Source: Eledone cirrhosa | Taxonomy: Eukaryota | Assembly (NCBI GenBank): GCA_964016885.1 | Contig: OZ024740.1 | Location: 315,580,001 to 315,644,000 of the forward strand | Direction of reading: 5' to 3' | Length of the DNA stretch: 64,000 bases | In this document: in pieces, positions 1 to 64,000 of the stretch | Layout: each line of letters starts with the position of its first letter | Position numbering within the stretch: the stretch's first letter is position 1 | The notes under the pieces: model-generated | Told to the model about the DNA's origin: nothing | Database searches by the model: none | What the model saw: the letters and a program-made list of their open reading frames with translations, nothing else | Made by a program: the position numbers and the translations under genes

Positions 1-128
1 ATATCTTTACAGAGAGAGAGAGAGAAGCCTTGTCACCCAGTAACCATTTAACCTTGTATACATACTCACACCCAGTCACCAATTCTTATTTTATAAAAGA
101 TGTCTAAAGTCCTGAAAGGAGTTGTTAA

Positions 129-470
129 GATTGGCAGTATCGGTAGAGGGTCGAACGCCATGCTTTGACGCATAGAGTTACGGTCCTTGCCATTCTGAGT
201 TCAAATCCCGCTGAGGTTAACTTTGCCTTTCATCCTTATGGGGTCGATAAAATAAAGTACCAGTAATATACTGGGTATTTGCTGGCCTTGTGCCAAAAGT
301 AGAAACAATTATTACTCCGTAGGGCGATGGATTGGCAGTATCGATAGAGCGTCAGACAGCATGCTTTGCAGTATAAAGTTACGGCCCTTTATGTTCTGAG
401 TTCAAATCCTGCCGAGGTTAACTTTGCCTTTCACTCTTACGAGGTCGATAACATAAAGCACCAAATGCAC
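129..470 (+). mobile_element. Two tandem tRNA-derived SINEs (family S1)
   Basis: A-box-like TGGCAGTATCGG, B-box-like GAGTTCAAATCC, central GCCTTTCATCCTTA.GGGGTCGATAAAATAAAGTACCAG block (Meta/V-type SINE domain-like), ATT-rich tail; many copies in the window. Confidence 0.8.
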
Positions 471-601
471 TGATGATGCCATTCGATTTGAAATACGGGG
501 TAATAAGAGCCGGTTGTATATTTACACTGTTACAATTGTTCGTTTTAATAACACCACAGTCTTTTATTCCCAAGCCATTATTCTACAAAGAAACCATCTA
601 A

Positions 602-776
602 ATCAGATATGTAAAACATGCGACCCTTTACAAGCACACCTGCGGCCCGCACAAAGGTTTTTATAGCGCGAGCATGTTTTATCTTCGTAATATAAAATAA
701 AAAAATTAGTTGTAATGTGCGCAACATATATGTAACCCATGTGGCCCTCGTAGGACCTTCAATTTTGACATGCTTG
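602..776. mobile_element. hAT-like MITE remnant
   Basis: Imperfect TIRs CAGATATGTAAAA / TTTTGACATGCTTG with subterminal GCGGCCCGC/GTGGCCC motifs. Confidence 0.4.
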
Positions 777-1918
777 ATCTAGATAGTACCATAACAGTTT
801 TTCTTCAGTTGCTGCAAGTACCTGAGCCAATATTGGGGGAAATCATTGTCCAGGAAGCAACAACAATAGGTGAAAGTAAAAAATGTGATTAAAGTGAAAA
901 AAACTGAAATGTCGAAAAGAAATGAAAGTAAATTAAATTATAACACGAACGATATATCTATCAGAGTGAGCGAACTCGTGCGAATTCTGTCAATATCCTT
1001 GCATTTAAGCATGTAAGTCACGGTTTACAATAGCATGAGTGGTGTTGGGTGTTTAAGGACATGTAAATACTGTCTCAAGTGGGAGATTGTTCAGGCGAAA
1101 CATTTTGGTGCATTATTACGCAATGGAAATCACAAAGTATTCTCAGGTCTCGAATAATCGATCCCCCCCCTCCCCCCGTATATTAATTTTTGCTAATCTA
1201 TCTCCGGTGAAATGTTATTCTCAGTGGTAGCATTCTTGCAGCGATTAATTTTCTTTATACATTAAAAAAAACAAACAACAACATTATACATGACAAAAAA
1301 TTACATTACTAGAAATCTCATACGCTATAAAATAAATAGGTGGGTTGGGGTCGCAATATGTAAACTAAATGACTAATTCTGGTTTTTTTTTAAATTAACG
1401 GAGACAACCAAGAAAAATTACCGATTCCCCCATCCCCTATTATTTGGTACCCGAAAGGACATACACGTTACCGTTATGATTTAGGCTTGGTTAAAGTTAA
1501 GGTTGCCTCGTTGGGTGGTGTGTGTGAGCGGAGTGAGATAAATTCGGTGAACCAGACGTCATATTTTCATTTTCTTCAAGAGATCTGTGATATCCTCCGG
1601 TCTTCAATCAGAAACAAATGTTCTTAGTTTGAATCTAGCCGACGACTATCTCAGGACCTAATTATCCGTTGTATTCCCTTTTTAAAAGCGCCAGGGTATG
1701 ATTTGAAAGCGGCATCTTGTAGTTTAAATGTCTAAAATTAACCGAAATAAACCCTACAATAAAATCAATTATGTAAGACGATTTATTTGTTAAGGTGAAA
1801 CATATAAATTTATATAAACAAACAGCATAAACAGTAATGTCCCCCCCCCCCCTCGCCACACACAAACTTTGTTTCTTCGTAACTTTCTTAATAATACATA
1901 TTTCTAAATGGTATTTTG

Positions 1919-2234
1919 CAGGAATATGTTTTCGAGGGTCTAGATTACAATTATGCTGAAATCTAAATGAAATTTTATATATATATAAATATGTAAACTA
2001 TATATATATATATAAGGTATAAACCAACGTTTTAGGTGTCGCACGGCAAGTATTATTCGATGCGAGTCCCGGATTCTTTAGGGGGTAACCACACACAGTA
2101 AGTAAAGTACCCAATAGAACTCAAATGAAACAGTTCTAGTCCTGTAGATGTCATATATATATACATTTATATTTCTAATTTCATTTCGATTTGATCACCA
2201 TAATCGTAATTTAGACCTTAGAAAACATATTCCT
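1919..2234. repeat. Degenerate inverted repeat (MITE-like)
   Basis: 1919-1974 CAGGAATATGTTTTC...AATGAAATT is the reverse complement of 2177-2234 AATTTCATT...GAAAACATATTCCTG. Confidence 0.55.
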
Positions 2235-2737
2235 GAAATGACATTACGTTCTTGTAGACAATAAGGCATTGTTAAAACAATATCCGAGTTGTGTTTGGCC
2301 TACTGCAAGCACAAGTCGAGAGTATTCAGTAAACATATACATATATGAAAGTATTTAAAAAAAACTTAATTTTTTAAAAATGTCATCATTGACTATGGAT
2401 TTCGTTTCGAAGTCATTGAAAAATAATTTCAATTGACAAAATATTCCGTTGACCCGAGTGATGTGACCCTACTGATGTGCGGTCGATTGTCGCACTGTCT
2501 TCTTTCTCTAGCTCTGGACATATATTTTACTGCGTAGTATTTGTGAGCTTCCTCGCAATAGTTAATTGTATTTGTTATATGTATTCATATTTGTGTTTAT
2601 CAACATGTAATTTAAAATTGCGCGACTTATCTACTCTGGTTTTCAATATTTCCGATATAAAGTCAAGTTTTTATTACATTTATGTCAGATAGAAATATAT
2701 ACATATAATCAATTAATAGGAACCTTATAAATATAAT

Positions 2738-2837
2738 TGTTTCTACTTTAGGCACAAGGCCAGCAATTACTCAGTGTATTACTGGTACTTTATTTTATCG
2801 ACCCCGTAAGGATGAAAGGCAAAGTTAACCTCGGGGA
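2738..2837 (-). mobile_element. 5'-truncated SINE S1 with target-site duplication
   Basis: Reverse complement of the S1 3' half, flanked by the direct repeat AACCTTATAAATATAAT. Confidence 0.8.
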
Positions 2838-4056
2838 AACCTTATAAATATAATACACACAAATAAACAATCAGACCGAAAAATAAAAAAAATATCAATT
2901 TAACACTAAGTGCATCAATCGATCACACAACACAAGGGTTACTGAAACTTTTTGAGGCGGGTGTATGTAGCTATTTCTAGCTTCTTTGAAGGGGTTGGCT
3001 GCTATTTCGCCAAATTTATCAGTATAACGAGATATTTAGTTGTTATTTAAGTCAATGCTGGTTGATATCAGTAAATATTATGTTAAAAAATAACTACGAA
3101 CATGCTATTTATTTTAAATGACATGACTTTTATCATTTAAATTAATTAAAAAAAATATATTGAAAAATATGCATAAATTTTTGAATATCAAAGGAGGGGA
3201 TCGAAAAGTGAAATAACTGAAATTTCGAGAAGTCATTATTTTCAGAATCGTAGTAAGCGATGTTCATAACGTATTTTCCGTTGACCATTGTGGTGTGTGA
3301 CTGATAGTTGGTGGTGAAATGATAGTCTGTTTTTTCTCATGCTTTGATTATATATTTTTCTGTAACATATTTATAAGGTTCTCAGCAATAATTAATTGTA
3401 TTTATTATTTGTTTATATTTTCATGCCGGAGAATACATATTTACACTAATAAATAGAAGGACCCCCCCCCCCCACCAAACTTACACTCACATGCAGTGAA
3501 TGAGACAAATTAATAAGAAGTTCCTGATACGAGATACATAGTCAAAGAGACCCATAACTGTAATATATATAATGGAAACATTATCTTTGACAATTTTCAT
3601 TTTAAAATGTATATTTAGAAAGTTAAAAAAAAACAACAAAGAGTGGAAAAACATAATCTGTAGTTAAGCGAATATTTTAACAAGACACGGTGTCTATATT
3701 AGCAAAACTAATCTTGACTAAAAGCAAATCTACAATACGCCGACAACCTGCTAAACATTTACAACTAAAATCGCACTTAAGTTACAATTGACAGTCTTAA
3801 AAAAGTAACAAAGCATTAGATAACGTAGATCTAGATATATTATGTCTGAAAAAAAAAGGTGAGATTATCATCATTAAAACACATTTGATAACATGTCTGT
3901 TAAGGCATATAAAAATTGCTATCAAAAAGTATTAAAAAAATATTACAAAACATGATTCGGATGTAAAATTATGTAAACGAAAATAAACTAAAATTACTTT
4001 TTGCCAAAAACCCTTAATAAAATGTATTTCAAATGGCTAAAACTTTCTTCAATACA

Positions 4057-4147
4057 CCAATCAGATTCTGTTATATATAAATGTTAAGGTGCGTGCTGGG
4101 CGTCGAGTATAAAAAGCTGTTCCAAGTAAACTCGGCCTCTACTCATT
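4057..4147 (+). promoter_or_regulatory. Putative AHCY core promoter (CCAAT box, TATA box, initiator-like TCATT)
   Basis: CCAAT at 4057-4061, TATAAAAA at 4108-4115 and TCATT at 4143-4147, about 35 bp downstream of the TATA start and about 70 bp upstream of the AHCY ATG. Confidence 0.6.
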
Positions 4148-4212
4148 AAAACTGCCTATCAGATACAGAACGTCATTTTACTTTGTAAACCTCGCACTTT
4201 CATATCAACAGA

Positions 4213-4240
4213 ATGGCAAGCAAACCTCCTTACAAAGTTG
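4213..4240 (+). CDS. AHCY: Adenosylhomocysteinase exon 1 (MASKPPYKV)
   Basis: ATG at 4213, donor G|GTAAGT at 4241, phase 1; the peptide matches the SAHH N-terminal PYKVAD motif when joined to exon 2. Confidence 0.93.
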
Positions 4241-6251
4241 GTAAGTATTCGTACTAATGGTAATTGTTTTAGTTAACTTTTCATCAACTTTCGTTTATAA
4301 ATTATTTTTTATGTAGTATTCAGTTCTTCTTTCGATATTTACTGTCGTTCTTTCATTCTCTTCCTCCCCATCTCTCATTTTCTTTTGACGCCGGCTACCG
4401 GTGATATTTTGATAACTGATTGTTACTGAATAGTTTAGTTAATTTAATGTTTTGATATAGTAAAAATTAAAGTTGGTGAAATTAAAAAGAAATATCTATG
4501 TGGTCGTTCGATAAGGCTAAAAATAGCAGCTAAATCTCTCAAATTATATATTAAGGAAGAACATATACAATGCATTCCTAGATATACAAAACGCCGATTG
4601 TCACAACTAGAACGTTTTATTACAAATCTGACCCTGACCTAAACAATACTTCGGATTGATATGAACATTTGCTCCTTTTGTCTTAGTATATTTTCATGTG
4701 ATAATGTCACATTTTTGTTTGATCGAAAGCCCTTTTTTGTACAGTTCGAGAGAAATATTTGATCGGTGAAATAGACCAGCATATTTTACTGCTATTAATT
4801 TTATATCGTCAGAAAGTTAACAGTAGAAAAAACAGCCAAACACATCTTAAATCGTTTAATTGCAATCAAATGCCCCTCAGATCGCCCCCTATTGTCATTT
4901 AAAAAAAAGGACACTGAATAACTTAGTCTTAAACACACTGCCAGAAAACAAGAAGGGTTAATTGTAGCTGGAATGTATTTGATCATATTTTACTCAATAA
5001 GGGATGACTTAAGGTTAAATAAATATGGTCCTTTATTGCTTAACATGCATAGCATTAGAACGAGAGAGAGATAGCTGACAGTTCACCCAACATCATATTC
5101 ATTGCATCTGTCAAACTTACCTAGCCCTCCCAATCCAGATTCTAAATTGGGATTTCAAAGTGAATAAAATAATAAAATAAAGGCTATGAATCACTAAAAT
5201 CAACCCCCCCCCCCCCATAATAATAGTAAAAGAGGAGTAAAGCCTTTGATCATTGCAATCTGTGCGTCCTATTGTTGCTATTGAAAACTAGTTTGAACGT
5301 CGGCAAATAAAACTTGATTTAGTTTTAATATTTGTAACAATAAATGAATATCTGAAATATTAGAAATCAAGATTTAACAAACTAATCTATGGATCGTTAA
5401 AGTGTTGGTTAAAATGTCATGTTGGGAGGAGGGGCCACACACAGATGTACACATATAAATCACACGCATACACATATGTGTTAGGAAGGGCATCCAGCCG
5501 AATTACAGTTGATTGAGCAAGGTATGACGTGGCCAACTAGCCAGACATGGCTCATAACGTGGACGACCCGTCTGACCAATGCAAACGGAAAAACACGTTA
5601 AACGATGGTGATGATGATTTTCCATGCTAGTATGGCATTATAGACCAAGACTACTTAATCAGACCCGGTAACTTTGTAGACCTGCTGGAGACCATACCTT
5701 GGTTACATACGTTATGCCCTTCCAAGTTACTGTAACCAGCTTTAGTGAAGCTGTCATGTCCTTAGCACAACTGAAGAGTCTTTTCAATCCTTTTGTGACA
5801 TGGTTTCCATGACTGGATGCCCTTAATACCAACTCTTACATATCGTACTGGATGCATTTTGTCATGGTACAGTACTAAAGAGGTTATTTAGTTGTTGACT
5901 GAAGAACCCCCCTCTCCTACCCTATGATGTTACCAATTAGATATCAACAAATTTCATAGAGAATACAGCGTGCATTTTATAATGCACCAACACTTTGGAA
6001 GTTGCCTTGTTCCAATGTAAACCTGTTTGAGAATAAGAGGAGAGTGATGAGGTGATGGAAAGGAAGTAATGTAGGAGAGAGTGGATGTTCACAGGGATGA
6101 TTAGAATAGTAATAAAGAGTGGATGATACTTGATTTCAGCACAGCATGTGGGGTAGAAGGGTAAAAAAATGTTCCAGGTAATACTGTAGGAATGGATGGA
6201 GAGGGGGTGTTAATAGGAGCATATTGGGTGTCATGCTTATATTGGTTGGTC

Positions 6252-6597
6252 TTCTTCTTCGCCCACTTATTCCTGAGAGGGTCGTGGGAGCAGAGTCCTC
6301 AAACACTCCTTCCGGTGGGTTCTGTCAGAAGCAATCGTCTCCCAACTGATTGGGCTGGATCCTAAGTGAGACCAGCCAAGCTCACGGATGTTATCCAATC
6401 AGCTTGTTCGGGGTCTACTCCTGCTGGTTGGATTTGCCCGTAAAATCTGTCCAGCGATATTCTAACCACATACCCATAATATCAGAACTGTTATCTCTCA
6501 ATTTGCAGAAGTAGTAGTGGCTCTACCTGGAGTGACTCTCTGACCTCCGAGCTACGCACTCTGTCAAGTAACGTTAGTCCAAAGACCCTTATTGATG
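6252..6597 (-). mobile_element. Degenerate RTE-type LINE 3' fragment
   Basis: Translated remnant GLTLLDRVRSSEVRESLQVEPLLLLQIER...; (GAA)n tail; related copies at about 61870-62140 and 22310-22395. Confidence 0.7.
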
Positions 6598-6598
6598 G

Positions 6599-6639
<41 letters not shown>

Positions 6640-7424
6640 TCACATATATACAGTGTCCTTCTTTGCATCTATTGTACACTTTAATTCTAGTTTTGCAGTA
6701 TATTTATGGGTTTTTCAGACTATGCAATTGTTATCAGTACATAGAACAACAATGATGTGTGTGATGGTAAATTATTTTAATGTGTTTGACAGTGGTGAAT
6801 AAGGCACCTAGTTCTCTGAATATTTGTTGTTTAGCCACACAGTTGATATAGAAAGGCTTCTTGTCGCACGAAAAAATGGACCTTTGAAGTTATGTTAAGG
6901 TAAACAAACAGGAGGGCAAAAACAATCATCATCATCATCATTTACTTTTTTACCTGTTCCAGCCATCCGACTGAGGCCGTGCTGGGGCACTCGCTATTTT
7001 GCATTCTTGCATTTTTTAGATGGGTTATGCTTTGTTATGTGACTAGCCAGTTCATGTGATCACGTCTTGCTCATACAGATCTGTTTTTAGTTTGATTTTC
7101 TATTCGTTTTCTACGGCTGAATGTCCTTCCTATTGGCAACCACATTACAGCGTGTACTGGGAGCTTTTCTTGTGGCAGCAGTTACCACTTAACAGAGTGA
7201 ATTGGGTGCTTTTTGTTGTTGTGGCACATTGGAAAATATTTATATTTACTAGGTATTCACTAACTGGAGGGGTACTTGAAAGTTTGATAACCTAATTTGT
7301 CTTATCTTTATACTTTGATATCTTATTTTCAGTTCTCTGTTTTCGAAAATTGTAAATTTTTTTATTGATTTATTGCTGATATTCTTGATTGTTTTTTAAA
7401 TCGGTATTCCTTAGTTTATTATTG

Positions 7425-7860
7425 GGTTGGCAGAATCGGTAGAGCATCGGACATGCTTAGCGGCATAGTTACGGTCCTTTACGTTCTGAGCTCAAATCCC
7501 GCCTAGGTTAGCTTCGCCTTTCATCCTTACGGGATCGATAAAATAAAGCACCAGTAATGCACTGGGGTTGATTTAATCGACTTTCCCATCCCACAAAATG
7601 CTGGCCTTGTGCCTATAGTGGAAATCATTATTGAATTGGCAGAATCGATAGAGCTTCGGGCAACATGCTTTACAGCATAGTTTCGGCCCTTGACGTTCTG
7701 AGTTCAAATCCCGCCGAGGTTAGTTTTGCCTTTTATCATTACGGGAGTCGATAAAATAAAGTACCAGTCACGAACTGGAGTCGATTTAATCGACTCCTCA
7801 CCCCCAAAAAGAAAATTGCTGGCCTTGTGCCAAAAGTAGAGAACATTATTATTATTATTA
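7425..7860 (+). mobile_element. Two tandem SINE S1 copies immediately upstream of AHCY exon 2
   Basis: Same head, central block and tail as 129-470; the (ATT)n tail runs into the exon 2 polypyrimidine tract. Confidence 0.8.
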
Positions 7861-7880
7861 TTTTTTTTTTTTTTTATTAG

Positions 7881-8071
7881 CTGACATCAAACTTGCCGAA
7901 AGTGGACGCCAGGAGATTAATTTAGCTGAGAAAGAAATGCCTGGTCTCATGGAAATGCGTAAACGTTATGGCAGTCAGAAAATCCTTAAAGGTGCACGTA
8001 TTGCTGGATGTTTGCATATGACTGTCCAAACTGCAGTTTTGATTGAAACTCTTTTGGAACTTGGAGCAGAG
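7881..8071 (+). CDS. AHCY: Adenosylhomocysteinase exon 2
   Basis: Poly-T tract plus TAG acceptor; [64 protein letters not shown]; donor GTAAAT; 191 nt. Confidence 0.97.
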
Positions 8072-8667
8072 GTAAATGTTTTGTTTTTTAATTTTTGTTG
8101 CTAGATAAAGATTTTTAATCTAGACACAATGCCTGCAATTTGTGGGGAGGGGCAAATCGTTTTCATTAATAACAGACTAGTATTTTATTTTATCAACATC
8201 GGAAGGATAAAAGGAAATGTTAACATCTGAGAATAATACACATGCCTCACTAAAACCAATTTAGTTTCAAACATGAATTTAAAGGTTTCCTCTATCAGTA
8301 TATTGAAAATACTTGAGATAAAGTGTCAATTTTAGTATAGATAACACAGCCATTGGTATTTACTGATGTCAATAGTAGTAATGAAAATGAAGTTATCAGG
8401 ATTACTTATAGAAATTACATAAGGAGTGTCATTTGCATGAAAAAGTAGTTGAATGCTAACAATGTAGTGATCAAAAGAATTTCTTTTAAAATATTTACAC
8501 TAAGGAAACAGAGTTCAGTACCTTATATTAAGATCTGATCAAGAGAAAAGAGGAACAACTCTGAAATATTAATTGGAATTAGCATCTTATAGGTGTATCG
8601 TTGGACCAGCACTAATAATGTTGCCACAAGATCGTACAGACTGAAGAGTCCTCTTAGACCCTATATC

Positions 8668-8794
8668 AAGCATGGGCAACCTTTTTTGACCAGTGGGCCG
8701 TATAGGATGTGGCTAAGGCGGGCTGCACTACTGAAATATTCAAAGTAATTTTTAATTACGGAAAGCTAAAAGGGCCGCCATTTGCCCATGCCTG
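8668..8794. mobile_element. hAT-like MITE
   Basis: TIRs CAAGCATGGGCAA / TTGCCCATGCCTG with internal GGGCCG motifs. Confidence 0.6.
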
Positions 8795-9399
8795 CTCTTA
8801 TTCAATCACCCAACACTGCACCTTTAAATCTTTTTCAACCATACCTCATAGGTAATTTTCCCGTTATTTGTGAGAAAATTAATTTGAAAGTTTTTTGCCA
8901 TTAATATTTTCCTTATATATGTAGGTATTGATAATTTATCAATTTCTATATTAGCTTTGCTATTTCCTTTTTGTATTACTTAATTTTGCATTAACAAATT
9001 CTTCGAGGTTTACGAAAATCGTAGAAATTAATTCATTGATCTCCTGCCATGACTCATCCACTCAATGAATCTATAAGATTGCAGTAGTGAAACTGTATCC
9101 CGTTGTTCAAAGTGCACACATTTTAGTTAATAGCAAGTGCAGTGGCTGTGTTTTGGTGCAGATACGTTATGCATAAATTCTATTATATTATCAGTCAAAC
9201 AAAATTATTATTCCATATTTATTGCCGAAAATTGTTTAGATATTTTTATAATATTAAACCATTTGGAAGTGTTTATTAATGAATATCTTAAATTTTGTTG
9301 TGAGGGAGGAGAGAGAGGTAAAAGCCCTTAACTCTTGGTGGAACATTGCCGATTTCTTCCAGAGAAAGAGATAGACAGGAAGAATCAACCCCAGTAAAA

Positions 9400-9725
9400 G
9401 ATAATAATGAAAATAATTGTGTACAGTGCTCAGGTGCACTATAATTCTTCAAAGGTGCATGTATAGTACATATAATAATTGTTTCTACTTTAGGCACAAG
9501 GCCAGCAATAACCCAGTGCATTACTGGTACTTTATTTTATCGACCCCGTAAGGATGAAAGGCAAAATTAACCTCGGCGGGATTTGAACTCAGATCGTAAA
9601 GGGACGTAACTATGTATAGTACATATAATAATGTACAAACGTCAGGAAAGACAACTGTATGGGTCATGATATACATACACACATATGTGTGTGTATGGAG
9701 GGAGAATATCAGGTGTAGATAGGTA
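9400..9725 (-). mobile_element. CR1-like 3' tail interrupted by a SINE S1 with a 21 bp TSD
   Basis: Tail shared with 11005-11270, 21725-21785 and 25212-25282; the SINE at about 9480-9611 is flanked by duplicated ATGTATAGTACATATAATAAT. Confidence 0.65.
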
Positions 9726-9929
9726 AAGTTGACCTTGGCGGGATTGGAACTCATGCTGAGCCATTTTCTCTCCGACGCCCATTCAGACTTAGAGTTGCAA
9801 GGGGAAATATCTTATAGGATTTGAATAGGTTTGTTTTTGATCCATAGTGATGTTTAGTCACAAGACACCTCTGATCCAAGAAAACTATGACTTTCCTATT
9901 TTTAGAGATATCTAAAACTACAGTTTTAC

Positions 9930-10597
9930 AGACTTAAGTAGATTAGAGAGAAACGAAGCCTGCATGCTCCGATGGATGTGTAACAGTAATATACGCGAAC
10001 GACAAAGCATAAATGAATTGAGAGAGAGACTGAGCATAAGAGGAATCAAATGCTGTGTGCAGGAGAGGCGGTTGCACTGGTATGGACATGTGATGCGTAT
10101 GAAGGATGACAGCTGCATAAAAAGGTGCAGAGCACTAGAAGTCGATGGAAACCGCGGAGTGGGGAGACCCAAGATGACCTGGGATGAGGTGATAAAAGCC
10201 GACCTTACCCAATTACACCTCTCAAAGGCGATGACACACGACCGTGACCTCTGGCGTCACGCAGTAATACAGATTACCCGACCTCCCATGGGTACAAGCT
10301 GAAGCATATAGACAATATGCACCCACACCCCCCACTGCAAGGTGGTCGTGGAGGTGCCACGGCAAAAAAGCACCCAGCCCACACTGTAAAGTGGACATGT
10401 AGGCACCACGAAAAAGCACCCAGCACTCACTGTAAATGAGGTTGGTGTTAGGAAGGGCATCCAGCTGTAGAAATCAAGCCAAATCAGTTCCCGTATGAGC
10501 AAGGCATGGTCAGCCGACCAGACACTGCCCACAACAGGACAACCCGTCTAACCCATGCTAGCGTGGAAGAACGGACGTAAAACGGTGATGATGATGA
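9930..10597 (+). mobile_element. RTE LINE family B, 5'-truncated
   Basis: ORF 9964-10302 MLRWMC...RRLHWYGHVMRM...GRPKMTW; 3' UTR with GTTAGGAAGGGCATCCAGCTGTAGAAA and (GAT)n tail. Confidence 0.92.
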
Positions 10598-10816
10598 ATC
10601 TAATCTCATTTTAAAGACTATGATATTAGGGATATTAAGCTTCTATTTCTAGCAACTGAAGTGACAATGTTCAGGCTTCCTTGCTGGCTTGTAATCTGTA
10701 AATTCCAAATTTGGGTGTGTTAAAAATAAAAAATTTCTTATGTTAATTCATCAAATTGAACAGTTGATATCTGTCCTGAAATAATCTTTGGCTATTTTAA
10801 TAATTTTGTTTTTCAG

Positions 10817-10945
10817 GTCCAATGGTCTAGCTGTAACATATTTTCCACTCAAGACAATGCAGCAGCTGCTATGGCTAAAGCTGGTGTTCCTGTTTATGCT
10901 TGGAAAGGAGAAAGTGATGAAGAATATATTTGGTGTATTGAGCAG
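10817..10945 (+). CDS. AHCY: Adenosylhomocysteinase exon 3
   Basis: TTTCAG acceptor; [43 protein letters not shown] (SAHH signature); donor GTAAAT; 129 nt. Confidence 0.97.
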
Positions 10946-11004
10946 GTAAATAACTCTGAAACATATGCTGGGTATAACCTATGCTAAGTGTAATATGTGC
11001 ATAT

Positions 11005-11275
11005 AATAATAATAAAAATGATTGTATACAGTGCTCAGGTGCACTACAACTTATCAAAGGTGCATGTATAATACATAGAATAATGAACAAATGTCAGGAA
11101 AGTGAACAGTGTATGAGTCATGATATACACACAGCCACACATGCATGCATGTGTAATGGAGGGGGGTTATCGGGTGTAGTGTTGGTGAATTTCTGGAACC
11201 ATGGAAGTTTTGAAGGATGCAGTGTCCTAACAACTGATGCAAGTAGTTGGTTCCATGTTTCAGCAATTCGTTCTT
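11005..11275 (-). mobile_element. CR1/L2-like LINE 3' end
   Basis: Remnant RIAETWNQLLASVV...FQK resembles the CR1 ORF2 C-terminal WNxLPxxVV motif; (ATT)n tail. Confidence 0.6.
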
Positions 11276-11475
11276 CTGTTGTGTTCCCTGACCTATCTAA
11301 GAGAGCAGTAACTCCATTAACCACTGAACTCTAGGACACATTTGTAACAGTAAACTGAAGCAAAGAATTTGGATTTGTTTTTGTTGTTGATTTTTTTTCA
11401 TCCACTTATTCTAGTGGTAGTAGTAATAAGATTCAAATCTATGACCACAGGTATCAATTTGAAATAAGATATTTT

Positions 11476-11667
11476 AACCATTTAGCATTTACATTACTCT
11501 ATATTTTCATGGTAAAGGCTTTATCTCACATAATACCAAATCTATAAGATTTTGATATCATTTATTTTGAGTACAATACCTTAACGTTGGTATGAGTGGC
11601 CAATTTGAACAGAAAGAGGTGAGAGAATTCTGGCAAGATATGACCGGTTTAAATGCTAGAGGGTTAA
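11476..11667. mobile_element. piggyBac-like MITE (TTAA-flanked)
   Basis: TTAA-CC(C)TTTAGCATTTA ... TAAATGCTA(G/A)AGGG-TTAA; related copies at about 17095-17298, 62801-63028, 53618 and 58091. Confidence 0.65.
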
Positions 11668-11719
11668 CTGATAAAAAACAATACTTTATTCCACTACTCT
11701 TTTGTTTCTTGTTTTTTAG

Positions 11720-11819
11720 ACTCTCTATTTCAAAGATGATCAGCCTCTCAACTTGATTCTTGATGATGGTGGTGATCTTACTAATTTGGTTCACACCAAA
11801 TACCCACAGTTATTAAATG
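11720..11819 (+). CDS. AHCY: Adenosylhomocysteinase exon 4
   Basis: TTTTAG acceptor; [33 protein letters not shown]; donor GTAAGA; 100 nt. Confidence 0.97.
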
Positions 11820-12672
11820 GTAAGAATGTGCAGATATATCTTTAACCTTTTCATTGTATTCTTATGAATCTATTTTAAAAAATTGTTTTTCTGTTTGTTT
11901 GTTGTATACACCAGCACAAGTATATATATATATATAAGAAAAACAAGAAGAAAGATGCTGATGTTACACATAAATTGTTTATCTTTTTTAATATTATTCT
12001 TATACTGAATCTATATATATAAACAAGAAGTGTAAGTCAACAGGTTCGTTTATTCATATTCGCTGTTACATATCTTTCGGTGATAACCATCTAACAGCTA
12101 TAATTTGAACAGAAAAAACAAAAACGTAATGATGGAACAAGGTTTACCTCTGTTATTTTGGTCCTTTGATATGCCCTGTCCCAAAGTATGGTATCAAATG
12201 AGAGAAAGATCAGTTGAGCAATGGTCAAATATGTACTTGTTCTGATGTATAAATATATATATATGTGTGTGTGTTGCTTACCGACGCTTCAGTATGCAGG
12301 GTACAGTACTCAACGATGAGTGCAGGTGGGTCTGTTTACTCTGGAGTAATTTTTTTTACACTTCGGTTTCTTAGCCTATTTATCTTATGTTCATCTACAA
12401 AAGATAAATAACTTCTTGAATATTGCTCTTCAATGAGATCCTTATCACAACTTTAGAACTATGTACTTTGCATATTTTTTACAAGGTTTTACTAGCTGGA
12501 TGCCCTTCCTATCACCAAACACTTTACAGCATGGACTGGGTGCATTATTTGTGCCACTAACACTAGAGATGTTGTCTTACTGGACTTTAGAGTCCTCTTC
12601 ATCCTATATCAGTTTTTATTCAGTGTCTACTCTCTTAGATGGGTTGCCTTCACATATGGAATCTTATTTGAA

Positions 12673-13236
12673 CTAGCAGAAAAACCACCCTTCAGGTGGT
12701 TTTCTGCTAGCATGTGTAGTGTGTATATTGATATTATACGCAAGTATATAAACATGTAGATATGATACGTCAGATAAAATCGTTATTGATACAGAAATTG
12801 AATCCATGATGCATTAAAAAAAAGACGATATTATATATAAACTGCATTAGGAGAAAATTAGTGACAGAAAATTAATGTTTATTTAAGCGATTGCCACCGG
12901 AAGTGTTGACATTTGAAAATTTTAAAGTGAATCTTTAAATAAATAATAAAATATTCTTAATGAACAGCTACGAAATTTAGTGGATAAATTATGTGATCTT
13001 TCCAGCATAGTTACGTCCCTTTACGATCTGATTTCAAATCCTGCCGAGGTTGACTTTGCCTTTCATCCTTACGGGGTCGATAAAATAAAGTACCAGTAAT
13101 GCACTGGGTAATTGCTGGCCTTGTGCCTAAAGTAGAAACAATTATTTATTTAAAGTAATCCAACTTATTTTACTAATGGGATAAAAAATTATAAACCATA
13201 CACAGTCCCGCGCTTCTTACTTTATTATAGTTTAGA
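12673..13236 (-). mobile_element. Non-autonomous Helitron with nested SINE S1 (about 13004-13147)
   Basis: On the minus strand A|TCTAAACTATAATAAAG 5' end, subterminal hairpin ACCACC..GGTGGT and CTAG|T 3' end; second copy at 58776-59253. Confidence 0.7.
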
Positions 13237-14358
13237 TTCTGAAGTGTACACCAATCTGAACCAATAATATTTGGTTGAATTCTATTCCACTTTGTTACTC
13301 TGAAATTAATTTATTGTAAAGTTATTATATGTAGATGTCAAATTGACTTATTTTGTTAAAAAATGAAATATGTCAAAAGCAAACTTGTTAGATGAGATGT
13401 AAAAGTGTACCACCAACTATAGTTATGTCTGCAGCTTTAGTGTTCTGCTATGTTAATTTGTTGTTTCTATAGTGTGGCTCTAAGGACATTTTATAAAGAC
13501 TGCCATTTGTATTTTTCTCTGAGTAGAGTTTGGTTTAACTTCTACTTTGTACTTTGACCCTAGATGTTATATGTTGAGCTGAATATTTGTTATTCAGAAA
13601 TATATCTTTCAGATGACTTGTTTCTTTTATGTAAGCTGATGCATCAGTGCAATGCAGTGGCTGTTGTGTTTTGATACTGTTGCACCAGTACTTTAAGAAC
13701 AGGCAACCTTCTCCAGGGTAAAAAGGATTGGACTACATAGTGAATTCATGTGGTCTACAAGAGCAACATCCTCTTTGTTCCCAAAGTAAAGAATTGTTTT
13801 CTTCACTTGTTGGTTTGTGTTGTAATTTCTAGAGTACAGTCTGCTCCAACTTGTTTGACTGAGAGTTAAATGGGTTCTGATAATGTTCTACTTCTTCTCC
13901 TCAACATCATTTAATGTCCATTCTTCCTGCCTGCAAGGGCTGGATAGGTCATCACAAACTAAATCAGTACTCAAGTTAAGTTACTGACCAGAGGTTTGCA
14001 TCTCACATATATTACTGTGTTCTACAGCGTGCATTTTATTATGGCTTCAACACTAGGAATGTTGTCATGTCTTTGACACAACTGAAGAGTCCTTCTGACC
14101 CCTTGTTTGGCAGGTTTTCTACAGCTGGCTGCCCTTCCTATCGCCAACCAGTTTACAGAATGTACTGAGTACATTTATTGTTGATCACCAGCACTAGAGG
14201 TCATCTTGTCTTTGTCACAACTGAAGAGTCCTCGCAACACCTTTTTTGGTATGGGTTTCTTAACATTGCAGTGAACTTTTTTATATTTATATATATATAT
14301 ATTTAAAACATCTAAAAAAAACTTCATGCTTAAATGAATTCCACATTGATATTTGCAG

Positions 14359-14471
14359 AGATTAAGGGTTTATCTGAAGAAACCACCACTGGTGTTCATA
14401 ATTTGTACAAGATGTTGGAGAAAAAAGAACTGAAAGTTCCAGCAATTAATGTCAATGATTCTGTAACAAAG
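14359..14471 (+). CDS. AHCY: Adenosylhomocysteinase exon 5
   Basis: TTGCAG acceptor; [38 protein letters not shown]; donor GTAAAT; 113 nt. Confidence 0.97.
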
Positions 14472-14974
14472 GTAAATATGACCTTTTTATACATGCATGT
14501 TAATTCTTGGTCGTGACAATTAAATCTTTATCTTTAGAAATCTCATTCTCTGACAAAAGTCTCATGAAAGTAAAATCTTTGAATAATCTTTTTGCAGTGT
14601 TTTAGTAAGAATGATTTAACCCTAGTATATTACTGGTGCTTATATTATTGAGGAATAAATAAGTAAGTTCACTCTAAATTAACTCTAACAGGATATGGGA
14701 TGGCTATTTGGAAATAGATAACTTGTGATAGAATTGCAAGCCTCTCTACCAATAACTACTGCCATTCCCACCCTCAGAGGTGACAGAAATGTTTTTGCTT
14801 GGTGAAAACTTGTTAAGGGTGTTAGAATTATGCTGATGACCCAACTGTTTCAGGTTCAGTTCTCAACTTGAATGCGCTTTATATTTTAAGTGGTTTAGTA
14901 TCTGCTACAATATCATGTGCTACTACTACAACTTGCCATCAACTGCTTCTGCTACCAATTTTTATTTTATTTTT

Positions 14975-15296
14975 TACGTCCGCTTTTTCCCTGCTTGCAA
15001 GGGTGGGATGGGAACTGATTCTGGCTCGATTTCTACAGCTGGATGCCCTTCCTAACACCAACCTCATTTACAGTGAGTGCTGGGTGCTTTTTTGCTGTGG
15101 CACCTCCACGACCACTTTGCAGTGGAATGATAGGGACCCCAATCCCAATCATCTCATTTCTACAGTTGAGTAAACTGGAGCAATGTGAAATAAAGTGTCT
15201 TGCTCAAGGAAACAACACATCACCCGGCCTGAGAATTGAACTCACAACCTTTCGATTGCAAGGCCAATGCTCTAACCACTAAGCCATGTGCCTCCA
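14975..15296 (-). mobile_element. tRNA-derived SINE (family S2) joined to an RTE-type tail
   Basis: Head GGAGGCACATGGCTTAGTGGTTAGAGC...GAGTTCAATTCTC, body CCTTGAGCAAGACACTTTATTTCAC, tail AGGAAGGGCATCCAGCTGTAGAAA; a closely similar copy on + at 20786-21100. Confidence 0.75.
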
Positions 15297-15787
15297 TTGC
15301 AAGGCCAATCACTTTACTATAAAGTAGAATTTGCTAGCTGGTTTTTAACTCTTAACATCCTGTAATCATTTAGCAAAAAATATCTTTGCGAGTGGACAGA
15401 TTGTGAACATTTGAGTGCTGTTTTATAATTCTGATGTATGTCTTGCTAATGTGGTTTCATGTGGTATAGGATGGTATGTTAGGACACATTTGGGTGATGA
15501 GGATGTCTTGGGAAAAATGGGTGGAGTTGGAGAGAAAACTTGAGAGAGAATAGATGGTGTTTGGTTTGAGGTGGTGTGTGACTAAATAGAGATATGACTT
15601 TTGTAGTAGTGGTGGATAGGCTGATGGTTTGAGGTGGTGTGTGACTAAATAGATAGATGATTGTTATAGTATTGAAAGATAGGCAGAGGAGACTAGAGTT
15701 CAGTTGATTTGATTATACTCTAATTTTTCTACAAACATTCTTTATACCTAATTAATGTCTTTATATTAAATGTTGTGCATTAAATAA

Positions 15788-16006
<219 letters not shown>

Positions 16007-16495
16007 TAATTGTCATCACAATCAAGTTTGTGTCAGTCTTTTTCTTTCTCCTTTCATCTATTTAACTCTTCCATTGCCATATTTCTAATGAAAGACACAC
16101 TGCCAATTATTTTAAAATCATTTTGAAAATAACCAACCATTCAGAAGGATTTAAAAATAAAACTTACTAACTTAAGTTTGTGTATGGAACATAACTAAAG
16201 TCCTCAGATAAAATTATAATGGAAGGTTTCTAGATAATTATAAACACTTGATAACAAACAGTTCTGTATCATAAAACCAGGAGTAATTACAAGCTGTTTG
16301 ATATCAAAAGGGTTAACACTTTTTTATCATCATCTTCATCACTGTTTAACATCTATTTTTCCATGCTTGCATGGGTTAGATGAGTCGTCCACATTATGAT
16401 TGATTGCTATAACAAAGATTATCTCTCCCATGCAGATATGAAACAAGTAGATGTAAAATAGTAAAACAAAGCATACCTTGTATTTTTATTTCCAG

Positions 16496-16701
16496 GATTT
16501 GAAGTTACAACTATGGATGAGGCCTGTAAAATTGGACGTATCTTTGTAACATGTACAGGCTGTCGTGATATCATCACAGCAAAGCACTTTATGGAAATGC
16601 CAGATGATGCTATTGTTTGTAACATTGGCCATTTTGACATTGAAATCGATGTTGATTGGTTAAATAAGAACAAAGTGAAAAAGGTGGTCATTAAACCACA
16701 G
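16496..16701 (+). CDS. AHCY: Adenosylhomocysteinase exon 7
   Basis: TTCCAG acceptor; [27 protein letters not shown]...[15 protein letters not shown]...IKPQ; donor GTAAAT; 206 nt. Confidence 0.97.
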
Positions 16702-17988
16702 GTAAATATTTGGTCAGTTGAATGTTGACACCCCTCTTTTTTTCTTTGTTCTATATCTACCATAGCTGTAAGGTGTGCATGGAAAGTGTCTTTCTATTTC
16801 TCTCAGACAAATACCATATAAGGACTGGACATAGTAGAATTAAAGTTACTGCCACTGTCTCTCTTGCTCTCCCCATCTCTCACTATTATAAGTCAATAGG
16901 GGCCTGTGCGTTGGCATACAGAATAGACAAGGCGTTTCCCCGGAGGATGGTGAGGGAAACATTGTAAGGTTAGGGTACTAGTTTACTGAGCAACAACAGC
17001 AGAATATTGTTCTAGATAGAAACTCTGCTGTAACTACTGTTATGTTATTTCAAAATATACAGTTATCCAATAGTTCAAATACAAAAATATTGAGATTTAC
17101 ATTACTCTATATTTACAATTATATTTTCATGGTAAAGGCTTTACTTCACGTAATATTAAATCTATGTGATTTTGATATTAGTTATTTTGAGAACAATACC
17201 GTAACATCAGTATGAGCAGCTGGTTACAGCCAGTTTGAACAGAAAGAGGTGAGAGGATTCTGGAAGGATACAGCCGGTTTAAATGCTAAAGGGTTAAATA
17301 TATATGTAAATCTTGTAACTCTAAACAAAGTACTGATACTAGTTATCACCTCAACTTCATGGTTGAGGTTTTGTTGGTAGGAAGGGCATTCAATTGTTTT
17401 TAAAAAAAAGACTTGATTGTAGTGTTTTGCATTTGTTTGCAGTGGCAATTTTGAAAATTATCATATAATAAGGAATTCTGCTAGCAATATGCTAGTTTGT
17501 TACATTTGCTTCTGCAATTTTGAAAATACTTTGGGCAAAACACTAACATATACAAAGAAAGTGTAATGTTTGTTTTTATCCTAAATTGTTTACTGTGTAT
17601 TTGAGAGCTAAAGCCTACCGTCTGTCTCAAGCCAGATGGCTCGTTAGGCAGGTGCTTCTGAGAGTACAAGACTTCCCCCTGGACAGGACACCAGTCCATC
17701 GCAGGATTAAACACCCAGCTATTGTTTTGCTTGAGAACACAACACATAACCCAGCCCAGGAATCGACATTGATTGTAAATCCAACACCCTTACCACTAGG
17801 CCATGTGCTAATAAAAGGATATTAATTATACTGTATCTCTATATCTTATTTTACCCCAATAATTTACATAGTAAAAACTTTCTAGAAAATGAGACATACA
17901 ATACCAGTATGTCGGATCCGGGGAAGATTACTGTACTACAGATTTTGGTTTTTGTTTGAATTGATGCATTTTTTTTGCTTTCTCATGA

Positions 17989-18204
<216 letters not shown>

Positions 18205-20072
18205 TAAAATTATTACATCTTTGCTAGTGGCTCAAATAACTTGGTGTTTATTTTAATTTTATAGTAGAGAAAGACTGAGAAAAACTTGGTCAAAGATGGT
18301 TAGAACTGAACTCAAAACACTGAACCTCGTAGTGGAGATGAAGGAATACTTCAAGTGAAGGGGGGCTGTATTGGAAAGGACCAATCGAACCCATTCAAGC
18401 ATGAAAAAGGGGGCATAGAAGGGATGATAATGATGAATCATATCCATACTAAAAAGTAGATTACTGAAGTTCATCAACATCATCGTTTAATGTCTGCTTT
18501 CCCTGCTAGCAAGGGTTGGATGGGTCTACATGGACCAAATCAGTACTGAAGTGAGACTACTGACCTCCCAGACAGGCTGCGGGTTCTGCATCTCACCTAC
18601 ATATAGTCTCACATTCTACCGAGTGCACACAGGAGAGGTTTTGTATGGCATTCAGTAAACCACAGCTTAATTATACAAATTGTCTCCCTTGAGTTTTAGC
18701 TTTTTTCATGCTGGTGTTAGGTTACCCAAGGCTCTTTGCAAACATTTTCTCTCCAAATGCCTTTTCTGGTATTAACTTATATTTATTTCTAAGTATTTTA
18801 TATACAATTCATTTTTGTCAAATTGGTTAGTTGTGGTACATTAACAAACAATACCACTTGCTTTAAATAGTGTTGGTTTTGAAGACATGCAGTCAAATAC
18901 TCACATATACAATGAGCTTTTTTACATTTTGTTTATCTCCTGTCTATATAATATATATAATGTGTGTGTGTGTATGAACGTATATACATGTAAATATATT
19001 TATATGTGTAGATGTATATAAATATACATGTGTGATGGTCAGCTTGAGGCTATAGTAGAAACCTCTTGCCCAAAGTGCTGCACTGTGAAATTGAACACAG
19101 CCATCTCTATTCAATTTGTACCAATGTGTCCTTTTCTAAGATCGTGAGATGTCCTCAGGAAGAATCAAATTTAACACCATTTGAAAGTGTCTCTGGTTCA
19201 ACAATACAAGACTTTATTCTCAAGTGTTTATATTTATATTTTTAAAAAAAACCTTCCATCATAATTTTATGTAAGAACCTTTAAGTTATACTCCACAAAC
19301 CAGCTTAATAATAGTAAAGTTAGTTATATTATTAAATCCCTCCAAATTCTTGATTATTTTCCAAATGATTTGAAAATCATAAGCCAGGTCTTTCATTGAA
19401 GGGATTAAAGGTACAAATAATGACAAGAACTGCTTTCTTTTGAATTTCTATCAATAAAAGTAAAATACTATTCCAGTAATGTTTGTTTCTGTGAAGAGGA
19501 CTCTTGCCTACACAAACCAGTTCTGGTCTCCTAAAATTTTACAAATTTCTCGTCAGCATTTAACGTCCATTTTCTACGCTAGTATGGGTTAGATGAGTTG
19601 TCCATTGAGACAAGCAAGATCAGATGACCGCGTCTTGCTTATACAGAACTGATTTTGCCTTGATTTCTATAACTGGATGCCCTTCCTAAAGCCAACCACA
19701 TTTACAGTGTATTGGGTGCTTTTTATTGTGGCACCTACACAACTACTCTATAGTGTGTATTGGGCGCTTTTTGTTGTCACCTGCACGACCACATTACATT
19801 GTATACTGGGTGCTTTTTGTCGTGACACCTCCATGACCACTTTGCAGTGTGGACAGGGCGCTATTATGTCATGGCACTAATATTAACTATAATTCAGTTT
19901 TCTGACAAACACTACAGTGGTAGATAGTTCTGGTTTCCTCAAATTTACAGATTTATATTAACTGTAGCTGTCAGACAAACGCTCTACAATGGTAGATAGT
20001 AAACTGGAAGGTAGGCGTAGTAAAGTATGCACCATGCTGTATATATCTGTTTGTTCATAGTCTAATACTTAA

Positions 20073-20222
<150 letters not shown>

Positions 20223-20599
20223 GTCCTTCCATCTTGGTTTTGTGAGATATATGACTACTCTGAAGTTCCATAACAAATTTAGGCACCAAAACTTTGGATA
20301 TTACTTTTAGTATGGGAAACGTTGTGGTTTTTTTTTCTCTAGAACATTCCTATCTGCTTTATAAAATAAATCTTGAAATGTTTGCAATGCACCATTTGTG
20401 GTGCTCCAGCATTACACATTTTAATTTGTCAAAAAAATGTGCAGATCTTCCTATTTCAGATATTCTTTTTTCTAATAATGGTCACAAATGGCTTAGTGGA
20501 TTGATATATTATGTTTGATATGTAAAAAAACTCAAACTACAACACTACATATAAGCATAAAGAGGTATCTAAGGTGGTTAACATTTAAAATTCTAAATG

Positions 20600-20605
20600 A
20601 ATAAA
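20600..20605 (+). terminator. Candidate AHCY polyadenylation signal
   Basis: AATAAA followed by T/GT-rich sequence; alternative AATAAA hexamers at 20365 and 20679. Confidence 0.45.
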
Positions 20606-20785
20606 ACTATATTTTTATGGTATTTTTGTTAATTATTTTTATTTAGGTAAAGAAAACGGAACAGTTTCTGTCATTTGTAATAAAATATAGAAAACAATTT
20701 TTATATTTTTCTGTTCAATTTTTTTTTAAAAATCTGTACCTACTTTGACTATCTGGTATTTTCTGGAGTAATTTAAAAAGATTAT

Positions 20786-21100
20786 GGAGGCACATGGTTT
20801 TGCAATCGAAAGGTTGTGAGTTCAATTCTCAAACCGGGTGATGTGTTGTTTCCTTGAGCAAGACACTTTATTTCACATCGCTCCAATTTACTCAGCTGTA
20901 GAAATGAGATGATAGGGACTGGGGTCCATATCATTCCACTGCAAAGTGGTCGTGGAGGTGCAACGGCAAAAAAGCACCCATCACTCACTGTAAATGTGGT
21001 TGGTGTTAGGAAGGACAACCAGCTGTAGAAATCAAGCCAGAATCAGTTCCCGTCTCACCCTTGCAAGCAGGGAAAAGCGGACGTAAAATGATGATGATGA
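20786..21100 (+). mobile_element. SINE S2 with RTE-type tail
   Basis: Reverse complement of 14975-15296 with a deletion in the head; ends in (GAT)n. Confidence 0.75.
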
Positions 21101-23529
21101 ATTCATATTTGTCAAAAAACTCTCTACCTGCCTGGTTGACAATGAAATTTTAAATATCATGCAAATACAAAGTAGTCGTGTTGGTGGTATGTCAAACAGT
21201 ACCCAGTCCACTTTGTATAGCGGTTGTGTAGGTAAAAAGTGCCCAGTACATACTGTAAAGTGGTCATGGTGATACAATCAAAAAGTGCCTAGCCCATACT
21301 GTAAAGTGGTCTTCTAGGTATCACGACAAAACGCACCCAGTACACACTGTAAATGTGGTTGGCATTAGGAAGGGCATCCAACCATAGGAACCAAGCTAAA
21401 ATCAGTGTGTGTGAAACGTGCTCCTTCGACTTGGATGTCTCCCATGCTAGCATGGAAAATGGACGTTAGATGATGATGTTTGAATGGCTGAGTCAATGAG
21501 TTAGTATTATATCCTGTCCCTTATACTGTGCTCTTCATTGCTAGAACATTCAACTCTCACTTGACTCAGCTATCAGTAAGTCCCACAATAGAATGGCTTT
21601 TAAAGAAATGCTGGTGCAATGATAAAATGCACCCAGTACACCTTGGAAAAATGCAGCTAGTGTATCCTAGGTGGTTGGCATTAGGGCATCCAGCCACAGA
21701 AATCATGCTAAATATGGAACATATAATAATAATGAAATTATTGTGTACAGTGCTCAGATGCACTAAAACTCATCAAAGGTGCATGAGTGGGATGGGTTGA
21801 TTCAGGCCATCCAACTAATGTTAGCATGGAAAGGAGATGTATAATGGTGATAGTTAGAAACAGGATATCTGCAGTATTTTTCCTTGCTTAATAATTCTTC
21901 TAGTCTATTGATGATCACATCACCATCATTGTCATTTTAACATGCGCTTTCCCTGCTAGCAAGAGTTGGACAGGTCAGTATGGAAGCAGTAGCTACTGAT
22001 CTCTCATCGCCCTTATGTATGGTCATTCACAGGGAGGTTGTTGTGTCTTTGACACAACTGAGGGTCCTCCTAACCGTTTGTTTGGCAAGTTTTTTACAGT
22101 TGGGTGCGTTTATTGAGTAGACTAGTATTAGAGAGGCTGTCATGTCCTTGACATGACTGAAAGGTCCCCTTGACCCTTTGTTTGGCTGTATGACTTTCCT
22201 GCCACCAACCACTTTACATCTGTACTGGGTATGTTTATTGTGTAGATCACAAAAACTAGGGTAACTGCCATGCCTTATTCAACCTGCAAAATTTTAGTAG
22301 CTATCTTATTGCTGGGAGGGTCATGGGGGCAGAGTCCCCAAGCATGCCTTCTAACGGGTCTTGTCAGAAGCAACTGCTGAGCTCATGGATGTTATCGTTA
22401 AATCTAATTGGGTCAATTGTTGATTAATGTAATGCTTCTGTCTTTTTACAAATTTTATCTACAATATAGATTCTTCAAGAAAATATTAACAATTAAAAAT
22501 AAGATAAAATTATACTGGGATCTGAACTTAGATTAGTCTTAAATTCCTTGGAATGGTCAGAATAACATTTTTTGAGGTGGTGGTAAATCAATTGTTTGTA
22601 ACCATATCAAGTATTCAATTTTATGCTAGTCTATCAATTTGTCACTTGAAATTAGAAAACCAAAATTAATTATATTTGTATATACCATAAACTTATTGGT
22701 TTTATATAAATTTATTAAAACAATTCAGTGTTTTGAATACATTAAACAAAGCTGGCTTCTATGCACCTCTACTCCCCTAGCATTACTTTACAGGGTAGAC
22801 ATAGGTTCTATAAGTAGTGTTAGATTTTCTATTGTGTGCAGAAAGATGGGACCCCCTGGTCAATGGGGCCCCATCTTCCTACCCCCAACTTTTTTTTTAC
22901 TGTGCCTACCTCCTTCAGGGTCCAAGTAAGGGGCTTCATAACTTAACTAGCACAAGACCTCATTTGTCCTAAATCCGGCATTGTCCATAAGTCATAGTAA
23001 GGTAATTCATCCAGAAGAGCAGTAACTCCAAATATGCATTTGCAGAGATGTAGACTCCATAAGCTATAATGAAGGCAACCTCTCCAGCAGTGACCCTGCA
23101 TCACTGTTTAATGTCCATTTTTTTTCCACACTAGCATGGGTTAGACAAGCAGGAAAAGCAACCAGCCAGAGACCATGCTAAAATCATGAACAGTTCAACT
23201 CATTATGAATGTTAATCTTTATGCAAGAAACCTTTGACCAATGTACATTCCTTTTTAGGTACAGAAAAGATTGTAGTAAAATTCTGATGCCATTTATGCT
23301 TCTCCCAGAAATTTCAGCATCATATCTGAAGTGGATTGGCTTCAACCAGGAATTTAAAATGGACAGGATTTGACTTGTGATGCAATATTGATTTCTTTTT
23401 TACTTATTTACCATATATACTTGTATATATGCCAAGAAATGACAAAACATTTGATGGTAAAATAGGCTTATATTTGAGGTCAATATTTTGCTGATTTTTC
23501 ACCACCTTCAAATTCTACATAATTTTTTC

Positions 23530-24800
23530 TGTTTAGTGTCCGCTTTTCCCTGCTTGCAAGGGTGTGACGGGACCTATTCAGCACAGCATCTCTCCACTTG
23601 TCATGGTCCTTCGTCATCTCCGTGAGCTTCAGCGATCTGAGGTCTGCTCTCGCCACCTCCACCCTTGTTTTTCGTGGTCTTCCTCTACTGGGATTTCTTG
23701 GCACTTCTTTACCCAGCAGTCATCCTCCATGTGCATCACATGTCCATACCATCTCAGTCTCTCCCGCACACCACAACTTATCCCTCTTATACACAGTTTC
23801 TCTCTCAACTCATCTATGCTTGGTCGTTCACACACATTGACATTGCACATCCAACGGAGCATGCTTACTTTATTTCTTTCGAGCCATCGCATATCCTTTG
23901 TAGTTGCTGCCCATGTCTCACTATCATGTATCATTGCGCATCTCACACAGGCATATAACTGGCCTTTCATACGCAGGGAGAAACCCTTTGTCAACAGAGG
24001 AAGCAGCTCCCTAAACTTCTTCCAACCCATCCTTATTCTAGATACTATAGCCTCGGAACACTGCTAATCCGCTCATTTCTAGAGAACCCACCTGCATTTT
24101 GAAAGATGTGTCTATCACTGCGATTACTACTGTCAAATTTCCCTGTACATCTACTGCATACGTAGTTTTCCCTACCTGTGAGTTTGCCTGCTATCCCACT
24201 ACATCTCTTGTGTACCCAAGATCTGCATTGTGTACATTTTATAGAATTTATGCCAGTTCCTTTCCTACATATCGAACATGGCCATTTCCCTGATGGAATC
24301 AGAGTATTGTCCTCTCCTCTACTCATCAACACTTGTCTTAGCTAGATTCACTCTCAGTCCTTTTGATTCCAACTGCTGTTTCCATAGCCAGAATTTCTTC
24401 TCTAGCTCCTCTACTGATTCTGCTATAAGAATCAGATCATCAGCATGGAGAAGTTCCCATGGGCAGCCAGTCTTAAACTCCTCTGTTATGGCTTGGAGGA
24501 CTATAATGAACAAGAGCAGGCTGAGGACCAAACCCTGATTTACTCCTACTTGTATCTGGAATTCCTCACTAAACTCCATTCCTACTCTCACTTTACTGAC
24601 AGCACCTCTGTACATAGCTTGCACTGTCCTCACAAGCCATTCCTCTATACCTAATTTCCTTAGGGACCACCAGATGACAGGTCGGGGTACCCTATCAAAG
24701 GCTTTCTCTAGGTCAACAAAAGCTAAGTATAGTGGCTTATTCTTCTCTAAGAACCTCTCTCGTAGTTGTCTCACTAAGAAGAGGGTATCTGTTGTACTAA
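23530..24800 (-). mobile_element. RTE LINE (older family C), truncated and frameshifted
   Basis: ORFs 24319-24774 (FVDLEKAFD, LHADD), 24045-24332 (PHD-like CSIC...HKRC) and 23629-24030 (MLRWMC, RWYGHV). Confidence 0.9.
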
Positions 24801-25654
24801 TGAGGTGCTAAAATATTTTACTTAGGTGAATATTACACTGGTTTCACTTTGGAGGTGAAATTTCTATTGTCTTTTACATGTTTTGAATGAATATGACCTT
24901 CGAAACAGTCGGAAATTGGTAAAAAAAACAAAAACTTAATGAGTTGTGAAACAAAAACAAAGCTTAGAACATTTTAAATATCAAAATATTAGAAATTCAT
25001 AAATATCTTCTCCACTCATGAGAATTTAAAAATCACACCATCTAAATATGTGTTGATTACCTACCTCAGCTCATAAATGGGGTTTGTATTTCTGAAAAAT
25101 TAATAAGTGGTGGGTGGGGTGATTATTCAAGACTTGAGAGTATATCGACCATCAAAAGTGAAGTTTACTCTAGTGAGATTTGAACTTTAAACTGAGGATG
25201 AAATCTTCAATTATAATAATGAAATTGTGTGCAGTATTCAGGTGCACTACAACTCATTAAAGGTACATGTATAGTACAAATGTCAGGAAAGTGAACAGTG
25301 TATACATTATATTGATAAAAATAAAACACAAGATTCTTTAAGAAAACACATACATGTTTGCTTTATAAGTTTATTTTACATTTTGTAATAATCTATTTTA
25401 TTTCAATAATATAACATTGGTTCTGAGCAGTGAAAAATATCTCATGGTAGTATCACATAAATTTTGAGTTGGACTGTTTTGTATGTGGAGAATAAGATTT
25501 TTGTTGGAATTCCAGGAAACTGATTCTTTTTACCCTTTCAATACCACCCCACCTAAAACTGCCTCTGGTTCTATGAAACAGCCATTCATCTATATAATGG
25601 CTCTAATATAATTTGATAGTAACAATGTAATAAAAGGTTCTTCTAATTCCACCT

Positions 25655-26100
25655 TAATAGTGGTTTCTGATTTAGGCACAAGGCCAACAATTTTTTTTTG
25701 GGGGGGGAGAGGAAATTCGATTAAATCGACCCCCAGTGCGTTACTGGTGCTTTATTTATTGACCCCGTAAGGATGAAAGGCAAAGCTAACCTCAGCGGGA
25801 TTTGAACTCACAGCATAAAGGGCCACAACTTTATGTCACAAAGTGTATTATCCAACACTACTGACACTGCCAATCCACCTTAATAATTGTTTCTACTTTA
25901 GGCACAAGGCCAGCAATTATCCCAGTGTATTACTGGTACTTTATTTTATCGACCCCATAAGGATGAAAGGCAAAGTTAACCTCGGCGGGATTTGAACTCA
26001 GACTGTAAAGGGACGTAACTGTGCTAGAAAGCATGGCGTCCAATCCACTTTAATAATTGTTTCTACTTTAGGCACAAGGCCAGCAATTACCCAGTGCATT
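25655..26100 (-). mobile_element. Array of three SINE S1 copies or fragments
   Basis: Repeated reverse complements of S1, with a recurring CAATCCAC(C/T)TTAATAAT junction. Confidence 0.75.
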
Positions 26101-26137
26101 TAATGAAATAATTTTAGTAAATTCCCACCAAATTCTT

Positions 26138-29100
26138 TATTGCATGACAAAATGGAAAAAAAAAACCCTTTCTTTCGCAAAAGATAATTATGGTGAATTT
26201 TAGTTAATTTGAGGGTGCTTTTTCTGAATATGAAGTCAGATTTATTCCATCACATCTAGATTTTGATCTACAAGATACCTGCTATATATAATACAGAAAT
26301 GTAATGTCGCATTCAGTATGACAAGTCTTCCTATTTGTCTTTTAAGAATGCATGTGATAGTTATTTTTGTGACAACCTTTAATGAGAAAGATGTAAAAGT
26401 AGATATAACACATATAAGATCATGTGTATTTTTAGGACACTGAGTTAAATATGTGTTTGGATGTTATTGTAACTTGTATCATATTGGTAATTGTTCTGTT
26501 CCCTGTGGACTGCTGTTTTTTATTTCCCTACTTCAGTTTGCATGGCATGTATGTCTCAATGACCCAGATCACTTTTACTATATTGTATGCAAAGGTTGCA
26601 GCGATCAGCTTTCCTTGTGATCCAGTGACAAGTAGAAGCAAATGCCATTTGCCACTCCACTGGGATGGTGAGAACAAAGCAACTATTCTACTGATTGCTA
26701 TGTTTAGATTACTAATGTTGAGGGCTCAATAAGAAAATCCAGTGGCAATTTAAACATGCAAAAGCTTGGCACTGTTAGCTATGTAATACTAACTTAGAAA
26801 CGGACCTGCATGAGCACCCAGCTCACCGACCGTTACAAAATGAGTGGTGCAATATGCAATGACGTCACTTACGTAACAATATTATCAAGTATCAAATAAC
26901 AATGTGTCCACAGAAAATTTTGCTGATGCAATATGTATTAAATAAAGGAAATAAAACAGAATATTGTGGGTTAAACTTTAGGTTGGGAAGAGTGTGCAAT
27001 GCTGATACACAGACTTTTGTTGCTACAATACCAACACAATGGTGAACTACAAAGATTTCAAACCGAGAGATAGAGAATTATTGAGCGAATTATAATTATT
27101 TTGGACCATTTACATTAGATTTGACAAACGTTTGCCAGTGGCCACAAGGACTTAGAAACTACTGATTGACGTTCAGTAAAAAAAAGGCAGGACTTGCCAC
27201 AGACTAATAATGCAATAATTATACATCTTTCTTTTACAGAATAATAACGTGAAACAAATGTGGTTGGCGTTAGGAAGGGCATCCAGCTGTAGAAACCAAG
27301 CCCAAAACAGTTCTGAGTGAGCAACACATGGTCCTCTGACCTGGGTGTCTCACAACAGGACAGCATATACTACCCATGTTAGCGTGGAAAATGGACGTTA
27401 AACTATGATGACGGTAGTGGTGGCGGTGGTGGTGGTGATGGTGATGATATTGGTAGTGGTAATGATGATGATGATGATGATGATATACATGGCAATATAT
27501 CCATGGATTTGTGATTACTAGTTCACATGGAATGAAAATGTAGAACCATTTAACTATGCATGTGCAGTAAATACTGCACATGCATAGAAGATAACAACGA
27601 ATGTGTTGAAGTAGCACATTCTGGTCAGAAACTTATCAACTTTGCAAAATGTAGTGGGGTTTGGAAATCCATTGGGGTTTCCCCGCACAGGTTTGGATCC
27701 TATCAGCGACACCATTGTAGTGACTTGTTTATTTCCTTATGTGCCTAGGTAATTGAACAAGGAACAGTAATTTACAAATTTCTATTTTAACACATTGAAG
27801 CGCAATAAACTGTTGCACAGTAGAACTGAAGTGAGTCTATAATAATAATAATACTGAATGTAATTCTGTGGCGACAGAAAGAATTCTGTAGTCCTGAAAC
27901 CGTCAGACTATACTTCAAACCTGTTGGATAGAATTGTATATCCCTCTTTAGCTGGAGCATAATATATAGGCAAAAAACACGAGCACACTTGAAACACGTG
28001 ATTGTGATATGATTGGCTGTCGTTAAATAATTAAACAACTACACAGCACTTGTTAGATAACACTCAATACGAGTTCAATATACACGATGCAAAACATGGT
28101 GCTGTTATCATTTATCATCCTAAGGAATGGTGTAACAAAGACTGGAATGGTTATAACCACTATCATATGGTGTGAAACTCTAGTATAAGACCAGGTGATG
28201 ATACAAAATTTAAATTTAAATATGTATGAAGCATGTACAAACTTTCAGAGAAACACAAAAGATATATTCCTAATACAGAAATAGTAAAATAGCCAAGTAC
28301 TCGCCAATTATTTCTGTCAACAATTATGTCAACTATTGAGAGACAGTATAGGTGACATCAATAGAGAATCTAGTGAATGGTGTTTATTGGAACTTAGAAT
28401 TAGTTGGACATCTCACAGAACAAAAGATTCTGTCCTGGAGAAGATTAGTGCCAATCGACAGTTGGTTGAAACAGTAAGGAAAAGGAAACTTCAGTATTTT
28501 GGTCATGTCATCAGGGCCCAAAATTTGACTGCCCACATCCTTGAGGGACGAATACAACGGAAAAGGACCAGCAGAAAAGGAGATGAACAGATGATATTAA
28601 GGAATGGACAGGAAGGAGTTTAGCGGAATGTATGGCAATGGCAAGAGACAGGAAAAGATGGAGAGTGCTGGTTGATAAGTCCATGACCCCTGACCCTCAG
28701 ATATGAGGATGGGATGAGGCCAGGCTAGTTTATTGAAACACATACCAAAACCAATGCCTGCCGATAAGAAAAGGAAACGAACCAAAGTTTATCAGCAAAG
28801 CTGGTATAACTATGTGTCTATTCAATTATTTACCAACACTACATATTAAACTTGGAATCTTCAAAACTTTTGTGAAGTCACTGACCCTGAGGGGCAATCA
28901 ATCAAGTTGGTGAAAGATATCTTTCCTTGATTAAGTAACGTAAAGATTAAAGGTGTGTACATTGGACCAAACACTCGCAAATTGATGAAGAATCAGATGT
29001 TCAGAGATTCATTGAATAAAGTTGAACGACAAGCTTATGGAGCTGTGTTAAAGACAGTTGAAAACTTTCTAGGAAAGAACCGAAGCCCGAATTACAAAGC

Positions 29101-29610
29101 AATCATAGCTGACCTTCTGGGTTCATTCAATCCACAAGGTGTCAAATTCACTTTTTAAAGAGTCACTTGGATTTCTTTCTTTTGGACTTGGGTAAGATCA
29201 GTGATGGGCATGATGAAATATTTCATCAAGTGATCACTACTGTTGAAACAAGGTAACATGGGTGAGCTGATCCCTTGATGTTGGCAGACTTGATGTTGGC
29301 TTCACTCTTCTTGAACTTCATGCTACTGATCTTGACAGTGAAATCAATGTTGTAACTTTTCTGTAGTAAGTTTTATCTTTTAGATATATTGTTATTTTAT
29401 CAGTGATTACTTCCAGTTTAATACATTAATAAAATACATGCGATGTGCACAAGATTAGACACTTTTTTTGTAAATGTAGTATATGTGAGATATCTTGTAG
29501 ATCAAAATGTAGATGTAATGGAGCAAAACAGATTTCATATTCATAAAGGAAACCCTAAAATTAATATCACCTAAAGTAGTGTTTGCTAAAACAATTAGTG
29601 TCATGCAGTG
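26138..29610 (+). mobile_element. Degenerate Sola2-like DNA transposon with nested repeats
   Basis: Long imperfect TIRs (TGCATGAC...CATCTAGATTTTGATCTACAAGATA / TATCTTGTAGATCAAAATGTAGATG...GTCATGCAGTG); transposase remnants LHIKLG, KIKGVYIGP, ENFLGKNRSPNY, KIHFLKSHLDFF, SDGHDEIFHQ at 28830-29290. Confidence 0.7.
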
Positions 29611-29700
29611 TTATTTCAATACAATGAAATTTAGTAATGACCAGGCATGTTCAGAGGTTCTGTGGAGCTATAGTACATAGAAAAATAAGAGGTTGTGGTA

Positions 29701-31237
29701 TAAGGTATGTGCAATCAGTAAGGAGAAAATTTCAGAAGTGGCATTAAATATCATTCAATTAGAATGCTACTTCATGGTGAAGTAGACTTACATGTAATGT
29801 ATAAAGTGATTAACTGGCAACTTCCTATCTACCTAGATTGGAGCACAACAGCGTACATGGTGGAACCAGTGTGATCTGATTTGCTGATCTGTCAACATGT
29901 GTCAAGATGCAGGGAAACATGGAGCAACATTATGTCCTCAAATTTTATGTTAAACTTAAGGAAACCAAACCAGAAACTTATGGAATGTTAGAGGAGGCTG
30001 AATTAATGAGCAAAGAAAGTTTCTACGGGGGGTTTAAACACTTTTCTCAAGGAAATGAACAGGTTAAGGATAAACGCAGATCTGGAGAAATGAAGAGCAC
30101 ACAAAAGGAGGAAAACTTTGAGTAAATGCAAAGGTTGGTGGTGCAAGACCATCAAGCTACTAAGAGGATAATATCTGAAGCTGTTAGTATTGGGATAGTG
30201 GAAAATTTCTAATCAAAGATCTGGAGCTCCACAAAGTTTGTGTTAAGTTCATGGAATGTTGCACTGGCATTGTCGATATGATTATGGTTTCCCGAATTAA
30301 GTAGTGACTTGTGATGAGAGTTGGGTATTCACCTATGACCCTGAGAGCAAACACCAGAGGGCCCAAGAAGGCAAAGATGAGCAGGTCATAAGAGAAGGTC
30401 ATGGTCATTCCTTTTTTTCAACTCCAAATTGAATGGGTTCCCGAGAGCCAAACTGTCAATGAGGAGTGTTCTGAAAAGCTTCAGGGAGAGGATGAGGAAG
30501 AAGAGACCACAACAATGGAGTAGTGGTTCCACTAGGACAATGCTTCATGGCACAAGTCAATGCTGGTGACACCCTGGATGACCAACACTCATCCTCCAAT
30601 TCCAACCTGGTTCCCTGTGACTTCTTCCTGTACCCATGCATGAAAGACAGTCTCAGAGAAATCAGATTTCAGTCAACACAGGACCTGAAGGAGGCATCAG
30701 TGAATTTCCTGATGGGACTGCAGAAGAAGTATTGGAGGTATTCCTGGAGTGGGGAAGACACCTGCACAATTGTGTAGATGTGAGAGGTCATTATTTTGAA
30801 GGAGACAGAATGTTGTCGAAGACCCTCTTCGGTCACGAATTACCATGTGATTTGCACCTAGAAGGTTTCCCTCCAAGGCACTAGTCCGGGCAAAGTTGTT
30901 TAAGGAAGACCAGCAGTTGCCCATGCATACCAGCCTCCCCTCTCCACACCACCAATGATGTCCAAGGGAAAAGCTATGGCCGATACAGCTTGGCACCAGT
31001 GATGTCACAACTCATTTCTACAGTTGAGTAAACTGGTGCAACGTGAAATAAAGTGTCTTACTCAAGGACACAATGCATCACCCAGTCCGAGAATCAAACT
31101 CACAACCTCTTGATTGCAAACCCAATGCTCTAACCACTAAGCCATGTGCCTTCACATAAGTTGAAGAGTTTTGTAAGCTTACAAAAATAAATAATGTCTC
31201 TCTTGAAATTTTCACATTACCTATTGAACATACCTTG
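29701..31237 (+). mobile_element. Degenerate mariner transposon (TA TSD) with nested SINE at about 30811-31155
   Basis: TIRs TAAGGTATGTGCAATCAGTAA..GAAAATTTCA / TGAAATTTTC..TTACCTATTGAACATACCTTG, flanked by TA; remnants MEQHYVLKFYVKL...ETYGML and LVPCDFFLYP.MK. Confidence 0.82.
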
Positions 31238-31544
31238 TAATTGCACCTTTTAAAAGTTTAAAGAGTAGGGATTAAATGAAATAGTTTCAACCTGGAATTG
31301 AAACCCCATCACAGACTTTGCTTACTGTGAACTTACTTCTTACTTTAATGACACCAGATATGAAATACTGTGATTGACTTGAAAATTTGTAGTCAAATTT
31401 AATATGGTGCAGCAAAGAGTGGTTAATAGTATATTGTAACTTAGTGGTTCCAAAAGTCATATCTTGACTTTATCAACTAACTCCACCCACACTGCACCAA
31501 AACAAATTCTGATTTTGTGCCTATGTTGGAAATTATAATTAGTA

Positions 31545-31820
31545 TCCAGCCATAGAAAATCTGCAAAATGGTGGGGAGGCCTCCTCAGCTGTGTCAAAGA
31601 CATGACAACCTCCCTAGTGTTAGTGATAGGAAGGACAGGCATTTAGCCATAAAAAATCTGCAAAAGGGTGGGGAGGCCTCCTCAGCTGTGTCAAAGACAT
31701 GACAACCTCCCTAGTGTTAGTGATAGGAAGGGCAGGCATTTAGCCATAGAAAATCTGTCAAACAAAGGGTCAGAAGGACTGTTCAGCTATTTCAAAGACA
31801 TGACAACCTCCCTAGTGCTG
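31545..31820. repeat. Tandem duplication (about 98 bp unit, two copies plus a diverged third) of an RTE/SINE-tail sequence
   Basis: Repeated AGCCATA.AAAATCTG...TCAAAGACATGACAACCTCCCTAGTG. Confidence 0.75.
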
Positions 31821-32255
31821 GTGCCACATTAAAATGCAGTCGATAGAGCATGAGAACGTTTTGTAAGCGAGATACAGGGCCCCTGACCTGTTTGAGAGGT
31901 CAGTAGCTCAAGTCTGTGACACCCTGTCCAACTCTTTCTAGCAGGGAAAACATGTTAAATGATGATGATGGTGATGATTACAATTATTATGTACATTTAA
32001 AAAATTATTATGAATTTTAATTTTAAAATTTTGTTTAAAATCTCAAAAATAGTGACTTCTTTGTTACACAGGAATTCTTTCAAGAATAGCTGCAGTGTCA
32101 GTCTATTGACTTGTATTTGTGGTTTTTTACTAGATAAAAAGGCACCATATTTTAAAGGAATTGAGAAGTTGAGATACTTGCAGCGGTAAAGGAAAAATAA
32201 AAAACAGATTTAGGACCTAATAGATTTTGACTTTCATATAAAGCTCTGGGAGTTA

Positions 32256-32623
32256 TCAATCTCTTTTTTCAGATTTATATTTAGTGTTCATCAGTTGTGG
32301 TTCATCACCTTGGGTTACTATATTAGTCAATTGAGATGCTAAAGTAGCAGCAAGCTTTGGTTTTGCTGAAGGAAACGCTACAGGTTCCTCTGGATCTCTA
32401 CTAATGTTTAACATATTCATATTGGAAGTGATGTCAACATCTTCACTAATGGTTTCTAAGCTTTCTGAGTAGTCAGAGGGCAAATTAGTGGGAAATATTT
32501 GAGTGAGAAATGTTTCCACAGTTGAACCAGTACTATTGTGGACTAAACATGGGAAAAAGATAGAGTTTTTTTTCCGATAACGTGGATGTACACACCTTTT
32601 CTGCAATCCTGAAGGACCATATG
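32256..32623 (-). CDS. SHFL: Shiftless (SHFL/C19orf66/RyDEN)-like, terminal exon
   Basis: Acceptor TTTTATCTACAG; phase 1; (S)YGPSGLQKRCVHPRYRKKNSIFFPCLVHNSTGSTVETFLTQ...KRD-stop; matches the recalled SHFL motifs CAHPKSRK and HISSGSTVATCLSQ. Confidence 0.88.
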
Positions 32624-33375
32624 CTGTAGATAAAAGAAAAGGATGGATGATTATATAAAAAAACTTTTCATTAGATTCCGCTGTTAGTCATATTATTTTT
32701 ATAATTAAGTGGTGTCGAACATTCCTATTCTGATAATGTGTAGTAGTTACTGGTTAGTTCTTATGGGAAAACACATTTTTCTATTTATTCTGATATTTTA
32801 TATCAGAATATTTGGTATTGTTTTAACATTTTTTGACCATTTTTTCATCCTTCTGGGGTCAATAAAATAAGTATCAGTCAAGTACTGGGATTAATATAAT
32901 CAACTTTCCCTTCCCCCAAAGTTGCTGGCCTTCTGCCAAAATTATAACACCCTTACTATTAGGCTACGTGCCTCCACATCTAATATACTGTTCTACTTTA
33001 AAAATAGTAGGGTGTTGTTTGGTGGAAATTTGGCTGTTATTTCTAGCATTCCTAGATTGGTTCATATGATTAGTATTCAGTTTGAACTCTTGAAGGTTAT
33101 ATACGTTCTAGAGGAATGGTGTTATTGAGAAAGAAAGATTGTTAAAAAGTATTTTAGTTAAGGATCTAATGTATACAACATAACAGAAGTATTTAAACAG
33201 AGAACAACAATGGAAGTTTATGTGGGATGATACATATTGAACAAGATAAAAAGAAAAGAGCAGAGATTGCTGGAGTAATGTAAAAAGAAACAAAAGGAGT
33301 TTAGAATCTCATGATAATGGGTCAAAAGTTGTTGGGGTGTAATGAAAATAAGCTGGAGCTATAGTAAGCTAGTCC

Positions 33376-33704
33376 ATTGGTTGCTAACTAGTGGTCCAAG
33401 AGAACATTTTGGTGGTCAGCAGAAAAATTGGGACATTATTTGCAATTTTTATATTTTATTAATAATAAAACAAAAATAATATTTGGTTAACATATATTTT
33501 ATAACCCTCCTAAAAATGTTTCTCCTCAGTAAAGAACAGACATCCATGAAAGAATTTTACACATATGTATCATCTATCAACAATATGACACACGTACACT
33601 TCAGTATTGTTTCGACCATGGACCATTAATTCATATTAGTGGTCTGTGGGATTTAAAATTATGAATTTAGTTGTCGTTGAGGTCCGAAAAGTTGGCAACC
33701 GCTG
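33376..33704. mobile_element. hAT-like MITE remnant
   Basis: TIRs CATTGGTTGCTAACT / AGTTGGCAACCGCTG with GTGGTCC subterminal motifs. Confidence 0.5.
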
Positions 33705-33772
33705 AGCTAGTCTATCATACAACATTAATACACAAAAAGTCTCATAATAAAAAAATATTCAGGTTGTCTTAC

Positions 33773-33954
33773 ATATTGCATCCTTTTCAGTGTCTGATAC
33801 AAAACAATGGCAATCTGGTGCATCACATGAATGTTGGTTCCTCCTTGATTGACGGGTTCGATTTTGTGTCTTCGGTGGCTCAATTTTATTTGGGTAGCAC
33901 AAGTTATTACAATTATAACATATAGATCTCGTTGTTGACTTCTGACCAAAGCCT
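33773..33954 (-). CDS. SHFL: Shiftless-like exon (CYxC...YP..I.PP, HSC..DC)
   Basis: TTTCAG acceptor, GTAAGA donor, 182 nt, phase 2 to 1; GFGQKSTTRSICYNCNNLCYPNKIEPPKTQNRTRQSRRNQHSCDAPDCHCFVSDTEKDAI aligns with recalled SHFL GWAQ...CYGCGFPVYPTRILPP...HSCSAADC. Confidence 0.9.
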
Positions 33955-35014
33955 CTGAAAATATACAGGAAATCTATATGTAACAAAAAAATTCTATTTT
34001 TCAATATTGATTTGTGAGGGCTGTTTCGTAGAGGATAGGGAATTGGATTTACAATCCTAAGATTGCGAGTTTGATTCCCAGATCAAGTGATGAGTTATGT
34101 ACTTAAGCAAGACACTTTATTTCACATTATTCCTTCTGCCAGGAGTAGTGATTGGTAGATTGTATCAGCAATGGAAAGATCAATTGAAACATTGTATCCT
34201 TGGTCTGATTTGACAACTTCCACCTCAATCAGTAAGTGAATGAGGCCTGGGATCTTGTCAATCGATCCAGTTGATATACAGTAAGTTCTCACCTTATGAA
34301 CATAATACTTACGAACTTACAACGCAGATACGAACAGTCTCACAAAGAAAAAGAAATTTTGTCTGTGTTTGAAATTCATGTTTTTGTGGGCTCTTTCAGG
34401 CCCTGAGTTCCTTCTTTTGCAGCATAAAAACAAGTCAAAACCATACCTACAGTATGGGATACCATTCTGTTTTCGTAGAATTGAAAAAGTACATTTTTTC
34501 TTTAACAATTTATTGTCATTAGCTTTACAGTATTTAAATTCATTATTACATGTTATATATATATATATATATATAAAGAGAGAAAAGGTGAAATTGGAAA
34601 GAGCTTGGAAAAATATTTAAGTCTGTTTTTCTTTTTTTTTCCTTTCTTTGATTTGTCAAAGGGACATTATTGAAAAAAATGAGAGGGAGAATTCTTTTAA
34701 AAAAGACTTTTATAATGTATATAAAGTATAATCGGCTTCAATGTATTAGAAAAATTCATCTTATCAAATGTTGAGTATTACAATTAAAAAGAATTAATAA
34801 GGATTCAAAATTAAAAATTTAAAATTAAGTGTTGAGGCAAGTTTTTTCCATCTTCCTTGTTGAGAAGGAAACTGGGAAAATGAACTCTTGTGTATATAGA
34901 GATAGGTGTGGCCAAGGTGGTAGCAGCAGCAGCAGTGGTGGTAGTTGTGTTTTTTCACACACAACAAAATTGTTTTTAGGGGTAAGGAGATATTCTATAT
35001 ATATATATATATAT

Positions 35015-35646
35015 GACAGCTTCCGTTACCTAGGCGATAAAATCAGCAGTGGGGGAGGGTGCTCTGAAAGTACAGTAGCTAGAGTCAGAACTGGTTGGAA
35101 AAAGTTCAGAGAGATTATACCACTATTAGCTGCTAAAGGGTTCTCCCTAAAAATGAAAGGCAGGTTGTACGATGCCTGCATACGAACAGCAATGCTGCAT
35201 GGCAGTGAGACCTGGGCATTGTGTGCAGAGGATAGACGCAGACTAGAGAGGAACGAAGCTTGCATGCTCCGCTGGATGTGTAACAGTAATATACGTGAAC
35301 GGCAAAGCATAAACGAACTAAGGAAAAAATTAGAGATAAGAGGGATCAGATGTTTACTCGAGAGAAGGCTACGTTGGTATGGACACGTGATGCGCATGAA
35401 AGTCGATAGCTGTATAACAAAGTGCAGGGCAATAAAGATAGACGGTAGTCACGGAATAGGCAGACCTAGAAAAACCTGGGACGACCTGATAAACTCCGAC
35501 ATCACACACTTACACCTCTCCAAGACAATGTCACTGGACCGAGACCTTTGGCGGTACTCAGTAACAGAGAAGACCCGCCTTACCTAAATATATAGTAAAA
35601 CCTACTCCAGCCAGTAGGCATCTCTAACAAAATACACCCCGTCCCA

Positions 35647-35649
<3 letters not shown>
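35015..35649 (+). mobile_element. RTE LINE family A fragment between (TA)n tracts
   Basis: DSFRYLGD...GWKKFRE...RWYGHVMRM...GRPRKTW; near-identical to 45559-46578 in the opposite orientation; the 3' tail is missing. Confidence 0.92.
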
Positions 35650-35712
<63 letters not shown>

Positions 35713-35727
35713 GTATATATATATGTG

Positions 35728-35764
<37 letters not shown>

Positions 35765-35871
35765 GTGTATATATATATATATATGTGTGTATATATATAT
35801 ATATATATGTGTATATATATATATATATATATGTGTATATATATATATATGTGTATATATATATATATGTA

Positions 35872-35959
<88 letters not shown>

Positions 35960-35969
35960 ATATATATAC

Positions 35970-36016
<47 letters not shown>

Positions 36017-36067
36017 ATATATATACATATATATATATACATATATATATATATGTAATATATATAC

Positions 36068-36105
<38 letters not shown>

Positions 36106-36125
36106 GTGTATATATATATATATAT
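35649..36125. repeat. Compound (TA)n microsatellite, about 480 bp
   Basis: TA repeat with TG, CA and GTAA interruptions; source of the spurious YI-repeat ORFs. Confidence 0.97.
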
Positions 36126-39031
36126 AACACTAACTTCAAAAAACGAGACCTATCTGTAACACTAACTTCAAAAAACGAGACAATCACTTGATCACCTACA
36201 GATCAGGGGAACATACCAGCCAGGTAGATTATATCCTTACCAGAAGACGTGACAGAGTGTCTGTTGTAAACACTAAATCCCTCCCCCATGAAGAATGCAC
36301 CTCCCAACATAGACTGATAATTAGCGACCTCATAGTCAGGACGAGACGTACTCGACAGCAGAAGAGGACTATCCTCAGGAGAAAAATATGGAAGCTAAAG
36401 GACCCCACAGCCAGAAATAAATTTCAAAGCATATTACTTGATGCTTTCGACAGTAAGGAAGAGCAATTAGAGTCGTATAATATAGAGGAACAGTGGGAAT
36501 TCCTGAAAGCAAACCTGCTGACGGCGGCAGACGAAGTCTGTGGCTGGAGCAGGCCTGTAGGTAGGAGGAGAGTAACATGGTGGCGGAACAGTAAGGTGGA
36601 GGAGTCAATTGAGGCTAAAAAGCAGGCTTGGAAAGTATGGCGGGATGGGGGAAGTAGAGAAGACTATCAAGTGGCCAGGAGGGAAGCTAGGAGACAAGTG
36701 TACTTCGCAAGAAGGGAAGCAGAGGAAAGAAAGTTCAAGCATGTTCTACAACGCGAGGACCAAAAACGTGAGGTGTTCAGGATTGCTAGGCAATGTGTCA
36801 AGGAAAACCGTGATATTGTCGGGGAGAAGTGTGTACTTAATGATGATGGCGTACTTGCCATCACTGACGCTGATAAGAAGGTAGCTTGGAAGTGTCACTA
36901 CGAAATGCTACTAAATGAGGAGAATAAATGGGAGAAAGACAGTCTCCCCCACATCGACCCAATAGAGGGACCAGCAGTGTTAGTTGAAGGTAGTATAATA
37001 AGTAAGGCAATCAAAGATATGAAGACGGGTAAGGCGGCTGGGCCTTCGGAAATAGTTGCTGAGATGCTGAAAGCCTCTGGAACGGTGGGACACACCATGG
37101 ACACCCGGATAGTAAACCAAGTCATACAGAATGGGGTTGTTCCGAAGGACTGGCGTAGCAGCATCATCATTAACTGCTACAAGGGTAAAGGAGACGCCCT
37201 AGATAGGAGTAACTATAGAGGCATTAAATTAATCGACCAGGTCATGAAGGTCACGGAAAAAGTAATAGCGCAAGTAATCAGAGAGAGAATCGATCTAGAT
37301 GAAATGCAGTTCGGGTTTGTGTCAGGCAAAAGTACTACAGACGCTCTTTTCATTGTACGACAACTACAGGAGAAGTACCTAGCTAAAAGTAAACCCCAAT
37401 ACTTAGCTTTCATCGACTTGGAGAAAGCCTTCGACAGAGTCCCCTGTTCCATTATCTGGTGGGCTCTTAGAAAACTAGGTGTTGATGAATGGCTTGTGAG
37501 AGCTATACAAGCCATGTATAAAGAAACAGTCAGCAAGGTTAGAATTAACAACGAATATAGTGAAGAGTTTAGCGTAAAAGTTGGTGTTCATCAGGGCTCT
37601 GTTCTTAGCCCCCTACTATTTATTATTGCCCTTCAGGCTATAACAGTGGAGTTCAAAACCGGCTGCCCATGGGAACTCCTATACGCAGATGATCTAATGC
37701 TCATAGCTGAATCAATGGCCGAGCTAGAGAAGAAATTCCAAACATGGAAGCACGGCCTAGAATCAAAAGGCCTTAAAATTAACCTGGCTAAGACTAAAGT
37801 TCTAGTTTGTAGGAAAGAAAATAAGGCGCCGGTCCCTTCCGGGAAATGGCCATGCTCAGTGTGTAGGAAAGGCGTAGGTAGAAACTCCATTTTATGTCCC
37901 AAATGCAAAGTATGGGTGCATAAAAGATGTAGTGGGATCATAGGTAAGCTAACTAAGAACATAGATTTTACATGTGGCCGGTGCTCTGGTGCAATAAGTA
38001 GCAGCAAGTGCCCACAGAATACTAGCTCTTTCAATTGCGCAGAGGGTTCTATAGAAATAGTGGACAGCTTCCGTTACCTGGGTGACAAAATCAGCAGTGG
38101 GGGAGGGTGCTCTGAAAGTACAGTAGCTAGAGTCAGAACTGGATGGAAAAAGTTCAGAGAGCTTATACCACTATTAGCCGCTAAAGGGTTCTCCCTAAAA
38201 ATGAAAGGCAGGCCGTATGATGCCTGCATACGAACAGCAATGTTGCATGGCAGTGAGACCTGGGCATTGTGTGCAGAGGATATACGCAGACTAGAGAGGA
38301 ACGAAGCTTGCATGCTCCGCTGGATGTGTAATAGTAATATACGCGAACGGCAAAGCATAAACGAACTAAGGGAAAAATTAGAAATAAGAGGGATCAGATG
38401 TTGTTTACTCGAGAGAAGGCTACGTTGGTATGGTCACGTGATGCGCATGAAAGACGACAGCTGTATAAAAAAGTGCAGGGCAATAAAGATAGACGGTAGC
38501 CATGGAGTAGGCAGACCCAGAAAAACCTGGGATGACCTGATAAACTCCGACCTCACACACACCTCTCCAAGACAATGTCACTGGACCGAGATCTTTGGCG
38601 GCACTCAGTAATAGAGAAGACCCGCCTTACCTAAATACAAAGTAAAATCTACTACAGTCAGTAGGCATCTCTAACAAAATACACCCCCGTCCCACCACCC
38701 CCACCCCATCCACACCGCCCCTTTCAATGTAAAGTTATGTTGGTGCCACAACATCCAGGCCGAAACAAATGAGATCGTGTAGGTGTCACGACAAAAAAAC
38801 ACACAGTCCACGCTGTAATGTGACCGTGTAGGCAACACGATAAAAACCTCCCAGTCCCACACTGTAAATGTGGTTGGTGTTAGGAATGGGAATCCAGCTG
38901 TAGAAAACCCGCCAGACAGTCCTATGCGAGCAAGACAACCACTCTTGCCTCAAGTGGGAAAACTCCCGTCCAATCCCATGCAAGCGTGGAACATGGACGT
39001 TAAACGATGATGATGATGATGATGATGATGA
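36125..39031 (+). mobile_element. RTE LINE family A, 5'-truncated in the APE domain, 807 aa open frame
   Basis: ORF 36188-38611: APE end (SQVDYIL, SQHRL), RT (NYRGIKL, QFGF, FIDLEKAFD, GVHQGSVLSP, YADD at 37682-37693), PHD-like finger, C-terminal RWYGHV/GRPRKTW; (GAT)n tail. Confidence 0.96.
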
Positions 39032-39652
39032 TATACACATATATATATATATTTATATACATATATATATATATATGTTGGGTCGTTGGCGACTAAACTG
39101 GCAACCCCACCAAGGTTTCTTGTTGAGGAGGGTGACTTTGGACATCCTGCAGGACTAAAAACAAAACCTGTCAAAGGGCAAAGGAGCTCTTAAGAGTCAA
39201 TGGCCATCCAAAATCACTGGGAGAGATGACCCCTTAGCCTTTGTCAAGGCAGAATTCTAGGAGAAGGAAAACTCTGATATAACACCTGCAACCCTGATGG
39301 TATCCAATGATGTTGACTTGTTCTTCTTTTTGGTAAATATCATCTTGGTTAAGAGAGTGGGACTGGCTTTGTGCAGTGCCTTTGCTCACTATAAAAGCTT
39401 CACGGCACAGGCATTGCTTTATATCTGGAGATCTCTCTGCCCTTGTCACATGGTACCATGGGCCCAGCACTATGTGTCAATTGTCACAGGTGTAGTGTTT
39501 GTACCAGAGTTTTCAAGTCGCTGGCTGGACTAAAAAGTCACACTCGTTCAGCGCATCCGTACGGGTTCTCCTACATGGATATAAAGTAGTGGCCGTACTC
39601 AAAAACGAGTTGGCAGCCACCATATATATATATGTATATATATATATATATG

Positions 39653-42600
39653 TCATCATCATCATCATCACCGTTTTATGTCCGTTCTTCCATGCTAGCA
39701 TGGGTTAGACGGGTTGTCCTGTTGTGGGCAGTGTCTGGTCGGCTGACAATGCCTTGCTCATACAGGAACTGATCTGGCTTGATTTCTACAGCTGGATGCC
39801 CCTCCTAACACCAACCTCATTTACAGTGAGTGCTGGGGTGCTTTTTCGTGGCGCCTACACGTCCACTCTACAGTGTGGGCTGGGTGCTTTTTTGCCGTGG
39901 TACCTCCACGACCACCTTGCAGTGGGAGGGTGTGGGGGCATATTGTCTATATGCTTCAGCTTGTACCCATGGGAGGTTGGGTACTCTGTATTATTGCGTG
40001 ACGCCAGAGGTCAGGGTCGTGTGTCATCACCTTGGAGAGGTGTAATTGGGTAAGGTCGGCTTTTATCACCTCACCCCACGTCATCTTGGGTCTCCCCACT
40101 CCGCGGTTTCCATCAACTTCTAGTGCTCTGCACTTTTTTATGCAGCTGTCATCCTTCATACGCATCACATGTCCATACCAACGCAACCGCCTCTCCTGCA
40201 CACATCATTTGATTCCTCTTATGCTCAGTCTCTCTCTCTCAATTCCTTTATGCTTTGTCGTTCGCGTATATTACTATTACACATCCATCGGAGCATGCAG
40301 GCTTCGTTTCTCTCTAATCTACATAAGTCTTCCACCTTCAGCACCCAAGTCTCACTACCATGTAACATTGCTGTTCGGATACACGCATCATACAGTCTGC
40401 CTTTCATTTTGAGGGAGAAGCCTTTTGCAGCTAGCAGTGGCAGTAGTTCCCTGAACTTCTTCCATCCCGTTCTTACCCTAGTTATTGTACTTTCTGAACA
40501 CCCACCTCCGCTGCTAATTTGGTCACCAAGGTAGCAGAAGCTGTCTACTGTCTCTACAGAGCCCTCCCAGAGATTGGTGGTACTTGTTTCCTGTGGCTGT
40601 TTGCTGCTTGCTGTCCCAGTACAGCTGCTGCATGTGAAGCCTACATTCTTAATTAAGCTTCCTGAGATCTCGCTACATCTCTTGTGTACCCATTGTTTGC
40701 ATTTGGAGCAGAGAATGGAGTTCCTACCTACACCTTTCCTACATACTGAGCAAGGCCATTTCCCTGAGGAGATCTGGGTTCTGTTTTCTCGTCTACTTAC
40801 AAGGTCCTTAGTCTTTGTCATGTTGACTTTGAGACCCTTTCTTTCTAGTCCCTGCTTCCAAGTTTGGAATTTCTTCTCTAGTTCTACCATAGATTCAGCT
40901 ATAAGTACGAGGTCATCAGCATACAGGAGTTCCCATGGGCATCCGGTCTTAAACTCCTCCGTTATTGCTTGCAGGACTATGATGAACAGGAGAGGGCTAA
41001 GAACAGAGCCCTGGTGGACCCCAACCTGTACGCTAAATTCCTCGCTATACTCATTGCTAATCCTAACTTTGCTGACTGCTCCCCTATACATGGCTTGTAC
41101 AGCTTTCACAAGCCATTCATCTACTCCTAGTTTTCTAAGAGCCCACCAGATTACAGCACGTGGAACTCTGTCAAAGGCTTTCTCGAGATCGACGAATGCC
41201 AGGTAGAGTGGCTTACTTTTAGCTAGGTACTTTTCCTGTAACTGCCTCACAAGGAAGAGGGCATCAGTGGTGCCTCTTCCTGGTACAAACCCAAATTGCA
41301 TCTCATCTAGTTTCACCCGGTCCCTAATCAACTGTGCTATAACTCTTTCTGTTACTTTCATGACCTAGTCCATCAGCTTTATACCTCTATAGTTTCCTCT
41401 ATCGAGTGCATCACCTTTACCTTTGTAGCAGTTGCTATGATGCTACAGTAGCAATGATGCTACTGCACCAATCTTTTGGTATGACACCTTCTAGTATTAC
41501 CTGGTTAACAATACGTGTGGTTATAGTGTGACCTACAGACCCAGATGCCTTCAGCATCTCGGCAGCTATACCCGATGGACCGGTTGCCTTCCCCATCTTC
41601 ATATCTTTGATTGCCTTACTTACTACGCTGCTGCTGACTTGTACTGCTGGCCCCTCTATAGGGTCTACTTGGGGTAGGGTCTCTTCTTCCCATGCATTCT
41701 CCTCATTTAGTAATCTATCATAATGACTCTTCCATGCATCTTTCTTCTCAGCACTTGTGAGGGCAAGCTCACCTTTATCATTCTGGATACACTTCTCTCC
41801 AATGACATCACAATTCTCTCTGACACAGCCTCGCAATCTTGAACACCTCCTGTTTCTGGTCCTCACGTTGCAAAACATGCTTGAATTTTCTATCCTCTGC
41901 TTCCCTCCTAGCTAAGTATACTTGTCGCCTAGCTTCCCTCTTGGTCTCTATGTAATGTACCCTACTCCCCCCGTTCTTTCATTCTTTCCATGCCTGTCTC
42001 TTGGCCTTAACTGCCTCATCTACCTTATTGTTCCACCACCAAGTCACTCTCCTCCTGCTTGTGGTCTTACTCCAGCCACAGACCTCATCCGTCGCCTCTA
42101 GTAAGTCACTCTCCTCCTGCTTGTGGTCTTACTCCAGCCACAGACCTCATCCGTCGCCTCTAGTAAGTTATTTTTTAGGAACTCCCAGTGCTCTTCTACA
42201 TGTCTCTATCTGTTCTTCTTTACTGTCGTAGGCGTTGAGTAAAATATCTTTAAATCTGTTACTGGCTGAGGGGTCTTTCAGCTTCCAGGTTGGCCTCTGT
42301 TTCCAGGTTCATCTAGTTCTGACCGTGAGGTTGCTGACAACTAAGCTATGTTGGGAGGTACATTCCTCACTCGGAAAGGCTTTTGTGTTTACGACCGTCC
42401 ATCTGTCACGTCCTGAGGATAAAATCTGACTAGAATGCTCCCCTGATCTATAGGTGATCGGTGGTTGTCGGGTTTTTTGAAGTTTGTGTTACATATCGAC
42501 ATGTCATTGGCGTCGCAGAATTCTAGAAGTCTGAATCCTTCTTCATTTCTTGTGCCAACCCCATGGCCTCCATGGACTCTATTGAAGCCGTCACAGTGTT

Positions 42601-43800
42601 TACCTACGTGTCCGTTAAAATCTCCTGCGATGATTAGGAAGTCATTGTCGTTTGTTAGAGCAGTAGTGTGCATTAGGGACTCGTAAAATCTATCCTTAAG
42701 TTCGTCTGGCAACCCCGATTGGGGTGCGTAAGCTGATATTATTGTGGTAATTGTCTTATTCAGGACTAGTCTGAGTTTAATGATTCTTGCATTTACCCTG
42801 TACACTGAGATTACTTTATCTACCCACTTATCAGCTAGTAGTATACCTACACCACCCATCCCATCGTCATTTCCAACCCAGAAAAATTTGTAGCACTGAC
42901 TTTTTCCTACAAGGACTCTAGCAGACTCTCCTCTCCATCTAGTCTCTTGCACACAGCATACATCTATTTTCTTTCGCTCTAGCATTTCTACGATTTCTCC
43001 TGCTCTACCTTTCATTGTGCTTACATTGATGGTACCAACTCGGAGTTTTGGGCATTTGTCGACATTCGTAGGGAAGGGTCGATTTTTGCAGGGGTGTGTG
43101 TGTGCTTCCTCTCTCTGGATTGGGGCTTCACGTGGGTGCTTGGTAGCTCGCGGATTCATATTCATTTCATCTATTAATTCAGAGTTGCTCCAATTTATTC
43201 TCAGCTCATCCATCCATAACGGTAGGAAAATTCAGGGCTTGAAGAACAGTGGTGGTGGTAATAATGGCAGGGTGTGTTGGGCTGGGACGGGGGAGGAGAG
43301 AGTTAGGTGGTGGTGGTAGTAGTAGTAGAAGAAATGGCATGCTGAGGTTTGATTGGTCGAATAGGCTATGGTGGTAGGAGGGAAATTGTGAGGTAGGCAG
43401 CCAGTCATGTCATCAAAATAACCTATAGAAGTGAATGCAGCATGGCAAGATAACCGATAGAAATGAATACAGCTACAATAATAATAATAGCTAGTCATGG
43501 CCTGTAGCCTTTGATGGAAAAATAGACAGATTGAGAGTCAGCATGGTAGGGGAAAATGAGGGTAACAAAATAAATGTGTTGTGGTAGCTGAAATACCTGA
43601 TAAGATTTGTATGGATGGATGGCTGGAACGTAGCTAAACAACTCTAGTGATTCATTTTAGCCTTTCAGGGTAGAGTGTGTCTTATCTCTTCAATAACTTC
43701 CAGATGAGTGAGGAGGAATGGGTGAAGAGGGAAAGGGAGGTAATAGGCGGGTTAGAGATAGATAGAGAGAGAGAGATAGAGAGAGGGTCGCCGTCAAGGC
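39653..43800 (-). mobile_element. RTE LINE family B, near full length, frameshifted
   Basis: ORFs 42389-43213 (APE: GTINV, VQETRW, SAYAPQ, AGDFNGH), 41435-41878, 40225-41361 (RT, YADD, PHD-like) and 39956-40201; (GAT)n tail at 39653; internal about 59 bp tandem duplication near 42043-42165; 5' boundary approximate. Confidence 0.94.
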
Positions 43801-43913
43801 TAACAAACTAACCGATAGAATACAGCATGGCAAAGTAGCCGATAGAATACAGCAACAATAATATTAATAATTAATAATAGCCAGTCATGGCCTGTAGCCT
43901 TTGATGGAAAAAT

Positions 43914-44890
43914 ACTCTGAGTATATAGAGGAGCCAGAACGAAATGGGAAAAAATGGTAAATAATGACACAAATGGGACCTGCCCCTTGTATAGGAGCAA
44001 ATTTTGGAGTAGAATAGAAAGAACTAGGAATAAGGTTAATAGAATAAACTCATGGTATGATAGCAATAAATACCAGAGTGTACAACCCCTAGAGGTGAAT
44101 TAGCTTACAAATTTAGAAGGGCCCTAGATAAACATAAACTCAATATTAAGATAGTAGAAAGACCAGGTACCTCCATAAAAACACTTATTAGCAATACATA
44201 CCCTTTTCAAAGACCTCCCTGTATAGATAAGAAATGTATAAACTGTAAATTAAGCCCCCATATTAACTGTAAAACTAGAAATGTAGTATATAGCATAAGA
44301 TGTACTGAAGGACAATGTAGAGACAAAAATATAGTGTAAATAGGTGAGACAGCTCGTAGTGTAGGGGAACGGATAAATGAACACTGGCGAGACCTTCAAG
44401 ATAGTAAAGAATCATCTGTACTCTACCAACATGCTAAAATAGAACATAAGGGTAAATTAGAGAACATAGAAATAAAAATAGAATCTACACACAGAAAAGA
44501 CGCAATGTTTAGACAAATCACAGAGGCAATAAACATAAATGAACTTCAACCAAAATTAAATAGAAAACATGAATGGAACAGCAACATCACAACTTACAAT
44601 TAAAGACAAAATGAAAACACACATGCACATAGAACAAACAACCAACCAGTAACATATAAATAAACAAATAGACACCCAGATGTAACATGCGCAAACTAAG
44701 CACACAACACACACAAAAACAAGATGGCGTAGGACAGAACAAAGGAGAGGCACAAAAACAAAGAAAAGAATCCCCAGTCACTGAAGAGATCACAGAATGT
44801 GTGACGAAAGAACTTTGACAATATATAAACAATCATCTGGTTGTGGAACCAACCGGAAATTTATAAATTCCTAAATTTATAAATTTATTA
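43914..44890 (+). mobile_element. Penelope-like element (Naiad-type) 3' fragment: Cys linker, GIY-YIG endonuclease, pLTR
   Basis: Manual translation with one frameshift and one stop: PLYRSKFW...ER...SWY...TPRGEL...KIVERPG...PF...CIDKKCINC...C..RNVVYSIRC...V*IGETARS..ERINEH...SVLYQH...H...RQITEAINI...LNRKHEWN. Confidence 0.85.
44777..44819 (+). ncRNA. Minimal type I hammerhead ribozyme motif (degenerate) in the PLE pLTR
   Basis: GTCA-CTGAAGA-G(A)TCACA gaatg TGTGAC-GAAA-GAAC-TT-TGAC; stems I and II pair, stem III is very weak. Confidence 0.65.
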
Positions 44891-45244
44891 TAATAAATTG
44901 AAGTGAAAGCAACTGGTGCGTGTGTTTCTTATTGGCAACATGACCCTCCCAAAGTATAACAATATCGATTTCAACACACGTTTTCAGATAAAGAATCTTG
45001 CTAAACAAATTCAGAAACGAAATATATATATATATATATATATTTCTTTAGGTTTGTTGGTTCACCACTGGATAGAACTGGTCATTCCGTATGGTCAATC
45101 CTGGTGTAATATTGTGAAGAGTACTCAACGCAGTGCAGTTCACCCATCTTCGTTTGTGTAGTTGGTGGTGCGAATACGGAGTTAATTATAAATGAAATAA
45201 AATAACAGGAGGCTGGACTGGTGTAAATCCTTGAAAGGTTTATT

Positions 45245-45302
45245 ATACTATGATCATTTCAATGACCAGGTTCCATATGAATCCGGTGATATCATCAGGT
45301 AT
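45245..45302 (-). ncRNA. Type I hammerhead-like motif (left arm, mirror copy)
   Basis: Reverse complement of 45433-45490 with one substitution in stem II. Confidence 0.62.
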
Positions 45303-45432
45303 TGGAATATAACAAAGGAATATGTAAAAAAACCATGGGTCCGAAAAATCAGAGACAGAGAGGACGACTGACCAACTAGCTTCTCAGTCAGCTGCCCTCA
45401 AAGTTTTTGACATATTCCTTTGTTATATTCCA

Positions 45433-45490
45433 ATACCTGATGATATCACCGGATTCATATGGAACCCGGTCATTGAAATGATCATAGTAT
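45433..45490 (+). ncRNA. Type I hammerhead-like motif (right arm)
   Basis: ATAC-CTGATGA-TATCACCGG..CCGGTCATT-GAAA-TGATCA-TA-GTAT; palindromic stem III ATGATCAT; U-U instead of R-Y at the base of stem II. Confidence 0.65.
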
Positions 45491-45558
45491 AATAAACCTT
45501 TCAAGGATTTACACCAGTCCAGCCTCCTGTTATTTTATTTCATTTATATATATATATA

Positions 45559-46578
45559 TCATCATCATCATCATCATCAACGTTTAACGTCCGTGTTCCA
45601 CGCTTGCATGGGTTTGGACGGGGGTAGTCCCACTTGAGGCAAGAGTGATTGTCTTGCTCGCATAGGACTGTCTGGCAGGTTTTCTACAGTTGGATGCCCT
45701 TCCTAACACCAACCACATTTACAGTGTGGGTCTGGGAGGTTTTTACCGTGTTGCCTACACAGCCACATTACAGCGTGGACTGTGTGTTTTTTTGTCGTGA
45801 CACCTACACGATCTCATTTGTTTCGGCCTGGATGGCGCGGCACCAACATAACTTTACATAGAACGGGGTGGTGTGGATGGGGTGGGGGTGGTGGCGGGAC
45901 GGGGTGTATTTTGTTAGAGATGCCTACTGGCAAGGCGGGTCTTCTCTGTTACTGAGTACCGCCAAAGGTCTCGGTCCAGTGACATTGTCTTGGAGAGGTG
46001 TAAGTGTGTGAGGTCGGAGTTTATCAGCTCATCCCATGTTTTTCTAGGTCTGCCTATTCCGTGGCTACCGTCTATCTTTATTGCCCTGCACTTTGTTATA
46101 CAGCTATCGACTTTCATGCGCATCACGTGTCCATACCAACGCAGCCTTCTCTCGAGTAAACAACATCTGATCCCTCTTATCTCTAATTTTTTCCTTAGTT
46201 CGTTTATGCTTTGCCGTTCACGTATATTACTGTTACACATCCAGCGGAGCATGCAAGCTTCGTTCCTCTCTAGTCTGCGTATATCCTCTGCACACAATGC
46301 CCAGGTCTCACTACCATGCAACATTGCTGTTCGTATGCAGGCATCGTACAACCTGCCTTTCATTTTTAGGGAGAACCCTTTAGCAGCTAATAGTGGTATA
46401 AGCTCTCTGAACTTTTTCCATCCAGTTCTGACTCTAGCTACTGTACTTTCAGAGCACCCTCCCCCACTGCTGATTTTATCGCCCAGGTAACGGAAGCTGT
46501 CCACTATTTCTATAGAACCCTCTGCGCAATTGAAAGAGCTAGTATTTTGTGGGCACTTGCTGCTACTTATTGCACCAG
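45559..46578 (-). mobile_element. RTE LINE family A, 5'-truncated
   Basis: ORF 45914-46504, complete 3' UTR and (GAT)n tail; TA runs at both junctions. Confidence 0.94.
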
Positions 46579-47155
46579 GTATATATATTTCACTGATATG
46601 GAAACCTGCAGTATCAATGTAACATATATGAACTTACTGGTATGTACTATGTTAGACGATCAACTTTGCTCTATGTTAGGTTTAATTATTAATCACTTCA
46701 TGTTCTTGTTGCTTTCTAATATTTGATCTCAAAAGGATGGTTGATAAGCAATATCAGTAGAGCGTTGGACATGCTCTGCCGTATATAGTCACATCCCTTT
46801 AAGTTCTGATTTCAAATCCCACTGAGGTTAGCTTTGCCTTTAATCTTTTTAAGGTCGATAAAATAAAATGCTAGTAACGCACTAGGGTTGATTTAATCAA
46901 CTTACCCCCCCCCCCCCCCCCAAATGTGTTGGCCTTGTGCCTAAATCAGAAACTATTATTTGATCTCAAACAAAAACAATGATTCACAGAATCATTTGAC
47001 CATCAGAAAAAAAGGCTTCATAGTGTTTGTTCTGGCTTTTTATGTTCTGAGTTAAAATCCTGCTGAGGTCCACTTTGCTTTTCATCCTTCTGGGGTTGAT
47101 AAAATAAAACACCAGTTAAGTACTGGGGGCTTTATAACTGACATTCCCCTTCCCT

Positions 47156-47394
47156 TAACCCTTTAGTTACCAGCCTAGCCAAAACTGGTTCTGGTTCTAT
47201 AAAATAAAACCACCTATTTTAAAGGTTTCCAATTTAAATTAAAAACTTCCAACATAATTTTATATAAGAACCTTACATTAAGTTACTATCTTAGTAATGA
47301 AATAATTAATAATTTTAGTAAATCCCTCAAAATTCTTCATTAATTAATTAAAATAGAGTGTATTTCATTAGAAATGTGGTCACGAAAGGGTTAA
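47156..47394. mobile_element. piggyBac-like MITE
   Basis: TTAA-CCCTTT...AAAGGG-TTAA; related copies at about 62326-62584 and 16062-16316. Confidence 0.7.
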
Positions 47395-48472
47395 ACTGCT
47401 GACCTTGTACCTATGTTAGAAAAAATACATTCCTGGAATTAGAAATAGAGATCCTGCCCAAAATGTTCTGAAGTGCCTCTGAGTACCAAATCCTAGCAAT
47501 GGGCTCACCTCCACTACTGACAGCAGTAACAAATGGCAGACTACCATGACACCTATTTGCAGTTACAGTACATACTCGAATATAAACCATAAAATTGAAA
47601 ATATGCCATCTAAACAATGTGTTGATTAGCTGACCCGACTTATGAGTGGGGTTTGGATTTTTGCCTATTTCACAGACATATAATAGGAGAGTCGATTAAT
47701 ATTCGGATCAGAGCAATGTCATCAAAATTTTTAGTCAATTACATTAACCCTATTCATATTGTAGGCGCTGCATGATCGAAAGGTTAAGGAGTTCGCTTTG
47801 CTGTCATAGTTCTCAGGTTCGATCCCACTGTGTGGCATCTTGGGGGGAAGTTTCATTTAACATAGCTTCAGGTCAACCGATGCCTTGTGAGTAAAACTGT
47901 TTAGACGGAAACTGTTTTGAAGCCCGACAGAAGGAGAGTAACTATGATTCGAAGGGCCAGCCTTATCACAAACTGTGTCATGTTCAATCTTTGCAATAAC
48001 CACGTTAAGGGTACATATGTCTGTGGAGTGCTCAGTCACTTACACACTGATTTATGATCTATGAGAAGGTTATTCTGTTGCTTGAACAACTGGAACTCAT
48101 CGTTGAAATCGACGGAGGCCCATTCCATTTTATTTACTTTATCATTCTAATAAGAGATTCTAGGCAAGTTTATCTGGGTGTAAAGGGACATAACTTGGAT
48201 ATAACACCATATTGATTTTGTAAATTGCACACAGATATGCATGAGCTGACACACACAGAAACAAACACAAACGGTGAATTAAGAACATAAAGAGATGTAG
48301 CATTTCATCCAATGCTCTACCAATTCTACTGAGCACCTCAATTTTATTAATATAACAAACCATTCTGAAAGAAAATAAATAAACCAGCATGGCCTCAGCT
48401 AGTCTGCTGGAGCAGGTAAAAAAGTAAAAGTATAAAGATTGAAAAGAGAAATTAAAGTTGGTTCAAGCTAAC

Positions 48473-48576
48473 CTGAATTCATTGTTACAAGCTTTACATA
48501 TAAATAATGCACTTCCAAATTCTACGTCTTCTGGGACAGGGTCATGCCGGACCTGGCATTTTTTACATCTTGACAC
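48473..48576 (-). CDS. SHFL: Shiftless-like exon (zinc-ribbon second half)
   Basis: CTCTTTCAAAG acceptor, GTTAGC donor, 104 nt, phase 0 to 2; VSRCKKCQVRHDPVPEDVEFGSALFICKACNNEF(R) versus recalled human [35 protein letters not shown]. Confidence 0.92.
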
Positions 48577-48732
48577 CTTTGAAAGAGAAGATATCTTTAC
48601 ATAAATATCGAATTTAAGTTTAGTATATATGAGTATACATAATCATATGTATGTGTGCATGTACACTTATTGAATATAAACATCTTTAATGATCATTTTA
48701 CACACACACACACACACACACACTCATATATA

Positions 48733-48930
48733 CAAAGGGGTACAGAAAAGTTCCTGGCTTTGGGTAAAAGAAAATACAGGAGGATCAGTTAATTATGATT
48801 TTATTCAACATATTCTCCTCTCAGATTCACACACTTATTGCAGTGGTCCTACCTCCCCTGTAGAGGTAACAGCTCTACCCTTTCCCTTTTGCAATACCTT
48901 TAAAGCCAGGAACTTTTCAGCACCTCCTCA
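48733..48930 (+). mobile_element. Mariner-derived MITE
   Basis: TIRs ...GAAAAGTTCCTGGCTTT / AAAGCCAGGAACTTTTC...; second copy in the opposite orientation at 55040-55233. Confidence 0.8.
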
Positions 48931-48991
48931 TTCATACATACATACATAGCAATATAAGTGTAAGCAAGGTTGTGTAGTTGAGAAATTTGCT

Positions 48992-49219
48992 TATAATGTG
49001 GAAAGTGATATAAGGCTAAACAAGGAAAAATGGATGGTAAGATAAAGGCAATGAAAAAGTTAGTTACCTGGTAATCTTTTGGGTTTTTTTGTTGTTTCTT
49101 TCGTCCTATTTCAGGATTTGTGTTACATATATCACTTAACTAACGTTTTCGTTACCTTCATTTTACCGTCTATTTTGCATTGTTTTAGCCTTCTTACATA
49201 TATCACTTTCCACATTATA
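48992..49219. repeat. Degenerate fold-back palindrome, about 75-83 bp arms, 70 bp spacer
   Basis: TATAATGTGGAAAGTGATATA...GTTAGTTA (48992-49066) versus TAACTAAC...TATATCACTTTCCACATTATA (49137-49219). Confidence 0.8.
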
Positions 49220-49406
49220 TATTATATGCAATGTTTCAAGTAAACTACAACATTTTATTTTATATATATATATATATACTTAGGGTAAACATTGATGCAA
49301 TTCAAATCAAGCACTCAACGTACTTATTCCACATAGGAGTGACGGAGTAAATATCGAATAAGGAAAAGCGAAGTAGTTTCAGATGTTCAAGTCCTTTAAT
49401 AATAAT

Positions 49407-49480
49407 GCTGCGATATATATTTCAATGGCGAAAGTGGCCACACTGTTCTGTGGGCCAGTCTCGCGACATCGTCAGACAGC
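49407..49480 (-). ncRNA. Type I hammerhead-like motif (left arm of giant palindrome)
   Basis: Minus strand: GCTGT-CTGACGA-long stem II-GAAA-TATATA-TC-GCAGC. Confidence 0.68.
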
Positions 49481-50580
49481 TTGTTACATAAAAAGGTTAT
49501 GTTTCCGAGGCAATCCAAATTGAATCGACATGGGAACGGACGAAGTATGTGCCTTTGGGTTTTTCATCCGTTCCCCTGTGAGTACCAATTCACCCCCACT
49601 GGTCTGCGCAGGCGCAGGTCCAGGGGGAAGTTGACCATTAGCTACCGCAGATTTAAATGAAATTCGCTTAGTCAGTTCCTTCTCTGAGCCAGACAATGAC
49701 CCATTCAAGCCTGTACCATAGTTTACTGCTACCCATCCCGTCTGTGGCAGTCAGTCGAAAGCCAGTGGAGATGGGAGAGTGTTAGTATTTACAGGTCTCT
49801 TTACTACCTCTCACAATCATGGACAGTATAACTGACCATCAACCCCTAAGAGGATATATTTAATTCTATGTATCATAGTTTCATATTGGAAGTTATAAGT
49901 GAAATTAGAACTAAAAATTACAATTTAAAATCGAAAATCCTAAATCAAGTATCAGAAATTATAAATTAAAAAATTAACAATTAGAAATTAAACAAAGATT
50001 TTTCAAGATTCTCATTTGAAAAATCTTGAAAGATTTTTCCGGATTCTCACTTGAAAAATCTTTAATTGTTTAATTTCTAATTGTTAATTTTTTAATTTAT
50101 AATTTCTGATACTTGATTTAGGATTTTCGATTTTAAATTGTAATTTTTAGTTCTCATTTCACTTATAACTTCCAATATGAAACTATGATACATAGAATTA
50201 AATATATCCTCTTAGGGGTTGATGGTCAGTTATACTGTCCATGATTGTGAGAGGTAGTAAAGAGACCTGTAAATACTAACACTCTCCCATCCCCACTGGC
50301 TTTCGGCTGACTGCCACAGACGGGATGGGTAGCAGTAAACTATGGTACAGGCTTGAATGGGTCATTGTCTGGCTGAGAGAGGGAACTGACTAAGTGAATT
50401 TCATTTAAATCTGCAGTAGCTAATGGTCAACTTCCCCCTGGACCTGCGCCTGCGCAGACCAGTGGGGGTGAATTGGTACTCACAGGGGAACGGATGAAGA
50501 ACCCAAAGGCACATATTTCGTCCGTTCCCATGTCGATTCAATTTGGATTGCCTCGGAAACATAACCTTATTATGTAACAA

Positions 50581-50654
50581 GCTGTCTGACGATGTCGCGA
50601 GACTGGCCCACATAACAGTGTGGTCACTTTCGCCATTGAAATATATATCACAGC
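50581..50654 (+). ncRNA. Type I hammerhead-like motif (right arm of giant palindrome)
   Basis: GCTGT-CTGACGA-TGTCGCGAGACTGGCCCACA..TGTGGTCACTTTCGCCATT-GAAA-TATATA-TC-ACAGC; perfect 5 bp stem I, AUC triplet, self-complementary stem III. Confidence 0.72.
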
Positions 50655-50778
50655 ATTATTATTAAAGGACTTGAACATCTGAAACTACTTCGCTTTTCCT
50701 TATTCTATCAGACCTGTATTAGCTGGCAGGAGGTCATATATTTTATCGTTCCTGGGTCGTTTAGCCCTAGGAAAGGAA

Positions 50779-50866
50779 AATGCTTCTCTGATGAGCTTTG
50801 GTTTTTCATCAGATATCTATCGGATTCTGGGGTTTTACAAAGCGAAACTGATCAGTAAGGGCCATT
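50779..50866 (+). ncRNA. Type I hammerhead ribozyme with canonical core
   Basis: AATGCTTCT-CTGATGA-GCTTTG[37 nt]CAAAGC-GAAA-CTGATCAG-TA-AGGGCCATT; G-C base of stem II, palindromic stem III ACTGATCAGT, GUA triplet (cut after 50857). Confidence 0.82.
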
Positions 50867-50954
50867 AGAAGAGGTAAATATTTATATTATATTTTTTAAT
50901 TTATTTTTAAAAATTGGTTGAATTTTACTTGTTCTGCTTATCTTAATATATATA

Positions 50955-52188
50955 TCTATGGTAGAACTAGAGAATAAATTCCAAACCTGGAAGCAGGGAC
51001 TAGAGAGAAAGGGCCTCAAAGTCAACATGACAAAGACTAAGGTCCTTGTAAGTAGACGAGAAAACAGAACCCAGATCCCCTCAGGGAAATGGCCTTGCTC
51101 AGTATGTAGGAAAGGTGTAGGTAGAAACTCCATTCTCTGCCCCAAATGCAAACAATGGGTACACAAGAGATGTAGCGGGATCTCAGGAAGCTTAATTAAG
51201 AATGTAGGATTCACATGCAGCAGCTGTGCTGAAACAGCAAGCAAACAGCCACAGGAAACAAGTACCACCAATCTCTGGGAGGGCCCTGTAGAAACAGTAG
51301 ACAGCTTCTGCTACCTAGGTGACCGAATTAGCAACGGAGGTGGGTGCTCAGAAAGTACAATAACTAGGGTAAGAACGGGATGGAAGAAGTTTAGGGAACT
51401 ACTACCACTGCTAGCTGCAAAAGGCTTCTCCCTCAGAATGAAAGGCAGACTGTATGATGCGTGTATCCGAACAGCGATGTTGCATGGTAGTGAGACCTGG
51501 GCGCTGAAGGTGGAAGACTTACGTAGATTAGAGAGAAACGAAGCCTGCATGCTCCGATGGATGTGTAACAGTAATATACGTGAACGACAAAGCATAAAGG
51601 AATTGAGAGAGAGACTGAGCATAAGAGGAATCAAATGCTGCGTGCAGGAGAGGCGGTTACGCTGGTATGGACATGTGATGCGTATGAAGGATGACAGCTG
51701 CATAAAAAGGTGCAGAGCACTAGAAGTTGATGGAAACCGCGGAGTGGGGAGACCCAAGATGACTTGGGATGAGGTGATAAAAGCCGACCTTACCCAACTA
51801 CACCTCTCAAAGTCAATGACACACGACCGTGACTTCTGGCGTCACGCAGTAATACAGGGTACCCGACCTCCCATGGGTACATGCTGAAGCATATAAACAA
51901 TATGCCCCCCCCCCTCCACCGCAAGGTGGCCGTGGAGGTGCCACGGCAAAAAAGCACCCAGCCCACACTGTAAAGTGGACGTGTAGGCGCCACGAAAAAG
52001 CACCCAGCACTCACTGTAAATGAGGTTGGTGTTAGGAAGGGCATCCAGCTGTAGAAATCAAGCCAGATCAGTTCCTGTATGAGCAAGGCATGGTCAGCCG
52101 ACCAGACACTGCCCACAACAGGACAACCCGTCTAACCCATGCTAGCGTGGAAGAACGGACGTAAAACGGTGATGATGATGATGATGAT
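50955..52188 (+). mobile_element. RTE LINE family B, 5'-truncated
   Basis: ORF 50958-51887 (PHD-like finger, C-terminal domain), full 3' UTR and (GAT)n tail; closely matches 39653-40890 in the opposite orientation. Confidence 0.95.
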
Positions 52189-52189
52189 A

Positions 52190-52406
52190 TATAACACAGT
52201 AAAGAGAGAAATACACATATATGTGTTCAAATCATAAGGATGTGAATAGTTATTATAGTCAGTTTGTATACCTTAATTTATTCTTTTAATTAATTTGTAT
52301 AAACTCTTCTATCCATAGTTAATATATTCGTCACCCTGGTGGTTTTATATATGATTTGAACACATGTGTGTGTGCGTGTGTGTATTTCTTTCTTTACTGT
52401 GTTATA
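52190..52406. repeat. Degenerate fold-back palindrome
   Basis: TATAACACAGTAAAGA.AGAAATACACA..ATGTGTTCAAATCATA versus TATGATTTGAACACAT..TGTGTATTTCT.TCTTTACTGTGTTATA. Confidence 0.8.
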
Positions 52407-53269
52407 AAGAGCTCAGAATTTCTTCTTTGAGCTTATTTGATTATAAGGGAATATTGTGAGTTTTTAACTCAACATTTTAATTTGATGTATATATATATAG
52501 TTGTAAGCATAACCATGTTGTTGTGAAGTTTACTTTGCAGTCACATGGTTTAGGGTTCTATCCTTCTGTATGGAACTACAACCTCAGGACCGACTGATGC
52601 TTGTCAATGAATTTGGTACATGGAAACTGAAAGGAAGCCTGGTTATGTGTATATCGTCATCATCATTGTTTTCTATCCATTTTCCATGCTAGCATGTGTT
52701 GGGCAGGTTGTAGGTTGTTATGTTCTCTAACTAGACAGGACAAATTATCCCATCTTGTTCATACATTTTGGGATTGTTTCTATGGCAGGATGCCTTTCCT
52801 AATGTTAACAACATCACAGCATGTACTGGGTGCATTTTATCATGACATCAGCATGACCACTTTACAGAATGGACAAGGTACATTTTGTAAGATAGTAGTG
52901 CTGGTGCCACAAGAAAGATTCCAGTAAACACTGTAATGTGTTTGGCATTAGGAAGGGCATCTACCTATAGAAAACCAAGCTAAAAATGAAATGTATGAGC
53001 AAGACGTGCTCACCTGCCCTGTCTAGCCCCATAATGTGACAGCCAATTTAATCCATACATGCCTGGAAAGCAGACATTAAACAGCAGTGATGATGTCACT
53101 AGAAAAAGTTCAGACTATGCAGGAATTAGGACAGATGAGGCTCTGTGCAAGTTAAGTTATGAGGCCCTTTACTTGGGTCCTGAAGGAAGTAAAAAATGTT
53201 TTTGACAGAAAGACCCCTTCCACCAGCCAACAGGACCCTGTACTTAAGTACACCTAAGCACAATGGTAA

Positions 53270-53560
53270 ATCCAGCACTGAATTCAGAGAACTACTGACT
53301 CTTTTGACAACAAAAGGTTTTCTCTCTATGAATGAAAGGCTAGCTGTATGATGCCTGCATGTGAAATGTGATGTTGCATAGAAGTATGGGCAGAAGATAC
53401 AGAGGATATGCAAAGGCTGGATGAAACAAGCATGCTGCGATGGATGTGTGATGTTAATATGCATGAACAGCAAAACATTGATGGGCTGAGAACAGCTGGG
53501 TATAAGAAGAATCATATATAGTGTGCTAGAGAAAAAAAGTGTACTGGTATAGGATGGGGG
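53270..53560 (+). mobile_element. Highly degenerate RTE 3' fragment
   Basis: Nucleotide similarity to the KFRELL..KGFSL..MLRWMC region; similar remnants at 57040-57640 and 60050-60320. Confidence 0.7.
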
Positions 53561-53745
53561 GATGTCCGGCATTGTTGATATAATAAAAGATCAACTTATT
53601 TGAATTGGAATCACTTTTTAACCCTTTAGCATTTATATTATTCTATATTTACTCTCAAATCACAGAGAAGTTCACCTCTTTGTAACTCATCCAAGAGGTC
53701 AGTAAAGTATTATTAGAAAAACAGATTAAGCTATACAGAACTCAC

Positions 53746-53892
53746 AGGTTTTCTCCTAGGAACAACACGCCACCACATATTATCACAAGGAGCACAGGTA
53801 AACTGACGACAAGCTAAGCCAATGAGGTTTTGTTTAGCATCTTCCACTAGTCTATCATTCTTCCTGATGTAGTCCAGTTTGTCAACCACATC
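53746..53892 (-). CDS. SHFL: Shiftless-like exon (RQFxCxxCDxxWWR)
   Basis: TTTTTCAG acceptor, GTGAGT donor, 147 nt, phase 0 to 0; [49 protein letters not shown] versus recalled human [21 protein letters not shown]. Confidence 0.92.
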
Positions 53893-54517
53893 CTGAAAAA
53901 TTCAAAATTTTCAATAGAAAGTCAAAATTTTAAATGTATGTTCCACAGAAAAATTGGAAATAACATAATGAAAAACATAAAAACATAAACATGGTTCATT
54001 TCTTACTATATAAAGCATTAAACCAATATATCATTATATTGTATTATTCTCTGGGGTTATTTTTCCATATATATATATATATATACATATATAATTTAGG
54101 GATTGTAACATCCAGTTACTGTAGGTTCACTAGAGTGAGCACTCAATGCATAGTTTCGAGTAGGTATATTGGGATTATACTAAGCAGAGTGTAATACTAA
54201 TAATAATTCTGTCATTACCACAACAGAAGTCTGATGAACTTTTGATTCCAGAGTCGATATAGATTGAGCCTTGAGCTGATCAATCGCGCAACACGTGTCA
54301 CACCTCAATAAATGTAATGAAGATTTAACACTTCATCCTTTTTATTATATATATATATATGGGATAACAAGTTATCATTTTAGGTAATCCAGTTAGAGGT
54401 TGTGATTACTCTGTGCTATGAATAGTTTTAATGTATGGCTTTGTTTGACTCAACAAGAGGTTTCCATAGTTAGGTAGCGAGTTCGCGAGAATTCCCATAC
54501 AGGTTATTCTTGGAGTA

Positions 54518-54801
54518 ATAATAGTGAAAGAGCGAAGAATAACATGGTCAGCTGTACAAAAAGGGTTTTATTTATAGTATTAACAATTGTTTCATTGATA
54601 AAGTGAGTCTAAAGGCCGCTGATCATTCGAAGTTGCGTCACTCGACTTTAAATGCAGCGTGTGTGTGATCAAATCATCGGAATACTCAGTATTCCGATTT
54701 GATCAGTGGCCTTTAGACTCACCTGATCAATGAAACAATTGTTAATAATGTAAATAAAACCCTTTTTGTACAGCCGATCATGTTATTCTTCACTCTTTCA
54801 C

Positions 54802-54807
<6 letters not shown>
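54518..54807. repeat. Fold-back palindrome, 108 bp arms, about 74 bp spacer, with hammerhead 3' half
   Basis: 54518-54625 versus 54700-54807; the right arm has TGATCAG..CTGATCA-AT-GAAA-CAATTG-TT; the spacer contains hairpin ATCGGAATAC/GTATTCCGAT. Confidence 0.9.
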
Positions 54808-54844
<37 letters not shown>

Positions 54845-55039
54845 TATATATTTAATATAGAAATGGATATATATATATACATATATACACATACACACAA
54901 AGTTTTCTCGAAGAGTACTCAACACATTTCTAGCTGCTGATTTCTGTCCTTTGAGGTAATTTTTACCCGATGCCATAATTGACAGCATATTCTTGCATTA
55001 AGTTTTTCTCGCTAGTCTATAAATATATGCATATATACA

Positions 55040-55233
55040 CAGGAGGTGGTGCTGAAAAGTTCCTGGCTTTAAGGGTATCACGAAAAGATAGAGCTGTTAC
55101 CTTTCCAGGTGAGGTAGGACCACTGCAATAAATGTGTGAATCTGAGAGGGGAATATGTTGAATAAAATCATAATTAACTGATCCTCCTGTATTTTCTTTT
55201 ACCCAAAGCCAGGAACTTTTCAGCACCCCCTTG
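55040..55233 (-). mobile_element. Mariner-derived MITE (second copy)
   Basis: Reverse complement of 48733-48930. Confidence 0.8.
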
Positions 55234-55279
<46 letters not shown>

Positions 55280-55663
55280 AGGGAGTGGTAAAATACCAGG
55301 TGGACCATAACCCACCAGAGTACTCGATACTTGGGGTAGTAGAATGGGTAATATGAAAAGACTCAGGACCCCGATGGCCGGAGCTCGGCTGGGGTCCTGA
55401 ATCTTTATATATATATATATATATATATATATTTGGTGTTAGGAAGGGCATCCAGCTGTAGAAAACCCACCAGATAGTCCTATGCGAGCAAGATAATCAC
55501 TCTTGCCGCAAGTGGGAAAACCCGCGTCCAAACCCATGCAAGCGTGGAACATGGACGTTAAACGATGATGATGATGATGATATATATATATATGAAATAG
55601 GAATTTAGATCAATATAATATTGTAATACATAGAAGCATCTAATATTATTTTGATCATATAAG

Positions 55664-56022
55664 CTGCTTTCCCTGCTAGCAATGGTTGGATGGGTCTAAA
55701 TAGACCAAATGAGCACTGAAGCAGGGCTACTGATCACCCAGACAGGCTAATGGGTCTGCTTTACTTGCTAGCAAGAGTTGGACATGTCTACAAAGACCAA
55801 TAGATCAACTGACCTCCTAGACAGACTGAGGGGTCTGCTTTCCTTGATAGCAAGGTTTGGATGGGTCAACATAGACCAAGTGAGTACTATGCAGAGTTAC
55901 TGACCTCACAGACAGGCTGAGGGTCTGCTTTCGATGCTAGTCTAGCAAGAGTTAGATGGGTCTACATAAACTAAGTGAGTACTGAAGTGGAGCTACTGGT
56001 CTCCCAGAGAGGCTGAGGGCTC
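55664..56022. repeat. Tandem array of 4 diverged 80-95 bp units derived from an RTE/SINE tail
   Basis: Repeating CTGCTTT...CTAGCAAG.GTTGGA.GGGTCTA.ATAGACCAA...CAGACAGGCTGA; a single copy of the unit is at about 18490-18590. Confidence 0.8.
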
Positions 56023-58167
56023 TATATCCTATTTACATATATATATGTATATACTTCTAAACTTATCTTACTAAATTTGAAACCTAAAATAATCCTTTCA
56101 TGCACACATTGAACAAAAATTTTGAGCCAGCTTAATTCTATGCATTGTACATACATTGAAGTATTTTATCAACACTTTTTCAATCATAACTTTTTATACC
56201 TTATTAATATTTAAAACAATTCATAATAGATATTCGCTTTATATATTCATTTTTAATGAACCCTATTTAATTTTCAAGGTCCTAAATATATATACTTCCT
56301 CCATTTATTATGTAACTATACCCTCACCTAAGTTATATTTCCAGCTCTATATTTAGTGTACATTATCTCCCTGGCACCGAAATAATTTACTGAATTATCT
56401 TAAGTTCTTGAACAACACTATTAATGTTTTTATAGCTAATTATTACCGTTTTATGCTCCCATACGTTAAGTTTGTATTTTTTAAGCATTCTTGAAGGACA
56501 TTTTAAAATGTGATTTCATTTTCAATTCGGTTTGGAATTGAAAGCCTGTCTTATTTCTGTCTAAATCTTAACGATGTCTATCTCTGTTTATTTAAACAAC
56601 TATTTCTAACTCATATTTTCACAAATGTAAGATATTTTAATATATATAAAAATGAGAAAACTCATCGTTAGAACAGCCGTTAAAACAGTTAAGTGCTGTC
56701 AAAGACAGCAATGGTAAAAAATGCCTCAGAGGATAGAGTCCCGCGGCCAGTGGTCAACAGAGAGACAATCCACAAGATGGGTGATAGGCAGATGAAATAA
56801 AACAAAGATTGAAAGAGGAGGAGGACAGGGAGAAGTGATTGGAAAAAGGAAATAAAGAAAGGCGGTGTACAAGACAAGTTTATAGACACACATCTTCACC
56901 CCCATCAGCTCTCAAACCAGAAAAATGGCTTCACACAATTTAATTGAGATTGACTCTCATGAATTCAGTTCTTCAAATTGATCTGTCTTTCATTGATTGT
57001 TGGACTAGTGAAACATGTGTAAGTCAATGAAATGATTTAATATAGCAGCGGAGGAGGGTGCTCGGAAAGCATAATAGCTAGAATAAGGATAGGATGGAAA
57101 AAAGTTTTGAGAGCTACTCCCACTGTTGACTACAAAAGGTTTCTCCCTATATACAAAATGATAACTGTATAGTGACCTGTGTGTGAAGTGTGATGCTCCA
57201 TGGTAGGGAAACATGGGCTGTGACTGTGGAGGACGTGTATAGATTGGAGAAAAATGAAGCAACTATGTGCTGTTGGATGTCCAATGTGTGAGAGAGAGGC
57301 AGAGGTTGGATGAGTTGAGGGAAAAGCTGAGTATAAGAGGAATCTGTGGATTTATGCAGGAGAGAAGACTGTGTTGGTATGGACATGTGATGTACATGGA
57401 TGACGACCACTGGGTGAAGAAATACCAGGAAATCCCAGTGGAAGGAAGTCACAGTAGAATTAGACCAAGAAAGACTGGGCAGAGGTTGTGAGAGCTGACC
57501 TCAAATCACTAAAACTAACAGATGAGATGATGAAGGAACACAGCAAGTGGAGGGATGCCATGCTGAGAAGGACCCATCCAACCCAAGCAAGCATGGAAAA
57601 GGGGACGTAAAAATGGTGAACATAATAATGATGATGAATCCTTGACTTTTCTGATATTTATATAAATATAATCATCATTTTACATTTACTTTCCATACAT
57701 ACACAGATCGATTTTCATCATTTTTACAGTTTCTTTTTCATGCTAACATTGTATATGTATGCATGCGTGTGTAAACAGAAAATTATATTTCAATGAAAAA
57801 AGTACTGAAAATGTCTGCCAGCTTTTTTTAATTGCAGCATTTAGATGAAGCATTAAACACTGGTCAAGACAGTTTGACATAGTTGATTGTATAATCATCA
57901 AAGAAAAATGTGTAGATCTGATAGATCTTTAAAAGAAAACTATTCACACACCAGTTTTTGATGAATGCAGATGGCACTGTCAACCTAGCTTATTGATTTC
58001 CATCAGTCAAATTACAAAATATTTCTGTGATAACTAATCTCTGCTAAGACAAAAGTCTGTCCATAAATCATCTTCCATTAAATCGAAGTTTTAACTCTTT
58101 AGCATTTAAATTGACCATATGCAGCCAGAATTCTCTCACCTCTTTCTGTTCAAACCGGCTACAACCT

Positions 58168-58256
58168 TCCTGATGGGCTCATGCCCTTTATGATGGGTTC
58201 ATGCTTTCATGATGGGCTCATGCCGTTCCTAATGGGCTCATGCCCTTCCTAATGGG
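58168..58256. repeat. Minisatellite, about 20 bp unit
   Basis: Repeats of ATGGGCTCATGCC(C)TTC(C)T. Confidence 0.8.
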
Positions 58257-58775
58257 TATCCAGCTCTAGAAAACTAATCAATAACAACAAATGCTACTTC
58301 ATCAATAACTAAAATTTGTTAAGCAATACATACTAATCTCATTAATTAATTAATTGGCATTTAACATTATAATTAAGTAATATTTTGGAATTAAAAGCAC
58401 TAAGTCGACCCTATATGATGATATGCTGCCACAACAAAAGCACCTAGTCTCTCCTGTAGGGCGGTTGTGTTGATGACACAAGAAACAAGCATCCAATTCG
58501 CCCTGTAAGATGGTTGTGCCGGTGACATGACAAAAGCCACCCAGTCCATCCTGTTAGATGGTCATTTTGGTGCCACCACAAAATAAAAAGCACTCAATCC
58601 ACCCTGTTAGATGTGTTTTGGTGTACCCAGTCCACAGTGTGGCATCCAGCCATAGAAACCAAGCCAAAATACAGATCCACATGAGCAGAACATGGTCACC
58701 TGACCTGACTTGTCTCATAATGTGATAATCTATCTAACCCATCCATGCTAATGAGGAAAAATAAATATTAAACAA

Positions 58776-59253
58776 TCTAAACTATAATAAAGGGAGGAGT
58801 GCGGGACTACGTCCAGAATATATTTTTTTAATCCCATTTGTAAAATAAGTTGGATTACTTTGAATAAATAATGAATGAATATTATATAATTTATTGACTA
58901 AATTTCGATAATATTGATTAAATATATATGATTTTGTAGCTTATTTTGAGATTCACTTCTTTAAATTTTTAAAATGTCAACACTTCCGGTTAGCGATCGC
59001 TTAAATAAACACTCATATTTTGTCACTAATTTTCTCCTAATGCAGTTTATATATAATATCGTCTTTTTTTAATGTATCATGGATTACTTTACTGATTACA
59101 TAAGACAGTTTAACACAGACTTCGTTCAATTTTTGTGTATATTGTCAATTTCGATTTTATTTGATGTATCATATCTACATGTTTATATACTTGTGTATAA
59201 TATCAATATGTATGCTAGCAGAAAACCACCCGAAGTGTGGTTTTTTCTGCTAG
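58776..59253 (+). mobile_element. Non-autonomous Helitron (second copy)
   Basis: A|TCTAAACTATAATAAAG start, 3' hairpin and CTAG end; homologous along its length to 12673-13236. Confidence 0.7.
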
Positions 59254-59724
59254 CGATGATAATGATTATAGTACATTTTTTAATGTTTGGGAGGATTGGA
59301 TTTGAAAATTTGAACATCTACATCGAATCCAATATAGGGCCTTCCCACTCCTGTGGAAGGAACCCTCCCTGGTTGACCTCCCTCACTTTCTGTTTGGTTT
59401 AGGTCGGTCATGTCTTCAGAGATGTAGCTGTACTCATCACACTTTGCCAATTGTGGGTTGGTAAGGCTATATAAGCCATAGCTGGGGTGGATGGCCATTG
59501 ACTCTGAGGAGTTTGTCTTCCTTTTTAACAATTTTTGTTTTTTGTGTTGCTGGGGTTCCATCTACCCACCCCTGACTTTGAAGCAGGTTGTATGAACATC
59601 TGTATCGTGATGCAATAATTCATGTTACTTTTGGATGGTAAAGTAAGAGCTTCCAGTCAAGTAAACTAAGATATGTTGAGTTATGTGCGATGCCCAAATG
59701 CAATATTATGGCTGTATCAAAGGT

Positions 59725-59938
59725 GGTGGAATGGTAGCATCGGTAGAGCAAGAGACATGCTTTATAACATAGTAACGCCCCTTTACGATCTGAGTGCAAA
59801 TCCTGCCTAGGTTAGCTTTGCCTTTCATCCTTACGGGGTCAATGAAATAAAGTACCAGTAATGCACTGGGGTTCATTTAGTCAACTTTCCCCTCCCATAA
59901 AATGATTGGCCTTTTACCTAAATCAGAAACCAATATTA
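59725..59938 (+). mobile_element. SINE S1
   Basis: Full S1 head, central block and tail, flanked by duplicated CAATATTATGGCTG.ATCAA; further degenerate S1 copies at 32845-32945, 46750-47150 and 63115-63250. Confidence 0.8.
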
Positions 59939-60919
59939 TGGCTGCATCAAGGCTTGGATGGCTGTATCAAGACTATGAGGTCAGTTGAAGGAACTAAAAT
60001 ACATGAAAGTTTGAACGAAGGGAGAAACTGGGTCGAAGAGGAATTCAAAGTGGTGTGCAAGAGAGATCTGCATTGGTACAGACATCTGATGCGTATGGAT
60101 GATGAACGCTGGGTGAAGAAGTGTCAGGAAATCCCAGTGGAAGGAAGCCACCATGGAAGTAGACCAAGGAAGACCTGTACAGAAGTTGTGAGAGCTGATC
60201 TCAAATTGCTGAAACTCACAAGGAGATGACAAAGGAATGCAGTGAGTGGAGAGAGGCTGTGTTGAAAAGGACCTGTCCAACCCATGCAAGCGTGAAAAAA
60301 AATGGACATAAAAATGATGATTGTTGGGAAAGAATAGTGGAATCATCTTATAAATTTAATATTGTTCTTTTCATTTCCTTTATTTGGGTAACATAACATT
60401 TTAATAATTCTTTAAGGCTAATTAAAATGTCTAGTATTGTATCAATAGTACAATGTTTAGACCTCAAGATGCTGAGTAAGGAAAATTCTTGAAAGACTAA
60501 AAATAGGTTAACCTATTTAACAGTTGAATTTAAATTGTAAAATAGTATATCAAACTTCCAGATTTTAATAGAAGAAATCAGAAGATAAATGAAAACAGGA
60601 CAGACTTAATGAAAGAAAGAAATACAAATTATAATTTTTAATTAAAGATAAAAAACACATTTCATTGACTCTTTATGTCAAAATAGTTGCTTCTGTTATG
60701 ATAAAGATTTACATCTGCAGCACTAAAAGAGAATATTTTTCTTGGCAACTTTATAGACAACCTTTCTAGTGTTGGTGATCTCCATGATAAACATACTCAG
60801 CACACTCTATAAAGTGGTTGGTGATAGAAGGGCATCCAAATGTAGAAAACTGCCCAAGGAAGGGTTGAAAGAACTCTTCAACTGTGTCAAAGATGTGACA
60901 ACCACTATAGTGCTGGTCT

Positions 60920-61210
60920 CTAAGCCTAAAGTCTGTCATAAGCCAGAAGACTCATTAGGCTGGTGCTTATCCCAGTTTCATGGCATGAAGCGACTGAGAG
61001 TACAAGACTCTCCACAGAACAGGATGCCAATCCATCGCAGGGTTAGACTCCCAGCTATTGCTAGTACTCATTTTCAGCTGAGTATACTGGAGCAACATGA
61101 AATGAAGTGTTTTGCTCAAGAACACAACATGCAACCCAGCCCAGGAATTGAACCTGTGACATCATGATCATAAGACCAATACCCTTACCACTAGACCACA
61201 CGCCTCCACA
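60920..61210 (-). mobile_element. tRNA-derived SINE (S2-like head and body, different tail)
   Basis: Minus strand GGAGGCGTGTGGTCTAGTGGTAAG...GGTTCAATTCC...TCTTGAGCAAAACACTTCATTTCA; related copy at about 17605-17810. Confidence 0.7.
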
Positions 61211-61253
61211 TCTGGTGTCACGATAAAATGCATGCAGTAGAACACAGGAATGT

Positions 61254-61492
61254 ATATAAGTGAGATGTAGGCCCTTGGCTCATCTGATAGGTTATATAAG
61301 TAAGATGTAGGCCCTTGGCTCATCTGATAGGTTATATAAGTAAGATGTAGGCCCTTGGCCCATCTGATAGGTTATATAAGTGAGATGTAGGCCCTTGGCC
61401 CATCTAATAGGGTATATAAGTGAGATGTAGGCCCTTGGCTCATCTGATAGGTTATATAAGTGAGATGTAGGCCCTTGGCCCATCTGATAGGT
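61254..61492. repeat. 40 bp minisatellite, 6 copies
   Basis: Unit ATATAAGT(G/A)AGATGTAGGCCCTTGGC(T/C)CATCTGATAGGTT. Confidence 0.95.
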
Positions 61493-61704
61493 CAGTAACT
61501 CCACCTGATTACTGACTTGGCCTGTGAAGACTCTTCTAAACCTTGTTAGTAAAGGAAGATGGATGTTTGATGATGATGATGGTGATTATAGTGGTGATGA
61601 TGGTGGAGATGGTTATGATGGAGATGATGATGATAAACTAGAAAGAAAATATCAAATTTAATATGCATGTAGGAAGCCACAGAATTATAGTAATGTTTAC
61701 TTAC

Positions 61705-61745
61705 CGAAGTCTCTGTTAAAACACGGCTTAATTCTTGAGTATCAG
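61705..61745 (-). CDS. SHFL: Probable Shiftless-like small exon (41 nt)
   Basis: Strong acceptor TTTTTTCTAG and donor G|GTAAGT; phase 1 to 0, open as xDTQELSRVLTETS and frame-compatible with the 53892 exon; weak sequence similarity only. Confidence 0.6.
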
Positions 61746-63672
61746 CTAGAAAAAATAAATTCATAATTTAAATAAGATTCTAATTTTGTAGAAAAAATGA
61801 AATTAGAATGGGAGAACATTTCATAAATACTTTAACTCATGATGATTTTAGTATAAATGATATGAAGAATCTTCTTCTTCACTCACTTAGTCCTGAGGGG
61901 GTCGTGGGGGAAGAGTCCTCATACACTCCTTCCAGCGGGTCTTGTCAGAAGCAACTATCTCTAACTGATCTGGCTGGTTCCTCAAACGAGACCAGCCAAG
62001 CTCATGGATGTTATCCAACCATCTTGCTTGGGGTCTACCCATGGGTTTCCTGCTGGTTGGTTTTGCCAGTAAAATTTGTCCAGTGATTCTTTCCTGAGAC
62101 ATTCTAACCACATGGTCATAGCATCGGAACTGTGATCTCTATGAAGAATATTACAAACCATATCTAACTGTTAAAACATAATGAAGTATCTCTATATCTT
62201 ATATTAACAATACAAACTATACGGTTTTTTTATATATTACTTTTCAAAACATTACTAAAATTTCAGAAGATATATAATATGCATTAAAACATTTTAAACA
62301 AATATAAATATAAATATACCACAGTTTTACCCCTTTCGATACCAACCTAGCCAAAACCAGCTCTGGTTCTATAGAATAAAAATCACCCATCTTAAAGGCT
62401 TCCAATTTAAATTAAAATCTTCTAACAATTTTATATAAGAATCTTTTTATATAATTTTATATAAGAATCAAGTTACCATCTTAGTAATGAAATGATTAAT
62501 AATTTTAGTAAATCCCTCAAAATTCTTCATTAATCAATTAAAATAGGATATATTTCATTAGAAATGCTGTCATGAAAGGGTTAAGAAATCGTCAATATCT
62601 ACTAGAATACACATGTTTAAGGTACAGACCATAAATCTGAGTAGAAGCAAAGAAATGGATTTCTTAAAAAAGCAGGAAGTAGAGTAGACAGGAAGTTAAT
62701 AATGTTAAAGAGAAATAATTTTCTTAGAATCAGTATTGATACAAATGAAACTATACAAGAATTTAATTTTCTGTTATTAAGATACTGCTCTGATATCTTT
62801 TTAACCCTTTAGCATTTACATTACTCAATATATACTATTGTACGTTCATGGTAAAGGCTCTATCTTAAATAATTATCCCACAAAATTTCGAATCTATGAG
62901 TTTCTGATGTTATTTATTTTGAGAACAATACCTTAACGTCAGTATAAGTAGCCAGTTGCGGCCGGTTTGAACAGAAGAGGTGAGAGAAATCTAGCCAGAT
63001 GCAGCCAGTTTAAATGCTAAAGGGTTAATCCTTAAGACTTATTTCACATTTTTAGTTATCATTAGTTAAATATGTCCTGATCATGACTTAAAGGGTTTGT
63101 AATAAAGAAATATAGGTGGCAAATTGGCAGAGTCATAAGAACGTCAGATAGAATGCTTTGTGGGTATTCATTCTGACTCTCTGCCAAGGTCAACTTTGCA
63201 TTTCATTCATTTAAGGTCGATAAAAAAGTACCAGTCTAGAACTGAGGTTGATTCTTCCTCTATATCTCTTTCTCACTTGCTTTCTCTCACTCTAGCTTTC
63301 TCTGGAAGAAATCTGTTATATTCAAACCTTGAAAGGAGATAAGATCCACCAGGTTAAAAAATGCCCTAGAAATGCTATATGTGAATATGATGCTCCTTCA
63401 ACTCCCCTGGGAGTTACTGGTTCATACATGCAATAAAGAAATATTTGTAATGACCATCAGTGACTAAATTCACACAAGGTCAACCAGAATAACTAGTAAA
63501 TTGTATTTTGCTATACTTTCACTAACTGTTTGCTCAACCAGGCGCTAAATCTTTTCTGTGTCTCATTTACTGCTAAACTTGAATAGCTTCACCACAAACA
63601 TAGTCAATGTTTTGTACACAAGTTTTTCATTAAGAACTTTACATTAAGTTATCTTAGTAATGAAAAAATTAA

Positions 63673-64000
63673 TCTGTATATATATAAAATTAAGTATGTG
63701 TGTGTGTCTGTGTATTACCTATAGGAGCCTACATCTTACGACTGATTTTCATGAAACTTTACATGCTCATAGATTAGTCATCGGGGAGTGTTTTCTATAT
63801 ATCAGTGTATCATTTTTTTATTCCGGGGTCATTCTGCAGATAAAAATCGATAGGGGGGGGAGTGGGGTTACCTTTTTTTAGGTATCGAAAAATAAGATTT
63901 TTGGCTCTAGCTTCCACATTTTGCCACCGATTTCGTTCAGATTTTAAAGCAAAATAGAATTTATCATTCCACATTGTGTGGCAGCCGCTTAAATATTCAA
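63673..64000 (+). mobile_element. Helitron-like element 5' end, truncated by the window edge
   Basis: A|TCTGTATATATATAAAA start followed by a (GT)n stretch and an ACTGATTTTCATGAAACTTT motif typical of non-autonomous Helitron/DINE-like elements. Confidence 0.5.

Follow-up and report, generated by a model that had tools for sequence, protein, structure and literature searches.

A hammerhead-bearing palindrome in Eledone cirrhosa, probably formed by two head-to-head copies of a non-coding relative of Penelope-like elements

Introduction

Penelope-like elements (PLEs) leave inverted, truncated copies with a tail on one side only and show a bias towards (TA)n targets (Craig et al. 2021, PMC8557442), and the formation of their tandem and inverted structures is named as an open problem in the same paper. 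Inverted, 5'-truncated PLE copies with a one-sided tail were also described by Arkhipova et al. (2013, PMC3846280), who proposed self-priming for rotifer PLEs, including self-priming that involves antisense RNA. A PLE protein has been reported to cut and extend both strands of AT-rich DNA; reverse transcription began at two positions inside the RNA, one on either side of the tail, and a dimer was predicted (Frangieh et al. 2024, PMC11167929). For the Anolis PLE of that study, hammerhead cleavage was dispensable for insertion and the start sites were alike between strands in vitro, and the steps after first-strand synthesis were left unvalidated. Animal retrozymes, in turn, have been described as non-autonomous relatives of PLEs (Cervera & de la Pena 2020, PMC7229834; Li, Clavereau & Pollet 2026, 10.64898/2026.07.22.740005).

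The locus analysed here lies in a 64-kb stretch of the Eledone cirrhosa genome, which is referred to as the window throughout. It belongs to a known class of element and is unremarkable in that genome. What makes it striking, a long hairpin with an elaborate centre and with hammerheads on both strands, was produced incidentally by inversion and by a second insertion.

Results

Architecture of the locus

The inverted arms reported in the initial annotation were recovered at 49353-49995 and 50066-50708, each 643 nt long, 98% complementary and separated by a spacer of 70 nt, and they constitute the second-longest inverted repeat in the window. When aligned, the two arms differ by 13 internal substitutions and, next to the apex, by a single 4-nt gap. 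The longest stop-free frame within the 1.67-kb unit is 88 aa, in keeping with the earlier statement that it has no convincing ORF, and the (TA)n tracts said to flank the unit are present at both ends. The unit had been read as a single element, but two unrelated families, designated A and B, make it up; its features, and the motifs of a third family nearby, are as follows.

49261..49278, no strand: left (TA)n target tract; across sites, family 3' ends abut TA-type repeats
49279..49355, minus: 77-nt tail of family A, on the left arm only, from site comparison
49356..50007, minus: left arm; family A copy, 5'-truncated, covering reference A689 up to the tail and interrupted by a 4-nt gap near the apex
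49407..49480, minus: family A type I hammerhead motif with palindromic stem III, long stem II and a U-U first pair; cleavage predicted
49994..50062, no strand: two-eared junction, at this locus only, of alternating minus-sense and plus-sense pieces of adjacent family sequence
50038..50705, plus: right arm, a 5'-truncated family A copy (A677-A1328) with the tail-less end
50581..50654, plus: second copy of the family A hammerhead motif, with the predicted cut after C50649
50706..50707, no strand: TA remnant between families A and B
50708..50946, plus: family B copy, 5'-truncated, tail-less and unrelated to A
about 50784..50861, plus: putative family B type I hammerhead motif, from the descriptor
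50947..50955, no strand: right (TA)n tract
45298 (minus) and 45437 (plus): hammerhead motifs of a third family, from the descriptor

The right (TA)n tract is followed by a long ORF of another repeat, of which the window contains several copies. An older inverted pair (48992-49066 and 49137-49219, 80% identical) lies close by on the left side of the element and has no match in the other loci examined.

Hammerhead motifs

Hammerheads were sought with a descriptor that specified the core CUGAnGA...GAAA, a stem I of at least 4 bp, a fully palindromic stem III and an in-register stem II. We loosened an initial, stricter descriptor, which had caught only the third motif, that of family B; family A had been missed because U-U is its first stem II pair. 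In its relaxed form the descriptor detects the three motifs claimed for the element, whereas 0 of 1000 dinucleotide shuffles of the element gave any, and it detects five motifs in the whole window against none in 30 window shuffles. The Infernal search with Rfam models that had been suggested as a check returned no hammerhead, either at gathering score across the whole window or at E<=10 in 49200-51000. Hammerheads are present on both strands, as first described, but the two in the arms are one family A hammerhead duplicated by inversion; likewise, a further hammerhead does follow the right arm, but it belongs to the unrelated family B.

In a motif alignment of 58 distinct family A copies, 94.5% of cells pair, and the core is invariant by construction, the copies having been picked by the core pattern. 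Three of the 23 pairs change on both sides, a figure reached by 143 of 500 shuffles, and two of the three are inherited subfamily changes; pairing and covariation together lend the family A hammerhead modest support. A coding PLE of this genome likewise has U-U as the first stem II pair of its hammerhead, and relatives with the stems I and III of family A often carry G-C at this position. Genome-wide, the hammerhead pattern gives 311 matches against 0 in the control, and 20 loci taken from this search comprise five older members of family A, the rest belonging to other families. Many more type I hammerhead families with a palindromic stem III were seen among 130 loci scanned (L001-L130). The third family listed above forms a smaller head-to-head palindrome with TA tracts on both sides at 45187-45548 of the window, 4 kb away, and has related copies in several other loci examined.

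Families A and B

Family A is a dispersed, non-coding repeat with a monomer of 1,318 nt, 38% GC, one type I hammerhead and partial tandems. The 1,318-nt period was measured from natural tandem copies, and the longest stop-free frame in one natural monomer is 85 aa. An arm query spanning the apex gave at least 859 first-look candidates and a query from the 3' part of the arm, which contained tail sequence, gave at least 2,122, the best 40 being scored in each case; all family A counts are lower bounds, and the copies studied are top-scoring matches rather than a random sample. Family A ends at one of two fixed 3' positions, separated by 77 nt; each adjoins TA or TC repeats, and both are visible as loose ends in public sequencing runs. 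Partial tandems are present at several sites (for example C3:194028045, C7:58264329 and C3:152769831), and where complete monomers stand in tandem the tail leads into the next non-coding monomer. In such tandem copies the 77-nt tail is the first 77 nt past the tail-less end. The non-coding layout is unchanged in older subfamilies of 73-86% identity, and tblastn with two PLE proteins gave no match in the family A loci among L001-L095. Depth in public contigs climbs steeply over the last 200 nt of family A, as 5' truncation would produce.

One subfamily carries, just after hammerhead stem I, a piece of about 180 bp from another repeat of the window (L126:7240-7420; also in L007, L018, L019, L025 and L167), which has spread together with it and which we take to be SINE-like. 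Literature searches listed no published family or programmed apex matching family A. Family A is on this comparison probably an unlisted family of a known kind, and it may already be catalogued in Repbase, in Dfam or in paper supplements.

Family B has a monomer of about 485 nt, a tail of about 107 nt and inversions of its own, with at least 2,260 candidates, and shows no real sequence similarity to family A. It is present at one of 68 family A sites, namely this locus, and family A is present at none of 14 other family B loci. The simplest reading is that family B is a later insertion in the right-hand TA tract; joining by a template jump in the same event as family A is possible. DIRS-type split ends were considered for the right extension and dropped, since that extension is the separate family B. 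At one family B site (L032), each of the two arms carries a tail. A tandem hammerhead repeat of about 460 bp at L129:5500-6420 is 70-74% like family B, and its stem I matches that of family A.

Inversions across family A sites

A first set of 49 independent family A sites contains 31 head-to-head junctions, which lie between A6 and A1378. In an enlarged set of 68 independent sites, the head-to-head arrangement is present in 40 and the tail-to-tail arrangement in none. All 26 inversions with both ends classed have one tailed and one tail-less end, the remaining 14 of the 40 being cut, interrupted or unclassed at an end, and the longer arm is the tailed one in 16 and the tail-less one in 10. The inverted insertions sit in TA-type repeats, and junctions other than that of the window contain 6-26 nt of templated filler or 2-12 nt of microhomology. 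Inversion of the copies at random positions had been named beforehand as the outcome that would count against a dedicated fold-back family, and the scatter of the 31 junctions is largely of that kind.

Five of the 31 junctions are near-symmetric (within 30 nt), a number reached by 349 of 5,000 permutations, and 26 are asymmetric. Break points are concentrated at A1146-1155 (matched in 0 of 5,000 simulations) and at A324-334 (37 of 5,000). The first of these hot spots corresponds to about 50526-50535 of the window, where a long predicted hairpin has its 3' foot, and might mark a stall site of the reverse transcriptase. Two loci, L003 and L005/L090 (G000:C28:62445010+ and G000:C4:334402659+), share an identical junction, A1154/A328, with 8 nt of microhomology and with the tail on opposite arms, which reflects either a recurrent break or a re-mobilised inverted unit.

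The arms of the window locus were compared with 105 matches from 48 other sites. The dozen substitutions that had been cited against a read chimera number 13, of which 7 are left-arm and 6 are right-arm departures from the commonest letter of the column, each rare elsewhere (0-2 of 45-77 covering matches). Seven minority states are common to both arms, and one of them occurs in 0 of 57 matches. To judge from these alignments, the arms were alike at insertion and then aged separately, which argues for one template and against an artefact.

The two-eared apex

The spacer consists of a 35-nt unit in 2.0 copies, each self-complementary at its ends. This part of the initial description stands, but the two ears folded from it do not appear in the lowest-energy fold of the spacer (ViennaRNA), where the units are nested in one stem. 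The apex can be parsed into four family pieces, minus-sense, plus-sense, minus-sense and plus-sense in turn, all matching sequence within 45 nt of the break, and it requires a template that extends to A677, a sequence that only the right arm holds. On this parse, the two-eared centre is likely to be a joining scar templated from flanking family sequence.

A search for the ear pattern in 2,995,841,428 bases matched this locus and one other place (control 1+1), the latter being L201 (G000:C1:310981820-310981854), which has a different loop that is partly palindromic. The ear motif is at no other family A site in these 3.0 Gb. Among the best 40 scored matches, the junction query was fully covered at this locus only, and all other matches to the apex-spanning query start at window position 50038, lack a hairpin and extend upstream through sequence common to the family. 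At one further site the inversion falls no more than 25 nt from the window apex, and the break lies within A670-715 in five of the 31 junctions; clustering at the window's own A674-714 is not significant, with 1,413 of 5,000 uniform simulations giving as much. Of 10 public runs listed, none of them RNA, four were compared with 49960-50945, and their short contigs and reduced-representation reads include both 3' ends, with no listed piece across the apex.

Penelope-like enzymes and the search for a partner

The genome contains at least 10,595 GIY-YIG candidates, of which the best 150 were scored, and long ORFs that combine reverse transcriptase (RT) and GIY-YIG domains are present. At L130:3260-6525 (G000:C1:97884000+), the 3' fragment of a coding PLE forms a 3.3-kb palindrome that is 99.7% self-complementary, with head-to-head arms of about 1.6 kb, a hammerhead in each arm, a tail on one arm only and TA ends. 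Family A itself lacks an RT or GIY-YIG ORF and so is not an autonomous PLE. The initial annotation had asked whether a PLE ORF adjoins longer copies: 54 distinct GIY-YIG loci, out of the at least 10,595 candidates, include no autonomous partner with the end of family A, but PLEs do occur as neighbours across TA tracts. A search with the 5' part of the monomer for a partner sharing family A as its pLTR was followed up at 30 loci, all of them family A, and the genome-wide hammerhead pattern likewise led to no partner. PLE protein matches were present in 4 of 50 further loci, and the one of these that was examined along its whole length proved to be a neighbour, separated by a TA tract, rather than a partner; L115/L126 and L136 were rejected as partners on the same grounds. 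L126 also contains, at 1508-4930, an open frame of 1,141 aa, presumably that of a non-LTR retrotransposon with a restriction-like endonuclease.

Discussion

Proposed origin and alternative explanations

Family A is very likely a retrozyme-type, non-autonomous derivative of PLEs, and the earlier view of a non-autonomous, hammerhead-bearing, PLE-related retroelement inserting in (TA)n is retained. The hairpin consists of two truncated family A copies that stand head to head in a TA tract and were probably inserted in trans by a PLE reverse transcriptase-endonuclease. For such an insertion, tandem copies would be transcribed into multimeric RNA, or a circle would be produced by hammerhead cleavage, and the GIY-YIG endonuclease would nick both strands of a (TA)n tract. 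Each 3'-OH would then prime reverse transcription on one RNA, the far start site giving the tailed end and the near start site the tail-less end. At this locus both cDNAs would have stopped no more than 12 nt apart and been joined by repeated short template switches, which would have built the two ears, and family B would have entered the right-hand TA tract later. A multimeric or circular template is needed because both arms repeat one 3' sequence. The rule of one tail and one tail-less end, the lack of tail-to-tail pairs and the single template might all reflect a dimeric RT-endonuclease that primes both strands at two start sites of one multimeric or circular RNA, with a monomer larger than those described in PMC7229834 and 10.64898/2026.07.22.740005; we regard this fuller account as evenly balanced between right and wrong. 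The dispensable hammerhead of the Anolis PLE, and its start sites alike between strands in vitro, mean that the RNA-processing and strand-specific-start steps go beyond the results given in PMC11167929, and the 77-nt tail of family A, against 30-40 bp published for PLEs, also speaks against the model, as do the family B site with two tails (L032), the lack of an autonomous partner among 54 GIY-YIG loci, the lack of Rfam hits and the modest covariation.

The main alternative leaves the family and the enzymes unchanged and differs in the priming: one cDNA, or antisense RNA, would snap back at a chance microhomology and be copied back. This has a precedent in the self-priming proposed for rotifer PLEs (PMC3846280) and would derive both arms from one template, as well as the ears as small fold-backs and the five near-symmetric junctions. 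Near-symmetry is not clearly enriched among the permutations, however, and most junctions are asymmetric; moreover, either arm may be the longer, so a single primary cDNA folding back fits poorly, and the left arm lacks the sequence that the apex had to copy. Snap-back is thus an unlikely though serious candidate, and two-ended priming is moderately favoured over it. Much less probable is that family A is merely the pLTR or 3' UTR of an autonomous PLE, with the arms as its truncated ends. The climb in depth over the last 200 nt would suit that reading, frog retrozymes share sequence with pLTRs (10.64898/2026.07.22.740005), and the partner search covered 54 GIY-YIG loci only; yet complete monomers stand in tandem with the tail running into the next non-coding monomer, the older subfamilies keep the same layout, and the tblastn searches of family A loci were empty.

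The initial annotation had favoured an undescribed fold-back family whose apical hairpin primes synthesis, the two-eared hairpin serving as a programmed primer or terminus in the manner of parvoviruses. Although the apex is self-complementary, one site inverts close by and five junctions break in A670-715, that proposal is refuted within this assembly and we give it next to no credence. The ears recur at no other family A site, other copies run through the apex position unbroken and free of any hairpin and invert at scattered points, the junction query is whole only here among its best 40 scored matches, and the local cluster of breaks is readily matched by uniform simulation. An assembly or read-chimera artefact, to which the lack of a listed piece across the apex in short contigs and reduced-representation reads might point, is just as hard to credit; the 7:6 split of arm differences resembles independent ageing, the outer ends differ according to the tail rule of the family, and 39 other sites share the architecture.

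The value of the locus is indirect. Family A is young, abundant and non-coding, with two sharply defined 3' ends, and counts of its inversions could decide between twin priming and snap-back; it is also small enough to serve as a substrate when PLE integration is assayed in vitro. If true, the reading with two start sites makes family A a large natural experiment on PLE integration. For repeat annotation, caution is warranted, as inversion can create ear-shaped centres and place hammerheads on both strands.

Comparison with known systems

In LINE-1 twin priming and at polymerase-theta junctions, two cDNAs are made on opposite target strands and joined by microhomology, with short templated filler. 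The arms at this locus differ from those of LINE-1 twin priming in that both repeat one 3' sequence, and there is no poly(A). Parvovirus and AAV termini and fold-back DNA transposons have a long stem, and their two-eared centre is alike in outline only: the apex of the present hairpin is unconserved, its outer ends are unequal, the copies are 5'-truncated and no Rep or transposase is associated with them.

Family A resembles non-LTR retrozymes, as these are described in PMC7229834 and 10.64898/2026.07.22.740005, in being non-coding and low in GC, in having one type I hammerhead per monomer, in occurring as monomers and tandem copies and in co-occurring with PLEs. Its 1,318-nt monomer exceeds the 150-450 bp of PMC7229834 and the 51-972 bp of 10.64898/2026.07.22.740005, but the latter range is descriptive and comes from a search with a 1,000-bp period cap, so the size of family A is an extension of it rather than a ground for exclusion; the family B monomer of about 485 nt falls inside that range. 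The sampled family A copies are, unlike those of retrozymes, mostly truncated, inverted or short partial tandems, and the word 'inverted' is absent from the passages of PMC7229834 consulted. Family A also differs from the endonuclease-positive PLEs (Penelope/Poseidon, Neptune and Naiad), as far as these are characterized in the sources cited above, in lacking an RT or GIY-YIG ORF and in its tail of 77 rather than 30-40 nt. With these elements it shares 5' truncation, partial tandems, a head-to-head inverted truncated copy, an optional tail at one end, a hammerhead near the 3' end and AT-rich or microsatellite targets.
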